Positions 1 to 64,000 of a DNA stretch of 64,000 nt are shown here, piece by piece (the first letter of the stretch is position 1; every line of letters begins with the position of its first letter). Source of the stretch: Sedimentisphaerales bacterium. Its GTDB lineage: Bacteria > Planctomycetota > Phycisphaerae > Sedimentisphaerales > SM23-30. Both the position numbers and the translations under genes were made by a program. The stretch lies in the NCBI GenBank assembly GCA_963666285.1, contig OY762711.1; one strand, 5' to 3'. The notes beneath the pieces were generated by a model. That model was not told the origin of the DNA and made no database searches. It was given only the letters and a program-made list of their open reading frames with translations.

Positions 1-515
1 AAGGAGATGTCGGCCTGATGGACGAATCAGGTCGTGTAATCGAACAGAAAGAGACCGTGCCGATACGTGTGCATAGCGAATGTCTGACAGGAGATATATT
101 CCATTCGATGCGTTGCGATTGCGGTAACCAGCTTCATGAAGCGATGCGATATATAGAGAAGCATGGTAAGGGTGCGGTTATTTACCTAAGGCAGGAGGGT
201 CGAGGAATCGGCCTGGCAGCGAAATTGAAAGCATATAAGCTACAGCAGCAGGGAATGGATACAGTGCAGGCAAATGAGGCATTGGGCTTTAATGCCGATA
301 AGCGAGACTATGGTCTGGGAGCGCATATATGCCGTGATCTAGGTATAAGCAAGGTTGTGAATCTAACGAATAACCCGATCAAGACCGAACGTCTTAGAGT
401 TTATGGTATAACAGTGGAAGAGCAGATACCAATCGAATTTCCGCCGAATGAACATAACTATAGATATATGAAGACTAAAAAAGATTTGATGGGGCACTGC
501 CTCAGGCATATATAA
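1..515 (+). CDS. ribBA: GTP cyclohydrolase II domain; 3' end of a probable RibBA, 5'-truncated by the window edge
   Basis: RVHSECLTGD, RCDCG, YLRQEGRGIGL and LTNNP motifs; the frame is open upstream of the listed ATG (GDVG...). Confidence 0.9.
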   Translation, partial: GDVGLMDESGRVIEQKETVPIRVHSECLTGDIFHSMRCDCGNQLHEAMRYIEKHGKGAVIYLRQEGRGIGLAAKLKAYKLQQQGMDTVQANEALGFNADKRDYGLGAHICRDLGISKVVNLTNNPIKTERLRVYGITVEEQIPIEFPPNEHNYRYMKTKKDLMGHCLRHI

Positions 516-573
516 AATCCGTTTGTCCAGGGTAAAAAATGGGCAAATGGTAAAATATTTTGAATATAGCGAT

Positions 574-615
574 ATCAGGTTTCCTAATAGTTTTAAGGGA
601 ACCTGATTTTTTTTT
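574..615 (+). terminator. Intrinsic terminator after ribBA
   Basis: ATCAGGTTTCC-loop-GGGAACCTGAT followed by a T-run. Confidence 0.7.
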
Positions 616-901
616 GCATTTGGTATGTCCATTTGGCTAAAAATATGATTTATTGGTATTGGTAGCAATATATTCTTGTAAAGTGCGGTTTTAAATATGA
701 CGATTTAATAGAGGAGGAGTGAAAAGGGCTTAAATTAGTTTGTTGAGGGAAAACAGCTATGGTATTGGATTTATGTGTTTGACGGTATCTATAGTGTAGT
801 TAGAATGACGAATATATCCATTATAGATAATTAAGAACGCACTTAAATTTGTTAATACATTAAATATTCAGATAATGTGAGATCTAAAAGGAGATGTACT
901 A

Positions 902-1519
902 ATGTCAAGATGTTTTGCTTTGGTTCAGGTGTTTCTAGCCTGTTTGTCTGTTTCTCTGGATGCTGCAATAATCGATTTTGAAGATTTGTATGCAGGCATG
1001 GATAAAGATAGTACAGATATGATGGCGATCCCTGTGGGCTATCAGGGCTTAAACTGGAGTGACAACTTTGGAGTATATCCGGTAGATCAGGTTTCAAATA
1101 TAACTGGTGAAGGTTATGGAAATGGTTTGATAGGCAACGCTGCAGTGTCAACGCAAGGCCCGGAGAGTGGAAACCAGGTAGTCATTTCGTCTGAGTATGA
1201 GTTTGACTTCAATGGAGCGTATATAACATCAGCATTTAAAGAGAATCAGGATGTCTGGGTATTTGGCTATAAGGGTGATGTGCTGCTTTATTATGAGATA
1301 GTATTTGCAACTTATCTTCCAACTTCCAATCCATTCACTTTTGATTTCCAGGGGATTGACAAGTTGGTTATCACGCCCGGTTTTGGCGGAAAAAGCTATC
1401 AATCAGATCTGTTTAATAATCATATTATTATTGACAATATTGACATCTATGTGCCGGAGCCGATGGTGCTGTCTATGCTGTCAATTGGCGGATTCCTCAT
1501 ATTTAGACGGCAGAGGTAA
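902..1519 (+). CDS. PEP-CTERM sorting-domain protein
   Basis: N-terminal signal peptide; C-terminal VPEP + hydrophobic helix + RRQR; AGGAG RBS. Confidence 0.85.
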   Translation: MSRCFALVQVFLACLSVSLDAAIIDFEDLYAGMDKDSTDMMAIPVGYQGLNWSDNFGVYPVDQVSNITGEGYGNGLIGNAAVSTQGPESGNQVVISSEYEFDFNGAYITSAFKENQDVWVFGYKGDVLLYYEIVFATYLPTSNPFTFDFQGIDKLVITPGFGGKSYQSDLFNNHIIIDNIDIYVPEPMVLSMLSIGGFLIFRRQR

Positions 1520-1555
1520 TATCTATAATTCAAAAAAGTATATGAAAAACAATAT

Positions 1556-1586
1556 AACCGGTGGGTAAAACCATCGGTTTTTTTTT
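1556..1586 (+). terminator. Intrinsic terminator
   Basis: AACCGGTGG-gtaaaa-CCATCGGTT followed by a T-run. Confidence 0.75.
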
Positions 1587-1744
1587 GTGAGATTTCAAAG
1601 ACGGAACGCCGGTTTCATATGTGAAATAGAATTTATTTGTGTATCTCCACGTTAAATATTTATTTGTCAAATTTGTGGTAGAGTGCTAAAATAATGCTAT
1701 AGGTTTGGCTATATGAGTGACTATTTTGATGAGGAGATTAAACC

Positions 1745-2992
1745 ATGAAGCGTCTGGTATTTGTGTTAGTACTGTTATTTTCTTTCGTTTCTTTTGCTGA
1801 TGAGTGGCTGGATCCGACGAATGTTCGGGTTTCATCTTATAGCTCAAGTGCAAATTTACCGAGGTATGCGGTAAATGGAGCCGGTTTAGCTACCGGTTTA
1901 GATAATCATAGTATGAGCTGTCCGGAGACGATGTGGAAGACAGCGTTTGCGGCAGGTAATTGGGCCGGCTGGTTTGAGGTAGATTTGGGTGAGGTATGTG
2001 ATCTTAGTACTATGGTGTTATATAATTTTAATGATAAGTCTACCGATATTGACGCGACAGATGTTGGAGTTGGCCCGTTTCAGGTGCTGGTATCTGATAA
2101 TGGCGTGGACTATGTTCCAGTGGATGGAGTCTGGGTAGCAGCAAAATCACCCGGTAAAGATACCGAGGAGCCTATAGTTTACGATACTGGTTGTCCGCCG
2201 CAGGAGTTTCCATTAAATATTACAGCACGTTTTATCAAACTTGATATATTTGATAATCACGGTTACAGGCATACAGTAAATGGGGTGGTAGGTTTGTCCG
2301 AGCTGCGATTTTATGGAACGGCAACCGGTACAGGCAGAAATATTTCACCATCAGAGTTTACCGTAACGGCATCTTCAACGACAAGAGGAGATGTTCAATA
2401 CCTGGTTGATGGTACCGGATTATTGGAGGGGACTTACGGTGGGCATCAATGGCATAATGGTACTGGTGATGGTGAAACAGGTTGGTCCGGTAGTAAAGAT
2501 GTTGACGGTAAGGTAACACTAACGTTTAATTTTAATAATCCAACTAACCTAGCAGCAGTACAGATATGGAATCTGGCAATGTGGTTTGGTGGAGGCGAAG
2601 CGACAAAGGAATTTCGATTACAGGTAAAACAGGTTGGGCAGTCGGATTATGTAGAGGTAGTAAACGGTTCCATAGAGGGCGGTTCAGTAACAGATTATGA
2701 TTATTCCAAGATGTTTGCAATTAACACAACGGATGTAGTATCGGCCAAGTTGGTAGTAGATTCAACCTGGTATGAAGGAGCGGCGACGGCAGCATTATCA
2801 GAAGTACATTTTGTCGAGATGCCGGTGCAGGCTATGCCATATGTTAACCTGGAAGAATTTGAGGTTATAGCCAGATACTGGCAGATGACAGGTTGTGATT
2901 TAACCCAGCCGTGTGTGGAAGCAGACTGGTATTATGACGGTACAATCGATATTCTGGACCTGCAGCAGCTGGCGGTAAACTGGCTGAAGTAA
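1745..2992 (+). CDS. Secreted protein with two discoidin/F5-8 type C-like domains and a C-terminal dockerin-like tail
   Basis: Signal peptide; WFEVDLG...ARFIKL...GLSELRFY repeated as LTFNF...LSEVHF; tail ADWYYDGTIDILDLQQLAVNWL. Confidence 0.7.
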   Translation: MKRLVFVLVLLFSFVSFADEWLDPTNVRVSSYSSSANLPRYAVNGAGLATGLDNHSMSCPETMWKTAFAAGNWAGWFEVDLGEVCDLSTMVLYNFNDKSTDIDATDVGVGPFQVLVSDNGVDYVPVDGVWVAAKSPGKDTEEPIVYDTGCPPQEFPLNITARFIKLDIFDNHGYRHTVNGVVGLSELRFYGTATGTGRNISPSEFTVTASSTTRGDVQYLVDGTGLLEGTYGGHQWHNGTGDGETGWSGSKDVDGKVTLTFNFNNPTNLAAVQIWNLAMWFGGGEATKEFRLQVKQVGQSDYVEVVNGSIEGGSVTDYDYSKMFAINTTDVVSAKLVVDSTWYEGAATAALSEVHFVEMPVQAMPYVNLEEFEVIARYWQMTGCDLTQPCVEADWYYDGTIDILDLQQLAVNWLK

Positions 2993-3201
2993 TGGTTCAA
3001 ATTCAGGCAGGCTTTGTTGTCAGGTCATACATCAAGTGAAAACTATGTGCTGCGAGCAGCTATTTTGCTTGTCAGGAATAAAGAATATCGATTCGACTTT
3101 TAACGAAATACCGGATACAATTATGCAGTTCAATGTGTGAATGAAATGTCAGGCAACTTTCAGAGGTTGCGAATATTTTTTGCAGGATTGTATACGCATC
3201 T

Positions 3202-4722
3202 ATGGATAATAAGTTATTAAAGCTTCGGTCGATATTGAAGAATATCTCTGTTTTTGAGTCGTCAGTGGGTTTGTTATATTGGGATCAGGCAACACATATG
3301 CCTTCGGGAGCGGCCAAATCCAGGGCAGAGCAGTTGTCGCTGCTGGAGAATCATATTCATTCTTTGTTTACTTGCGATGAGGTAGGCGAGCTGCTGGAGG
3401 GATTGAAAGATTACCAGAAAACACTGCCGGAAGATAGTGATGATTATTGCCTGCTGCGAAATTTGGGCAGGTTGTACAAGCAGAAGCGGGCAGTACCTTC
3501 AGATTTTGTAAAGAAGTTTTCCAGGCATGTTTCCAGTTCTTATAATGCATGGGTAAAAGCCCGGAAAGAGAATGATTTTTCCGTTATGGTTCCTTACCTG
3601 GAGCAGACCCTGGAATACAGCAGGGAGTGGAGTAGTTTTTTTGATGGATATGGCCATGTAATTGATCCACTTATTGATGTTCATGATGAAGGGATGACGT
3701 TTGAAAGCGTAAGCAAGTTGTTTTCCGATTTGAGAGAAAAGCTCTTACCGCTGGTACATGCCGTATGTGAGCAACCAGAAATAGATAACAGGTGTTTGTA
3801 TCAATATTATCCTGCGAAACAACAGATGGAGTTTTCCAAGCATGTGGTAAAAAGGATGGGTTTTGATTTTAAACGCGGCAGCCTGGATATAAGCCCTCAT
3901 CCGTTTATGGCAAATGTAGCGTGTGGAGATATTCGATTAACGACCAGGGTAGAAGAGAACAGGCTGGATGAATGTCTGTTTAGCACAATTCATGAAGCGG
4001 GCCATGGAATGTATGGCCAGGGCATAAACCGCAAACTGGTATTTACCCCGCTTGATAAAGGGGTATCGAGCGGTGTGCATGAAAGTCAATCGCGGCTATG
4101 GGAAAATATAGTTGCCAGGAGTTTTGACTTCTGGAAATATTTTTATTCTCAGCTCAAGAAAACCTTTTCTGTGCAGCTGGCAGATATTACCCTTGAGGAT
4201 TTTCATCGTTCAATTAATAAGGTGTATAAATCCCTTATCCGGACGGATGCAGATGAGTTGACGTATAACCTGCATGTGATTATCAGGTTTGATCTTGAGG
4301 TAGATCTTTTGGAAGGGCGGTTGGCAGTGAAAGACCTTGCTGATGCCTGGAATGCAAGGTATGAATCTGATCTGGGGGTAGTTCCAAGTAATCATTCAGA
4401 GGGTGTGCTTCAGGATGGTCACTGGTATGACTGGCATATAGGAGGTGCTTTCCAGGGTTATGCTATAGGTAATATAGCCAGTGCCCAGATATACAGGTCG
4501 GCGTTAAAGGCAAATCCTGATATTCCAAACCAGATTTCGCAGGGTAATTTTAAGGTGCTTCACAGCTGGCTGGTTGATAATGTTTATAGTCATGGCAGTA
4601 AGTTTTCCCCAGATAATCTCATAAACAGGGTGACTGGTAGATCGCTGGAGACGGCGGACTATATAAATTACCTTGTGGAAAAGTATAATGTTATATACCC
4701 AGAACTGAAATGGCAGATTTGA
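3202..4722 (+). CDS. Carboxypeptidase, family M32 (Taq-type)
   Basis: HPF, HEAGH zinc motif, HESQSRLWEN, IRTDADELTY and GVLQDGHW. Confidence 0.93.
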   Translation: MDNKLLKLRSILKNISVFESSVGLLYWDQATHMPSGAAKSRAEQLSLLENHIHSLFTCDEVGELLEGLKDYQKTLPEDSDDYCLLRNLGRLYKQKRAVPSDFVKKFSRHVSSSYNAWVKARKENDFSVMVPYLEQTLEYSREWSSFFDGYGHVIDPLIDVHDEGMTFESVSKLFSDLREKLLPLVHAVCEQPEIDNRCLYQYYPAKQQMEFSKHVVKRMGFDFKRGSLDISPHPFMANVACGDIRLTTRVEENRLDECLFSTIHEAGHGMYGQGINRKLVFTPLDKGVSSGVHESQSRLWENIVARSFDFWKYFYSQLKKTFSVQLADITLEDFHRSINKVYKSLIRTDADELTYNLHVIIRFDLEVDLLEGRLAVKDLADAWNARYESDLGVVPSNHSEGVLQDGHWYDWHIGGAFQGYAIGNIASAQIYRSALKANPDIPNQISQGNFKVLHSWLVDNVYSHGSKFSPDNLINRVTGRSLETADYINYLVEKYNVIYPELKWQI

Positions 4723-4793
4723 AGCCAGGCGGTTTTGAGAAAATATTAAAGGAATAAAACTTTTCATTTATTGGAGTTTTTTCTTGAATGATG

Positions 4794-4819
4794 TTTGCGT
4801 ATTTGGCAAAATAAGCAAA
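4794..4819. promoter_or_regulatory. Probable ArsR/SmtB-type operator
   Basis: Imperfect palindrome TTTGCGTATTTGG|CAAAATAAGCAAA about 30 nt upstream of the arsR-family start, next to TTGAAT. Confidence 0.65.
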
Positions 4820-4849
4820 TAGTTAAATATTGATAATAATGCATAAAAA

Positions 4850-5164
4850 ATGGATAACGTTATAAACAGCAACAATTTAGATCAGGAAGTGGCAGTATTT
4901 AAGGCACTTGCACATCCTACCCGTTTAAGGATAGTTCAGGAACTTTCTGAGAGCAGCAAGTGTGTGAACGAACTGCATAATTCAGTGGGGAATGATGTGT
5001 CAACAGTATCAAGGCATATATCTGTTCTAAAGAATGCCGGGATTGTAAGCGGAAACAAGATCGGTTTGCAGGTATTTTATTCACTGGATATGGCTTGTGT
5101 AATTAATTTTATTAGCTGTATTGGTGATAAGTGTGTACAAGACGGTGAAGGCTGCTGTGAGTAA
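4850..5164 (+). CDS. ArsR/SmtB family transcriptional regulator
   Basis: FKALAHPTRLRI, CVNEL and STVSRHISVLKNAG; Cys-rich C-terminus. Confidence 0.9.
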   Translation: MDNVINSNNLDQEVAVFKALAHPTRLRIVQELSESSKCVNELHNSVGNDVSTVSRHISVLKNAGIVSGNKIGLQVFYSLDMACVINFISCIGDKCVQDGEGCCE

Positions 5165-5178
5165 CAGGAAGGTTTATA

Positions 5179-5409
5179 ATGAAGATACAGATATTAGGAA
5201 CAGGATGTAAGAAATGTAATAACCTGGCAGATGCGGCCGATGCGGCAGCAAAAGAGCTTGGTATCGATTATGAGCTGGAAAAGGTAACCCAGCTTGCTGA
5301 TATAATGGCAATGGGGGTAATGAATACGCCGGCCCTGGCGATTGATGGAGAAGTGAAGCTGACAGGTAAGGTGCCTTCAGTTGACGAACTCAAAAAGATC
5401 TTAGGTTAA
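5179..5409 (+). CDS. Small redox-active disulfide protein (MTH895-like thioredoxin family)
   Basis: ILGTGCKKC and GVMNTPALAIDG. Confidence 0.9.
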   Translation: MKIQILGTGCKKCNNLADAADAAAKELGIDYELEKVTQLADIMAMGVMNTPALAIDGEVKLTGKVPSVDELKKILG

Positions 5410-5420
5410 GGAGTATTATC

Positions 5421-5792
5421 ATGGCTGATTGTTCTGTAAAAAGCGGAGAAAGTGCAAAGCTTATATTTTCATGCAGTGGTGCAGCAGATGTTGGCGAGTT
5501 GTCCGATAAAGTTGCACGCGGACTAACCAAAGATGGCGTAGGTAAGATGTTTTGCCTGGCAGGAGTTGGCGGTCGTGTGCCGGGAATAATGAAGATGACA
5601 GAATCGGCTGGTGATATCCTGGCGATTGACGGCTGCGAACTTCATTGTGTGGCAAAATGCCTGAAAGAGGCCGGCTTTGACAGTTTTAAGCATGCGGTGA
5701 TAACTGATATGGGAATGTCAAAGGGTAGTACTTCGGTTGACCAGGAAAATATTGATAAAGTATCGTTTAAATGTAAAGAGATAATGCAATAA
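5421..5792 (+). CDS. DGC-domain putative zinc-binding protein
   Basis: FSCSGAADVG, MFCLAG and AIDGCELHC. Confidence 0.85.
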   Translation: MADCSVKSGESAKLIFSCSGAADVGELSDKVARGLTKDGVGKMFCLAGVGGRVPGIMKMTESAGDILAIDGCELHCVAKCLKEAGFDSFKHAVITDMGMSKGSTSVDQENIDKVSFKCKEIMQ

Positions 5793-5797
5793 AGGAA

Positions 5798-6304
5798 ATG
5801 CTAATGAATAATGTATTTTTGAAACTATCGATTATTGTCTGTCTGTTGTTTGCGATAGGATTTGTTGTTGCAAAAAAGAACAGTTCTTCTTGTGGAGATG
5901 AATGTGTTACAGATTCTACAGTAAAAGAGAGTTGCTCTTCTTGTGCCGGTTGTGCGGCAGGCGGCTGTGGGGATAAAAAAGTTAATCTGGACGATATCGA
6001 TCTCCTTTCAGACTTAGCCGAAGAAGGTTTGCCGAAGATGATTGATTTTGGCAAAAATGAGTGTATACCCTGTAAGATGATGGAGCCTGTTCTGGAGAGT
6101 ATGCGAAAGAACTATGCCGGGAAACTGGAGGTAGAGTTTATCAATACCGAACTAGATCCAGCATCGGTAGAGAAATTCAATATAAGAGGCATACCTTGCC
6201 AGGTTTTTCTGGATGAAGCAGGGAATGAGATATTTCGTAATGTAGGTTTCTTGCCAGAAGAAGATATTATGGCAAAATGGAAAGAGTTTGGTTTTGAGTT
6301 TTAG
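5798..6304 (+). CDS. Membrane-anchored thioredoxin-family protein with Cys-rich linker
   Basis: N-terminal hydrophobic helix; DFGKNECIPCKMM (CxxC); IP cis-Pro loop. Confidence 0.85.
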   Translation: MLMNNVFLKLSIIVCLLFAIGFVVAKKNSSSCGDECVTDSTVKESCSSCAGCAAGGCGDKKVNLDDIDLLSDLAEEGLPKMIDFGKNECIPCKMMEPVLESMRKNYAGKLEVEFINTELDPASVEKFNIRGIPCQVFLDEAGNEIFRNVGFLPEEDIMAKWKEFGFEF

Positions 6305-6318
6305 AGAGAATTTGTTTT

Positions 6319-7017
6319 ATGCTGGAGCAGTTATTTACCGACTTGACAAACTGGATTGAAGGTGCGTGGTATATCGCATTGCTGGTATCGTTTGCCTGGG
6401 GAGTGTTGAGTGTAATATTGAGTCCCTGCCACCTTGCGAGTATACCGCTAATTGTCGGTTTTATTGACGGGCAGGGTAAGTTGACTACAGGTCGTGCGTT
6501 TGGCATATCGACAGTATTTTCAGCAGGTATTCTGTTAACTATTGCTGCAATAGGTATTATAACATCTTTTGTTGGCGGCATAATAGGTGATATTGGAAGT
6601 TGGGTGAACTACCTGGTGGCAATATTGTTTTTTGTATTTGGCCTGCATTTACTGGAGGTTTTTGAGTTGCCATTTAGCGGTCCTGGTCAAGTCGGGTTTA
6701 AAGGTAAGGGGATTTTGGCGTCATTTATTTTGGGTCTTGTATTTGGCCTGGCACTTGGTCCTTGTACATTTGCGTTTATGGCACCGGTATTGGGTGTTGT
6801 GCTTAAGCAAGGAACAGAGAATATAATATTTGGTGCAATGTTGATGCTTTTATATGGTATTGGTCATTGTTCGGTAATAATTTTTGCAGGCACATTTTCT
6901 AATGTAGTTCAGGTATATTTAAATTGGAATGAGAAAAGTAAAGGTGCGATTATTATCCGGCGATTATGCGGTGTGTTGGTACTGGTTGCCGGTCTTTGGA
7001 TGATTTATATTGCATAA
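6319..7017 (+). CDS. ccdA: CcdA/DsbD transmembrane electron-transfer protein
   Basis: SPCHLASIP and GPCT redox Cys motifs; six or more TM segments. Confidence 0.85.
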   Translation: MLEQLFTDLTNWIEGAWYIALLVSFAWGVLSVILSPCHLASIPLIVGFIDGQGKLTTGRAFGISTVFSAGILLTIAAIGIITSFVGGIIGDIGSWVNYLVAILFFVFGLHLLEVFELPFSGPGQVGFKGKGILASFILGLVFGLALGPCTFAFMAPVLGVVLKQGTENIIFGAMLMLLYGIGHCSVIIFAGTFSNVVQVYLNWNEKSKGAIIIRRLCGVLVLVAGLWMIYIA

Positions 7018-7222
7018 ATATGCTATTTTGTAGATTATTATAGGACCTGTTGTTGAAAAGAGCAGTTTTGTTATTTTATCTCAATCGATGAGTGTTTTTG
7101 GTCGAATTATCATATAGTATCAGCTTATATGCAGGTATTTGAATACGAGTTGTGTTTTTTTTACATGAAGTTTAATTTGATATAAAAGTTGTTCATAATA
7201 ATTTCTTCTATTTGGAGATAGT

Positions 7223-8128
7223 ATGATCTGGAGCAAAATAAAGAGTTTCATTATTTGCCTGTTTATAATTGTTTCTATGGCAATTCGAGTAAATGCGCAC
7301 GAGCCAGAAGAAATCAAGTTCGGTATAATCCCACTTGAATCTTCAAGGATAATGTACTATCAGTTTTTGCCCCTGTCAAAATATCTAAGTGAAGAGCTGG
7401 GCGTAAATGTTAAGCTGGTTGTCGGTTTAAACTATCAGGATACAATGGATGCCCTGGGCAAGAATGAAGTTCAGATTGCATATTTGACACCAACGACATA
7501 TCCGAAGTGTGAAAAACAGAATCCAGATGCAGGTATTAAACCTATTGTTCGATTTCAGTTAAACGGAAAAGGCACATACCGTTCCTGCATAATTGTACCG
7601 ACAGAAAGCAAGATAGATGAGCTGTCAGACTTGAAAGGTAAAACATTTGCGTTTGGCAGTACTAATTCGACCTCATCGCATCTTATGCCAAGGGCTATGC
7701 TGGTTCAATCGGGAATTGATATTGATAAAGATCTGGCATCGTATAAATATCTGGGCAGTCATACGAATGTGGCAATTGGCATTAAGTGGAGCAAATACGA
7801 TGCCGGCGGAGTAAAAGAATCGGTAGCAGAGAAATATCAGAATGCAGGGACATGTAAGATAATTGCGAAGTCTAAGGATATCCCAGAGTTTCCCATATGT
7901 GTAAATAAGTATGTGGATGTCGAAATGGTTGAAAAGATTGAGAAAGCACTGTTGGAATTGAAAGTAATGGATTCTGATGACTGTGTTGACAATATAGTTT
8001 TACAGTCAATTAATAAAAAATATACAGGCTGCGAGCCGGCACGAAGTAAAGATTATGACTCTATCAGGGATATGATTGCCGATATATACGGTGACGATTT
8101 CTACAAGCGTGATATCATCCACGATTAA
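7223..8128 (+). CDS. PhnD-like phosphate/phosphonate substrate-binding protein (no adjacent permease or ATPase)
   Basis: Signal peptide; LKGKTFAFGSTNSTSSHLMP, GSHTNVA and DAGGVKES. Confidence 0.85.
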   Translation: MIWSKIKSFIICLFIIVSMAIRVNAHEPEEIKFGIIPLESSRIMYYQFLPLSKYLSEELGVNVKLVVGLNYQDTMDALGKNEVQIAYLTPTTYPKCEKQNPDAGIKPIVRFQLNGKGTYRSCIIVPTESKIDELSDLKGKTFAFGSTNSTSSHLMPRAMLVQSGIDIDKDLASYKYLGSHTNVAIGIKWSKYDAGGVKESVAEKYQNAGTCKIIAKSKDIPEFPICVNKYVDVEMVEKIEKALLELKVMDSDDCVDNIVLQSINKKYTGCEPARSKDYDSIRDMIADIYGDDFYKRDIIHD

Positions 8129-8154
8129 ATGACTTAGCCATTTTAAATTCGGTA

Positions 8155-9204
8155 TTATTTTCCGAGTATGTCTACAATTCCTTGAAGAAGAGCATTGTTT
8201 TCTTCCGGGGTACCGATGGATATCCGCACCTTATCACGCAGGCCGTCAGCGTCGAAATACCTAATGTAAATTTCATTTTCTACAAGTCTTTCGTAGATGA
8301 ATTTTGCGGCAGGTTCTTCTATTTTAGCCAGCAGGAAGTTTGTGTGACTGTCGGGAACATCAAAGCCCAGGTTACGCAAGGCCAGGGTGACTCTTTCCCG
8401 TTCAGATTTGATTTTTGCTACATTATCCAGGAAGTAGTCCTGGTCTGTCAAAGCGGCGATAGCGGCTTTTTGGGTGGCAATATTAACATTATAAGAGTCT
8501 TTGACTTTCAGCAGTGCGTCAGCGATTAACCTTGAGGTAAGGAGGTATCCGAAGCGCATACCAGCCATAGAATATCCTTTGCTGAAAGAGCGAAGGATGG
8601 CAATATTCTCAAAGCTGTTAAGCAGTCTGATGCAGTTATCTTCGGCGAAATCGGCATAAGCTTCATCGATGAGCAGGACACCGTCGAATTTTTCGGCAAA
8701 CTCGGCAATTTTTTCGGGGGAAATAAAAGAGCAAGTCGGAGCGTTAGGGTTGCAAATAATCGCCAGTTTAGCACCACAGGTTGCCAGGGTATCGGGTATG
8801 CTGTAACCAGTACTCCATGGAATTTCAATGATCGGGCAATTCTGGATGTGAGCCAGTACCGGGTATAAAGAATAAGTTGGAGTAGGATACGCCAGTGGTC
8901 TGTGACTGTCGCAACAGGCTCGAACCAGCATTGAAAGTAATTCGTCACCGCCGTTGCCGCAGATGATCTGGTCCGGTGATACTCCGTGCAGTTCAGAAGC
9001 GACTTTTCTGAAGCCTTTCCAGGTGAAGGGGGGGTAGACTTTCAGGTCTTTGGCGGTGAGGTTGGCCAGGGCTTCAAATACTTTAGGCGAGGCGGGATAG
9101 GGATTTTCGTTGGTGTTCAGCTTGATAGCTGAAGGTGAATCGGGCTGGTAGCCCGGTGTATAGCCTGCCATTTTGCGTATATTGTCGTTAAATAAGAAAT
9201 TCAT
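8155..9204 (-). CDS. hisC: Histidinol-phosphate aminotransferase
   Basis: KLNTNENPY, GNGGDE, CNPNAP, IDEAYADF and RSFSK..MAGMRFGY. Confidence 0.93.
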   Translation of the reverse strand: MNFLFNDNIRKMAGYTPGYQPDSPSAIKLNTNENPYPASPKVFEALANLTAKDLKVYPPFTWKGFRKVASELHGVSPDQIICGNGGDELLSMLVRACCDSHRPLAYPTPTYSLYPVLAHIQNCPIIEIPWSTGYSIPDTLATCGAKLAIICNPNAPTCSFISPEKIAEFAEKFDGVLLIDEAYADFAEDNCIRLLNSFENIAILRSFSKGYSMAGMRFGYLLTSRLIADALLKVKDSYNVNIATQKAAIAALTDQDYFLDNVAKIKSERERVTLALRNLGFDVPDSHTNFLLAKIEEPAAKFIYERLVENEIYIRYFDADGLRDKVRISIGTPEENNALLQGIVDILGK

Positions 9205-9599
9205 AACTTTCCTTAGTACCTATTGCTTAGAACACGGTTCATTGATCGAGAAAACTATATTTTATCATTTTGCGACTCAATTTTATATATTTGGGAAGGG
9301 AATAGCAAGGTGCAAGCACTATGAAATTTTTAAGAAATATACATAGGCCTGAAGAAGTAGGGGTGTTCAAGAGTAATTATTGCAATAGTTACTGTAAAAT
9401 ATGAGGTTTATGTTGTTGTTGTTAAAAGGCTTACATTGATAATCCATTAAAGATGGAATAGTGTTTGTCTTGACATGATACATGATAATTTGATATGATT
9501 TAATGGCTTTATAATGTTTGGAGTAAAGAAGGGTGTTCTTTTCGGGGCTTTTCCTTTTTTATTGCATTTGAATTATTATATTACTTAAGAGGAATTGGA

Positions 9600-10466
9600 A
9601 TGAAGAATTTATTGGTATTAGTATTATTGAGTATGTGTTTAGTTACCGGTGCTGTATCTGCGGCTTCCATTCGTGGTATTGATATTGATTTTGTGGCTAT
9701 CAATAATCCGGGTAATGAAGCGGACAGTTCCGGCTTTGGTGCAGTTGATTATACCTATCAGATGGGTAAGTATGAGATAACTAATGCCCAGTGGGATGCG
9801 TTTGTATCAGCAGCTGGTACACCTATCGGTAATCCGGAAACTGCATATGATACAAGTGCTTACTGGCCGGAAGCGAGCGTGCCGGTCAATGGAGTAAGCT
9901 GGTATGAAGCTGCTCAGTTCTGCAATTACCTGACTAGTGGTGATAAGAGCAGGGGAGTATATCAATTCAGCGGCACGAATGCCAATCCGGGAGATTTTGT
10001 TGGGATAGACAGGACACTAGCAATCTCTATCTATGGCACAGCTTATGTTATCCCTACCGAGGATGAGTGGTATAAGGCTGCTTATTATAAGCCTGATGGC
10101 AGCGGATATTCGCTTTATGCCAATGGGCAAGATAGTATTCCTGTGCCCGATAATGGCTGGAACTATGATGGCGGTGCTTACAATTCACCGTGGAGTGTCG
10201 GAACAGGGACCGAAGAGCAAAATGGCACCTATGACATGATGGGCAATGTATGGGAGTTAAATGAGAATGAGATCGATTCCAGCCGCATTGTTCGCGGCGG
10301 CTCCTTCAGTCCTATGGACAAGCTTCTAGGAACTTCCGTTCGGGCCGGTATTAGCCCAGTCAATGAGTATGGCTTTGTTGGCTTTCGAGTTGCAGTTGTT
10401 CCTGAACCGTGCAGTCTGGTATTGTTTGGTTTAGGCGGATTGGTTTTGCGTTGTAGAAAAAGGTAA
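9600..10466 (+). CDS. FGE-sulfatase (SUMF1-like) domain protein with PEP-CTERM
   Basis: MGKYEITNAQW, VSWYEAAQFCN, PTEDEWYKAAY, DMMGNVWE, RGGS and GFRV; tail VPEPCSLVLFGLGGLVLRCRKR. Confidence 0.88.
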   Translation: MKNLLVLVLLSMCLVTGAVSAASIRGIDIDFVAINNPGNEADSSGFGAVDYTYQMGKYEITNAQWDAFVSAAGTPIGNPETAYDTSAYWPEASVPVNGVSWYEAAQFCNYLTSGDKSRGVYQFSGTNANPGDFVGIDRTLAISIYGTAYVIPTEDEWYKAAYYKPDGSGYSLYANGQDSIPVPDNGWNYDGGAYNSPWSVGTGTEEQNGTYDMMGNVWELNENEIDSSRIVRGGSFSPMDKLLGTSVRAGISPVNEYGFVGFRVAVVPEPCSLVLFGLGGLVLRCRKR

Positions 10467-10653
10467 AAAACTTATACCAATCCGTAAAACGGATGGACTA
10501 TTTATTTGGTGATGCTACACATTATTCACGACGGAAAAAGTGTAACAGTCCTATAACTATTTGTTAAGTGTGGATGGCGGTTTTAGTATGCTGTCTGTAA
10601 GATGTTGATTATCAGTATTTTAAGAAAAAGTGATGTTTTTTAATTCTTTATGG

Positions 10654-10681
10654 TTGACATATTTGCTAAAAGGTTTATAAT
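10654..10681 (+). promoter_or_regulatory. rrn promoter P1
   Basis: Perfect TTGACA-16 bp-TATAAT with an A/T-rich upstream tract. Confidence 0.85.
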
Positions 10682-10774
10682 TTCTCTCCCTTGTCCAGAT
10701 AAGATTTTGGACAACCCGCTGGGGCTGAAATACTCCGAAATATTTGAATAAAAATAAATTATTGAAATTAAGAG

Positions 10775-10802
10775 TTGACAGTTTCAGAAAAAAAGCTATA
10801 AT
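10775..10802 (+). promoter_or_regulatory. rrn promoter P2
   Basis: Perfect TTGACA-16 bp-TATAAT with an A/T-rich upstream tract. Confidence 0.85.
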
Positions 10803-10808
10803 TATGCG

Positions 10809-10861
10809 TCTCAACATTGGGCGAGTAAGTCAGATGTTGAGAGCAAAAGTTCTTTGACAAT
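10809..10861 (+). promoter_or_regulatory. rrn leader antitermination boxB hairpin and boxA
   Basis: TCTCAACAT...ATGTTGAGA hairpin followed by AGTTCTTTGACA (boxA-like). Confidence 0.65.
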
Positions 10862-11086
10862 TAAACAGTGACATATGCTTTATAGCGAGAATGTGATCTT
10901 TTACCGGGAACTATGAGTCCTGGTAAGAGTTAAACAAATAGCGGGTTACGACCCCGCATTTGGTGTAAAAAAATTGGTAACTTTCCTACCCGGGAAGGTT
11001 ACTATTCAACATTCTCAATCATAGGTGAGTTTTTGTTGAGCCATCAATCGTAAATATCATAACTTCGGTTATGACAACGATAAATC

Positions 11087-12630
<1,544 letters not shown>

Positions 12631-12721
12631 GGGATACTAGACCGTTGGTGGATTCATTTCTACCAATGAGTATCGTCAGCACATTTTCGCTGGCATTTTG
12701 TCACTGTTTTTTGAAATATCT

Positions 12722-12754
12722 AAAGTCCTGTACCATACGGTGCAGGACTTTTTT
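12722..12754 (+). terminator. Intrinsic terminator of the 16S transcription unit
   Basis: AAAGTCCTGTACC-atac-GGTGCAGGACTTT followed by a T-run. Confidence 0.85.
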
Positions 12755-12832
12755 GTGTTTAAAGGGGAATATTTGTATTAAATTAAATATTCTGTCGATA
12801 ATGTTTTTATTATTGATTAACCAGGTTATTGA

Positions 12833-14242
12833 ATGTTATTTAATACATTTACATTTATATTTTTCTTCGTGGTAGCTGTTACAATGTCAAGAGCTATCAA
12901 ATCATGGTCGTTGAATAAATTATTCCTTTTGCTCATCAGCTATTTATTTTATGCATCATGGAATCCCCCATTTGTTATTTTGCTTTGGATTTCTACAATA
13001 GGAGACTGGTATTTTGCAAAATTGATTTTTAATACTGCAAGTATATCCAGGAAAAAAGTTTATTTATTCGGTTCATTATTATTGAATCTTGGTATGTTAG
13101 GATATTTTAAGTATGCTAATTTTGTGTTGGAGAATTTTGTCTTTTTATTGTCATCATTTGGAATTAGCTGGCAGCCCCATCCACTAGATATTATCTTACC
13201 GGTTGGCATCTCATTTTATACATTTCAGACTTTGAGTTATACTATAGATGTGTATAGGGGTAATATGCCACCTGCAAAAAGTGTATTGGATTATGCTTTA
13301 TATGTGACATTTTTTCCGCAACTGGTAGCAGGTCCTATTGTCAGGGCGGTAGATTTTATTCCGCAGTGTGTTAAGTCAAAAAGAGCAACAGTAGACCAGT
13401 TATCATGGGGAGTAACTTTATTTATTTTAGGGTTATTTTACAAAGTAGTGATTGCGGACGGTCTAATGGCAGGAATAGTCGAGACCGGTTTTAGTTCAGA
13501 AGGTACTCCCGGATTTTTAAATGCGTGGGGAGCAACATTGAGTTTTAGTACCCAGATATTTTGTGATTTTGCCGGATATTCAACATGTGCAATTGGAATT
13601 GCATTATGTTTCGGCTTTGCTCTGCCTGATAATTTCAGGTTTCCTTATGCCGCATTAGGGTTTTCTGATTTCTGGCGAAGATGGCATATATCATTGTCTT
13701 CATGGCTGAGAGATTATTTATATATATCCCTGGGAGGTAATCGCAGAGGCAAGTTATTAACATATAGGAATTTGTTATTAACAATGTTTTTGGGAGGACT
13801 TTGGCATGGGGCCAGCTGGAATTTCGCTATATGGGGCCTTCTGCACGGTTTGTTTTTGATATTCGAACGTTCAGTATATATTATTTTGCCGCATTGGAGG
13901 TCCAAAACAAATATTCTATTTCAATTATTCTGGGGCGGAATTACTTATATATGTGTATGTTTTGCCTGGGTGTTTTTCAGAGCTAATAGTCTTGATGGAG
14001 CGGTAACTATTATTTCCGGTATGCTGGGTTGTCATGGTATGGGACATATTAATCGTAAGATAGCATTTATTGTCCCAATTTCTTTAGTTATTTTTCATTG
14101 GTTGATGCGAGATACGACAATAGAAGATGCTGCTGTAAAGATGCCATATTGGTTAAAATCAATAATAATTTCGATATTTATATTTTGTATTATATTGTAT
14201 TGGGGAGGTGAAGATCGTGCCTTTATCTATTTCCAATTCTAA
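12833..14242 (+). CDS. MBOAT family O-acyltransferase (AlgI/PatA/DltB-like)
   Basis: LPVGISFYTFQ, FFPQLVAGPIVR, DFAGYS, FWRRWHISLS and GLWHGA; ends FIYFQF. Confidence 0.93.
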   Translation: MLFNTFTFIFFFVVAVTMSRAIKSWSLNKLFLLLISYLFYASWNPPFVILLWISTIGDWYFAKLIFNTASISRKKVYLFGSLLLNLGMLGYFKYANFVLENFVFLLSSFGISWQPHPLDIILPVGISFYTFQTLSYTIDVYRGNMPPAKSVLDYALYVTFFPQLVAGPIVRAVDFIPQCVKSKRATVDQLSWGVTLFILGLFYKVVIADGLMAGIVETGFSSEGTPGFLNAWGATLSFSTQIFCDFAGYSTCAIGIALCFGFALPDNFRFPYAALGFSDFWRRWHISLSSWLRDYLYISLGGNRRGKLLTYRNLLLTMFLGGLWHGASWNFAIWGLLHGLFLIFERSVYIILPHWRSKTNILFQLFWGGITYICVCFAWVFFRANSLDGAVTIISGMLGCHGMGHINRKIAFIVPISLVIFHWLMRDTTIEDAAVKMPYWLKSIIISIFIFCIILYWGGEDRAFIYFQF

Positions 14243-15317
14243 TTTACGTTTGCCGACAGGTCATTGCAGGAAACAATGGCTATTAGTAATAGTATTTACC
14301 GTTATATTAGTTGTAATATTTGAGTTATATTTACGTTCATTAGGATGTATGCCACAGGTAAAAGATTCTTCCAGTTTGTGGGGATATTATCGTCAAGAGT
14401 GCGATAGAGCTGAAACATCGAATATGCTGGTATCTATTGGCGGCTCTCGCCCACAGGCAGGGTTAAACCCATTCCTGGTAGCCTCACGAACAAATTATTC
14501 AAATGTAGTATTGCTGCATCAGGCGGGATCATCGTTTATTCCAACTTTGCGAGATATAGCATATAACACAGATTATTCCGGGATGATAATATGTTCGTAT
14601 CATCCATTATATTTTTTGTATAGTATGGAAGAGCAACAGGCCTTAGTTGATTTCTATCATGCGAAATACAATAATTCTATATTAACATCATTGTTGACAA
14701 ATATAGATACATATTTAAATCTACAGTTATCTTCTTCGCTTGTTATTAACAATATTAATGGTATTTCCGGTATCGCTTCAAAAATCCTGTCATCTAAACG
14801 CAGTAATATGAAGAAATATCCTAACAGGTTTATGATAAGTGAAACCAGTCTCCTGGAAGCTATGTCAAAGGAGCAGTTGTCGCAATATAAAAAGGAACGT
14901 GCGGTAGCAGGAGTTAGATTTATTGTTGGAAATGATGTGTCAATTGAAGATTTACCCGTAGATCATGATAAGTGGTTTGCATGTTTTAGAGAGGTCCTGC
15001 AGCTGGCAAAAATTATAGAGGATCGGGGCGGTAAATTTATATTTGTTCGCTACCCGATATCTGATGATTGCCGCAGATACGAACAGGAAAAGTTTCCAAA
15101 AGAATTGTATTGGGACGAGGCGGCAAGAATGTCACCAGTATTGATGCTACATTTTCAGGATATACCAGGTTGTGAAAATTTAAGCTGCTTTGACGGCTCA
15201 CATTTGAGTGAAGAAAATGCAAATATATTTACAAATCGATTGATCGAAGAATTGATAAAAACGGGTGTTATGGAACCAAAGCTTAAGATAGAGAATGATA
15301 AGGCCCAAGGCAGATAA
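14217..15317 (+). CDS. Membrane-anchored SGNH-like partner of the MBOAT (AlgJ/DltD-like)
   Basis: GTG start 8 nt after GGAGG, overlapping the MBOAT 3' end; TM helix; IGGSR (GxS) and DGSH (DxxH) motifs. Confidence 0.6.
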   Translation: MPLSISNSNLRLPTGHCRKQWLLVIVFTVILVVIFELYLRSLGCMPQVKDSSSLWGYYRQECDRAETSNMLVSIGGSRPQAGLNPFLVASRTNYSNVVLLHQAGSSFIPTLRDIAYNTDYSGMIICSYHPLYFLYSMEEQQALVDFYHAKYNNSILTSLLTNIDTYLNLQLSSSLVINNINGISGIASKILSSKRSNMKKYPNRFMISETSLLEAMSKEQLSQYKKERAVAGVRFIVGNDVSIEDLPVDHDKWFACFREVLQLAKIIEDRGGKFIFVRYPISDDCRRYEQEKFPKELYWDEAARMSPVLMLHFQDIPGCENLSCFDGSHLSEENANIFTNRLIEELIKTGVMEPKLKIENDKAQGR

Positions 15318-15552
15318 CTGAACCAATTAAGTCTATTGTGATTGTGTAAGAATCGTATAATCATTTCAAAGCGTGATTTTTGTACAAAATATATATGTGG
15401 TTTACTCTCATTGCAAATTTTCAGTTCAAATTAAGGAATTTATCTGAATAATTTTCCATTGGACAGGGTTTTGGATTGGCGATATCATATTAGGTTTATT
15501 ATTAGTTAATAGATAAGACTATAGAAACAAACACTTTATATGAGGTTTGATG

Positions 15553-16566
15553 ATGAGTGAAGTACAGTTGAAGGTAACAGGTGTCGGTTCGCCGATTATG
15601 GATTTGCTGGCACATGTATCTGATGATTTTGTAAGCACTTATGCCGGTGAGAAGGGCGGCATGGAGCTGGTAGATGCAGAAGTAATGAGTAAAATGGTGG
15701 AAAATCTGCCGGATACTCCTAAGCTCGCGGCCGGCGGTTCAGCAGCGAATACAGTATTTGCGATGGCAAGATTGGGTATGCCATGTGGTTTTGTCGGAAA
15801 GGTCGGCAGGGATAGCCATGCGGAACAATATCTCGGCCTGTTCCAGAAATACGGGGGTGAGATATCCCGGTTTAAATATAATGACCAGGTGCCAACGGCA
15901 TTATGCTTAAGCCTGGTAACGCCGGATTATGAGCGAACAATGCGTACCTTTCTTGGTGCGGCAGCCACTCTTGCACCAGATGAGATTGTTTCTGAGGATT
16001 TTGCGGGTTATGCTCATGTGCATGTAGAAGGTTATTTATTGTTTAACCAGGAGTTATTGCTGGCGGTACTTGACCGAGCCACAAAAGCGGGATGTACAAT
16101 CAGCCTGGATCTGGGTTCGTTTGAGATAGTTAATGCATTTAAAGATTTGATTAATGATATACTCGAAAAGTATATAGATATTGTTTTTGCAAATGAGGAT
16201 GAATCAAAAGCATTTTGCGGCTCTGAAGATCCAGAGGTTGGTTTGGCAGCTTTAAGTGAGAAGTGTTCAGTTGCTGTAGTGAAACTAGGAGCAGAAGGAT
16301 CGCTGATCCAGGATGAATTAGGAGTTAGTAAGGTGTCTGCCAATATGGTAGAAAATGCAGTTGATACTACCGGTGCCGGTGACTATTGGGCTGCCGGATT
16401 TTTGCATGGATATTTGAACGGATATACGATGGGTGCTTGCGGGCAAATGGGTTCAATCCTGGGAGCAGAAGTGGTGCAGCAGCTAGGAGCAGAGCTGCCG
16501 GAAGAACGCTGGGAAGCGATACTGGAACAGTTTGAAAATATTCCTGAAGACGAAGAAGAAAATTAG
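15553..16566 (+). CDS. PfkB family carbohydrate/adenosine kinase
   Basis: AGGSAANT, FANEDE, VKLGAEG and DTTGAGDYWAAG. Confidence 0.9.
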   Translation: MSEVQLKVTGVGSPIMDLLAHVSDDFVSTYAGEKGGMELVDAEVMSKMVENLPDTPKLAAGGSAANTVFAMARLGMPCGFVGKVGRDSHAEQYLGLFQKYGGEISRFKYNDQVPTALCLSLVTPDYERTMRTFLGAAATLAPDEIVSEDFAGYAHVHVEGYLLFNQELLLAVLDRATKAGCTISLDLGSFEIVNAFKDLINDILEKYIDIVFANEDESKAFCGSEDPEVGLAALSEKCSVAVVKLGAEGSLIQDELGVSKVSANMVENAVDTTGAGDYWAAGFLHGYLNGYTMGACGQMGSILGAEVVQQLGAELPEERWEAILEQFENIPEDEEEN

Positions 16567-16751
16567 TACGTGAGAAAGTAGTGCGGTATCGCACTTTTGA
16601 CTGTTCAGCATTATACGCAAAGTCCGTAACAGGGCCAATTAAGTGAAAAATGAATAATGAAAAGTGAAAAATTCAGGTGTTCGACTATCGTCTTACACTT
16701 TGTTTTAAAAAAGCGTTGCAGGAAGGCTCTTTTAGGCAATTTACCAGAGGC

Positions 16752-16791
16752 ACTTCGTTATTGCAACTTAAAAACTGCAAAAGTAAACTAA
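16752..16791 (+). repeat. Direct repeat copy 1 (about 40 bp), upstream of the malic enzyme gene
   Basis: ACTTCGTTATTGCAACTTAAAAACTGCAAAAGTAAACTAA; matches 18334-18373 with 3 mismatches. Confidence 0.8.
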
Positions 16792-16808
16792 ATAGAGAGA
16801 AAATATAT

Positions 16809-18191
16809 ATGAAGATGAAAAATGTTAGTTGGCAGGAGCGATATCATGCTCCCGAGATATTTACGTTGATATGCCGGCTTGAAGATAAACCTGGAATGCT
16901 GGGCAGGGTAATCTCTGCAATAGGTGAGAGTAATACGCATGTCGGTTCGATTCTAACAATTGGAGTGGATTCCAGTCATAAGGTTCGCAAGATTCGAGTA
17001 TTTTGTTCGGATCAGGAGCATTTAGCAGAGGTAGTTTCGATCATAGAAGCAATTGATGGCGTTGAGGTTCTTGAGGTTATTGATGAGGTGATGGAGATTC
17101 ATCGACGTGGCCCAATTGAGACAGTGAGCAGGGTAAAGATAGATCGGATCTCAGATTTGAGAATGATTTACACCCCCGGAGTAGCGTCGGTATGTAAAAA
17201 AATCGAATCTGACCCGGAAAGTGCGTATGAGATAACCGGTATTTGCGATCGGGTAGCGATAGTGACAAATGGCACAGCCGTTTTGGGGCTGGGCGATATC
17301 GGAGTACTTCCTTCGCTTCCGGTGATGGAGGGTAAGGCGGCAATTTTTGCCGAGTTTGCTAATATAAGTGCGGTTCCAGTTTTAATCGAGTCCAAGGATA
17401 CAGACACTATAGTTGATACTGTTATCAGGATAGCCAAGTCTTATGGAGCGATTCAGTTGGAAGATATAGCAGCTCCGGAATGTTTCGAAATTGAAAAACG
17501 TCTGCAAGATGCCCTCGATATTCCCGTATTGCATGATGACCAGCATGGAACGGCAACAGTAGCTTTGGCAGCTCTTATAAGCTCATTAAAGAGAACCGGC
17601 AGAACAGCAGAAAATTGTTCTGCAGTTATTCTTGGTGCCGGAGCAGCCGGTGTCGCGATAACAAAGATATTGCTGACATATGGCATAAAGGATATCGTCG
17701 TATATGATTCCTGCGGCGCAATTTATCGCGGCAGAACCGAGAAGATGAATTCGGTTAAACAGGAGCTGGCAGAGATAACGAATCCAGATAATCTCCAGGT
17801 TTCACTTGAGGAAGGTTTTAAGGGCAGGGACATCTTTATTGGTGTGGCTCGCCCGAATATGGTTACAAAAGATATGGTAAGGAGTATGGCGAAAGATTCC
17901 ATAGTCTTTCCTTTAAGCAACCCGGTTGGTGAGATTGATATTCGTGACGCAATGGAAGCCGGAGCAGCGATAGTTGCAGATGGGCGAACTTTGAATAATG
18001 CCCAGGCATATCCGGGATTGTTTAGGGGGGCATTGGATGCGAAAGCACAGGACATAACACCTGAGATGCAGTTGGCGTGCGCCCTTAAACTGGCAGAAAA
18101 AGCAGAGGAACCATATTTATTACCAGACATGCTTGACCGTGATATTCACAAGGAAATAGCAAAGGCGGTTGCTGAGGCATCCCGGAAATAA
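16809..18191 (+). CDS. NAD(P)-dependent malic enzyme with N-terminal ACT domain
   Basis: LEDKPGMLG (ACT), YTPGVA, GTAVLGLGDIG, LEDI, HDDQHGTA and GAGAAG; start refined to the ATG after GAGAG. Confidence 0.9.
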   Translation: MKMKNVSWQERYHAPEIFTLICRLEDKPGMLGRVISAIGESNTHVGSILTIGVDSSHKVRKIRVFCSDQEHLAEVVSIIEAIDGVEVLEVIDEVMEIHRRGPIETVSRVKIDRISDLRMIYTPGVASVCKKIESDPESAYEITGICDRVAIVTNGTAVLGLGDIGVLPSLPVMEGKAAIFAEFANISAVPVLIESKDTDTIVDTVIRIAKSYGAIQLEDIAAPECFEIEKRLQDALDIPVLHDDQHGTATVALAALISSLKRTGRTAENCSAVILGAGAAGVAITKILLTYGIKDIVVYDSCGAIYRGRTEKMNSVKQELAEITNPDNLQVSLEEGFKGRDIFIGVARPNMVTKDMVRSMAKDSIVFPLSNPVGEIDIRDAMEAGAAIVADGRTLNNAQAYPGLFRGALDAKAQDITPEMQLACALKLAEKAEEPYLLPDMLDRDIHKEIAKAVAEASRK

Positions 18192-18333
18192 TTGAGAAAA
18201 ATCAAATTTTCATGCCTATAATCATCTTAGAGAGTATTAAATAATATAAGATGAGGCAGATAAATAAATAAAAATTGGTATTAAGTATTTAAAAAATGAG
18301 TGTAGTTTGTGCTTCATATCATATGCCGGGTGT

Positions 18334-18373
18334 ACTTAGTTATTGCAACTTAAAAACTGCGAAAGTTAACTAA
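18334..18373 (+). repeat. Direct repeat copy 2 (about 40 bp), upstream of the GH31 gene
   Basis: ACTTAGTTATTGCAACTTAAAAACTGCGAAAGTTAACTAA. Confidence 0.8.
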
Positions 18374-18472
18374 TTTAAAACTCCAAATATTATTGTTTTT
18401 CGTGTATATACTATATATTACTATTTGTGTTTTATGAATTTGGTGAAGAAATACGTTAATGTGAGGTTAGGC

Positions 18473-21310
18473 ATGAAATTCAGGTTTTTAATTATAATGT
18501 GTGTATCGGTTGTAAATATAAGCTCTTATGGGAAAGTGCTATATACCGAAAACTATTCCGGGATAGGGGATTATGATAATGTAACAGCCAGGTTGGAAGA
18601 GGGGAGCCTGGATTATAAATATCATAAGGAGTCGGGAAACAGGCTTAAGATCATAGACAATGAAGCAGGTGTATCGTATAAGTTGGGAAATATGGTCGAT
18701 ACAAAGCAGATTGAAGCAGCGGGAGGTGAATTATATCTTAGCTTTAACATGAGATGTTTGTCGGGCAGCAATAAGGATAAGTATGCCGGAGTAGTATTTT
18801 ATAATAAATCAGGAGAAGAGGTATTTGGAATAGGAAATGACTGGCAGTCTGAATATTACAGTTTCTGGCAGCAGGGTGATCAGCCGCAAACAATAGGTGA
18901 TGTCCCGGTTTTGATCGATAATGACGTGCATATGATCGTAATGCGGGTAAAGTATAATCAGTCCGGAAAAGAGATGGTTTCGGTCTGGCTGGACCCACTT
19001 TGCCTGGTAACGGAGAAAGAACAATATAAACACATAATGACAGAATTCGAATGTGAACTGCATTTTAGTGAAATACGGCTGCGTTCCGGGAAAAAGGATA
19101 ATGTATGGGAGTTTGATGAGATTGTTTTTGGAACTACCTGGCCTGATGTAACAGATTTTGATAGAGCTCATGGTGAGAATATTAAAAAGATACTTGCCGG
19201 AACTGGTTCTTATGGCAAAAAAGAATTAGTAGGCGATGGTGTTGTTCGTTTTTGGCCGCAAGATTGTGATATTGCCAAGGTTCCACCATCGTTATTTTCA
19301 AATAAACCATTGAAGACGGGCGGGATGGTGCCTAGCAATAACGATGTTATACCTCGATTCGGAATTGTTGACGGCAAAAAGACAGCATATATTAGTCTAT
19401 CACCTTTATTCGATTTATACGGTACCGGTGAGGTTACCGGTTCGCTTTTGCGAAATAACTACAAGATTTCATTGTTTAATACGGACTGTTACGGTTATAA
19501 GATACCGGGCCAGCTGTATCAATCACATCCCTGGGTGTTAGGTGTTCGGCCAGACGGAAGTGCTTTTGGAGTGATTTTCGATTGTACCTGGAAAGCCGAG
19601 CTGAACTTGAGAAATGGAATACTCTTTACTACAGTAAAAGAGGCGAATGATTTTCCTGTTATAGTGATCGAAGGAGATTGTCCGCAAGACGTGCTGTTGA
19701 AGCTGGGAGATATTACGGGTACTATGCCAATGCCGCCGAGATGGGCACTAGGTTTCCAGCAGTGCAGGTATTCATATTACCCAGATGCGCGTGTACGCGA
19801 GGTGGTGGATACATTCCGCAGTAAGCGAATACCTTGTGATGTTCTCTGGTTTGATATCGATTATATGGATGGCTTCAGGATATTTACTTTTGATAAGAAT
19901 CATTTTCCTGATCCTGCAGACACAAACCGATATCTGCATAATCTTGGATTTAAAAGTGTCTGGATGATCGATCCTGGAGTGAAATATGATAAGGATTATT
20001 TTGTATATCAAAGTGGTACAGCAAATGATGTTTGGGTGAAGTCTGCCGGTGGAGAGCCGTTTGTCGGTCCGGTATGGCCGGGAGATTGTGTGTTTCCTGA
20101 CTTTACAATGCCGGCCACTCGTCAATGGTGGTCAGGATTGTATAAAGCTTTTATGGCTAAAGGAGTGGATGGTGTCTGGAATGATATGAATGAGCCATCT
20201 GTTTTTGATGAGAAACTGGAAGGGACAATGGCATTGGATTGTGTTCATCGCGGCGGTGATGGTTTGCCCAAAGGGGAGCATGTCCAGTATCATAATGTTT
20301 ACGGCATGCTTATGGTAAAAGCTTCTCGAGAAGGAATTTTGAAAGCGAACCCGGATAAACGTCCATTTATACTTTCACGGTCCAATTTTTTGGGTGGGCA
20401 TAGATATGCCGCTACCTGGACGGGTGATAATAAGGCAACCTGGGAGCATATGGAGATGTCAATTCCGATGACGTTGAACCTTGGTCTTTCGGGACAGCCG
20501 TTTAACGGTCCGGATATCGGAGGTTTTATAGGTGATGCGACTCCAGAGCTTTGGGGGAACTGGATATCTATCGGGGCGTATTTCCCATTTTCAAGGGCAC
20601 ATACCGCCATTGAAACCAGGAACCAGGAACCGTGGGCGTTTGGCAGTAAGACCGAGGATGCTTCGCGGGTAGCCCTGGAGCGTCGGTACCGTTTAATGCC
20701 GTATATTTATACCTTGTTCAGGGACTCTCATACAAGCGGCTTGCCTGTAATGAGGCCTGTATTTTTTGCAGATCCGGCAGACGGGGCATTGCGTCAGGAA
20801 GATGAAGCTTTTATGCTAGGAGAAGATTTACTGATTGTGCCGGCCTGGGCAAAGAGCCCGGCATTGCCGAAAGGTATCTGGCAATCATTTAAGCTTACAG
20901 CAACAACCGGTTTATCTGATGATTATCAGAGCACTTTGAAGATAAAGGGGGGGAGTATTGTTCCTGTCGGGCGTGTAGTTCAGTCGACCAGCGAGATAGG
21001 TGAAAATGAAAAGCTTACTTTAATAGTTGCCCTGGATAAAAACGGAAAAGCCAGCGGTAAATTGTATGAAGATGATGGCGAAGGTTTTTCATTTAGAAAT
21101 GGAGACTATTGTCTGTCGGGATTTTCAGCTGAACTTAAAGGCGGTAGAGTCTATGTAACTGTTTCAGGTATGGAAGGTGATAAAAAATATAATAGTCGTT
21201 TGGTATCTGTAGCGGTAATTGATGAGAATGGCGTTAGCAGCGGTTACGGTGATATTGTAGAAGGTGTAAATGTGGTGTTAGACCCGCATGATATTTGTAT
21301 ACCACAATAA
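18473..21310 (+). CDS. Glycoside hydrolase family 31 (alpha-glucosidase-like) with extra N-terminal domain
   Basis: MPPRWALGFQQCRYSY, DIDYMDG, GVWNDMNEP (nucleophile), WTGDN (acid/base) and GPDIGGF; signal peptide; start refined. Confidence 0.92.
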   Translation: MKFRFLIIMCVSVVNISSYGKVLYTENYSGIGDYDNVTARLEEGSLDYKYHKESGNRLKIIDNEAGVSYKLGNMVDTKQIEAAGGELYLSFNMRCLSGSNKDKYAGVVFYNKSGEEVFGIGNDWQSEYYSFWQQGDQPQTIGDVPVLIDNDVHMIVMRVKYNQSGKEMVSVWLDPLCLVTEKEQYKHIMTEFECELHFSEIRLRSGKKDNVWEFDEIVFGTTWPDVTDFDRAHGENIKKILAGTGSYGKKELVGDGVVRFWPQDCDIAKVPPSLFSNKPLKTGGMVPSNNDVIPRFGIVDGKKTAYISLSPLFDLYGTGEVTGSLLRNNYKISLFNTDCYGYKIPGQLYQSHPWVLGVRPDGSAFGVIFDCTWKAELNLRNGILFTTVKEANDFPVIVIEGDCPQDVLLKLGDITGTMPMPPRWALGFQQCRYSYYPDARVREVVDTFRSKRIPCDVLWFDIDYMDGFRIFTFDKNHFPDPADTNRYLHNLGFKSVWMIDPGVKYDKDYFVYQSGTANDVWVKSAGGEPFVGPVWPGDCVFPDFTMPATRQWWSGLYKAFMAKGVDGVWNDMNEPSVFDEKLEGTMALDCVHRGGDGLPKGEHVQYHNVYGMLMVKASREGILKANPDKRPFILSRSNFLGGHRYAATWTGDNKATWEHMEMSIPMTLNLGLSGQPFNGPDIGGFIGDATPELWGNWISIGAYFPFSRAHTAIETRNQEPWAFGSKTEDASRVALERRYRLMPYIYTLFRDSHTSGLPVMRPVFFADPADGALRQEDEAFMLGEDLLIVPAWAKSPALPKGIWQSFKLTATTGLSDDYQSTLKIKGGSIVPVGRVVQSTSEIGENEKLTLIVALDKNGKASGKLYEDDGEGFSFRNGDYCLSGFSAELKGGRVYVTVSGMEGDKKYNSRLVSVAVIDENGVSSGYGDIVEGVNVVLDPHDICIPQ

Positions 21311-21324
21311 AATATGAGGTTGAT

Positions 21325-23811
21325 ATGAAATTTGTTTTTTTTGTTTGTTTACTTTTTACTGCAATTAGTTTATTTGCTGACAGTTTCAGTGATGAAAAAA
21401 ATACCGCAGAAATTACTTTTTCAACAGCAGGCGATGTGCGTCAATACACGTTGAGAACAACGGCTGATCTGAGAGATAATCAGCCGGCGGATAAAACCAG
21501 GATATTTTCTGAGCAGAAGAATATGCCGTACCTGCGCAGCGGCAGTGTTATGTTTGACGGTCTTTATGCGATGGCCCTGGACGATGCCCGGTTAAATGCA
21601 GTGGATAAGATACGGGATGGCAGTTTTACGCCAACAGCTATGTTTGACCTGCCTTATTATCAAACCGGAGAGAAATGGACTCATGTATGGACGAGGGATG
21701 TTTCGTATGCCGTGGATCTGGGGCTTGCAACTTTAGATCAACAGCGTTGTATCAATTCACTCTTGTTTAAGACGGCATATCTGAAGCCGGGCATAACCGG
21801 TGGATTTTCCAGACAGATAGTTCAGGATACCGGTTCCGGGGGCAGCTACCCGGTTTCAACTGACAGGGTTGTCTGGGCATTTGCTGCTGAAGAGCTGTTG
21901 AAATACCTGGATGGTGCCGATAGGGAGAATTTTATAAATGATGCCTGGGAGATAATTAGAAATACTATTGAACATGACAGGGTAGTGATTTTTGACGAGA
22001 CAGATGGTTTGTACAGGGGCGAGCAGTCTTTTCTTGACTGGCGGGTACAGAGCTACCCGATAAGGACGGGAAAGGATGTGGTTCTTATTGCACAGTCAAA
22101 ATCACTATCTACTAATGTTGGTCATTACTGGTTAATAAAAACCGGAGCCAAGCTGGCAGCTTATAAAGAAATGGCAGGGTATGAGAAGAAATATCTTGCC
22201 TGGGCCGATAAGCTCAAGGGAGATATAAATAAAGCGTTCTATATGGAAGATGAAGGTCAGTACAGTTCGCTGCTTTTGGAAGATTATTATCCTGTGAAGG
22301 TGAAAAGATATGATACTCTTGGCCAGTCACTTGCGATAATATATGGTGTTGCTGATGAAGGACAGGCGTCTCGAATTATCTCGAATTACCCGCATGGCAA
22401 ATATGGTCCAGCAGTTATCTGGCCGCAGGATAAAAATGTTCCAATATATCATAACCAGGGGATATGGCCTTTTGTTACTGCATACTGGCTGAAAGCAGCC
22501 AAGCAGGTCGGTAATTCAGATTCAGTTGAATTGTCAATGTATTCACTGGTTCGAGGGGCAGCTTTGAACTTGTCTAATATGGAGAATTTTGACTTTGTAA
22601 CCGGGAGAGCTTATGCGAAATCCAATGGAATAGAAGGGCCGGTAATTAATTCACAAAGGCAGCTCTGGTCAGTTGCCGGATATATATCGATGGTGCAGGA
22701 TGTATTATTTGGAATGGAAACCAGTTGGGATGGTATCAAATTTTTGCCATTTGTCACTCCGAATATGCGTTCTGATTATTTCGATGGCAGTAATATACTT
22801 GAGTTGAATAATATAAATTATCATGGTAAAAAGATAACGGTAAAGATTTATTTACCAAAGGTGCAATCAAATCTTAATGTTAAATATTTAATAGATAAGA
22901 TTGTGCTGAATGGAAAAGAGATTGATGATGATTATGTTTCTAACGCTGTCCTTGAAAAAAGCAATAAATGGGAAATCTATTTGAAGGGGAGTAAAAAAGA
23001 AAGAAAATACAGTGTTAAACTGCTTGAAAAATATAGCGGCTCAGCAATATTTGGTCCAGAGGAGCCAGGCTTGCAGTTGAAACAGGTGCCTGGAAAGCCC
23101 GAATTGATTATCAGTTCCGATGAAGCCGGAGAAGCTTGCTTTAGGATTTATAAGAATGGCAGGCTTGCTAAAGATAAAATAAACTCAAATACCTGGAAGG
23201 ATAAAGCCGATAGTTTTGATTCGGGAGCAGTATTTTATGCAGCTGAGGCGGAATGTCGTGAAAGTGGCAATGTTTCATTTATAACAAGTACTAAGCCGAT
23301 ATTTGAGCCAGGTGATTATTATGAATTAACAGCAGCCAATATGAAAAATACCGGTGGTAATCTTGTTGGTAATCATCATTTTGAAAACTGGGGTCTGACC
23401 TGGCATACATTAGAGATTGACACCTTAAAAATCGATAAGGATGGAGATTATTTTGTTAATGTTGAATATTCAAATGGGTCAGGCCAGATATATACGGGTG
23501 TGACTTGTGCGGTCAAGCGAATCGATATTATTGATGCAGCTACAGGCAGCTTAGTTAAGAGTTCGTACCTGATTATGCCAGAAACTGAACCTGATGACGG
23601 AAGCAGTAGCGGCTGGGAGGTATATAGAGATTCGACCAGGTTTGTCGTTTCTTTACATGCAGGTACTGTTTATAAGGTGCTTATATCTGAGGATGAAAAA
23701 GCACGAAATATGAGCTATTTTGATCATTACATCCCTTACAAACGTACCGGCGGCGGAGAAAAACCATATAACTATGTAAATATCTCAAAACTGAAGTTAT
23801 TGAGAAAATAG
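21325..23811 (+). CDS. Secreted six-hairpin (alpha/alpha)6 glycosidase, debranching/amylo-alpha-1,6-glucosidase-like
   Basis: WTRDVSYA, QDTGSGGSYPVSTDR, GEQSFLDWR, YHNQGIWPF and QLWSVAG; signal peptide. Confidence 0.7.
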   Translation: MKFVFFVCLLFTAISLFADSFSDEKNTAEITFSTAGDVRQYTLRTTADLRDNQPADKTRIFSEQKNMPYLRSGSVMFDGLYAMALDDARLNAVDKIRDGSFTPTAMFDLPYYQTGEKWTHVWTRDVSYAVDLGLATLDQQRCINSLLFKTAYLKPGITGGFSRQIVQDTGSGGSYPVSTDRVVWAFAAEELLKYLDGADRENFINDAWEIIRNTIEHDRVVIFDETDGLYRGEQSFLDWRVQSYPIRTGKDVVLIAQSKSLSTNVGHYWLIKTGAKLAAYKEMAGYEKKYLAWADKLKGDINKAFYMEDEGQYSSLLLEDYYPVKVKRYDTLGQSLAIIYGVADEGQASRIISNYPHGKYGPAVIWPQDKNVPIYHNQGIWPFVTAYWLKAAKQVGNSDSVELSMYSLVRGAALNLSNMENFDFVTGRAYAKSNGIEGPVINSQRQLWSVAGYISMVQDVLFGMETSWDGIKFLPFVTPNMRSDYFDGSNILELNNINYHGKKITVKIYLPKVQSNLNVKYLIDKIVLNGKEIDDDYVSNAVLEKSNKWEIYLKGSKKERKYSVKLLEKYSGSAIFGPEEPGLQLKQVPGKPELIISSDEAGEACFRIYKNGRLAKDKINSNTWKDKADSFDSGAVFYAAEAECRESGNVSFITSTKPIFEPGDYYELTAANMKNTGGNLVGNHHFENWGLTWHTLEIDTLKIDKDGDYFVNVEYSNGSGQIYTGVTCAVKRIDIIDAATGSLVKSSYLIMPETEPDDGSSSGWEVYRDSTRFVVSLHAGTVYKVLISEDEKARNMSYFDHYIPYKRTGGGEKPYNYVNISKLKLLRK

Positions 23812-23831
23812 TTCTAAAGGAGAAAATCTGT

Positions 23832-24959
23832 TTATGGCAGATAGTCCAATAGAGCCCTGTTGTTTTTCTGGGTTTTAATAGCCTTGATAAGCATTTCGAT
23901 ATCCTGGCCCGGTGCCATGCCGCTGAGATGTCTTCTAAGCCGGTGGAGTTTGTCCAGATCTTGTTCCTTGATGAGAAGTTCTTCTTTCCTGGTACCAGAC
24001 TCACCCAGGTTTATGGCTGGATAGATTCGCATATTTGCCAGGTTTCTATCAAGGACGAGCTCCATATTACCAGTACCTTTGAATTCGTTAAAGATAACTT
24101 CGTCCATACGGCTGCCGGTTTCGATAAGAGCTGTGGCGATTACGGTAAGAGAACCGCCATTCTCGATATTTCTGGCAACACCGAAAAGTCTTTTCGGTAT
24201 TTGCAATGCACCGGCATCGATACCACCCGACATAACACGACCAGTTTGCATGCCGGATTTATTCCAGTTATTATAAGCACGGCCCAAACGAGTAAGTGAA
24301 TCAAGCAAAACAACAACATCTTTGCCTTTTTCAAGCAATCTTTGGGCACGGGCAAATCCAAGTCTACCCATACGAACATGACTTTCAACCAGTTTGTCAT
24401 TTGAGGAAGCAAAGAATGTCGCTTCAAATGAACGAGTCATATCGGTAACTTCTTCCGGGCGTTCGTCAATCAGCATTCCGATAAGTTCAGTGTCGGGATG
24501 ATTTGTTTTGATAGCATGAGCCATTTGCTGAAGAATAATAGTTTTACCGGTTCGAGGAGGAGCAACAAGCAGAGCTCGCTGGCCTTTACCTATCGGGGTA
24601 AACAGGTCAATGATTCTTGTTGTATAGACATTTGAATCAGTTTCCATTACCAATTGCTCTCGTGGATCGATAGCAGTAAGTTCCTCAAATTTTGGGATAT
24701 AATGGTACTCATTTAAGCTCAGACCATCTACCGACAGGATTTTGTCAACTTGTGGAGTAGGTCCTTTTTTCTTTTTGAACGTAGCGGTAATATACTGCCC
24801 TTCGCGAAGGTATTGGTCCTGAATGATATTTCTGGATAAAAATGCATCAGTACCTGTAGCCGACCAGAATGGCGGTTTTTTTCTAAGGAATCCGCCTTTA
24901 CCTTGAACCAATTCCAATAATCCTTCAACTGTTTTGCTGTTTTTTTGTTCTTCTGTCAT
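23832..24959 (-). CDS. rho: Transcription termination factor Rho (short form)
   Basis: [42 protein letters not shown] and [10 protein letters not shown]. Confidence 0.92.
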
Positions 24960-25397
24960 GCTCCACCAAATATTAGGGACTTCTTCTGTGCTTGCTGGCT
25001 GGAAGTTCTTAAGTAAACAGGTATATTTAATAATTGAATATATACCTTATAAATGTGCGGCAAAAGTCCGTTATTTAGCTTAAGTTGTTAAAAATAAGCT
25101 ACTTACGTGTATTTATCTCTCTATCTTAATGACGGACATATTAAATTGTGATTGTTATCACAATGGTTTAGCCAGGAAAAACTTTGGGGTAATACATATC
25201 GGTATCAAAAAACCGAAATATTGGGCAGCCCACAATGCTGCACTATTCCTGGTCCGACCTGTTCAGCAAGTTTAATTATATTAGAAAATGCTGAAAAAAG
25301 AAATATTTTTTTGATTTTCACAGGGAAAAATGAAAAATAAACTCTTTGTAAGTTTGTATATATATACTTAACCGGCATAAAAAGAAAGATAATTATA

Positions 25398-25598
25398 ATG
25401 ATAAATATTATGTTAAATGGAGAACCGCAAGAGCTTTCTGAGGGTATTGATGTCAGTAAGCTTTTGCAAGACCTGAAGATAACAGTACCATGTGCCGTAG
25501 AAATGAACAAGAAAGTGGTGCCGAAAGCTTTGCATTCGGCCACAATTATCAGCGATGGAGATGTTATAGAAATAGTTACTATTGTAGGTGGCGGTTGA
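25398..25598 (+). CDS. thiS: Sulfur carrier protein ThiS
   Basis: 66 aa, AVEMN, ends IVTIVGGG; directly upstream of thiG. Confidence 0.92.
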   Translation: MINIMLNGEPQELSEGIDVSKLLQDLKITVPCAVEMNKKVVPKALHSATIISDGDVIEIVTIVGGG

Positions 25599-25678
25599 GT
25601 AGAAAGTTAATAAAATTGTTTTTACGCATAAATAATAATAACAGCATATATGTTGCTAAATGAAAGGTGTTAATAGAA

Positions 25679-26464
25679 ATGGCAAATTTTAGTGAGCCTT
25701 TGAAGTTGGGTCCATATGAATTTAACAGTCGGTTGTTTGTAGGAACCGGTAAGTATGAGACATTTGAGCTAATGCAGGAAGCCCTTGAAGCTTCCGGTTG
25801 TGAAGTAGTTACTGTAGCGGTCCGTCGTGAGCGTTTATATGATAAACAGGAGCGGAATATCCTGGATTTTCTAGACCGCAGCAAATATACCCTCTTACCT
25901 AATACAGCCGGCTGCTTTAATGCCGAAGATGCTATTCGCACCGCTTTGCTAGGTAGGGAACTATTAGATATTGAATGGGTGAAACTGGAAGTTCTGGCAG
26001 ATACCAAGACTTTGCTGCCAGACCCGTTAGGAACTCTAGAAGCAACAGAGAAGCTGGTCAAGGAAGGTATGACCGTACTGGTTTATACCAATGATGATCC
26101 GGTGATGGCCAAGAGACTTGAAGAAGTCGGTGCCACCAGTGTTATGCCAGCTGCAGCGCCTATCGGATCAGGCCAGGGTGTATTGAATGCCAATAATATC
26201 AAAATAATTCTTGAGCGTGCCAATGTGCCGATTATCGTTGATGCAGGTGTTGGAACAGCCAGCGATGTGACAGTTGCCATGGAACTTGGTGCCGAAGGTG
26301 TTTTGCTTAATACCGGAATTGCATCAGCAAAAGATCCTGTTCGTATGGCGGTTGCTATGAAGCATGCAATGGAAGCCGGGAGACTGGCAGCGAAGGCCGG
26401 TCGTATACCTCGTAAACTGTACGCGACAGCATCAACGACAATGGAAGGCAGGATTAACGCATAG
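25679..26464 (+). CDS. thiG: Thiazole synthase
   Basis: [36 protein letters not shown] and VLLNTGIA. Confidence 0.96.
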
Positions 26465-26487
26465 AGTATGCTCCTGAAGAGATTTTA

Positions 26488-27714
26488 TTGAGCAAAATAG
26501 TACATATAATAACACGTTTGATTCTTGGCGGCGCTCAGGAGAATACCCTATTTACTTGTGAAGGTCAGCATGCAGCAGGACATGATGTGACTCTGATTTC
26601 GGGTCCGACCTATGGTCCCGAAGGTCAGATGCTGGATAGAGTAAAAGCCGGCGGATACCGGTTTATTGAAATTCCAGAGTTGTTGCGTGACCCGGTCCCG
26701 CTGAAAGATTTGAAATGTTTGATGAAGCTGAAGAAAGTATTGTCTGAGCTTGATGCCGATATAGTGCATACCCATTCGGCAAAAGCCGGGGTAATTGGCA
26801 GGGTGGCAGCCGGCCAGTTGCGTCGGAAATCTCTTGATTCCTGCTGCGGTCGAGTAAGTAAGTTTCTTGAAGCCCAGGCAGCGTGTAAACGCCCGCATCC
26901 GCTTATTGTTCATACCTGGCATGGAATGCCGTTTAATGATTTTCAGCCGGCAATCAAAAGGAAGCTTTCGATTCGGCTTGAAAAATGGGCGGCAAAATAT
27001 ACCGATGCCTTTATCAGTGTAGCAAATTCGATGAGCCAGCAGGCTATAGCAGCCGGGCTGGGCAGTCCGGAAATGTATACCAGGGTATTTTCTGGCATGA
27101 TTTTGAAAGACTATATAAATCGGCCTTCCGATAATGATATTGCAGCTATAAGAGATAAATATAATATTCCCCAAGATGCGGTGGTAGCTATTACCGTTGC
27201 ACGAATATCTAAAATCAAGCATCATGAATACATAATAGAGTCGGCAAAGACTCTTGCAAAGGAATTTCCAAATGTTCGATGGATGTTTGTTGGTGATGGT
27301 AATGTTTTTGACCAGCAAAAGGCCCTGATAGAAAAGTATGGTTTAGAAGACAGGTTTATCCTCACCGGCATCGTGCCGCCGGAAGAAGTTGGGCTATATA
27401 TTCATGCCGCTGATCTGCTGGTTCATACATCATTTTTGGAGGGTCTGCCTCGTGCGGTGCCGCAGGTTATGCTGGCAAAGAAGCCGGCGATAGCTTTTGA
27501 TGTTGATGGAACGAGCGAGGTGATAAACGAGAATACCGGAATTCTGGTAAAGCCAAGAGATATGGATGGTCTTATACAGGCCCAGAGAAAGTTGTTTGCT
27601 GATGCCGGTTTGCGAAAGCGAATGGGACAGGCCGGTTATGACTATTGCAGTAAAGAGTTTGGCCATGATATTATGGTTGACAGGATTCAGAAAGTCTATG
27701 ACAGGTATCTATGA
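26488..27714 (+). CDS. Glycosyltransferase family 4
   Basis: HIITRLILGGAQENT, HTHSAKAG, HTWHG and EGLPRAVPQ. Confidence 0.88.
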   Translation: MSKIVHIITRLILGGAQENTLFTCEGQHAAGHDVTLISGPTYGPEGQMLDRVKAGGYRFIEIPELLRDPVPLKDLKCLMKLKKVLSELDADIVHTHSAKAGVIGRVAAGQLRRKSLDSCCGRVSKFLEAQAACKRPHPLIVHTWHGMPFNDFQPAIKRKLSIRLEKWAAKYTDAFISVANSMSQQAIAAGLGSPEMYTRVFSGMILKDYINRPSDNDIAAIRDKYNIPQDAVVAITVARISKIKHHEYIIESAKTLAKEFPNVRWMFVGDGNVFDQQKALIEKYGLEDRFILTGIVPPEEVGLYIHAADLLVHTSFLEGLPRAVPQVMLAKKPAIAFDVDGTSEVINENTGILVKPRDMDGLIQAQRKLFADAGLRKRMGQAGYDYCSKEFGHDIMVDRIQKVYDRYL

Positions 27715-28367
27715 TTTTGAATGAATTACAACTTATAATTGATCCTCCGCAGAGCGGCAGTATTAATATGGCAGTTGACCAGGACATACTCAATGCAGTT
27801 GATGCCGGAGAATCCGGTCCGGTTTTGCGTTTTTATCGCTGGAATGAGCCGACGATCTCGCTTGGTTACTTCCAGAAAGATATTGAGTTGGAAGAACTGG
27901 ATAGTCAGCTGCAGGCATTGCCAGTTGTAAGAAGGATTACCGGTGGCGGCGCTATTCTGCATGATAAAGAGCTGACATATTCGCTGGTTTTGCCTTTGGA
28001 GAGAGCATTGGTTGGCGGTAATGTAAATGATCTATACAGCCTTGTACATGATATCATGATAGAGCTGTTTATCCAGTCAGGTATAAAGGCATCATATCGC
28101 GGTTTTACAGATCCAGGCAATTCCCAGCGTGGCCCTTTTTTTTGTTTTGCCAGGAATCACAGCCTTGATATTGTAACACCTGACGGGAAACTGCTTGGCA
28201 GTGCTCAGCGTCGTTTGAGAAATGCGGTTTTGCAGCATGGTTCGCTTATATTGGAGAAGCGATTTTCTCAGCAGCCGGGGGCATGTACCGGAGCCGACTT
28301 TGATTGCGGTGGTTTTGTAAATGGTTTATATGCCGAGCTGAAAAATAAGCTAAATCTAAACGGTTGA
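27711..28367 (+). CDS. Lipoate-protein ligase / octanoyltransferase (LplA/LipM family)
   Basis: NMAVD, LRFYRW..PTISLGYFQ, RRITGGGAILHD, KLLGSAQ and LQHGS. Confidence 0.88.
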   Translation: MILNELQLIIDPPQSGSINMAVDQDILNAVDAGESGPVLRFYRWNEPTISLGYFQKDIELEELDSQLQALPVVRRITGGGAILHDKELTYSLVLPLERALVGGNVNDLYSLVHDIMIELFIQSGIKASYRGFTDPGNSQRGPFFCFARNHSLDIVTPDGKLLGSAQRRLRNAVLQHGSLILEKRFSQQPGACTGADFDCGGFVNGLYAELKNKLNLNG

Positions 28368-28371
28368 AAAT

Positions 28372-30732
28372 ATGAAGCAGGAAGATAAACAAATAGCAGA
28401 TGGTATTCTCGATAGATCGGGGCGTGATAAAAATCGCCTGATACCTGTGCTACAGGCAGTGCAGGCTGAGTGGGGATATCTGCCAGATGAAATTCTTGTT
28501 TATATAAGTCAAAACAGCGACTTTACTACGGCGGATATTGAAGGAGTTTCAAGTTTCTATTCTCAGTTTCGCCGCAGTCCTGTTGGTGAGCATATAATAA
28601 GTGTATGTAATGGTACGGCATGTCATGTAAAAGGAGCGGAATCTGTTTATAATGCGGTCAAAAAAGTGCTAAATATTGCACCGGGTGACGATACAGATGC
28701 TGATAGGAAATTTACTATCGAAAAGGTAGCCTGCCTTGGATGTTGTACGCTTGCTCCTGCTGTACAAATTGGCGATATAACTTACGGCCACCAGACGGCC
28801 CAAACCGTTTCTGCTATGCTGGATGATTATTTACTTTCTCTGCAGAATAAAAAAGGTAAAAAGCCCCATAGGCTCGCAGAGACCGGTGATTATGCCGGTG
28901 AAGTCAGGTTAGGGCTTGGTTCCTGCTGTATCGCTCGCGGCAGCGGCAAGTTGAAGGAAGCCTTTGAAGATGCAATTGAAGATCTAGGCTCTGCTGTCAA
29001 ACTTAAGCATGTGGGGTGTGTGGGGATGTGTCATCAGACGCCATTGGTTGAGGTGGTAACGTCAAGCGGGAAGTCGTTTTCTTATGCACAGGTTCAACCG
29101 CAGGATGCAGAAGCTATTATTGCTCGTCATTTTAAGGCGGGGAGCTGGCATAAAAAATTGAAAGGCACTTTATCGCGTGCTTTACGAGATATGGTAACAG
29201 ATGTTTGCAGTCAGCCTGTGACCAGGTATTCGCTGGATTTTCGTGATGGTCATGTACACGATTTTCTCAGCAAGCAGCAGAATATTTCAACAGAACATTG
29301 CGGTTTTCTAAGTCCAGTTGATCTTGATGAATATATTAGTAAGGGTGGTTTTGAGGCACTGAAGCATGTTCTTACAATGGAACCGGGAGATATAATTGAT
29401 ACTGTTGTAAATGCCGGTTTGCGTGGTCGCGGCGGAGCAGGTTTTCCGACAGGGACGAAGTGGGCACTTGTTGCTAAAGCTTCTGGTGATGAAAAATATA
29501 TATTGTGTAATGGCGATGAGGGTGATCCCGGCGCTTTCATGGATCGAATGCTGCTGGAGTCCTATCCGTACAGGGTGCTTGAAGGAATGATGATTGCTGC
29601 CAGGGCGGTGGGAGCCAAAAAAGGATATTTATATATTCGGGCAGAATACCCGCTAGCGGTTAAGCGGGTGAGAGAAGCAATTGCAAAGTGCAAAGATAAC
29701 AACATAATTGGTGATAATATACTGGGTAGTGATTTTGGTTTCGATCTGGATATTATGGAAGGCGCCGGGGCTTTTGTTTGTGGTGAAGAGACAGCGCTTT
29801 TGGAGTCGCTGGAAGGTCGTCGAGGTAATCCGCGATTAAGGCCGCCATATCCAGCAGTTTCAGGATTGTTTGGTAAGCCGACACTTGTAAATAATGTTGA
29901 AACATACAGCCAGGTATCCTGGATATTTAGAAGTGGTGCAGAAAAGTATCAGCAGCTTGGTACGGAAACGAGCAAGGGGACCAAAGTATTTTCACTTGCC
30001 GGCAAGATCAATCGAGGCGGTTTGATTGAAGTTCCCATGGGTTTAACAATCGCAGAGGTGGTAAATGAAATTGGCGGCGGAGTACCGGAGGGTCGAACGT
30101 TTAAGGCTGTTCAGATTGGCGGGCCGTCCGGCGGTTGTATCCCGGCGGATATGGCACATTTGCCGATAGATTATGAAGCGTTGACTGCCAAAGGTGCAAT
30201 TATGGGTTCTGGCGGTCTGGTTGTTCTTGACGATACAGATTGTATGGTTGATATAGCCCGTTATTTTCTCGAGTTTACCCAAGAGGAATCGTGTGGTAAA
30301 TGCACTTTTTGCAGGGTCGGGACACGCAGGATGATGGAGATTCTGGATGAGTTTCGCGAGGGCAGGGGAAAGATGGCTATGCTGGATGAGCTGGAGAGCC
30401 TGGCGATAGAGGTAAGTGCCGGGAGTTTATGCGGTCTTGGTCGTACCGCCCCCAATCCGATCATTACTACCCTGCGGTTTTTCAGGGATGAGTATATTGC
30501 ACATATAAACGGTTATTGTCCAGCCGGTAAATGTGCGGCACTGATTAGATATGAGATTACGGATAAGTGTACCGGCTGTACCAAGTGTGCCCAGGCGTGT
30601 CCGGTGAATGCAATCACGGCAAAGCCTTATCAAAAGCATGTTATCACTGATGATTGTATTAAATGCGGCGGGTGTAAAGCGATATGTCCGTATGAGGCAG
30701 TTGAAATTGTTGCAAATAATGTTAAGCAATAG
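28372..30732 (+). CDS. Fused NuoE/HydC + NuoF/HydB diaphorase module with C-terminal 2x[4Fe-4S] ferredoxin
   Basis: CNGTACH...CLGCC ([2Fe-2S]); GSCC...GCVGMC; GLRGRGGAGFPTG, NGDEGDPG and CGEETAL; ESCGKCTFCR; two CxxCxxCxxxCP. Confidence 0.88.
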   Translation: MKQEDKQIADGILDRSGRDKNRLIPVLQAVQAEWGYLPDEILVYISQNSDFTTADIEGVSSFYSQFRRSPVGEHIISVCNGTACHVKGAESVYNAVKKVLNIAPGDDTDADRKFTIEKVACLGCCTLAPAVQIGDITYGHQTAQTVSAMLDDYLLSLQNKKGKKPHRLAETGDYAGEVRLGLGSCCIARGSGKLKEAFEDAIEDLGSAVKLKHVGCVGMCHQTPLVEVVTSSGKSFSYAQVQPQDAEAIIARHFKAGSWHKKLKGTLSRALRDMVTDVCSQPVTRYSLDFRDGHVHDFLSKQQNISTEHCGFLSPVDLDEYISKGGFEALKHVLTMEPGDIIDTVVNAGLRGRGGAGFPTGTKWALVAKASGDEKYILCNGDEGDPGAFMDRMLLESYPYRVLEGMMIAARAVGAKKGYLYIRAEYPLAVKRVREAIAKCKDNNIIGDNILGSDFGFDLDIMEGAGAFVCGEETALLESLEGRRGNPRLRPPYPAVSGLFGKPTLVNNVETYSQVSWIFRSGAEKYQQLGTETSKGTKVFSLAGKINRGGLIEVPMGLTIAEVVNEIGGGVPEGRTFKAVQIGGPSGGCIPADMAHLPIDYEALTAKGAIMGSGGLVVLDDTDCMVDIARYFLEFTQEESCGKCTFCRVGTRRMMEILDEFREGRGKMAMLDELESLAIEVSAGSLCGLGRTAPNPIITTLRFFRDEYIAHINGYCPAGKCAALIRYEITDKCTGCTKCAQACPVNAITAKPYQKHVITDDCIKCGGCKAICPYEAVEIVANNVKQ

Positions 30733-30918
30733 AATAGAACTTGTTCTAATTTGTTTGTAAATAGCGGTTTGTATAAAGTTTTACAGTTTGGGAAAATCTT
30801 TTCTTGACCATATATCTCCAAGGTTTATATAAATTTACAGAGAGAATCAAAGATTGACATAAACTGGATATTATGATATAATTTCCTTTCTATAAATACT
30901 TTAAGTACTGGAAAAATA

Positions 30919-32106
30919 ATGAGATACGCATTTATAATAATGGATGGCGCAGCCGATGAGCCGCATGAGCAGTATGGAGGTTTGACCGCTTTGGAAAAAG
31001 CCGACATTCCTAATACAGACTGGATAGCAAAAAACGGCAGACTTGGGCTGGCTCGCACTGTTCCGGCAGGTATGTATCCCGGCAGTGATGTTGCCAATAT
31101 GAGCCTAATGGGATATAACCCAAAGAGCTACTATACAGGTCGGGCTCCGATCGAAGCGGCGGCGTTGAGTGTTCCGGCAGGTCCAAAGGATTGTATCTTT
31201 AGATGTAATCTTGTTACCATTGCTGACGGCATAATGCTGGATCATTCTGCCGGTCATATTGAAACAGTTCAGTCGCATGAATTGGTCAAAGATCTGAATG
31301 ATCATATAGCCTCCGATGAATTTATATTTTATCCTGGTACCAGCTATCGACATATCCTGGTATGGAAGAATATGGAATACAAAGAGCGGATGGCAGCTCC
31401 TCATGATATCCTCGAGCAGGAAGTGTGCAAATATATGCCCAAGGGTCGCCCAGGGAAAAAATTAGTTGAGCTTATGGAAGAAGCAGCAGATTTCCTGCAT
31501 AAGCATGAAATTAATCAGGTCCGGGCGGATTTGGGTGAAAATATGGCGGCTCATATCTGGCTGTGGGGGCAGGGCACTTTGCCTAAAATGGACAGTTTTA
31601 AAAAGAAGTATGGCAAGTCGGCATCTCTTATCACAGCTGTTGATTTATTGAGAGGGCTGGCAAAGCTTACCGGGATGAAAGTTATTGAGGTTGAGGGAGC
31701 GACCGGTTTTTATGATACAAACTTTGCGGGCAAAGGTAAGGCTGCTATCGAGGCATTATCTGAACGTGACCTTGTATTTGTTCATGTTGAAGCTCCTGAT
31801 GAGTGCGGTCATGCCGGAAATGGCCAGAAAAAAGTCGAATCAATCGAAAATATCGATAAGCATATCGTAGGACCTATGATTGAATATCTCAAAAGTACAG
31901 GTGATGATTGGCGAATTATTGTTATGCCTGATCATCCTACTCCTATGTGGAATCGTACTCATACCATGGATCCGGTCCCTTTTTGTATGGCCGGGAAGGG
32001 CCTGGAAGGTAATGATTTTGGCGGCTATACCGAAAAGAATGCCGCAAAAACCGGCATGTTGATCGAACACGGTCACGACTTAATGGAATTCTTTTTACGA
32101 GTTTAA
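30919..32106 (+). CDS. ApgM-type cofactor-independent phosphoglycerate mutase family protein
   Basis: DGAADEP, PGSDVA, HVEAPDECGH, PDHPTP and TH..DPVP. Confidence 0.88.
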   Translation: MRYAFIIMDGAADEPHEQYGGLTALEKADIPNTDWIAKNGRLGLARTVPAGMYPGSDVANMSLMGYNPKSYYTGRAPIEAAALSVPAGPKDCIFRCNLVTIADGIMLDHSAGHIETVQSHELVKDLNDHIASDEFIFYPGTSYRHILVWKNMEYKERMAAPHDILEQEVCKYMPKGRPGKKLVELMEEAADFLHKHEINQVRADLGENMAAHIWLWGQGTLPKMDSFKKKYGKSASLITAVDLLRGLAKLTGMKVIEVEGATGFYDTNFAGKGKAAIEALSERDLVFVHVEAPDECGHAGNGQKKVESIENIDKHIVGPMIEYLKSTGDDWRIIVMPDHPTPMWNRTHTMDPVPFCMAGKGLEGNDFGGYTEKNAAKTGMLIEHGHDLMEFFLRV

Positions 32107-32177
32107 TCAGAAGCCGTTTTTGGCTCTGTATTTATATTTATTAACATACTGTTTTATATATGACAGGATAAATTACA

Positions 32178-33392
32178 ATGAAGTTAATTGTACAGAAATT
32201 TGGCGGTACAAGTGTTGCAAATGCCGAGCGTATACACAGGGCGGCCAGGCGTGCTATAAAAGCCAAGGAACAGGGTTACAGTGTTGTAATGGTTGTTTCT
32301 GCTATGGGCGGCACGACAGATGATTTGTTGGATCTGGCCGGCCAGATTAATAGTAACCCTCCGCGTCGAGAGCTTGATATGCTGCTGACAACGGGTGAGC
32401 AGGTGAGTATTGCCCTTATGGCTATGGCTATCAATGCAGCCGGTGCCGAAGGTATTAGTTTGACGGGCGGTCAAATCGGTTTGATAACTGATGCAGTGCA
32501 TACAAAGGCCCGCATCCAGAAAATCGATGCCGATAGGATTCGCAAAGAGCTGGCTGATGGAAAAATTGTGATTGTTGCAGGTTTCCAGGGAATTGATGAA
32601 ACCGGCGAGATTACTACTCTTGGCCGGGGCGCATCAGATACCACAGCGGTGGCTTTGGCGGCAGTTCTGGGTGCTGAAAAATGCGAGATATATACAGATG
32701 TAGATGGTGTGTATACAACTGACCCTAGAAAAGTGCCTTCAGCCAGGAAAATTAATTGCATTAGTTATGATGAAATGCTGGAGATGGCCAGTCTTGGTGC
32801 AGGTGTTATGCATTCCCGCGCAATAGAGTTTGGCAAAAAATATAATGTAGATATTCATGTAAGAAGCAGTTTCAGTGATACTGAAGGAACATTAATTACT
32901 CGTGAGGTTGAGCAGATGGAACAAATAGTAGTTTCAGGCGTTACTTTGAAGACAGATATGGCTCAGTTTGTTTTGAGCGATTTGCCAGATGATCCTGGTG
33001 TGGCCGCTAATATATTTGCAAAGGTAGCAGGAAAGAAACTGGTAGTAGACGATATTATCCAGACAGTTGGTGACAACGGCAAGGCCAGTATTAGTTTTAC
33101 TGTAGAAAATTCTGAACTAGCTGAAGGCAGATTGATTTGTGAAGAGATAACCAACGAATATAATTTGCCAACAGTTGTTTGTACTACTCCGGTTGCCAAG
33201 GTGTCTGCTATAGGTGTTGGTATGCGAAGTCATACAGGTGTAGCAGAAGCAATGTTTAAGGCACTGGCAGAGGCAAAAGTAAACATTAGCGCAATTACAA
33301 CAAGCGAAATCAAGATCAGCTGCCTGATTCAGCCGGAGCAGGGTGAAATTGCTCTTAAAGCTATTCATAGTGCATTTGATTTGGATGACTAA
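32178..33392 (+). CDS. lysC: Aspartate kinase
   Basis: VQKFGGTSV, VVSAMG, TLGRGASDTTA and YTDVDGVYT; two ACT domains. Confidence 0.95.
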   Translation: MKLIVQKFGGTSVANAERIHRAARRAIKAKEQGYSVVMVVSAMGGTTDDLLDLAGQINSNPPRRELDMLLTTGEQVSIALMAMAINAAGAEGISLTGGQIGLITDAVHTKARIQKIDADRIRKELADGKIVIVAGFQGIDETGEITTLGRGASDTTAVALAAVLGAEKCEIYTDVDGVYTTDPRKVPSARKINCISYDEMLEMASLGAGVMHSRAIEFGKKYNVDIHVRSSFSDTEGTLITREVEQMEQIVVSGVTLKTDMAQFVLSDLPDDPGVAANIFAKVAGKKLVVDDIIQTVGDNGKASISFTVENSELAEGRLICEEITNEYNLPTVVCTTPVAKVSAIGVGMRSHTGVAEAMFKALAEAKVNISAITTSEIKISCLIQPEQGEIALKAIHSAFDLDD

Positions 33393-33478
33393 AATTTCGT
33401 TTGATTTAGTGTGATCCCTTAAGAATATGAATTGTCTGTTTGTTTTGATATGAACAGCATTTCGGATTTGGAGCGTTT

Positions 33479-34570
33479 ATGAATTATGCTGTTATTATGG
33501 CTGGCGGTTCAGGAAAGAGACTTTGGCCTCTTAGTACCCGGAATACCCCCAAGCAGATTATCCCGCTTTTTAATGGCAAGTCACTTCTGCGGCTGTGTTT
33601 TAGCCGTATTAGCGATATATTCGAACCTGAAAATATTCTTGTTATTACAAATGTTGATTATGCTGAAGGAGTAAAGCAGGAGTTGGCCGAGCTGCCGCCT
33701 GAGAACGTTATTAGTGAGCCGGTTGGAAGAAATACTGCAAATGCGATTGGACTAGCTTCAACTGTAATAAGCAAACGTGATCCTGACCCGGAATCGGTAA
33801 TGGCTGTTTTTAGTGCAGATCAGCTAATCGACCCAATCGAGTCATTGCAGATTGCAATCCGAAAAGCGATAGGTTTTATCTCTGATCATCCGCAGGCATT
33901 AATAACATTTGGTATTAAACCAGCCTGGGCTCATACGGGTTTTGGATATGTCAAAAGAGGTGAAGAGATCGGCGGGGAAGGGATTTTCCCGGTGGCCGAG
34001 TTTAAGGAAAAGCCTAACAAGCACACTGCCAGCCGATATATTCGTTCAGGTGAATATTGCTGGAACAGCGGTATGTTTGTATTCAGGGTTAATACTATTC
34101 TTAAACATCTGGATAAAAATCTACCGCATAATTTTGAACGTTTTAAGTTGATAGGCGACCATTGGGGTAAACCAGACCAGCAGATTATTCTTGAAGAAGA
34201 ATACGAGCATCTGGAACACATAAGTATTGATTATGCCGTAATGGAAAGGGCAGAAAAAGATATTTATGTTATCGAACTGGATTGTCACTGGCAGGATGTT
34301 GGATCTTATGAGGCCTTGTCAGAGAATGTTTGCGTTGATATTTCGGACAGTAATATAAAAATAGATAATGCTAAAGTCAAAATTCTTGGCTCGGCAAATA
34401 ATATGTTTTTAACCAATGATCCTAACCACCTGATTGCAGCGGTTCATGTAGAAGATATGATTATCGCTCACACTCCCAAAGCGACTTTGATATGTCATCG
34501 AGATGAAACCGATCTGCTAAAGCAGCTGCTCGAAGAAATCGAAGAAGAAGGTTTTACCGAATTTCTCTAG
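33479..34570 (+). CDS. Mannose-1-phosphate guanylyltransferase
   Basis: MAGGSGKRLWPLS..PKQ, EPVGRNTA, FKEKP, WNSGMF and SIDYAVME. Confidence 0.9.
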   Translation: MNYAVIMAGGSGKRLWPLSTRNTPKQIIPLFNGKSLLRLCFSRISDIFEPENILVITNVDYAEGVKQELAELPPENVISEPVGRNTANAIGLASTVISKRDPDPESVMAVFSADQLIDPIESLQIAIRKAIGFISDHPQALITFGIKPAWAHTGFGYVKRGEEIGGEGIFPVAEFKEKPNKHTASRYIRSGEYCWNSGMFVFRVNTILKHLDKNLPHNFERFKLIGDHWGKPDQQIILEEEYEHLEHISIDYAVMERAEKDIYVIELDCHWQDVGSYEALSENVCVDISDSNIKIDNAKVKILGSANNMFLTNDPNHLIAAVHVEDMIIAHTPKATLICHRDETDLLKQLLEEIEEEGFTEFL

Positions 34571-34583
34571 GAGGTTTTGCTAT

Positions 34584-34994
34584 TTGCGATATATGGCAAT
34601 AGATTATGGCTTACGCCGAATAGGTTTAGCAATTTGTGATGCAGGCGAGATAATCGTATCGCCTTTATGCCAGATTGATAATCCGACGGAAAATCGTCAA
34701 ATGGCAGTTGATAGTATTATTTCGTTAGTGAGAGAGCATGAAATAGAAGCAATTGTAGTTGGCCTGCCGGTTAATATGGATGGGACAATAGGGGAGCAGG
34801 CCAGGATTTCACGTAATTTTGGTGAAAAACTGGCAGGGCAAACAGGTCTGGACGTACATTTTCAAGACGAAAGGCTTAGCAGTCGTTCCGCAGACAGGCT
34901 TTTGGCCGACAGTGGATTTAGCAGAAAGAGAAAGAAAGCCCGGCGTGATATGCTGGCAGCTTGTGAAATATTAAAAACCTTCCTGGGGCAGTAA
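34584..34994 (+). CDS. ruvX: YqgF/RuvX nuclease (pre-16S rRNA maturation)
   Basis: AIDYGLRRIGLA, VVGLP and DERLSS; TTG start after AGGAGG. Confidence 0.9.
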   Translation: MRYMAIDYGLRRIGLAICDAGEIIVSPLCQIDNPTENRQMAVDSIISLVREHEIEAIVVGLPVNMDGTIGEQARISRNFGEKLAGQTGLDVHFQDERLSSRSADRLLADSGFSRKRKKARRDMLAACEILKTFLGQ

Positions 34995-36112
34995 TGGATA
35001 ATAGTAATTCCAGCAGTATTGAAAAAAAACGTAGGCGACATGATCTTGAAGACTCAAATATGAGTTTCGGTGATCATTTAATGGAATTACGTTCTAGAAT
35101 CATCAAAAGTCTAATTGGTCTTGTTTTAGGCTTTATTGTTTCAATGTTCTTTGCCTGGGATATTATCGAGTTTCTGGCAGCGCCTTTGGTTGCTGCTCTT
35201 GAATTAAATGGCATGTCTACCGATCTGCTTACAACCGGTATTGCTACTCCATTTATCACCTATATGAAAGTTGCATTGATTTCCGGTGTTTTTTTTGCTT
35301 CACCATGGATATTTTGCCAGGTTTGGGGATTCGTTGCTGCCGGATTATATTCACATGAAAAAAGGTATATTAATACATTTGTACCTTTCTCTGCTATTCT
35401 GTTCGTATTGGGCGGATTGTTTTTTGTACTGGTAGTTGCGCCGATTTCGATGAACTTTTTCCTTAACTTTAATAAGGGATTTCAAATTGATCCGGAACCG
35501 AGTGCCTGGCATAAGTTGCTAATGGGAAAGTTGAATGATGAGGCTGAACAGAACCCAGAAGTAAAAGAAAGTAGTACGGAAGTTGATGTCAAGGAGCCAG
35601 AAAAGCAGGCAAATGACAGGATGAAAATAGAACTGGTATGTCCGATACCATATTTGAATGATTATATCAAATTGTCAGCTGATTTACCTTATCATGGTGA
35701 AAAATCAGTAATTGCCTCTAATGATCCTGTTAAGCCAAATACCGAGACCGTTAGTTCTGATACTAAAAAAATACAGAAAGTGGAAAGTGAACAAGCACCT
35801 AAGCGGATGGCTTCAATTGATGTAAGATGTACTATCAACGAATATGTGCATTTCGTTATGTTGTTAGCATTAGCTTTTGGCATATCTTTTCAGATGCCGT
35901 TGGCGGTGTTTCTCTTAGGCAGGTTAAATCTTGTATCACTTGAGACCTTATGTAAAGTTCGTAAGTATGTAGTATTGGGCATAGTTATATTCTCAGCTGT
36001 AATTACTCCGCCGGATGTTGTATCTCAAATTTTAATGAGTATTCCAATGTACTTCCTATATGAACTTGGAATTCTTCTAGTAAGATTCTGGCCCAATAAA
36101 GAAATAGAGTAG
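34994..36112 (+). CDS. tatC: Twin-arginine translocase subunit TatC with long internal insertion
   Basis: MSFGDHLMELRSR, QVWGFVAAGLY.HEK, FQMP, ITPPD and LYELGI. Confidence 0.9.
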   Translation: MDNSNSSSIEKKRRRHDLEDSNMSFGDHLMELRSRIIKSLIGLVLGFIVSMFFAWDIIEFLAAPLVAALELNGMSTDLLTTGIATPFITYMKVALISGVFFASPWIFCQVWGFVAAGLYSHEKRYINTFVPFSAILFVLGGLFFVLVVAPISMNFFLNFNKGFQIDPEPSAWHKLLMGKLNDEAEQNPEVKESSTEVDVKEPEKQANDRMKIELVCPIPYLNDYIKLSADLPYHGEKSVIASNDPVKPNTETVSSDTKKIQKVESEQAPKRMASIDVRCTINEYVHFVMLLALAFGISFQMPLAVFLLGRLNLVSLETLCKVRKYVVLGIVIFSAVITPPDVVSQILMSIPMYFLYELGILLVRFWPNKEIE

Positions 36113-36118
36113 CCACAA

Positions 36119-36952
36119 ATGATTATTAGTGAACTTGTCAAAAAAGCATGTAAAAGACCACTGATAATGGGTATTCTGAATGTTACCCCTGATTCTTTCA
36201 GTGATGGCGGTATGTTTTATGATTCTATCAAGGCTGTAGAGCATGCGAAAGAAATGTTGGAAGATGGGGCTGATATAATTGATATTGGTGGGGAATCAAC
36301 TCGCCCAGGTTCGGAATCTGTTTCTGCTGCTGAGCAGATCAGGCGTATAGTTCCTGTAATAGAATTATTATATTCTGAAACAGGGTGCTGTATTAGTATT
36401 GATACTACCAGAGCAGAAGTTGCTGCCAGGGCCGTTGCTGCCGGCGCATCAATTATTAACGATATCTCAGCGTTAGAGGATGACGCTGAAATGGTTTCTA
36501 CTGTCGGAAGTACTGACAGCTTCGTTATACTTATGCATAAAAAAGGTCGACCTGCTGATATGCAGGATAGCCCGGATTATGGAGATGTAGTTGATGATAT
36601 TTTACAATATCTTTCAGATAGAATCAGTTTCGCTGAAAGCTGTGGTGTAAAAAGAGAGAAAATTATTATTGATCCGGGAATTGGTTTTGGCAAGACCGTT
36701 GAACACAATCTTTCGCTCATCAAAAATATCGGTAGATTTCATGATTTAGGAGTACCCGTTTTGCTTGGAGCCAGCAGGAAATCATTTATCGGGAAAATTC
36801 TTGATATTAATGAGCCGCTTGACAGGGTATATGGCGATTCAGCAGTTACTGCATTTGCATGCCGTGAAGGTGTTAATATTTTCAGGGTCCACGATGTTGA
36901 ATCCTGCAAGCAGGTTATAAAAATGACTACAGCTATAATGCAAAATGAATAA
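36119..36952 (+). CDS. folP: Dihydropteroate synthase
   Basis: MGILNVTPDSFSDGG, DIGGESTRPG, DPGIGFGK, SRKSF and RVHDV. Confidence 0.96.
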   Translation: MIISELVKKACKRPLIMGILNVTPDSFSDGGMFYDSIKAVEHAKEMLEDGADIIDIGGESTRPGSESVSAAEQIRRIVPVIELLYSETGCCISIDTTRAEVAARAVAAGASIINDISALEDDAEMVSTVGSTDSFVILMHKKGRPADMQDSPDYGDVVDDILQYLSDRISFAESCGVKREKIIIDPGIGFGKTVEHNLSLIKNIGRFHDLGVPVLLGASRKSFIGKILDINEPLDRVYGDSAVTAFACREGVNIFRVHDVESCKQVIKMTTAIMQNE

Positions 36953-36964
36953 GGAAAGGTAAAT

Positions 36965-37381
36965 ATGAAAAGCTATCGTAAAGAACTCTGGTTTAATATA
37001 ACCAAAAGGCGTCAATTAATAAATATTACTTCAGAACTGGAACAGTGCCTGGCAGAAAGCGGCATAATGGAAGGCTTGCTTCTTTGTAATGCAATGCATA
37101 TAAGTGCGAGTGTGTTTATTAATGATGATGAGGCCGGTTTGCATCATGATTTTGAAGTGTGGCTCGAGAAACTTGCACCGGAAAAGCCTTATTCTCAGTA
37201 TCAGCATAATGGGTTTGAGGATAATGCAGACGCCCATCTGAAGCGTACTATTATGGGGCGAGAGGTAGTTGTTGCGGTAACAGAAGGCAGGATGGATTTC
37301 GGTCCCTGGGAACAGGTGTTTTACGGTGAATTTGACGGTAAGCGTCAGAAGCGAGTTCTGGTAAAGATTATAGGAGAATAA
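36965..37381 (+). CDS. yjbQ: YjbQ family protein (secondary thiamine-phosphate synthase)
   Basis: [17 protein letters not shown] and [13 protein letters not shown]. Confidence 0.9.
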
Positions 37382-37389
37382 TCCAGGTT

Positions 37390-40098
37390 TTAGTTGCCAG
37401 TTGCTTTCTGATTTTTTCTAGTTTCATTTTTAAGCTCTTTAAAGTTGCTTATCAGATTCTGCATTAGGATTTTAATATTATCCGTTTCGCAATCATATAG
37501 ATTGTTTTCAATATCTCTGGCAACGGAAGACAGTTGGTCTGCACCGATTCCGAAAGCACCGTTTTTAATCTTTTGAATTTCTTTTTCTACTGTATTCAAA
37601 TTGCTTCGGTCTATGGCTTCATTTAGAATGCGGATTTGAAGTTCTACATCTCTTATGAAGTCCTTAACGGTATTTTCCATCAGCGATTCATTATTATCAA
37701 ATAGTTCAATTGCTCTTTCTTTATTCCAGATTTGCATATGATCTGAATTATCGGTATTGAGTGCGGAGCTTTTACTGATTTCCGTAAAAGCGTTTTCCAC
37801 CTGCTGATTATCTTTATTGAGCCATTTTTCCAATACAGCCGCTAATTTAGCTGCTCGTACAGGCTTTTCCATTAGATCGTTCATTCGGCTGTTCAGGCAT
37901 TTATTTTTTAGTTCAGGATCAGCATCGGCAGTTAACGCGATGATTGGTACATTTTTATTGAAATTGTCATAAGATCGTATTAGTTTGGCGGCCATAATCC
38001 CGTCCATTATTGGCATTTGAATATCCATTAAAATCAGGTCATATTTGCCAATTCTCGTCATTTCAACCGCTTCTCTGCCATTTTGTGCCAGGTCTGTTTT
38101 TATCTCCAGTTTATTAAGTTGGTTTATGAGCAGATTTTGGTTAGTTTTGTAATCTTCTACAAGTAGAATTTTATGTTTTGACAATCTGGTTTTACTGTCG
38201 TATATGTTAATTGTTTCAAAATCATTCAATTGTTTCAATCTTGTTGAGTCGCATAATTGAACCGAAATTTCAAAATGAATTACATTTTCAGTGTTTTCAT
38301 TTTTTCGGATTTGTATTTTTGCGTCGAGAAGTTCGGCCAATCTTTTTGTTATCGATGGGATTATACTGTTTGCAAGCGATCCGAAGTTGTGTTCTTTAGT
38401 TGAAAAGGTTGGTATTTCATTGTCATTTATTTTAATTGTTTTACATCCGTTGATACTGAATCTGATTTGAGCGTTTGTTTTGTTCCTGTTCAGTGTAGTT
38501 ATAATAAGTGCTATAGTATCATCTTTTGCATTGTCAATAGCACAGCTTAGCAGGTTAATTATGATTTGCCTTAGCTTGAGTTGGTCTGAAATAATATATT
38601 GCGGGACGCCGTCTGCGATTTCAATTTGAAGATTTAAACCTCTGTTTTCAGCTTTCGGAGTTACCAGATGTCTTACAGTTTCTATCAGCTGGAACAGGTC
38701 GCATGCTTTAAGTGATAATTTTATCTTACCAGACTGTATTTTATAATCTTCAATAATTTCATCGATAGTTTCTAGTAAGAATTCAGATTCATATAATATT
38801 GTATTCAGTTTTTTGGCAGTTTCGTCAGAGTTACTATTCATAATCAGCTCTTCAGTGTAGCCGATTATTGAGCTTAGAGGTGTGCGGGTTTTATATGTTA
38901 TGCTCTCTAACAGCTCATCTTTGCCTTTATTGATTTTTGTAAGATTTTTTATCAGATTTTTGAGTTTGATTCTTTTTTGCTGATTATGGTTCTTTTCTTT
39001 TTCTGATTGTTCCAGCATTTTTACATAGTCACACAGTTTTTGCCCTATATTATTTATAGACTGGACCAGGCTGATGTTATAATTGTCTGTGATATTCCCA
39101 TTATTACTACCCAGATTATGCATGTTTTTTAGTGTGTTTTTGATAGGTATCAAAAAGTATCTATTTGAAATATATACGATAACAAGTGAAGAAAGGGAGC
39201 AGACGATTAGTGTGATGGCTAAGAGGTTTGAATATGAACTTTTGAAATTTTGAGTAAAGGTGTTATTTTTTACAAGAGAGATTCTCCATTTTTGTCCAGG
39301 ATAATCTTTGTATCCCTTCATGATATTAAATGTGCAGTATTTTTTCTGTGGATTTTCACCTTGCGTAGAATATATATATTTACCAGACTCGTTTTCAGTT
39401 AATAGTTTTTTAGAATTATCATCAGGGAAGAATTCCAGTATTTGGTCTGGGTCAGGGTGGTACAGTATCCTCCCTGAGCGGTCAGTGATTATTATATGTG
39501 ATATTACGTCCGGGATATTATTATTAGCATTTTGGAAAATTTCATTAATATCTAGATCTGCAGCAATAACTCCTGATATTCTCCCAGCCTCCGATTTGAT
39601 AGGCATGCATATTGTTATGATTGAAGTATATGCGCCAGGTGTTAGATATACAGGTGATACCGCTATTTTACCGGTTGACGCAAGTTTAAACCAGCTCTTC
39701 TCTTTCCAATCTCCCAGGTAATTATACTTTAGAGAGGTGATTACTTCTCCTTTTGTATCTATCAGGGTTATGTCTGCCAGTGTGGTGTTCTGCTGAATGA
39801 AATTCCTTAATTCGTTTAATTTTAGCTGTGTTGATATTGTGTCTGTTTTTATTGAATATTGTTCTGAAAGATATTTAAGTTCCTGCAGGCAGGTATTGAT
39901 TTCAAAATCTATATCTCTGGCAGTTTCTTCGAGTATATAATTTGTGTGGGCTTTTTCATGATCTTCAACATTAACTAATTCCTGACTGAAGTATATGATG
40001 AATGTTAGCAATGCCGGCATAGTCATTGCTAAGAAAATTAACATTCCAACCCTTAATGATGATTTGTCAAATATTTTATATTTCATATATCTATCCAT
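37390..40098 (-). CDS. Hybrid sensor protein (TM-Cache-TM-HisKA-HATPase-REC-HPt) with degenerate kinase and HPt motifs
   Basis: Cache-like periplasmic region; TYKTRTPL in place of SHExRTP; intact receiver (LLVED, LMDIQMP, ALTA, KP); start set at the ATG overlapping the upstream TAA. Confidence 0.8.
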   Translation of the reverse strand: MDRYMKYKIFDKSSLRVGMLIFLAMTMPALLTFIIYFSQELVNVEDHEKAHTNYILEETARDIDFEINTCLQELKYLSEQYSIKTDTISTQLKLNELRNFIQQNTTLADITLIDTKGEVITSLKYNYLGDWKEKSWFKLASTGKIAVSPVYLTPGAYTSIITICMPIKSEAGRISGVIAADLDINEIFQNANNNIPDVISHIIITDRSGRILYHPDPDQILEFFPDDNSKKLLTENESGKYIYSTQGENPQKKYCTFNIMKGYKDYPGQKWRISLVKNNTFTQNFKSSYSNLLAITLIVCSLSSLVIVYISNRYFLIPIKNTLKNMHNLGSNNGNITDNYNISLVQSINNIGQKLCDYVKMLEQSEKEKNHNQQKRIKLKNLIKNLTKINKGKDELLESITYKTRTPLSSIIGYTEELIMNSNSDETAKKLNTILYESEFLLETIDEIIEDYKIQSGKIKLSLKACDLFQLIETVRHLVTPKAENRGLNLQIEIADGVPQYIISDQLKLRQIIINLLSCAIDNAKDDTIALIITTLNRNKTNAQIRFSINGCKTIKINDNEIPTFSTKEHNFGSLANSIIPSITKRLAELLDAKIQIRKNENTENVIHFEISVQLCDSTRLKQLNDFETINIYDSKTRLSKHKILLVEDYKTNQNLLINQLNKLEIKTDLAQNGREAVEMTRIGKYDLILMDIQMPIMDGIMAAKLIRSYDNFNKNVPIIALTADADPELKNKCLNSRMNDLMEKPVRAAKLAAVLEKWLNKDNQQVENAFTEISKSSALNTDNSDHMQIWNKERAIELFDNNESLMENTVKDFIRDVELQIRILNEAIDRSNLNTVEKEIQKIKNGAFGIGADQLSSVARDIENNLYDCETDNIKILMQNLISNFKELKNETRKNQKATGN

Positions 40099-41213
40099 TA
40101 TTTTGATAAAAGATAATGCCATGTTTTATTAATGATTCTATTTGTTTCCTGGCTTGAAAATTCATAGCCAAATGACTCTCCTTTGTCCAGGGCATGCGAT
40201 GGAGGATATAAGTATTTGTTATTAAGTATAGACGAGTCTGTATGTTTAGCGGCTGCTTTATTAGGGTTTGCGGCAAACAACGTACTGGAAATTTCACTAC
40301 TGATTTTGGGGTCAAGTATATGTTCAATAAAGAGCATGGCGGTGTTTTTTTTGTTAGAGCTTTTGGGAATGCACATATTGTCAATCCATAGACTGTAACC
40401 TTCAGTTGGCAGAATGTAATCGATGTCAGGATTGTTTTCAACCTGCTCAAATATCAGACCGCTATAAGTAGCTGCTGCCCAGATAGATTCATCTTGTATA
40501 CCTTTAATAATGTCAGTTTCTCCCATAATTTTGACATCCATTTTTTTCAGGCTTAGCAGGAGGTCAGCAGCTTCGTTTAGCTCTGTAATATTTTTAGTAT
40601 TTAAATTGTATTTGCGTATTAACAATGGAATTGAAATACACTCTCTTGGATTTTTTATCAGGGCGATATGTCCGGTATATTTCTGGTCAAATAAGACGTT
40701 CCAGTCTGGCGAAGGCGACTCTATATGTTTTTTATTTATTACTAAACCGGTTGTGCCCCATATATATGGAACACTATATTTATTCCCGGGGTCATACTTT
40801 TGGTTAGTGAATTTCTTATCCAGGTTATTGAAATTAGAAATTTCACTTTGATCTATTTCTGCAAGAAGTTTCATCGCGATAAGTTCTTTTACCGATGCTC
40901 CAGTTGCAATGCATACATCTGCCTGGCCAGGTGAAGATATTATTGACGAAAGCAGCTCATCTTCATTTTCAAAATAGTGTACGTTCAGCTTAATACCATA
41001 TTTACTCTCGAACCTGCTTATTGCTTTCTTTGTTATATGATTACCCCATAAATACAGGTTTAATGATTTTGCATATTCTATTTCATTTTTCTTATGTTCT
41101 ATGGCAGCGGTCGTATCTTTGGGGCCGCCTAGCATGGTATATGCGAAGTATACCATAAATGCTAAACATATTATTATTGTCAGTTGAAGAATAATATTGA
41201 TAAAATTTTTCAT
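40098..41213 (-). CDS. PotD/PotF-like polyamine substrate-binding protein (no permease or ATPase adjacent)
   Basis: LNLYLWGNHI, FESKYGIK, YDPGNKYSVPYIWGTTG and PTEGYSLWIDNMCIP; N-terminal TM anchor. Confidence 0.85.
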   Translation of the reverse strand: MKNFINIILQLTIIICLAFMVYFAYTMLGGPKDTTAAIEHKKNEIEYAKSLNLYLWGNHITKKAISRFESKYGIKLNVHYFENEDELLSSIISSPGQADVCIATGASVKELIAMKLLAEIDQSEISNFNNLDKKFTNQKYDPGNKYSVPYIWGTTGLVINKKHIESPSPDWNVLFDQKYTGHIALIKNPRECISIPLLIRKYNLNTKNITELNEAADLLLSLKKMDVKIMGETDIIKGIQDESIWAAATYSGLIFEQVENNPDIDYILPTEGYSLWIDNMCIPKSSNKKNTAMLFIEHILDPKISSEISSTLFAANPNKAAAKHTDSSILNNKYLYPPSHALDKGESFGYEFSSQETNRIINKTWHYLLSK

Positions 41214-41532
41214 TCTTATTATTTTCCTGAACTATTAACCAGAAAACCCAATATCATATTCTTATCATTTGTCTAAAATGTTAATGTAGCAAGTTCTGTA
41301 TAACGCTGAAGATATATTAACAATTCGTCGTATATTGCTTCGACCTTTGCCTCTTATGAAACAATAACTTATGGTTTTTGAAGATAGGAAACCGAAGTGT
41401 GGAGATATAAATGTAAGTATTTCGTATTAAGATAATTAAGGTTAGTCTTGTAGTGATTGGCAGGCTTGGCGAAAAACTCGAGTTGGCGATTTTACCTGTA
41501 TTGCTTTTAGTTATGGGACCGATAATTGTGCT

Positions 41533-41799
41533 TTACTTCTTTTCCGGTACCGGGTCAAAACCGCCTTTGGCGAAAGGGTTGCATCGTATAATTCTTTTTA
41601 TACTAAGCCAAAGTCCCTTTATTGGACCATATTCGATTAAGGCTTCTTTGCAGTATTCACTGCAGGTTGGTACATATTTACATGATGCCGGCAGGTGGGG
41701 AGATATGCCCATTTGGTACAGTTTAACAAAAGCTAACATTAGCTTTAGCAGCAAGCGGGCAGGCAAATGATATTTATTTATTGGGCTGTTTGTTTTCAA
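41533..41799 (-). CDS. yidD: Membrane protein insertion efficiency factor YidD
   Basis: [10 protein letters not shown] and [17 protein letters not shown]. Confidence 0.92.
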
Positions 41800-42166
41800 T
41801 GTTTCTTTTATTCTGTTTTTTTACAATTCTTGGCGTCAGGCTCAATAATGATTTGACATATTTTCCTGTTGCACATGATTGAGTGGGACGAGGGATGATA
41901 ACCCAGTCATACCCTTGTGGAAGACTGTTTCGGCATAATCTGAATGCCTCTCGAAGGCAGCGTTTATAGCGATTTCTGATAACTGCTCCGCCCAGTTTTT
42001 TGCTTACGGATAAGCCTAATCGGCTGATTTTCAGGTTGTTAGGCTTACCATATAGAAGAATATTGCTGTCAGAAATACTGTTGCGGTTTTTGAAAACTTT
42101 GGCAAAGGATTCTGTTTTTTTCATCCTGGCCGAACCAGGGAATTTTAATTGTGTGTTTTTGCTCAT
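41774..42166 (-). CDS. rnpA: Ribonuclease P protein component
   Basis: [28 protein letters not shown]. Confidence 0.92.
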
Positions 42167-42350
42167 ATATAGGCAGTCAATTGACCTGATAAAACTGATA
42201 TTCTTTAGAATTCCTTAACTGTATGCTGCTTAAACGTTTACTGATCTATAATTCTATTTTGGCAGTTGATTTTTGTCAAGAAATCTAATGTCTCAATTTG
42301 AATATTTCTTGACTTTAATTTTGCTATAAAGATAATGCTGATAGATAATT

Positions 42351-42836
42351 ATGAGTAAAAAAACAAAAAATCAGGACCAGCAGCAAAAATTCAGTCCCAG
42401 GATAAAGAATAAGAAAGCATCTTTCAACTATAACCTGCTGGAAAAAATAGAGGCTGGTATCGTACTTGAGGGTACCGAGGTTAAAAGCCTGCGTCTGGGG
42501 CGTGCTAGTCTGGATGAGGCATATTGCCGGATTCGTAATGGTGAGCTTTGGATGTATGGATGTAATATATCACTTTACGAACATGGCAATATTAATAACC
42601 ACGAGCCCGCAAGGCCAAGGAAGCTTCTTCTGCATAAAAGAGAGCTTGATAAAATTGAGGTCAAGGTTAATCAAAAGGGACGTACTATAGTACCAACGCG
42701 GATATACTTTTCTCGAGGATATGCTAAAGTAGAGGTTGCAGTAGCACAAGGTAAATCGGTTGCTGATAAACGTTCTACCATGAAAGATAAGCAGGCTAAG
42801 AAGGATATGGATCGGGCTATGCGAAAATGGCGATAG
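42351..42836 (+). CDS. smpB: SsrA-binding protein
   Basis: NKKASFNY, EAGIVLEGTEVKSLR and RKLLLHKRE. Confidence 0.95.
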   Translation: MSKKTKNQDQQQKFSPRIKNKKASFNYNLLEKIEAGIVLEGTEVKSLRLGRASLDEAYCRIRNGELWMYGCNISLYEHGNINNHEPARPRKLLLHKRELDKIEVKVNQKGRTIVPTRIYFSRGYAKVEVAVAQGKSVADKRSTMKDKQAKKDMDRAMRKWR

Positions 42837-42879
42837 AATAATACATGATATTGATAATTTAGATAAAAGGACATATATA

Positions 42880-45009
42880 ATGACACGACTATTTCTTGTT
42901 ACTCTTTTAACTTTTTGCGGCTCAGTTTTTGGCGTTAACACTTTTTTTGAGAGCCAGAATACAGAGGAGCATTTTAAGAAAGGTAAAGCTAAGGATGTCC
43001 TGGTTGACAGTGAAGGTGTTATTTCACTGGCATACAGCTCAAATATTCTATTAAAATCAGACAATGAGGATTGGGTTGTTAATGATATTGCTTTGGATGC
43101 TTCTGGTAATGCCTTTATAGCTACCAGTGGTGAAGGAAATGTGTATAAGATTTCTAATGATGGCAAAACTGAGAGCATTTGGAGTAAAGAAGACCATTCC
43201 CGGCATATTTTCTCACTGGCAGTTTTGAGCGATGGAAGTCTTGTTGCCGGTACCGGTGGCGAAAAAGCCGGACTTTTCAAATATAATGGCAAAAAATGGA
43301 AACAGATTTGGTCGGATGATGGAGTAACCTATATCTGGGATATCGAATGCAGCAAATCTGACAAACTGTATTTGGCTACCGGTCCGGAAGGAAAGATTTA
43401 TTCTATTGATTCAAATGGCAGTAATGCCAAAGAAATATATAAAGCAAAGGCTAAAAATATTCTTGCATTATCCCTCTCTGAGCAGGGTAAGCTTTATGCT
43501 GGAACAGATACTCATGGACTGGTTTATTGTATTGATCTTGGAACGGGAGTGACTACTGTTGCCTATGATACAGGTCATGAAGAAGTTAGCTCACTGGACC
43601 AGGATTCTGCTGGTAATGTTTATATTGCTACTGCCGACAGTGCTGCTGCCAGGCCGGGAGCAAAGCTGGTTCTTTCACTTGAAAATGATGTGGAAAAGAA
43701 TTCGGAAGAAAAGGGTCAGGAAAACGATTCGCCTGAAGCCAACGAAAAGAATAATCAGCCGCCGGCAACTAAAAAACCTGAACGTCAGAATCCACCCAAT
43801 AAGGGAGGTTCGGGCGGCAAGAAAAACACTGTTTTTATGCTGTCGCCATCTGGATTTGTCGAAAAGATTTTTGTTGCACCTGTAGTGATACACGATATTT
43901 CTCTTGGTGATAATGATAAACTGTACCTTGCAACCGGTATTGAGGGCAAGTTGATATGCCTGGATATTCCTACTCGTGAATCTGTTGTTGTATTTGATAG
44001 CGAAAGCACACATTTGTCGGCTGTTACTTGTTTTAATGGCAGAGTTTATGTTGGTGGTGCGGATAAGGCTTCTGTTTTTACAGTTGAGCCTGACTATGTT
44101 AAACAGGGTGAATTTGAGTCCGATGTGTTCGATGCTTCTCAACCTGCTGCATGGGGACTAATGTACATGCAGGCAGAGCAGACAGATGGGATTGATATGC
44201 AGGTTCGTTCTGGAAATACATCCGATCCTGAAAAGGGCGGTTGGACCGAGTGGAAACAGGCTGAGATCAAGTTGCCTGCTGTTAGTGCTGACGTGCCTGT
44301 TGGAAGGTTTCTTCAGTACAAGTTAGTATTGAATGCTGTAGATGGGGGCAGCCCCAAAGTTTCTGAAGTTAAGGCTTCCTATAGTATTCCAAATCTGAAA
44401 CCGGTGATTGCGAAGTTGGACGTTATGGTTCCGCCGCTTGATCCTAAGACTCCATATGCTGAATTAAAGCAATATCAAATTCGCTGGCAGGCGGCAGATG
44501 TAAATAAAGATGAGTTGGCTTTTGATATTTATATTAAATCTGTTGCCCAGGAGGGTTGGATTAAAATTGCAAAAGAACTGGTTGAAAACCAATATGTATG
44601 GAATACTCTTAATGTGCCGGATGGAATGTATAATATAAAGCTGGTCGCATCAGACTGTATGTCTAATTCAGAGTCTGCAAGTTTGACCGATAGTGAAATA
44701 TCTGAGTTGATTTTAATCGATAATACCGCTCCGGAAGTAAATATATTTGACTTAAAAGCTGAAAATGACATATATAAATCTACAGTGCAGGTTTCTGATA
44801 ATCTTAGTGTTATTGAAAATGTTACATATTCGCTTGATTCAAATCAACTATTTCAGGCGGCCTCACCTGTGGATGGTCTGGCTGACAGTGTAAATGAAAC
44901 TTTCAGTTTTGAAATCAATCCGGAAGAACCTGGTTTGCATTTTGTAACTATAAAAGTAAAAGATATAGCCGGTAATACTCGTATATTATCACAAGAGTTC
45001 AAGAAGTAG
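42880..45009 (+). CDS. Secreted beta-propeller repeat protein with C-terminal Ig/FN3-like domains
   Basis: Signal peptide; repeated [LV]Y[LI]ATG/YAGT blades; VRSGNT..P..GW.EW and IDNTAP. Confidence 0.6.
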   Translation: MTRLFLVTLLTFCGSVFGVNTFFESQNTEEHFKKGKAKDVLVDSEGVISLAYSSNILLKSDNEDWVVNDIALDASGNAFIATSGEGNVYKISNDGKTESIWSKEDHSRHIFSLAVLSDGSLVAGTGGEKAGLFKYNGKKWKQIWSDDGVTYIWDIECSKSDKLYLATGPEGKIYSIDSNGSNAKEIYKAKAKNILALSLSEQGKLYAGTDTHGLVYCIDLGTGVTTVAYDTGHEEVSSLDQDSAGNVYIATADSAAARPGAKLVLSLENDVEKNSEEKGQENDSPEANEKNNQPPATKKPERQNPPNKGGSGGKKNTVFMLSPSGFVEKIFVAPVVIHDISLGDNDKLYLATGIEGKLICLDIPTRESVVVFDSESTHLSAVTCFNGRVYVGGADKASVFTVEPDYVKQGEFESDVFDASQPAAWGLMYMQAEQTDGIDMQVRSGNTSDPEKGGWTEWKQAEIKLPAVSADVPVGRFLQYKLVLNAVDGGSPKVSEVKASYSIPNLKPVIAKLDVMVPPLDPKTPYAELKQYQIRWQAADVNKDELAFDIYIKSVAQEGWIKIAKELVENQYVWNTLNVPDGMYNIKLVASDCMSNSESASLTDSEISELILIDNTAPEVNIFDLKAENDIYKSTVQVSDNLSVIENVTYSLDSNQLFQAASPVDGLADSVNETFSFEINPEEPGLHFVTIKVKDIAGNTRILSQEFKK

Positions 45010-45035
45010 TAATTTCATATGTAAGGAGAGTATAA

Positions 45036-46010
45036 ATGAAAAAAATATGTGTTTTTGCTGTATTGTTGATTGCAGTTGGACTAAATGCTGATGTTATTAA
45101 ATTGACTAACGGTGATTCTTTGCAAGGTAAATTAGTGACCATGGAAGGTGGTCAGGTAGTATTCAAATCCAACCTGGCAGGGAAAGTTACCATTGATCAG
45201 AAAAATGTTGCTTCACTTGAGCTTTCAGAATCAGCTTCAATAAAGCAGGCAGACGGTTCCCTGGTAAAAAAGACAGGCAAGTGGGATAATGCCGGTTTGG
45301 CAGAACTTGGTGCTATTAACCCTGCACCGCCTGAATTTCCTAAAACAACTGGTAATGTGACTGCCGGCATTACGCGTACAGATGGCAATTCATACTCTGA
45401 AAGCGGTTCAATTAGTTTTAATGTTAAACGTGAAACGGAAAAAAATATATGGTTGGCTGACGCCATGTACAGTTCTGCCAGATCAGAAGATTCAGCTGGA
45501 AAAAAATATACTACTGAAGAATATTTGACTGCCGGAATGAAAAATGAAATAAATTTATCTGATAAGAGTTATGCGTTTCTTGATGGCAGGTTCAAAAAAG
45601 ACCATATTGCCGATCTAGACCAAAGGTTAATCGGTACTGTTGGTTATGGTTATAGATTCTATAAAACAGCAAAGTTCAAACTTAACGCAGATATCGGTTT
45701 GTCAGAAGTTCACGAAGAATATACTGTAGCAGGTGTGACTGATAAAGAAGATGCTTTATCTGCCAGATTAGGATATAACCTGGACTGGGTGATAAGTGAC
45801 AGACTTTCATTCAAACACAACCTGGAATATTATCCAAGTACAGAAAGTAAAGATGACTATTATGCCAGTACGCTTGGCGAATTGCGTTATAGATTTTCTG
45901 ATAAGGTTTATGGAAGCTTCAAGGCTCTGCTTGATTATGATGCTACACCGGCCGGTGATAATGAAAAACTGGATACCAAATATATCCTTGGCATAGGTGT
46001 GGATTTCTAA
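45036..46010 (+). CDS. DUF481-like outer-membrane beta-barrel protein
   Basis: Signal peptide; D.IKL.NGD.L.G N-domain; amphipathic strands; terminal Phe (ILGIGVDF). Confidence 0.75.
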   Translation: MKKICVFAVLLIAVGLNADVIKLTNGDSLQGKLVTMEGGQVVFKSNLAGKVTIDQKNVASLELSESASIKQADGSLVKKTGKWDNAGLAELGAINPAPPEFPKTTGNVTAGITRTDGNSYSESGSISFNVKRETEKNIWLADAMYSSARSEDSAGKKYTTEEYLTAGMKNEINLSDKSYAFLDGRFKKDHIADLDQRLIGTVGYGYRFYKTAKFKLNADIGLSEVHEEYTVAGVTDKEDALSARLGYNLDWVISDRLSFKHNLEYYPSTESKDDYYASTLGELRYRFSDKVYGSFKALLDYDATPAGDNEKLDTKYILGIGVDF

Positions 46011-46030
46011 AATAATTTCATATTAATAAT

Positions 46031-46072
46031 AAAAAAGCGTTATTCGCCGGTTGGGCAAGTAACGCTTTTTTT
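46031..46072. terminator. Bidirectional intrinsic terminator
   Basis: AAAAAAGCGTTA...TAACGCTTTTTTT between convergent genes. Confidence 0.8.
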
Positions 46073-46086
46073 GTGTATACATACTT

Positions 46087-46641
46087 TTATGACTTAAATA
46101 AATTACCAACGTTAGGAGTTGCTCTCTCTGCTTCTGCAATTTCAAACATGTTACGTTGTTTGTAGTTTATCATGCCGGCGACTATATTGCTTGGAAACAT
46201 TTCAATTGCATTGTTATAGTCAAGTACCGCAGCATTATACGCTCTGCGGGAAGCAGACAGCTGCTCTTCAATTTCGTTTAATGAACCTTGCAGCTGTAGA
46301 AAGTTTGTGCTGGCTTTCAGGTCAGGGTATTTTTCGACAGACACCATAATATTACCGATCATATTATCCAGTTCTACCATTTGGTCGTTGCTCAGTCCGC
46401 CGCTCATAGCCTTGGCACGCATCTCTGTAACCTTGGTTAGTGTCTCGTTTTCATGGGTCATGTACTGTTTGACGGTTGCCACCAGGTTCGGAATCAGGTC
46501 AAATCGCTTTTTCAGCATGACATCGATACTGGAAAATGCGTTGTCGACCATATTTTGTTTGCCGACAAGTGAATTGTATATTCCAATATATGCCAGGATT
46601 ATTACAACAATAATACCTAGAATTATCCATAATGCTATCAT
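46087..46641 (-). CDS. lemA: LemA family protein
   Basis: N-terminal TM helix, YNSLV, KRFDLIPNLV, EKYPDLKAS and RRAYN. Confidence 0.92.
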   Translation of the reverse strand: MIALWIILGIIVVIILAYIGIYNSLVGKQNMVDNAFSSIDVMLKKRFDLIPNLVATVKQYMTHENETLTKVTEMRAKAMSGGLSNDQMVELDNMIGNIMVSVEKYPDLKASTNFLQLQGSLNEIEEQLSASRRAYNAAVLDYNNAIEMFPSNIVAGMINYKQRNMFEIAEAERATPNVGNLFKS

Positions 46642-46734
46642 CTATTACTCCTTATTAATAAAACGTTTAAGTTTGGTTTTATGCCATAACATTCAATATG
46701 TTATACACTGAGCGGTACATAAGGTTACAATTTT

Positions 46735-48228
46735 TCAGTTTCGCCACTGACGGCCGCCACAAGCCATTAACTCATCTGATTTGGCAGGTCCAAAGCTGCC
46801 GGGCTCGTATGGCTGCGGAATCTTTTGTTTTTCCTTGATACTGTCTATTAGCGGTGAGATAAACTCCCATGCAGCCTCAGTTTCATCGCTGCGGATAAAC
46901 AGCGTCTGGTCGCCAAGCAGGGCATCGTGCAGCAGCTTCTCATATGCCGAAGGTATCGGACTTGGACATGCATCCGGATAATAGAAATTCAGTTCACGCG
47001 GCTCCAGGCAGATCTGGCTGGTCTTGCGGGTGAAGAAGTTTACTGACACGCCATCGTTTGGCTGTATTCGCAGTATCAGGCTATTGAAACCATTCGGGCA
47101 GCAGGCCTGATCGAATAATTTATTAGTGACGGTCTTAAAGAACAGTCCGATTTCGGTAGTTTTCTTTCCAAGTGCCTTACCGGTACGAATGTAAATTGGT
47201 ACATCCTTCATGGTTGGCGTGTCCACATACATCCGGAAAGCAGTAAATGTTTCTGTGGTTGAGTCTTTTGGTACGCCCGGAGCGTCCAGATAGCCGACAA
47301 TATCTTTGTCATCTATTTTGCCGCCGGTATATTGGCCGGTGACAACGCTGCAGCAGCAGTTATTTTCGCATACCGGACGAATAGCTTTGATAACCTTTAC
47401 CTTTTCGTTGCGGATATCGTTGGCATTCAGAGATTTTGGCTCTTCCATTGCAACCAGCGATACCAGCTGCATGATGTGGTTTTGTACCATGTCGCGCAAT
47501 GCACCTGACTGGTCGTAATAGCCGGCTCGTTCGCCGACATCCACTTTTTCACAAACTGATATTTGGATATGGTCCAGGTGATCTTTGTTCCAGACAGATT
47601 CGAATATGCGGTTAGCAAAACGTAATGCCAGGATATTCTGGACGGTCTCTTTGCCTAAATAGTGATCAATGCGGTATATCTGGTTTTCCTGGAAGTGTCT
47701 GCTCAATTCTTCGTTGAGTTTGCGGGCACTTGCAAGGTCAAATCCAAATGGTTTTTCGATAATCAGTCTGCGGAATTCGTCCGGGTTTGATGAGCTGCCT
47801 AGTCCGCTGCTGCTGATATTTGCAGCTATATCGGGAAACAGTTCCGGCTTAACGGAGCAGTAGAAAAGGCAGTTGCCTAACTTGCCGTTATTGAACGGCA
47901 GGGCTGCGAGTCTTGACTTCAGGGTTTCGAATGTGCTCGGGTCGTTGCCGTCACCGCTTACGTAGTGAATATGCTGACAGAATTCGTCCCAGGTTTCCGG
48001 CTTGGCAAATCCGCATTTATCAGCGTTTTTGACATCATCGAAGAGCTTTTCATGGAACTGCTGGTCTGTCATTGGTCTTCTGGCCAGTCCGAAAATAGCG
48101 AATTCCTTTCCTAGCATTCCGCGATGATACAATTCAAATAATGCCGGGATTAGTTTCAGGCTGGTCAGGTTGCCTGATGCCCCGAAAATTACAATACTAA
48201 ACGGCTTAATAGTTTTTTCTGTATTCAT
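46735..48228 (-). CDS. zwf: Glucose-6-phosphate 1-dehydrogenase
   Basis: IFGASGNL, EKPFG, YRIDHYLGKETVQN and RDMVQNH. Confidence 0.96.
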   Translation of the reverse strand: MNTEKTIKPFSIVIFGASGNLTSLKLIPALFELYHRGMLGKEFAIFGLARRPMTDQQFHEKLFDDVKNADKCGFAKPETWDEFCQHIHYVSGDGNDPSTFETLKSRLAALPFNNGKLGNCLFYCSVKPELFPDIAANISSSGLGSSSNPDEFRRLIIEKPFGFDLASARKLNEELSRHFQENQIYRIDHYLGKETVQNILALRFANRIFESVWNKDHLDHIQISVCEKVDVGERAGYYDQSGALRDMVQNHIMQLVSLVAMEEPKSLNANDIRNEKVKVIKAIRPVCENNCCCSVVTGQYTGGKIDDKDIVGYLDAPGVPKDSTTETFTAFRMYVDTPTMKDVPIYIRTGKALGKKTTEIGLFFKTVTNKLFDQACCPNGFNSLILRIQPNDGVSVNFFTRKTSQICLEPRELNFYYPDACPSPIPSAYEKLLHDALLGDQTLFIRSDETEAAWEFISPLIDSIKEKQKIPQPYEPGSFGPAKSDELMACGGRQWRN

Positions 48229-48404
48229 AAATCCTTCCTGAGTTGTTAGTTGCAGTTTCAGTATGATTATATATCTCTATTTGCTGATACTCAAATGAAA
48301 ACATGACCATATTGAACTTTAATAAACTCTTGACGTAGGATATTTGTTGCTTTAACATTGTCATGTAATAAATGTAATATTAACTACTTATGGAAAGAGT
48401 CGGC

Positions 48405-49760
48405 ATGAAAAAGTACTTATTGGTTTTGGTTCTCTGTCTCGGATTTCTAAATGGTTGTACCAGTTCAAATATGACATCAAAAGGCGGGCCTGATTTTCGC
48501 CAAATTGTTTCTACAGCTAAGGATAAGGTTTTTCCGGCTGTGGTGTTTGTAAAATGCTTGCGGGAGGATTTCTCAAAAGGTAAAAAGCAATCTCAGGCAG
48601 TAACCGGCAGCGGTGTGATCATCTCGGCTGACGGAAGGGTTGTAACAAACTGGCACGTTATCGACAAGGCATTCGAAGTGCGATGCCAGCTTAACGACGG
48701 CACAGAAGCGTATGCCGAGATTGTGGGAAGCGATAAGGACTGTGATATAGCGTTACTGCAGCTTAAGGATATAGATAAGGAACTGCCTTATGCGGCTATT
48801 GGAGATTCTGCTATCCTGCATGAAGGTGATTTTGTAATGGCGATGGGTGCTCCGTTCGGGTTGAGCCGGTCAGTTTCTATTGGTATTATCTCCTGTACTG
48901 ACAGATATTTAGAAGAAGGATTATACAGTTTGTGGCTACAGACTGATGCTGCGATATGCCCGGGAAACAGTGGTGGTCCGCTGGTAAATACAGCCGGTGA
49001 GGTGGTAGGAATTAATACGTTAGGATCTAATTCCGGGGGTGGCGACCTTGGTTTTGCGGTGCCGTCAGAGACTGTTAAGTTGCTGGTGGAGCGTCTGGGG
49101 ACGTATGGCAAGGCGAACTGGAGCTGGACCGGCTTGCAGCTGCAGGCTCTAAGGGATTTCAATAAAAACATATACTTTGATGGTGAAAATGGTGTGATTG
49201 TGTCGGAAACGGACCAGTTAAGCCCGGCTCGCAAAGCAGGAATAAAGGCCCGCGACCGTGTATTGAGCATCAATGGAGAGGCTGTGGATGTGCTGCGACC
49301 AAACGACCTGCCGAAACTGCGTAAGACGATCGGTCTCCTGCCAAAGGATGAGCCCGCCACCTTCACGGTGAAGCGCGGCGACGAATTGATGGACATCGAA
49401 CTGGTACCGGTGGAAAAAGGCAAAGTTGAAGGAGATGAACTGGACTGCCCACGTTGGGACATGACTTTGAAGATAATTAACCGATTCGATAACCCTGATC
49501 TTTACTTCCATCGTAAGGAAGGTGTGTTTGTGAACTCTCTGAAATCTCCGGGTAATGCAGCCAATGCCGGACTTGTCAATAACGATATTATCCTGAAGGT
49601 CGGCACTGAGAAAGTTACGAACCTGGAAGAGCTCAGCAAGATATACCAGTCTAGTATAGATAATATAGATGAGAAGCCAAGGCTTGTGCTATCGGTATTG
49701 CGTAACGGGCTGTTGCGGCAGGTTGTTTTGGATATCTCTCGCGATTATGAGAGAGAATAA
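48405..49760 (+). CDS. HtrA/DegP-like serine protease with two PDZ domains; probable lipoprotein
   Basis: Lipobox-like FLNGC; GSGVII, TNWH (His), DIALL (Asp) and PGNSGGPL (Ser); SPARKAGI and NAANAGL PDZ motifs. Confidence 0.9.
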   Translation: MKKYLLVLVLCLGFLNGCTSSNMTSKGGPDFRQIVSTAKDKVFPAVVFVKCLREDFSKGKKQSQAVTGSGVIISADGRVVTNWHVIDKAFEVRCQLNDGTEAYAEIVGSDKDCDIALLQLKDIDKELPYAAIGDSAILHEGDFVMAMGAPFGLSRSVSIGIISCTDRYLEEGLYSLWLQTDAAICPGNSGGPLVNTAGEVVGINTLGSNSGGGDLGFAVPSETVKLLVERLGTYGKANWSWTGLQLQALRDFNKNIYFDGENGVIVSETDQLSPARKAGIKARDRVLSINGEAVDVLRPNDLPKLRKTIGLLPKDEPATFTVKRGDELMDIELVPVEKGKVEGDELDCPRWDMTLKIINRFDNPDLYFHRKEGVFVNSLKSPGNAANAGLVNNDIILKVGTEKVTNLEELSKIYQSSIDNIDEKPRLVLSVLRNGLLRQVVLDISRDYERE

Positions 49761-49866
49761 TAAGTTAGAAGCTCTTGGTGTTGCAGAGCGACATTTAAAG
49801 GCTGATGCCTGAAATGCAAGTATGAAGGATGAAAAATTTTACAATAAAAATCGAAAGGTTGATTAA

Positions 49867-52086
49867 ATGAATAAATTGTCAAAATTATTGGTGTTGTGTA
49901 TGTTGCTGGCGGGTGTTTGTTTGGCCCAGGAAGCCGAGAAATCTGAAGGAGATAAGACTGACGTAGATAAGCCAAAGGTTGATAAGGCAGCGTTAGCAGC
50001 GAAGTATGCAGATTCGATGGTGGTTGTTGAATATTACCTGAAATATGATAAAGGTGAGAGCCCGGAATGTAACGGGCTGGGTGAGTACTGCAGTAACTGC
50101 GGAGAGGTGCATCTGATAGGCAATGCCGAAGAATTTGTCAAGCAGGAACGTCCGCTGGAGGCTGGCGGTATGGTGATAGCGTCTGATAAGATACTATCTG
50201 CTGATGTTCAGATTCATAATCGTTTTATCGATAAGATAATGGTGCGGTTTGGCGACAGCAGGGTTGAGGCAAAAGTGTTTGCTTATCCGGTTGACACCCG
50301 GACAGTTATTTTACAGGTAGAGCAGCTTCCGGAAGGAGCAAAAGCGATAGAGTTTGGTGAAAAGAGCTCTGACGACCTTTATATAATTGATTATGTTCAA
50401 CATAATACAAAGTGGTCGATTCCGGTTGCGGGTTTTAGTTTGAAGATGCAGCTGGATGAGAATGGCGAGGTTTTGAAAGGGACTAACAGTACCGGTCTGA
50501 TAGTTGATGGCGAAGGTACTGCAGTCGCGTTTTATTTCGGGCAGATGCTGGCAGATAATGACGACTGGCAGAAGAGCCCGCTGGACTATGAAATGATAAC
50601 AGCCGAGCAGTATGAGGGTTTGTTAGCGAAGATAAAAGACGAATGTACGAAAACTGTGCTGCGATGCCGGATTAATTTTCGCAGTCCGACGCGTAAGGGT
50701 TCTGATTTTTCTGGTTTGACCGGGGGGCCGGGCCAGGATCATATGACCGAGAAGAACTGTTATGCGGTGGTAGTAGCACCAGACCGGATATTGATCCCTG
50801 CGACCTTAACAGCAGATACAACAGCGAGGCTGGAAAAGATAACGGTCTTTACCGCAGGCGGTAAGAAGCTGAACGCGACATTTGAATCGACAGTCAAGGA
50901 TTACGGGCTGATAACGGCGAAGCTGGCAGAGCCGGTTTCAGATGTTGCAAAGATTTGCAGTGGTGATATCGAGAATTATAAAGATGTATTTATGCCATTT
51001 GTCGAAGTTCGGGTACAGGGCGAGGAGATGGTCTGCTATTATTCGCATAATCGAATAGGCGGCTTTGAATATGGCTGGAAAAAGATAGTTTACCCGATGG
51101 TTGCCGGAGTTGAATTCTGGGATTACCAGGATGCACCGTCTGTGTACCTGATGTATAACAGTAACGCAGAGCTGGTTGTTATGCCGGTGGTTCGTCGTCC
51201 AAAGGTTCAGGCGGCACGTGACAGCTGGGACCATTATAACGAATCACAAGATATGAAAATGACGGCAGTGGCGAATCTTACAGATGTAATAGCTCGTCCT
51301 GTCGAGTTTGCTGATGCAGATAATATCCCGTTAAGTGCTGAGCTAGAGAATCGAGCCGCATGGATGGGTGTAATTCTTCAGTCCTTGAATGAGGAGCTGG
51401 CACGCTTGAATATGGTATCGGAGGTAAGTAATAACGGTTCGGTTGGCGGGCTGGTCTCGTATGTTTACCCGGGTTCGCCGGCAGATAAGGCTGGAATTGA
51501 GCCTGGAATGATACTGGTTCGTCTGCATTCTCCGGAGAACCCGCAGCCAATAGATATAAAAGTTGATGACCGGATGAGCCGTTATATGAGTACGTTCCCA
51601 TGGGACCGGTTGAGCGAGATCCCGGCGGAATATTTTGACCGGCTGCCGGTACCGTGGCCAGCGGCGGAAAATGAAGTTGGCAAGCAATTGCGAGATATTG
51701 GTTTTGGCAAGATGTACGCCGCGGAGCTGTATTTGGACGGTGAGCGTATAGTTAAGCAGATGGTAGTTGAAGAGACCCCGACTTATTATGACTCGGCGGC
51801 GAGGCATAAGTCAGAATCGCTTAAGCTGACGGTGCGTGATCTGACCTTTGAGGTGCGTCGCTATATGCAGCTGTCCGAAGCGGATCCGGGTGTGATAGTC
51901 TCTAAGGTGGAGCCGGGCGGCAAGGCCGACGTTGCCGGGATAAAGACATTTGAGGTTATTACCCATGTTAATGATAAGCCGGTTATGAACGTGAAAGAGT
52001 TTGAAGATGCGGTGAATGGAGCTTCTGAGCTTCGTATAGCTATTAAGCGGATGAGCAAAGGGAGGGTGGTCAATATTAAAATGTGA
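49867..52086 (+). CDS. Secreted PDZ-domain protein with apparently inactive trypsin-like domains
   Basis: Signal peptide; GSPADKAGI and GGKADVAGI PDZ motifs; trypsin-like strand patterns with no GNSGG. Confidence 0.65.
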   Translation: MNKLSKLLVLCMLLAGVCLAQEAEKSEGDKTDVDKPKVDKAALAAKYADSMVVVEYYLKYDKGESPECNGLGEYCSNCGEVHLIGNAEEFVKQERPLEAGGMVIASDKILSADVQIHNRFIDKIMVRFGDSRVEAKVFAYPVDTRTVILQVEQLPEGAKAIEFGEKSSDDLYIIDYVQHNTKWSIPVAGFSLKMQLDENGEVLKGTNSTGLIVDGEGTAVAFYFGQMLADNDDWQKSPLDYEMITAEQYEGLLAKIKDECTKTVLRCRINFRSPTRKGSDFSGLTGGPGQDHMTEKNCYAVVVAPDRILIPATLTADTTARLEKITVFTAGGKKLNATFESTVKDYGLITAKLAEPVSDVAKICSGDIENYKDVFMPFVEVRVQGEEMVCYYSHNRIGGFEYGWKKIVYPMVAGVEFWDYQDAPSVYLMYNSNAELVVMPVVRRPKVQAARDSWDHYNESQDMKMTAVANLTDVIARPVEFADADNIPLSAELENRAAWMGVILQSLNEELARLNMVSEVSNNGSVGGLVSYVYPGSPADKAGIEPGMILVRLHSPENPQPIDIKVDDRMSRYMSTFPWDRLSEIPAEYFDRLPVPWPAAENEVGKQLRDIGFGKMYAAELYLDGERIVKQMVVEETPTYYDSAARHKSESLKLTVRDLTFEVRRYMQLSEADPGVIVSKVEPGGKADVAGIKTFEVITHVNDKPVMNVKEFEDAVNGASELRIAIKRMSKGRVVNIKM

Positions 52087-52102
52087 AGCACATTTTAATA
52101 TT

Positions 52103-52256
52103 GAAGTGAAGAGTTAAGAACGCAGAGTGAAAAGTTGCGGTGTTCGGCTGCGCCTCACGTTTGTTTTATGTTGCCTACGGCGAAGATTTTTAACAACCAC
52201 AAAAAACACAAAAAAAACGAAAAATGAACCGCAGATAAACGCAGATAAACGCAGAT
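52103..52256 (+). repeat. Cluster of short degenerate tandem repeats
   Basis: 7-mer-like GAAGTGAAGAGTTAAGAACGCAGAGTGAAAAGT; TTGCCTACGGCGA mini-palindrome; AACC+ACAAAAAAC-type 9-mers; AACC+(GCAGATAAAC)x2+GCAGAT. Confidence 0.7.
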
Positions 52257-52281
52257 TTTTAAAGCTTAAATAGTTTTTTAC

Positions 52282-52305
52282 AGCCCCATATTTGGGGCTT
52301 TTTTT
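52282..52305 (+). terminator. Intrinsic terminator after the HtrA/PDZ pair
   Basis: AGCCCCA-tatt-TGGGGCT followed by a T-run. Confidence 0.8.
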
Positions 52306-52397
52306 ATGTTGAAATCTGTTTGATAGTAATCAGTGATAGCGGTAAAATGAAACTTTATTTTTGGTTATTTTTTTATAATCTGGATGAGGTGAATTGT

Positions 52398-54095
52398 ATG
52401 GAAGTAAAAACAATGATTTTGGAGCATAAGATATCATTTAAGGCTACGGATGACAAGTGTTTTAGAGATAATCTTGCAGGTTTAGATGAATTTAAGCTAA
52501 TCAATATTATAATAGGGAGAAATAATTCTGGGAAATCTGCATTTTTAGATATTCTTTTGCATGACCTTGGAAGTAAAAAATCTGAGTATCAAGATGTAAT
52601 TTTGGAAGAAGATTTGAATAAATTCATAGGAAAAGATAGGCAAGGAAATTACTCAACTGTTGAAATAGCGAAGGTTAGAGAAGCAATACTTGGGCAACCA
52701 TTTAAAGGAGTTTGTAATTCATCAGGAATTACAAATCATTTTGTCTCAAGCGAAGATATCCAAGCTATTCTTGACGAAAAAGGAATAGGAGCAAGTAGGG
52801 AATATTCGATATGTTTAGATGTCTTTGAAAAAGTTAATTTTAATAGAAAAATATCTATATTTAATAAAAAGGCCATACGTAAAGTTGCAGCAGAAAGAAA
52901 TATTATACCTGAACAGCCTGAAGACTTGTCGAAAAGTGTTGGAGTTCATAACGATGGCAAAAACGCAACTTTGGCGATTACTCATCATTATAGTTTTAAG
53001 GGCGGTAAAGTATCATATCTAAAAGATATACTCAACGGGCTTAATGAAATTTTCAATCCCGATTGTAGATTTAATAATATTAAATCTAAGGCAATTGATA
53101 AAACGACATGGGAAGTATGCTTTGAAGAAGAAAATAAAGATGGTGACATTTACTTGAGTCAGTCAGGAAGTGGGATTAAGACAGTTTTACATGTATTGAT
53201 TAGTTTACATATTGGTGTTAGTGAACCAGGAAATGCAGTTTTTTTATATGAAGAACTTGAAAACAATCTTCATCCTCATGTTGTTCGAAATCTTTTCAGA
53301 TATATTGCAAAATATGCAAAAGAGCATAAATCTGTGTTTTTCATAACAACTCACTCTTCTATTCCAATTGATATGTTTAGAGATGACTTAGATGCTCAAA
53401 TAATACACGTAACGCATGATGGCTGCCAAGCTAAAGCTGAGACAATTAGTACTCTATCAAAATATAGTGATATTATTGATGACATAGGTGTTAAAGCTTC
53501 TGATTTATTACAAGCAAATGGAATTGTCTGGTTAGAAGGCCCATCTGATAGAATATATTTTAATAAATGGATAGAGTTATATAGTAACGGAGAATTAAAA
53601 GAACATATAGATTATGAATGTGCTTTTTATGGAGGCTCTAATTTAGCTAGCCATAAAGCTGGAGCAGATGAAGACAACGATTCTATTGACATTTTGAATG
53701 TAAATAGAAATGCGGTTTTAATTGGTGATAGTGATAGAAAAAGTGAAGAGGATACTATTAAACCGAGATTAGCTCGTATTGAGAAACAAATAGATAAAAA
53801 TGGTAAATATATTTGGATTTTAGATGCTAAGGAAATTGAAAATTATATTCCATATGAGTGTGTTAAAACTTTAGCCCAAAAAGGAAGCCCATCTCCAATT
53901 GGTAAATATGAAATTATGTTTACTGATGATGGCTATTTAAATAAATTTGATATCAAATATAGTTATGACAAAGTACGTTTGGCAAAAGAAGTTGTAAAAA
54001 TTATTACAGATAAGGCGTTATTAGAGCCAATTTTTGACTTAGATAAAAAAATGAAAGAGATATGCCTAGAAATTCAAAAGTGGAATAATAGATAA
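52398..54095 (+). CDS. OLD-family ATP-dependent nuclease (ABC ATPase + TOPRIM)
   Basis: Walker A GRNNSGKS, signature SGSG, Walker B/D-loop YEELENNLHP, ITTHS; TOPRIM WLEGPSD, DSD and KEIENY; start refined to the ATG after GAGG. Confidence 0.85.
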   Translation: MEVKTMILEHKISFKATDDKCFRDNLAGLDEFKLINIIIGRNNSGKSAFLDILLHDLGSKKSEYQDVILEEDLNKFIGKDRQGNYSTVEIAKVREAILGQPFKGVCNSSGITNHFVSSEDIQAILDEKGIGASREYSICLDVFEKVNFNRKISIFNKKAIRKVAAERNIIPEQPEDLSKSVGVHNDGKNATLAITHHYSFKGGKVSYLKDILNGLNEIFNPDCRFNNIKSKAIDKTTWEVCFEEENKDGDIYLSQSGSGIKTVLHVLISLHIGVSEPGNAVFLYEELENNLHPHVVRNLFRYIAKYAKEHKSVFFITTHSSIPIDMFRDDLDAQIIHVTHDGCQAKAETISTLSKYSDIIDDIGVKASDLLQANGIVWLEGPSDRIYFNKWIELYSNGELKEHIDYECAFYGGSNLASHKAGADEDNDSIDILNVNRNAVLIGDSDRKSEEDTIKPRLARIEKQIDKNGKYIWILDAKEIENYIPYECVKTLAQKGSPSPIGKYEIMFTDDGYLNKFDIKYSYDKVRLAKEVVKIITDKALLEPIFDLDKKMKEICLEIQKWNNR

Positions 54096-54150
54096 AACCT
54101 TTCAATATTGATTGGATAATTACGGATGGAAAGGAAATAAGGATTAGATA

Positions 54151-54672
54151 ATGAAAAACGAAATCGATGTATATGAGTATATGAATACGATAGTGTCGGA
54201 GTTGGGTAAGGGTGTTTTGCTGACGACTAAGTATGGCGGTCAAGTAAATACGATGTCGATTGCCTGGGGGCAGATAGGTATCGAATGGAATACCTTGATC
54301 TTTACCGCTTTAGTGAGAGTAAGTCGTCATACTCATACGATGCTGGAAGGTAACGGACAGTTTACGGTTAACTTTCCGAATGGGGCAGATGTGAAGAAGA
54401 TAATCGGCTATTGCGGCAGTAAAAGCGGTCGTGATACAGATAAGATAAAAGATATGGGGTTGACCCTGGTTGATGGTGATGCGGTTGATGTGCCGGGGAT
54501 AAAGGAGCTGCCGCTAACGCTGGAGTGTGAGGTTATATATACCCAGCTGCAGGATAAGGATGCGATACCAGCTGTATATAGAGAACAGTTTTACCCGGTT
54601 GGCAGTGGCGGAGAAGGGGATTATCATACGATGTTTTATGGTAAAGTTTTGAAGGCTTATATATTAGAGTGA
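54151..54672 (+). CDS. Flavin reductase-like (flavoredoxin) family protein
   Basis: NTMSIAWG, SRHT, FTVNF, CGSKSGRDTDK, LECEV and HTMFYG. Confidence 0.88.
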   Translation: MKNEIDVYEYMNTIVSELGKGVLLTTKYGGQVNTMSIAWGQIGIEWNTLIFTALVRVSRHTHTMLEGNGQFTVNFPNGADVKKIIGYCGSKSGRDTDKIKDMGLTLVDGDAVDVPGIKELPLTLECEVIYTQLQDKDAIPAVYREQFYPVGSGGEGDYHTMFYGKVLKAYILE

Positions 54673-54743
54673 GGAAAAAAAAGAGGTTAGATGTGATGAG
54701 TTTTTGAAATGCCGCTGCGTGACCCTACTTTGAGGTTAGAAAT

Positions 54744-55496
54744 ATGTCAGATAAAATATGTGAAATTCGAATAGGAAGTCTTTCGAAATGTGCACATGAA
54801 AGCAAATTTAGATTGCCAGAATCTTCTACTGCTTTATGTGCATTTTCAAAACCAATAGAAATATTGATTACAGGAAAAACGACCGTTGGCAGCCCTCCAA
54901 TTAACGAAAGGAATATTAAAGTTTTTGTTGGGAAAGAACTGGAATGGCAAGATTCAAATATTACAGTTAATAATTTCAGAAGTATTTGGCCAGACATTTT
55001 AGAAATCCTGACAAACTTTCGAGATGAGTATTCTTCATTGTTATACATCTCAGGTGACATTCGTCACGATCGAATATTAAGCACTGTTTTCCCATTTATA
55101 CCGATAGAAATGGATAATATTTATATTAGCGAAATCAAAAATACTACACCTAACCCTTTTAGTCTGGATGCTAGAATTTGTTTTGAATATCAGTATGATA
55201 GTTTTTGTAAATTTGTCGGGCCAAAAGGGTTTCAATATACACTGGGAGTGATGTTTATCATGGGATTAATTGTCCATAAATCTTCAATTAATCAGTTTTT
55301 AGATATTGATTTTACAGATATAAATAATCTTGAAAAGACATTATTAAATGACAATGTCTTTTGTTGGTGGCTTCCAGACAGAGATTTGGAAGCAATAAAT
55401 ATTTGGCATAGAGAACTTTCAGCTGAAGAATTACTTATTCCAATAAAAGAAATGATTGAAAATAAACACAATTTTTCTGTTACTGTTTTTGATTAA
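54744..55496 (+). CDS. Hypothetical protein
   Basis: 250-codon AT-rich ORF with GAGG RBS; no motif recognised. Confidence 0.6.
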   Translation: MSDKICEIRIGSLSKCAHESKFRLPESSTALCAFSKPIEILITGKTTVGSPPINERNIKVFVGKELEWQDSNITVNNFRSIWPDILEILTNFRDEYSSLLYISGDIRHDRILSTVFPFIPIEMDNIYISEIKNTTPNPFSLDARICFEYQYDSFCKFVGPKGFQYTLGVMFIMGLIVHKSSINQFLDIDFTDINNLEKTLLNDNVFCWWLPDRDLEAINIWHRELSAEELLIPIKEMIENKHNFSVTVFD

Positions 55497-55540
55497 CAAG
55501 TATGCAACATCGGCTGTATACAGAGAGCAGTTTTCCCCGG
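55496..55540 (+). repeat. Diverged duplicate of a 45-bp piece of the flavin reductase gene (54554-54598)
   Basis: Ungapped manual alignment, 36/45 identities. Confidence 0.75.
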
Positions 55541-55641
55541 CGGGATTTTATTTAACCATTAAATTGACGAAATTAACAAAAAATCTTTGCGGACTTTAAT
55601 TTAATGGTGATTGTGTATAATAGAATAGTTTGAGGGAACAA

Positions 55642-56274
55642 ATGGGTTGTGACTGGTATAGAAATGAAGAATGGAATGATAATATTGAAAAAGCTTTTTT
55701 TGACAGATTAAACCGGTCCAGAGGTCAATTTCATAAAGCTCAATATTTGCGAATTCAAGCGGTATGTCTTGAAAAAGAGGAACCAGAAGTTGCCTTAAGA
55801 TTGTTAGATTTAATTATAAGCGAATATCCGGAACCGTCCGAATTGGCTTTGGTGTATTTTCAAAAAGCAGAATGTTATGTGTCTTTATCTATGCTTGATA
55901 ACGCTGTTTATTGGTATAGAAAGTCGCTTGATCAAGAGAGTGTATATAAGAATGTTAAAACGGATTGCTATCTTAATTATTCAGTCTTTGCAGTGACTTT
56001 TGAATTGGAAGAGTTATACCAGGAAGTTAAAAAGATACTTCTTTCCAATACGGAAAGATTAAAGTTCCCTGTTGATCGTTACCGGTATCATATGTCACTA
56101 TCCATTATAGAATGGGAGCAAGGAGATTGTTTAAAAGCAAAAGAACATGCCGGTTTGGCTCTTGATGCAATTTCAAATGAATATTCCGGATTTCGATACC
56201 ATTCAAAGGTTGGATTAGTTGGAAACCCTGATAACAGAATAGTTAATAAATTGCTAGAAATTTTACATTCATAG
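55642..56274 (+). CDS. Hypothetical all-helical TPR-like protein
   Basis: ATG after GAGGG; TPR-like pattern LALVYFQKAECY...AVYWYRKSL. Confidence 0.65.
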   Translation: MGCDWYRNEEWNDNIEKAFFDRLNRSRGQFHKAQYLRIQAVCLEKEEPEVALRLLDLIISEYPEPSELALVYFQKAECYVSLSMLDNAVYWYRKSLDQESVYKNVKTDCYLNYSVFAVTFELEELYQEVKKILLSNTERLKFPVDRYRYHMSLSIIEWEQGDCLKAKEHAGLALDAISNEYSGFRYHSKVGLVGNPDNRIVNKLLEILHS

Positions 56275-56302
56275 CGAATTATGTTTTTGTTATGCGGTGC
56301 AT

Positions 56303-56340
56303 AAAAAAAATGGAGAATGTGCTTTAGGGCACAAACTCCA
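56303..56340 (-). terminator. Intrinsic terminator on the minus strand (DUF1080 operon or candidate sRNA)
   Basis: TGGAGTTTGTGC-loop-GCACATTCTCCA followed by a T-run on the minus strand. Confidence 0.65.
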
Positions 56341-56487
56341 CTTTGCTTTTTGTGATATAATAACCCTTACACCGCCCATTCCTCCAAAAGGAGGTAATGG
56401 GTCGGCTAAAGGTGAATTCGAGGTGGTTGTAGAGTTTTTTTTTATCTATAACCAGTCTATTATGAAGCTAAAACTAATATGTTGTTG

Positions 56488-58620
56488 TTATTGCTTTAAT
56501 GGCAGAATTCTGATATTACGGAATTCGACATAGTCGCCGTGACCGAGGAACCCGATATGTCCGGTTTTATTGAACAGTCCGGGGTGTTCTGTACCAGAGA
56601 TAATACCGTCTTTGGTAGCTTCCTTGAGGTTGGCATCTACGATGGTCGTACCGTTTAGTATAACCTTAATATCATCGCCGTTTGCGATAACTTCCTCAGT
56701 ATTCCACTGGCCGACCGGGTTGAGGAACCCGCGTTTGGCCGGGTATATGCCGTAGATAGATCCATGATACTGCCAGTCGTGCAGGTTGGAGTATTTAGCG
56801 GCAGTATTGTCTAGTATCTGAAGCTCCATGCCGACATAGGCCGCATCACCTTCGAGCGGTGCTCGGATGCCCAGGCCGTTGTTGGAGCCAGGTTCAAGTT
56901 TGAAATCGAACCTGAGTATGAAGTTATCATATTCTTTTTCGGTGTAGATATTTCTGCCGGTATCTTTACGACAGAAGATAACACCGTCTTTTACGCCGTA
57001 GCTGTTGGTAGATCCGACCCAACCGGTGAGGTCGGTGCCGTTGAACAGTTGTACGAAGCCCTGTTTCTTTTCTTCGGCAGTGAGTACATTCTGCGTTTCG
57101 CCGTTTTGCAGTTCGCGGATAAATATATTCCTGAAGCGAGCTTTGCTGGTGTCGAAGCCAACTCCGCCTGGATGTACCTGAAGGCAGATAGTCCCTTCAG
57201 TAGGTACGTTCTTTGTAGATTCAGCGGTATGCTGGAAGTCAGTGATGAGTTTATCGTTCAGCCATACCTTGATATGAGCAGGTTCGCCAACGCAGGTGAT
57301 TCTCAGCTTGTTCCACTGGTCTTTCTTGAACTGTTTGACACCGTCAGGGCAGTGGTGTACGAAATTCTGAGTCCATGGGCAGTATATACCGCCGACTTCA
57401 CCGCCGTCACGATAGTCAAGTGTTACCTGATGGCTTTTACCGTGCGGACCGACTCTCAGGAATATACCACTGTCGAAAGGCCAGTCAATTTTAGTTTCCA
57501 GAGTAAGTTCGAAATTGCGGAATGTGTCGAGTGTAGTTAAAAATCCTCCTCCGCCTGGTGGGTCCTGCATGCCAACGATAGCATTATCTTCTACGAACCA
57601 TTTTCCCTTAGGCTGGTTGTTGTCACCGGGCAGCTTGTCGTGCAGTTTCCACCCGGTAAGGTCTTTGCCGTTAAAGAGAGATGCATATCCTTGCGGGGCA
57701 ATGTTGCCGGTTTCGACATATTTTGTGCCGGTAGCTTCGAGCAGGGTAATTTTAGCCGCGTTACGGATATTATCGGCGACACCGTTGGTGTTCAATATTT
57801 TAGTGCAAATCTGCTCGCAAAGGTCTTTTGCCCCGTTTTCGGCCAGCCTGGCAGCATAAGAAAGGTAGAGCGAACTGTATTTAGCACGTTTGTATGGATC
57901 GGCATCGTTAGCGGCATCTTCGAGAATGGATTTGGAAGATGGGTCACCGATTTTCGCCAGTGCGTGTAGTGAGGTTACCCTCAATTTTTCATTTTGGCTT
58001 TTGGCGTACCCGGAAATAGCCGGAATTGCGGCAGATGACTTTAGTTCGCCCAGTGCCTGGATAATGAAAGGTTTGCATGAATCGTCAGCAGAGTTCATTG
58101 CCAGCAGAAATACTTTTTCAATTTTCGGATCATTGATAGTTAATAATGCCCGTGCTGCATAGTCGGCGAGATATTGATCGTTTAATAAAGTTCCAAGGGT
58201 TTTAATCGTTTTTGCCGAGCCGACATACTGAAGCTGTCTTATTAAGAAAGCCTTGTTGGTGTCATCCGGAATTATAGTCAAGGCATATAAAAGTGCAGTT
58301 TCATATTTACGTGTTTCCCTGGAATTGGAATTGCGAGCCAGAAGGTTAGTCATCGCATTTAAGCCGAACAGGGCACTGTTGTCATTGACCTGGTCGGCAG
58401 GTTTCAGCATTTTAGCGAGTAGAATGGTTGAGTCCGGGTTGAGTTTTGCGAGTTCATTTGCCAGCTTGTCGGCAGAACCGGAATCCTGGGTCGGCATCTG
58501 GCTGACGATTTCAATTACTTTTGCCTGGACATCCTTGCTGATTTTTGAGTCAGGTTGTGAACATCCACAGAAAAATGCCAGCATGATTAGCGGCAGAATT
58601 AGATATTTGTATTGTTTCAT
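56488..58620 (-). CDS. Lipoprotein with HEAT repeats and two DUF1080 (3-keto-disaccharide hydrolase-like) domains
   Basis: Lipobox FFCGC; ALGELKS/ALAKIGDP HEAT repeats; LFNG.DLTGW twice, DSGIFLR / NNGLGIR, ELQILD, G.I.LQVH / GHIGFLGH and FRNI. Confidence 0.88.
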   Translation of the reverse strand: MKQYKYLILPLIMLAFFCGCSQPDSKISKDVQAKVIEIVSQMPTQDSGSADKLANELAKLNPDSTILLAKMLKPADQVNDNSALFGLNAMTNLLARNSNSRETRKYETALLYALTIIPDDTNKAFLIRQLQYVGSAKTIKTLGTLLNDQYLADYAARALLTINDPKIEKVFLLAMNSADDSCKPFIIQALGELKSSAAIPAISGYAKSQNEKLRVTSLHALAKIGDPSSKSILEDAANDADPYKRAKYSSLYLSYAARLAENGAKDLCEQICTKILNTNGVADNIRNAAKITLLEATGTKYVETGNIAPQGYASLFNGKDLTGWKLHDKLPGDNNQPKGKWFVEDNAIVGMQDPPGGGGFLTTLDTFRNFELTLETKIDWPFDSGIFLRVGPHGKSHQVTLDYRDGGEVGGIYCPWTQNFVHHCPDGVKQFKKDQWNKLRITCVGEPAHIKVWLNDKLITDFQHTAESTKNVPTEGTICLQVHPGGVGFDTSKARFRNIFIRELQNGETQNVLTAEEKKQGFVQLFNGTDLTGWVGSTNSYGVKDGVIFCRKDTGRNIYTEKEYDNFILRFDFKLEPGSNNGLGIRAPLEGDAAYVGMELQILDNTAAKYSNLHDWQYHGSIYGIYPAKRGFLNPVGQWNTEEVIANGDDIKVILNGTTIVDANLKEATKDGIISGTEHPGLFNKTGHIGFLGHGDYVEFRNIRILPLKQ

Positions 58621-58741
58621 AGTATATTTCCAGTAATTTAGTGTATTTAATATTAGTACGCTTCGTACTTCTTATTTTTCAACATTATCCTTGAAGGCCT
58701 ATAGACGATATTTGCAACGATAATAGTGCGATAGAAAAGTA

Positions 58742-60040
58742 TTATATCGTCCATGGAGCCCGCATAGGCTGTTTGATCATGCGGTTAGCCTGATCGTCGT
58801 TGATAAACAACTGTTTCTCCGGGTCAAATTTAAGGTTTCTGCCGAGTCTGACCGCGATTATGGCCATGTTGACAAGGGTACATGAACGGTGGCCGTTTTC
58901 TTCGTTAAGGGCGAATTTTTTGCGGGTGCGAACAGATTCGTTGAAATTAGTTATAACCGGTGGCAGGTCAGGCAGTTCGGCAACCTTTTCCTTGATGTTT
59001 GGAATATCAGATTTGAAATCTTTGTATAATTTTCCATTGCTTCCTTCAACGAAAGCAGCTTTTTTGTCGCGGTTATCACCATCAAGTACAATCTGGCAGC
59101 CATCGGCATATTTGAAAACAACTCTACGCCATGGTTTAGCAGCGTCCGGGTGTTGCTGTTGAGTTTCAACCAGAACTTCTACCGGGCTGGTATTGTCTTT
59201 GCCGAGAATGAACTGTGCCGGGTCGAGGTAATGCTGGCCCATATCGCCAAGCCCGCCGCCGTCATAGTCCCAGTATCCGCGGAACGAAGCATGTACCCTG
59301 TGCGGATGGTAAGGTTTTACCGGAGCCGGTCCGAGCCACATGTCATAGTCCAGGCAATCCGGTACCGGCTGGGCGGTAAGGTCGGTTTTGCCACTCCAGT
59401 AATCCAGTTTCCAGTTAAGTCCTGTGGTTTCGCTGATAGTGATCTTTAGCGGCCATCCAAGCATGCCTGAATCTACCAGTTTCTTGGTTGGTCGCACCTC
59501 TGCGCCTGTGCCGTCATTTGTATTGTATCCACCAGCAAAACCGCTTCTGAATCTGAACCATGTATTAAGTCTCAGAACGCGTCCGTTTCGCTTGACAGCT
59601 TCAACGACCTTCTGGCCTTCGTATATGGTACGTGTAAATGGTTTTTCGCACCAGATGTCTTTGCCGGCGTTGGCAGCTGCAATAGCCATTAAGCCGTGCC
59701 AGTGAGGAGGGGTTACTACGTGAACCACATCGATATCCGGGCGGGCGAGCATCTCACGGAAATCATGGTAGCCTTTACACCCGTTACCTGCCTTGTTGAG
59801 TGCGTTCTTCAAATGGTTGGAATCTACATCGCAAACGGCGAGCAGCTCACCTTCCGGGTCGTTTTTGACATAGTCGATATGCCCCATTCCCATCATGCCG
59901 GTACCAATGATACCATGACAGATTTTTTCACTTGGTGCGATAAATCCATTACCGCCAAGAACGTGCCTGGGGATAATTGAGAATGCCCCAACAGACAGAA
60001 GCGATTGTTTGATAAATGTTCGACGATTGCTTTTGCTCAT
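58742..60040 (-). CDS. Gfo/Idh/MocA family oxidoreductase with Tat signal
   Basis: SNRRTFIK twin-arginine signal; GIIGTGMMG, TPPHWH, CEKP, WLGPAP and DMGQH. Confidence 0.92.
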   Translation of the reverse strand: MSKSNRRTFIKQSLLSVGAFSIIPRHVLGGNGFIAPSEKICHGIIGTGMMGMGHIDYVKNDPEGELLAVCDVDSNHLKNALNKAGNGCKGYHDFREMLARPDIDVVHVVTPPHWHGLMAIAAANAGKDIWCEKPFTRTIYEGQKVVEAVKRNGRVLRLNTWFRFRSGFAGGYNTNDGTGAEVRPTKKLVDSGMLGWPLKITISETTGLNWKLDYWSGKTDLTAQPVPDCLDYDMWLGPAPVKPYHPHRVHASFRGYWDYDGGGLGDMGQHYLDPAQFILGKDNTSPVEVLVETQQQHPDAAKPWRRVVFKYADGCQIVLDGDNRDKKAAFVEGSNGKLYKDFKSDIPNIKEKVAELPDLPPVITNFNESVRTRKKFALNEENGHRSCTLVNMAIIAVRLGRNLKFDPEKQLFINDDQANRMIKQPMRAPWTI

Positions 60041-60342
60041 AATTGATAGCTCCGAATTGTTACCTGTAATGGTTATTGTTCGTTATCTGCAGATGATATG
60101 TTGTTAGCGTATTAAAATACATTTTATGCAGATAAGGAGTGTATGTTTAACGTCATTATCATTATATTTCATATATATGTATAATAAATACCATTTTCGG
60201 TTTATTTTTCTCCATATCTTGCATATAATAGGAGTGAGGCATAGTCGTTGGCTTCGTCTATAGCAGTGTGATTTTTGGCATAGAAAGTGTAGTCAGGTAG
60301 AAAGAATTAATGGCGTTAATATTGAAGCCCGGAGGTTGTGAA

Positions 60343-61506
60343 TTGTTGAAGCTGCTCAAAATATTGCTGATTGTGGAGTCTTCACGTACATGCGAGCGAG
60401 ATTTTTTGCGTGGTATTGCCCGTTATGCGCGTATGCATGGCCCGTGGACGTTCTATCATAAGCCAAAGTTTTATTTGCGGTCAGACAGTCGGGCGATTTC
60501 CATCTCGCAGATAAAAAGTTTTGAACCGGACGGCATAATAGTGTCAGATGTTGAGAATATAGACAAGATACTGGCATTTAATGTGCCGACAGTCATTCAT
60601 ACATTCAAGAAGAATACCTATGATTTGCCGATGGTGTTGGGCGATACGGAGAAGGCAGGGCGGCTGGGTGCCGAGCATTTGCTGGGGTTGGGACATAAGA
60701 ATTTTGCATTTTGCGGGATGGGAGATTATTACTGGTCGAGAGACCGTTACGAGTATTATAGACGTGCTGTCGAGGAGAATGGGTTTTCTGTGTCGTATTT
60801 TGAGTTGAATCCGAGACGGATAAGAGTAGCGAGAGAGTCAGAGCTTCAGTCGCTGGCTAAATGGCTGAAGAGTTTACCGAAACCGGTAGGTATGATGACT
60901 TGTGCTGATGACTGTTCGCAGCATGTAGTAGAGGCCTGTAAATCGGTTGATATTCGGATACCGGAACAAGTGAGTATAGTTGGTGTCGATAACGATGATA
61001 TGATCTGCGAGCTTTCTGACCCGCCGCTGACGAGTATAAGTATGAATTTTGAGGCGGCCGGGTATCAAACGGCTGTATTGCTGGGACAGTTGATAGAAAA
61101 AGGGAAAACAGGTCAGAGATGTATTACGGTAGAACCGACCCATGTTGAGGTGCGTACTTCGAGTAATATTAATGCTATCGCCGATTCGGATGTGGCAGCT
61201 GCGGTGAGATATATTCAGAATCATGCCAGTCAGCAGCTGCAGGTATCGGATATTATGAAGCATGTTGCCTGTTGTCAGAGGCTGCTGCATGATAAATTTA
61301 AGCAGCATCTGGGCAGGAGTATCCATTCGGAGATAAAAAGAGTGCGGATCGAGAAAATAGCCGCGATGCTGCGTGATACCGAACTGTCAGTTTCGCAGAT
61401 AGCGGTCAGGCTTGGTTATATGAACGCGAATCATTTATCAAGATATTTTAAGCAGCAGATGGGTACGACGCCTTTGGCATACAGAAAAAGTGTGAATCCG
61501 GGGTGA
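60343..61506 (+). CDS. XylR-type regulator (periplasmic-binding-protein fold + AraC HTH)
   Basis: LRGIARYA, IPEQVSIVGVDND..CELSDPPLTSI and C-terminal AraC HTH (LGY....LSRYFK..G.TP..YR); TTG start after GGAGG (alternative start 60310). Confidence 0.88.
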   Translation: MLKLLKILLIVESSRTCERDFLRGIARYARMHGPWTFYHKPKFYLRSDSRAISISQIKSFEPDGIIVSDVENIDKILAFNVPTVIHTFKKNTYDLPMVLGDTEKAGRLGAEHLLGLGHKNFAFCGMGDYYWSRDRYEYYRRAVEENGFSVSYFELNPRRIRVARESELQSLAKWLKSLPKPVGMMTCADDCSQHVVEACKSVDIRIPEQVSIVGVDNDDMICELSDPPLTSISMNFEAAGYQTAVLLGQLIEKGKTGQRCITVEPTHVEVRTSSNINAIADSDVAAAVRYIQNHASQQLQVSDIMKHVACCQRLLHDKFKQHLGRSIHSEIKRVRIEKIAAMLRDTELSVSQIAVRLGYMNANHLSRYFKQQMGTTPLAYRKSVNPG

Positions 61507-61710
61507 TAGAGCGATTACATGGTGGGGAAAGCGAAAAAGGTTGCATTGTTGTATCTCTTTGTTATTTATGGGTTTATGGGAGCTGGGGTTTTGTCGGCAT
61601 TAATGAATGGTCTTCTTTGCTTGCAATTTGTGTGAGATTCTACTAATATATGCGTTTTCTCTTGCCGGAGGGCAGGGGAGTATAACTCTATATATTATAC
61701 GGAGATAAAA

Positions 61711-62961
61711 ATGGCAGACAATCTTGAATTTTTGCGTCAGAGTGACCCTGAGATTTATAATCTCATAGTAAAAGAACACGATCGTCAGCAGAATACGCTG
61801 GAGCTGATTGCCTCGGAGAACCATACCTCCAAGGCGATAATGGAAGCGGCTGGAAGCTGTCTGACAAATAAATATGCAGAAGGTTATCCGCAGAAGCGTT
61901 ATTACGGCGGCTGCGAACATGTAGATGATGTCGAACAGCTGGCAATTGATCGCTGTAAAGAGCTTTTTGGCTGTGAGCATGCGAATGTTCAGCCGCATTC
62001 AGGATCTCAGGCTAATATGGCAGCATATTTTGCCGCTTTGTCAGCCGGTGACTCTATCCTGGCGATGGACCTGGCTCATGGCGGGCATTTGACCCATGGT
62101 TTCAAGATCAATTTCAGCGGAAAACTGTACCAGGTATATAGCTATGGCGTAACCGAAGATACTGAAACTATCGATTACGATCAGATGGCAAAGCTGGCGG
62201 CAGAGCATAAGCCAAAGATGATCGTTTGTGGTGCCAGTGCATATCCACGAGTAATAGATTTTGAAAAGATCGCTTCAATTGCACATGAAAACGGGGCGGT
62301 AGTAATGGCTGATATAGCACATATTGCCGGTCTGGTTTGTACCGGACTGCATCCAAGCCCGGTACCAAGCTGTGAGTTTGTTACAACAACAACCCATAAG
62401 ACCCTGCGTGGTCCTCGAAGCGGCCTGGTAATGTGTAAGGAAGAATATGCTAAGAAAGTAAACTCAGCAGTATTTCCCGGTATGCAGGGTGGCCCGCTTT
62501 GTCATGTAGTTGCGGCCAAGGCAGTTGCGTTTGGTGAAGCATTGAAACCTGAATACAAGCAGTATATGGAACAGGTAGTAAAGAATTGTAAGGTACTGGC
62601 CGAACAGCTTGTATCTCGCGGTTTCAGATTGTGTTCCGGTGGCTCTGATAACCACCTGATGCTGCTTGACCTTCGTCCTTATGATGAAAACCTGACCGGT
62701 GCCCAGGCTGAAAAATGGCTGCAGGCGGCCGGTATCATAACCAATAAGAATCTTATTCCGTTTGATACCCGTAAGGCTACAGAAGCTTCCGGTATTCGTA
62801 TTGGAACACCGGCGTTAACAACACGCGGGCTGAAAGAAGATGAAATGAAGAAACTCGCCGCTATGATTGACACTGCACTTAAGAGCGAAGGCGATGAAGC
62901 TAAATTGGCTGTTGTAAAAGAACAGGTTAAGGAAATGTGTGACCAGTTCCCGTTAGACTAA
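61711..62961 (+). CDS. glyA: Serine hydroxymethyltransferase
   Basis: [37 protein letters not shown] and GIRIGTPA. Confidence 0.97.
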
Positions 62962-63013
62962 ATCCAGAGTAATATTCATTTTATAGATAAACCTTACCCA
63001 GGTTTTTCATATA

Positions 63014-63044
63014 GACCGTTCGGCGACCCCGGGCGGTTTTTTTT
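63014..63044 (+). terminator. Intrinsic terminator after glyA
   Basis: ACCGTTCGG-loop-CCGGGCGGT followed by a T-run. Confidence 0.75.
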
Positions 63045-63370
63045 ATGTAACTATCATTTCAAGCAAGAAAAGATTGGTATGTTGTCATTTGATTTAAATG
63101 TTGGTAACTCAATTTTGTAATTCAACGGAGTATATTGGTAATAATTCATTGGGTGAATATAATCTGGGTTAAAATAGGAAGTATAGTGGATATTAAAGGG
63201 TGCTTTTGCAGTTAAGAGAGCCGGTACCTTGAAAAAATACAAGTCCTTTGCTACAATATTATAGATTTATATGAGTGTGCCTGTATTGGTGAACAATATT
63301 AGATGCGGGTATTGGGTGATAAAGTAAATCTGACCATATACGGTTATAGATAATATCGAAGAAGAATATC

Positions 63371-64000
63371 ATGTATAAAAAAAGCTTATCAGTTGTTTTC
63401 CGGTTGTTTTTTTGTTTGATTGTTATTATTTCAAGCGGTTTGTTTGCATCGCCTGTTAATGAGGTTGATGCGGATCTGGCTATTCGTGGCTGGTTGCGAT
63501 ATAATGACAAGCCGATGACATATGCCATCAGTAAGGATGCCAGGGAATCGGTAGGTTATTCTGACGAATATGGCAGAATATTGTACTATATAGTCGAGCT
63601 AGAGCCTCAAGGTTTTGTGGTTTGCTCTGCTGATGATGAACTTGAGCCGGTTATCGCTTTTTCTGTGAATGGGAGCTATCGTGATCTGGAAGGCAATCCG
63701 TTCAGGGAGCTTTTGGTTCAGGATATGACCGAACGGCTGGATTCTATAAAGAGCAAAAAAGGTAAGGCTGCGGTAAAGTCAGCCCAGCAGGGAAAGTGGC
63801 AGACATTGTTAGATGCCGGGATGCAGACAAAGAGTGATATAGGCTTTTTGGGTGGAGTTTTGTCTGTGTCAGATGTTCGGGTAATGCCGCTGGTAGAGAG
63901 CCAGTGGAGCCAGGACGAGGCCGGCGGCGACTATTGCTATAACTATTATACACCGAACCATTATGTGTCCGGATGTGTTGCAACAGCGATGTCGCAGCTT
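63371..64000 (+). CDS. Peptidase C10 (streptopain/SpeB-like) precursor, 3'-truncated by the window edge; absent from the ORF track
   Basis: Manual translation: signal peptide MYKKSLSVVFRLFFCLIVIISSGLFA, propeptide GFVVCSADDELEPVIAFS, then PLVESQWSQ..YNYYTP and catalytic GCVATAMSQ. Confidence 0.88.
   Translation, partial: MYKKSLSVVFRLFFCLIVIISSGLFASPVNEVDADLAIRGWLRYNDKPMTYAISKDARESVGYSDEYGRILYYIVELEPQGFVVCSADDELEPVIAFSVNGSYRDLEGNPFRELLVQDMTERLDSIKSKKGKAAVKSAQQGKWQTLLDAGMQTKSDIGFLGGVLSVSDVRVMPLVESQWSQDEAGGDYCYNYYTPNHYVSGCVATAMSQL

Follow-up and report, generated by a model that had tools for sequence, protein, structure and literature searches.

Introduction

Histidine pseudokinases are already known as a kind, but their origin is rarely visible. 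RetS drains GacS via its REC Asp858 and Thr428 and blocks autophosphorylation (PMC5992135). The phosphatase activity of CrdS requires the H+4 residue, not the His or Glu+1 (PMC3510030); in PleC, phosphatase activity is reported to be gone as well once the His is lost. In the pseudokinase PsmA, the intact receiver Asp is described as dispensable (PMC12963549). On the sensing side, the PotD-like binding protein (SBP) NspS of Vibrio and Sinorhizobium is encoded directly before the HAMP-containing membrane sensor MbaA, with no transporter (PMC9993111), and in LuxP/LuxQ, HptA/HptS and CBP/ChiS an SBP stimulates a dCache-type kinase (PMC8050422).

Here, we describe a gene pair in which a PotD-like SBP precedes a hybrid histidine pseudokinase, located in a stretch of 64,000 nucleotides (the window) of contig OY762711.1 of a Sedimentisphaerales bacterium (GCA_963666285.1). 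A sequence-only reading of the window had put the pair forward as a candidate for an undescribed signalling system; our analysis points instead to an ordinary phosphorelay that has been secondarily altered, and not to a new class. An account of a PotD-like SBP with a dCache pseudokinase, or of this locus, was not found in the literature covered, which includes few subscription papers.

Results

The SBP gene (P0002; 40098..41213, minus strand, as for all features of the pair) encodes 371 amino acids. It is followed by the sensor gene (P0001; 37390..40098), whose product counts 902 amino acids from the ATG of a TAATG stop/start overlap (40096..40100). This overlap, earlier read as a sign of translational coupling, is real; yet, since the orthologues begin at the position of Met5 (the alternative start at 40086) and the intergenic gap between SBP and kinase is 16 nt in genome G003 and 109 nt in G001, it is neither conserved nor proof of coupling. 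Downstream of P0001, a gap of 8 nt (37382..37389) to the stop of the convergent yjbQ holds neither room for a regulator nor a remnant of one. Scans for promoters (19 vs 21.6) and terminators (5 vs 4.1) stayed at chance level, and Rfam gave 0 matches within 36000-43500.

Both reading frames are open and match short-read contigs. In runs X1 and X2, possibly the source sample of the assembly, contigs span the compared stretches of both genes with 0 differences; given these identical contigs and a second, 44%-identical protein (P0003) that is dead likewise, an assembly error is excluded. One contig of run X3 carries two additional nucleotides at 39386, within the part that encodes dCache. The insertion lies within a GANTC site, the contig passes into unrelated DNA at GATC, and a ligation-library artefact is the likely source.

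P0001 is organized as TM-dCache_1-TM-HAMP (remodelled)-S helix-DHp-CA-REC-HPt. Profile matches bear out the domain make-up of the sequence-only reading for dCache_1, HisKA (31 bits), HATPase_c (26.4 bits, at the cut-off), Response_reg and, weakly, Hpt (22.5 bits, under the cut-off), but a domain had been overlooked: residues 314-360 (39019..39159) form a remodelled HAMP with a shortened connector common to P0003. Pfam HAMP matches the G001 and G003 orthologues and neither P0001 nor P0003.

The phosphotransfer motifs are altered as that reading had stated. In the DHp (residues 393-457; 38728..38922) the H box is TY402KTRTP, with Tyr402 instead of His and K403 instead of the acidic Glu+1, while Thr406 (H+4) is retained, as in 11/11 aligned sequences. 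In the CA domain (residues 458-615; 38254..38727) the N box is NLLSC519AID, with Cys519 for Asn, and neither DxGxG nor GxGLG is present, G1 being lost and G2 being lost together with a 5-residue deletion. A comparison with 147 intact hybrid cores shows that 5 of 28 near-invariant non-core positions are left in this CA domain, versus 27/28 in the intact congener G003. The HPt (residues 790-890; 37429..37731) is IQ842KIKNG, with Gln842 replacing the His and Asn846 replacing the Gly at H+4, a Gly to Asn change common to P0001 and P0003. The receiver (residues 642-760; 37819..38175) is intact, with E648, D649, D692, T723 and K745 (followed by P746) all present. The DHp-CA-REC-HPt architecture of active unorthodox hybrid HisKA kinases (BarA/GacS type) is thus there, but their H-box His, acidic +1 residue, N/G1/G2 boxes and HPt His are absent; a kinase fold without phospho-acceptor His or ATP-binding motifs is that of a histidine pseudokinase. 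The genome encodes 11 further DHp-CA-REC hybrids of this type, and each of them retains the His, excluding a genome-wide decay of kinases.

P0002 matches Pfam SBP_bac_8 (E 3.5e-22) and has the PotD/PotF fold, that of transport SBPs, but scores 131 bits against PotD PRK09501 (cut-off 582) and 108 against a second curated PotD/PotF model (cut-off 636). Its N-terminal hydrophobic helix may serve as anchor or signal. The protein belongs to a separate SBP clade (SH-like 0.996), which is encoded ahead of dCache sensors in G001, G003, G101, L103, L104, L105 and L122 and spans Planctomycetota, Omnitrophota, Patescibacteria and one DPANN archaeon. Two further loci within this clade, L108 and L022, have no adjacent sensor. 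The SBP comparison also comprises P0118, P0119 and P0121, for which genomic context is absent; the PotD of G005, a true potABCD member, and a weak match in G015 (2e-5) were left out of the clade. A cross-phylum, sensor-dedicated PotD-like family with a putative dCache docking motif of its own was not found described in the literature covered.

The sequence-only reading named P0002 a polyamine-binding protein. It is PotD-like indeed, but polyamine is doubtful as its ligand because only 2/8 acidic pocket positions are left, versus 4-7 in relatives. Among the PotD amine contacts Glu36, Glu171 and Asp257 (PMC4096761), the equivalents of the latter two are retained (E191 and D278), while Asn58 stands at Glu36. 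A small amine is a plausible ligand and spermidine a doubtful one.

The suggestion that the SBP feeds the Cache sensor gains from structure prediction. The co-fold of P0002 with the dCache_1 domain (residues 41-289; 39232..39978) scored 0.69, versus 0.00 for the best of 3 controls, with a mark that is attained by 116/157 solved pairs and 2/215 mismatched pairs; runs share at least 89% of contacts at a partner pLDDT of at least 83. P0002 is predicted to sit over the membrane-distal dCache module, with contacts at residues 118-137, 148-157 and 221-222. In or beside this interface, SBP position 84 is Glu in 13/13 members of the sensor clade versus Asn in 24/24 transport SBPs, and position 114 is Glu in 20/24 transport SBPs and Met in P0002. 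P0002 thus probably contacts the dCache domain of P0001, although such a co-fold pass can mirror family likeness rather than binding by P0002 itself.

A search for orthologous pairs, which the sequence-only reading had recommended, found the same SBP-sensor pair in the congeners G001 and G003. There, the SBP gene is followed by a dCache-HAMP-HK-REC-HPt gene with all motifs intact and then by a single-domain response regulator. Intact orthologues are those of G001 and G003, P0239 (partial), P0243 and P0244. The dead members, P0001 and P0003, are two among the best 150 matches taken from a search of 1.84 billion representatives. They share indels and are sister sequences with UFBoot 98-100 in 6/7 trees (REC unresolved), on long stem branches (HAMP and S helix 2.5, CA 1.35, DHp 0.75). 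P0003 carries Phe at the H-box His position. Since their split, each copy has lost a different phospho-site: P0001 the HPt His, P0003 the receiver residue DD2, now Asn, with its HPt His retained. The phrase that the kinase keeps only its receiver consequently suits P0001 and not the dead clade. In addition, a Gly in the alpha4-beta5 loop of REC, kept in 8/8 intact proteins, is replaced in both dead copies.

Orthologues of the regulator (66-100%) are located on contigs equal in length to those of 4/5 intact kinases, the fifth being cut at a contig end, and to those of 0/2 dead kinases; none was found in the genome that encodes P0001 (G000), nor on a contig matching P0003. A relocated regulator was rejected, as the best matches of the genome itself (41%, 34%, 34%) are paralogues closer to other loci of G001-G003 (45-68%). 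DNA encoding P0003 was not among the matches listed in metagenome and genome scans, nor was it present in 25 genomes of the family and 401 of the order.

The dead state is maintained in two sister copies that are 44% identical and both open, with no stop or frameshift over 56% divergence. Neutral simulation to this identity produced a mean of 42.7 stops and 0/1000 open frames; for the CA domain alone 2/1000 stayed open. Since neutral drift would leave about 43 stops, we regard P0001 as a selected pseudokinase and not as debris, and consider it very probable, on these sequence grounds, that selection keeps the dead kinase. The sequence-only reading had proposed a kinase-dead module, against which intact boxes in close orthologues would count if joined by decay of this copy: the close orthologues do retain the H, N and G boxes, but decay is not observed, the frames being open in both copies.

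Discussion

In this study, we tentatively propose that P0001 serves as a RetS-like brake, drawing phosphate away from other hybrid kinases of the cell. The ancestor would have been a binding-protein-fed phosphorelay sensor with an SBP and a single-domain regulator. The kinase chemistry (His, Glu+1, N, G1, G2, HPt His) has been lost and no orthologue of the regulator was found, while the frame stayed intact. A different kinase or HPt might supply phosphate to D692 of the intact receiver; the DHp, with Thr406 and most of the receiver-docking face, might speed hydrolysis and may pair with the DHp of another kinase as in RetS. The kinase-core model matches RetS structures with a TMt of 0.73-0.81, and the 11 His-bearing hybrids of the genome are possible drain targets. 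The genome also encodes a free HPt (G000:C1:1413658) and a REC-HPt protein (G000:C1:3262294). The damaged receiver of P0003 counts against a drain, as the sink is not conserved across the two members; by the definition given in PMC12632262, a change of DD2 to Asn makes it a pseudo-receiver. Neither copy probably has a working HPt, arguing against a reverse relay through it, and Thr406 argues only weakly for phosphatase activity, being one of the 4/18 near-invariant DHp positions that both copies keep, beside a structural Pro. The fuller version of the drain, a ligand-gated, phosphatase-only receptor in which the SBP-dCache relay, having lost its regulator and kinase chemistry, was turned to inhibiting other hybrid kinases while the intact ancestral form persists in sister species, is doubtful, and ligand gating may itself have been lost given the eroded SBP pocket and the remodelled HAMP.

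It is rather unlikely, though it merits weighing, that P0001 is a phosphate-free receptor or scaffold resembling PsmA and DivL, in which SBP and dCache shift the conformation of a dead core, and this core engages a different protein. Such a role fits the loss of a different remaining phospho-site in each dead copy with the folds retained, the replaced alpha4-beta5 Gly and the remodelled HAMP, whose new form is itself conserved (49% identity in the dead pair vs 54% in the intact pair), and has PsmA as a precedent (PMC12963549). Yet P0001 retains all five catalytic residues of the receiver and most docking residues of the DHp, and no candidate binding partner is encoded near it.

A slowly eroding relic is an unlikely explanation. 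On this reading, the regulator was lost, the SBP-dCache part is what selection chiefly preserves, e.g., for SBP tethering or ligand sequestration, and the cytoplasmic domains decay piecemeal. Relaxation is visible in the DHp and CA domains, with 51 and 38% identity in the dead pair versus 82 and 63% in the intact pair, and the SBP pocket has eroded on the own branch of P0002. There are only two dead members among those best 150 matches, and X3 offers a possible frameshift allele. The sensor gene has a GC content of 33.8% (2.6th percentile among 2059 long ORFs), but values are low in the intact hybrids of the genome as well (35-41%). The X4 variants of the SBP gene affect 7 codons non-synonymously and 5 synonymously, at depth 2; those of the sensor gene, all in its N-terminal part, are 4 synonymous and 0 non-synonymous, which argues against erosion, as do the open frames. 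Unlike a dispensable tail, the downstream REC and HPt show no less conservation than their counterparts in the intact pair (identity for P0001/P0003 and G001/G003, respectively: REC 59/58, HPt 44/39; dCache 48/34, SBP 62/50). Moreover, 27/32 positions of the CA hydrophobic core are retained versus a neutral mean of 19.6-20.9 (P 0.003-0.015 when identity is matched and 0.08-0.12 when the target is relaxed to 40%, with an alignment that favours hydrophobics).

It is very improbable that the SBP works with a transporter elsewhere and lies beside the pseudokinase for historical reasons: its fold is that of transport SBPs and 143/160 related-SBP loci adjoin potA/B/C genes, but, in line with the earlier placement of the SBP outside a pot transporter, no potA exceeds the cut-off (TIGR01187) in G000 (97% complete), G001 or G003, the nearest ATPase has its own SBP and permease, and P0002 falls in the separate clade upstream of dCache sensors. 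An atypical active kinase using Tyr402 or another residue is hardly credible: a Tyr stands at the His position, as in DivL, but Phe takes this place in P0003, the N, G1 and G2 boxes are missing and the lid region has become shorter.

The presence of an active three-gene relay and a dead two-gene derivative in one genus allows for a direct comparison of regulator loss, burst change in HAMP, DHp and CA, and retention of the sensing interface, and the active orthologues can serve as positive controls in assays. The dead class comprises two members among the matches listed, from uncultured hosts. In addition, the existence of PotD-like proteins dedicated to dCache kinases carries the NspS idea beyond cyclic-di-GMP enzymes and into kinases.

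Among described pseudokinases, RetS of Pseudomonas aeruginosa (PMC5992135; PDB 6dk7, 7n0e) resembles P0001 as a membrane hybrid with a degenerate HATPase without G boxes, a retained H+4 Thr, a phosphorylatable REC (predicted for P0001) and a matching core structure. RetS keeps the His within its HExxT motif and possesses two REC domains, whereas P0001 has lost His and Glu and carries one REC, a dead HPt and an SBP-fed dCache_1 sensor. PsmA of Streptomyces (PMC12963549) is likewise a hybrid pseudokinase that lacks the His and the ATP-binding motifs and retains the REC Asp, but is cytoplasmic, contains PAS, lacks HPt and an xxT/N motif and is conserved across its family; P0001, a receptor in the membrane, is partnered by an SBP, and its kind occurs in two genomes among the matches listed. 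DivL of Caulobacter (bioRxiv 10.1101/812529; PMC12963549) is a pseudokinase acting on other kinases, the candidate role of P0001, but it is PAS-based, without dCache or SBP, and its reverse signalling is demonstrated. On the sensing side, MbaA has a GGDEF/EAL output instead of a dead hybrid kinase, and P0002 differs from NspS by the loss of most acidic pocket residues. LuxP/LuxQ, HptA/HptS and CBP/ChiS involve other SBP families and active kinases (PMC8050422); an SBP-stimulated dCache kinase, as in G001 and G003, is likely the ancestral state.

The Gene Pair and Its Intact Orthologues

The gene for the PotD/PotF-fold solute-binding protein (SBP; 40098-41213, minus strand; 371 aa; Pfam SBP_bac_8) is directly followed by the sensor gene (37390-40098, minus strand; 902 aa), with a TAATG stop/start overlap at 40096-40100 (minus strand). 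In the sensor protein, P0001, Pfam recognizes dCache_1, weak HisKA and HATPase_c, a strong Response_reg and a sub-threshold Hpt match, and all motif changes named in the sequence-only reading are found in the sequence. Contigs from short-read runs X1 and X2, which are possibly the source sample, show no differences to the window over the stretches compared, while one chimeric contig of run X3 has a 2-nt insertion at 39386 (dCache region), in a GANTC site, that is probably an artefact.

The neighbors of the pair are housekeeping genes (yidD, rnpA, smpB upstream; yjbQ, folP, tatC downstream and convergent), the gap between the sensor gene and its convergent neighbor being 8 nt. TatC (34994-36112; 372 aa) aligns with its model as two separate segments, which points to roughly 120 inserted residues. 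The 709-aa protein after smpB (42880-45009) has no NCBIfam match at 1e-10 and is 50% identical and syntenic in G003, a genome of the same genus.

Relatives carry the label Sedimentisphaerales. The SBP is found in all three same-genus genomes, G001, G002 (at a contig end) and G003, the last sharing the smpB flank with the window. A search for orthologous pairs, as proposed earlier, was fruitful: in G001 and G003 the SBP gene precedes a dCache-HAMP-HisKA-HATPase-REC-HPt gene whose H, N, G1, G2, REC and HPt motifs are all canonical, and this gene is followed by one for a single-domain response regulator. Among the profile-search matches listed, further intact kinases are P0239 (partial), P0243 and P0244 and, more distantly, P0247, P0257, P0302 and P0321. 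The SBP profile at E 1e-60 matches 6 of 401 genomes of the order, namely four of the genus, G005 (with a potABCD operon) and G101, where the SBP precedes a dCache-HAMP gene.

The regulators of G001 and G003 are 79% identical. No orthologue was found in the window's own genome (97% complete), where the best match (41%) is assigned to another locus. A collection search (23 candidates, 9 matches) located orthologues (66-100%) on contigs equal in length to those of four of the five intact kinases and none on contigs equal in length to those of the two dead kinases; for the second dead copy, P0003, this negative applies to the collection search.

A Second Dead Copy and Selection

In P0003 (899 aa; 44% identical to P0001), Phe replaces the His, the N box is broken and G1 and G2 are missing. 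Both proteins lack the same five residues in G2 and have a shortened HAMP connector. P0116, the SBP that presumably pairs with P0003, is encoded on a contig equal in length to that of P0003 and is 62% identical to the window's SBP. Both kinases are sisters in six of seven trees (UFBoot 98-100; the REC tree does not resolve them), with stem lengths of 2.5 for HAMP plus S helix, 1.35 for CA, 0.75 for DHp, 0.49 for HPt and 0.47 for dCache. From this sisterhood and the shared changes we infer that kinase chemistry was probably lost once, before the split.

Percent identities of own/P0003 vs. G001/G003 are 62/50 (SBP), 48/34 (dCache), 49/54 (HAMP), 38/66 (S helix), 51/82 (DHp), 38/63 (CA), 59/58 (REC) and 44/39 (HPt). 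Judged by these values, the sensing parts, REC and HPt are constrained as much as in active copies and the kinase core is relaxed. Neutral simulation of the sensor gene to 44% identity, which takes all divergence as neutral, gave a mean of 42.7 stops and 0/1000 open pairs (2/1000 for CA alone). The CA domain keeps 27/32 hydrophobic-core and 5/28 near-invariant positions in P0001 (28/32 and 8/28 in P0003), against a mean of 19.6-20.9 of 32 core positions under the neutral model at matched identity. An AlphaFold2 model of P0001 gives all domains (mean pLDDT 74.7, pTM 0.38), residues 331-344 (HAMP connector) and 555-578 (lid) being modeled with low confidence, and its kinase core matches GacS and RetS structures.

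Binding Protein and Predicted Contact

The window's SBP is the sole PotD-like protein found in its genome, and no potA exceeds the cut-off there or in G001 or G003, which speaks against the earlier possibility that the SBP serves a potABC locus elsewhere. Of 160 related SBP loci, 139 lie beside pot genes only, 4 beside pot genes and a kinase, 5 beside a sensor only and 12 beside neither. The sensor-only loci (G003, two Omnitrophota, Falkowbacteria, Aenigmarchaeota) each have a dCache_1 gene directly downstream, and His is kept in both complete kinases among them. Sensor-linked SBPs form one clade (SH-like 0.996) apart from transport PotDs, represented by 24 randomly drawn pot-linked sequences. 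Elsewhere, sensor-clade SBPs adjoin an outer-membrane-type gene (L108:7002-7751; Gcw_chp, weak match) and, in an unrelated genome, an ORF resembling it by eye (L199:2822-3622); the 3.2-kb contig L022 carries one SBP of the sensor clade and one PotD of the transport clade in convergent orientation (2-994 and 1781-2860).

At eight pocket positions acidic in relatives, the window's SBP retains two acidic residues, P0116 five and the other 14 rows 4-7. PMC4096761 names three amine contacts of PotD, two of which are kept. With the acidic pocket thus eroded, the earlier designation "polyamine-binding" is a family label rather than a finding.

Co-folding SBP 45-371 with dCache 37-290 predicted the contact proposed earlier, with a score of 0.69 vs. 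0.00 for the best of three controls; this mark is reached by 116/157 solved and 2/215 mismatched pairs. Contacts agree by at least 89% between runs and partner pLDDT is at least 83, yet the pass may reflect family likeness. The predicted interface maps to clade-specific residues on both sides that are kept in the window's copy, its kin not being independent. PDB sequence searches turned up SBPs of transporters along with domains of chemoreceptors or cyclases, and no match was labeled an SBP-sensor complex.

Positions R126, W128, Y144 and D173 of the amino-acid-binding motif of PctA correspond to Lys, Trp, Tyr and Asp in the dCache domain of both dead copies (39556-39699; aa 134-181), with Y121 unmatched. 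The D173 position is Asn in G001, G003 and P0243, a change that abolishes PctA binding according to PMC8915833. An amine or amino acid may be a ligand of the dCache domain itself.

Proposed Mechanism

The reading we favor, tentatively, is that P0001 acts as a phosphate drain on other hybrids or free HPt proteins. It is based on what P0001 could still use: the receiver retains its five catalytic residues, the DHp retains Thr406 and the majority of its docking residues, and the SBP-dCache unit remains. There are also two precedents: CrdS phosphatase activity needs only the H+4 residue, His or Glu+1 mutants remaining active (PMC3510030), and RetS shuts down GacS via the REC Asp, the H+4 Thr and core contacts (PMC5992135). 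The target would be one of 11 other hybrids in the genome or free HPt proteins. However, the HPt H+4 Gly, needed for docking, is Asn in both P0001 and P0003. Moreover, DD2 of the P0003 receiver is Asn, which falls under the pseudo-receiver definition in PMC12632262, the receiver Asp of PsmA is described as dispensable (PMC12963549), and the PleC phosphatase activity requires His. We consider P0001 as a scaffold less likely than the drain, and slow erosion slightly less likely still. As the sequence-only reading anticipated for a decaying gene, G001 and G003 retain the His, N and G boxes, but decay itself was not borne out, both dead frames being open.

Beyond the window, a 301-aa REC-HPt protein (G000:C1:3262294-3263199) is followed by an HPt-like-REC gene. 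Since the matching frame in G001, G002 and G003 spans about 995 aa, kinase included, the window's genome may hold a second hybrid cut back to its phospho-acceptor end. About 22-26 kb before the window (G000:C1:1413658-1417756), a second gene for an apparent binding protein (273 aa) lies directly ahead of genes for a hybrid kinase, which is intact, and a free HPt protein.

Comparison with Known Systems

SBP-fed dCache kinases (PMC8050422), a PotD-like SBP feeding MbaA (PMC9993111) and histidine pseudokinases (RetS, PsmA, DivL, a ChrS variant) are already described. P0001 belongs neither with active hybrid kinases nor with RetS, its SBP differs from PotD and the pair from NspS-MbaA; by its motifs, P0001 would classify as a histidine pseudokinase. 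Our literature search returned no paper on a PotD-like SBP with a dCache pseudokinase, nor on a sensor-linked PotD-like clade.
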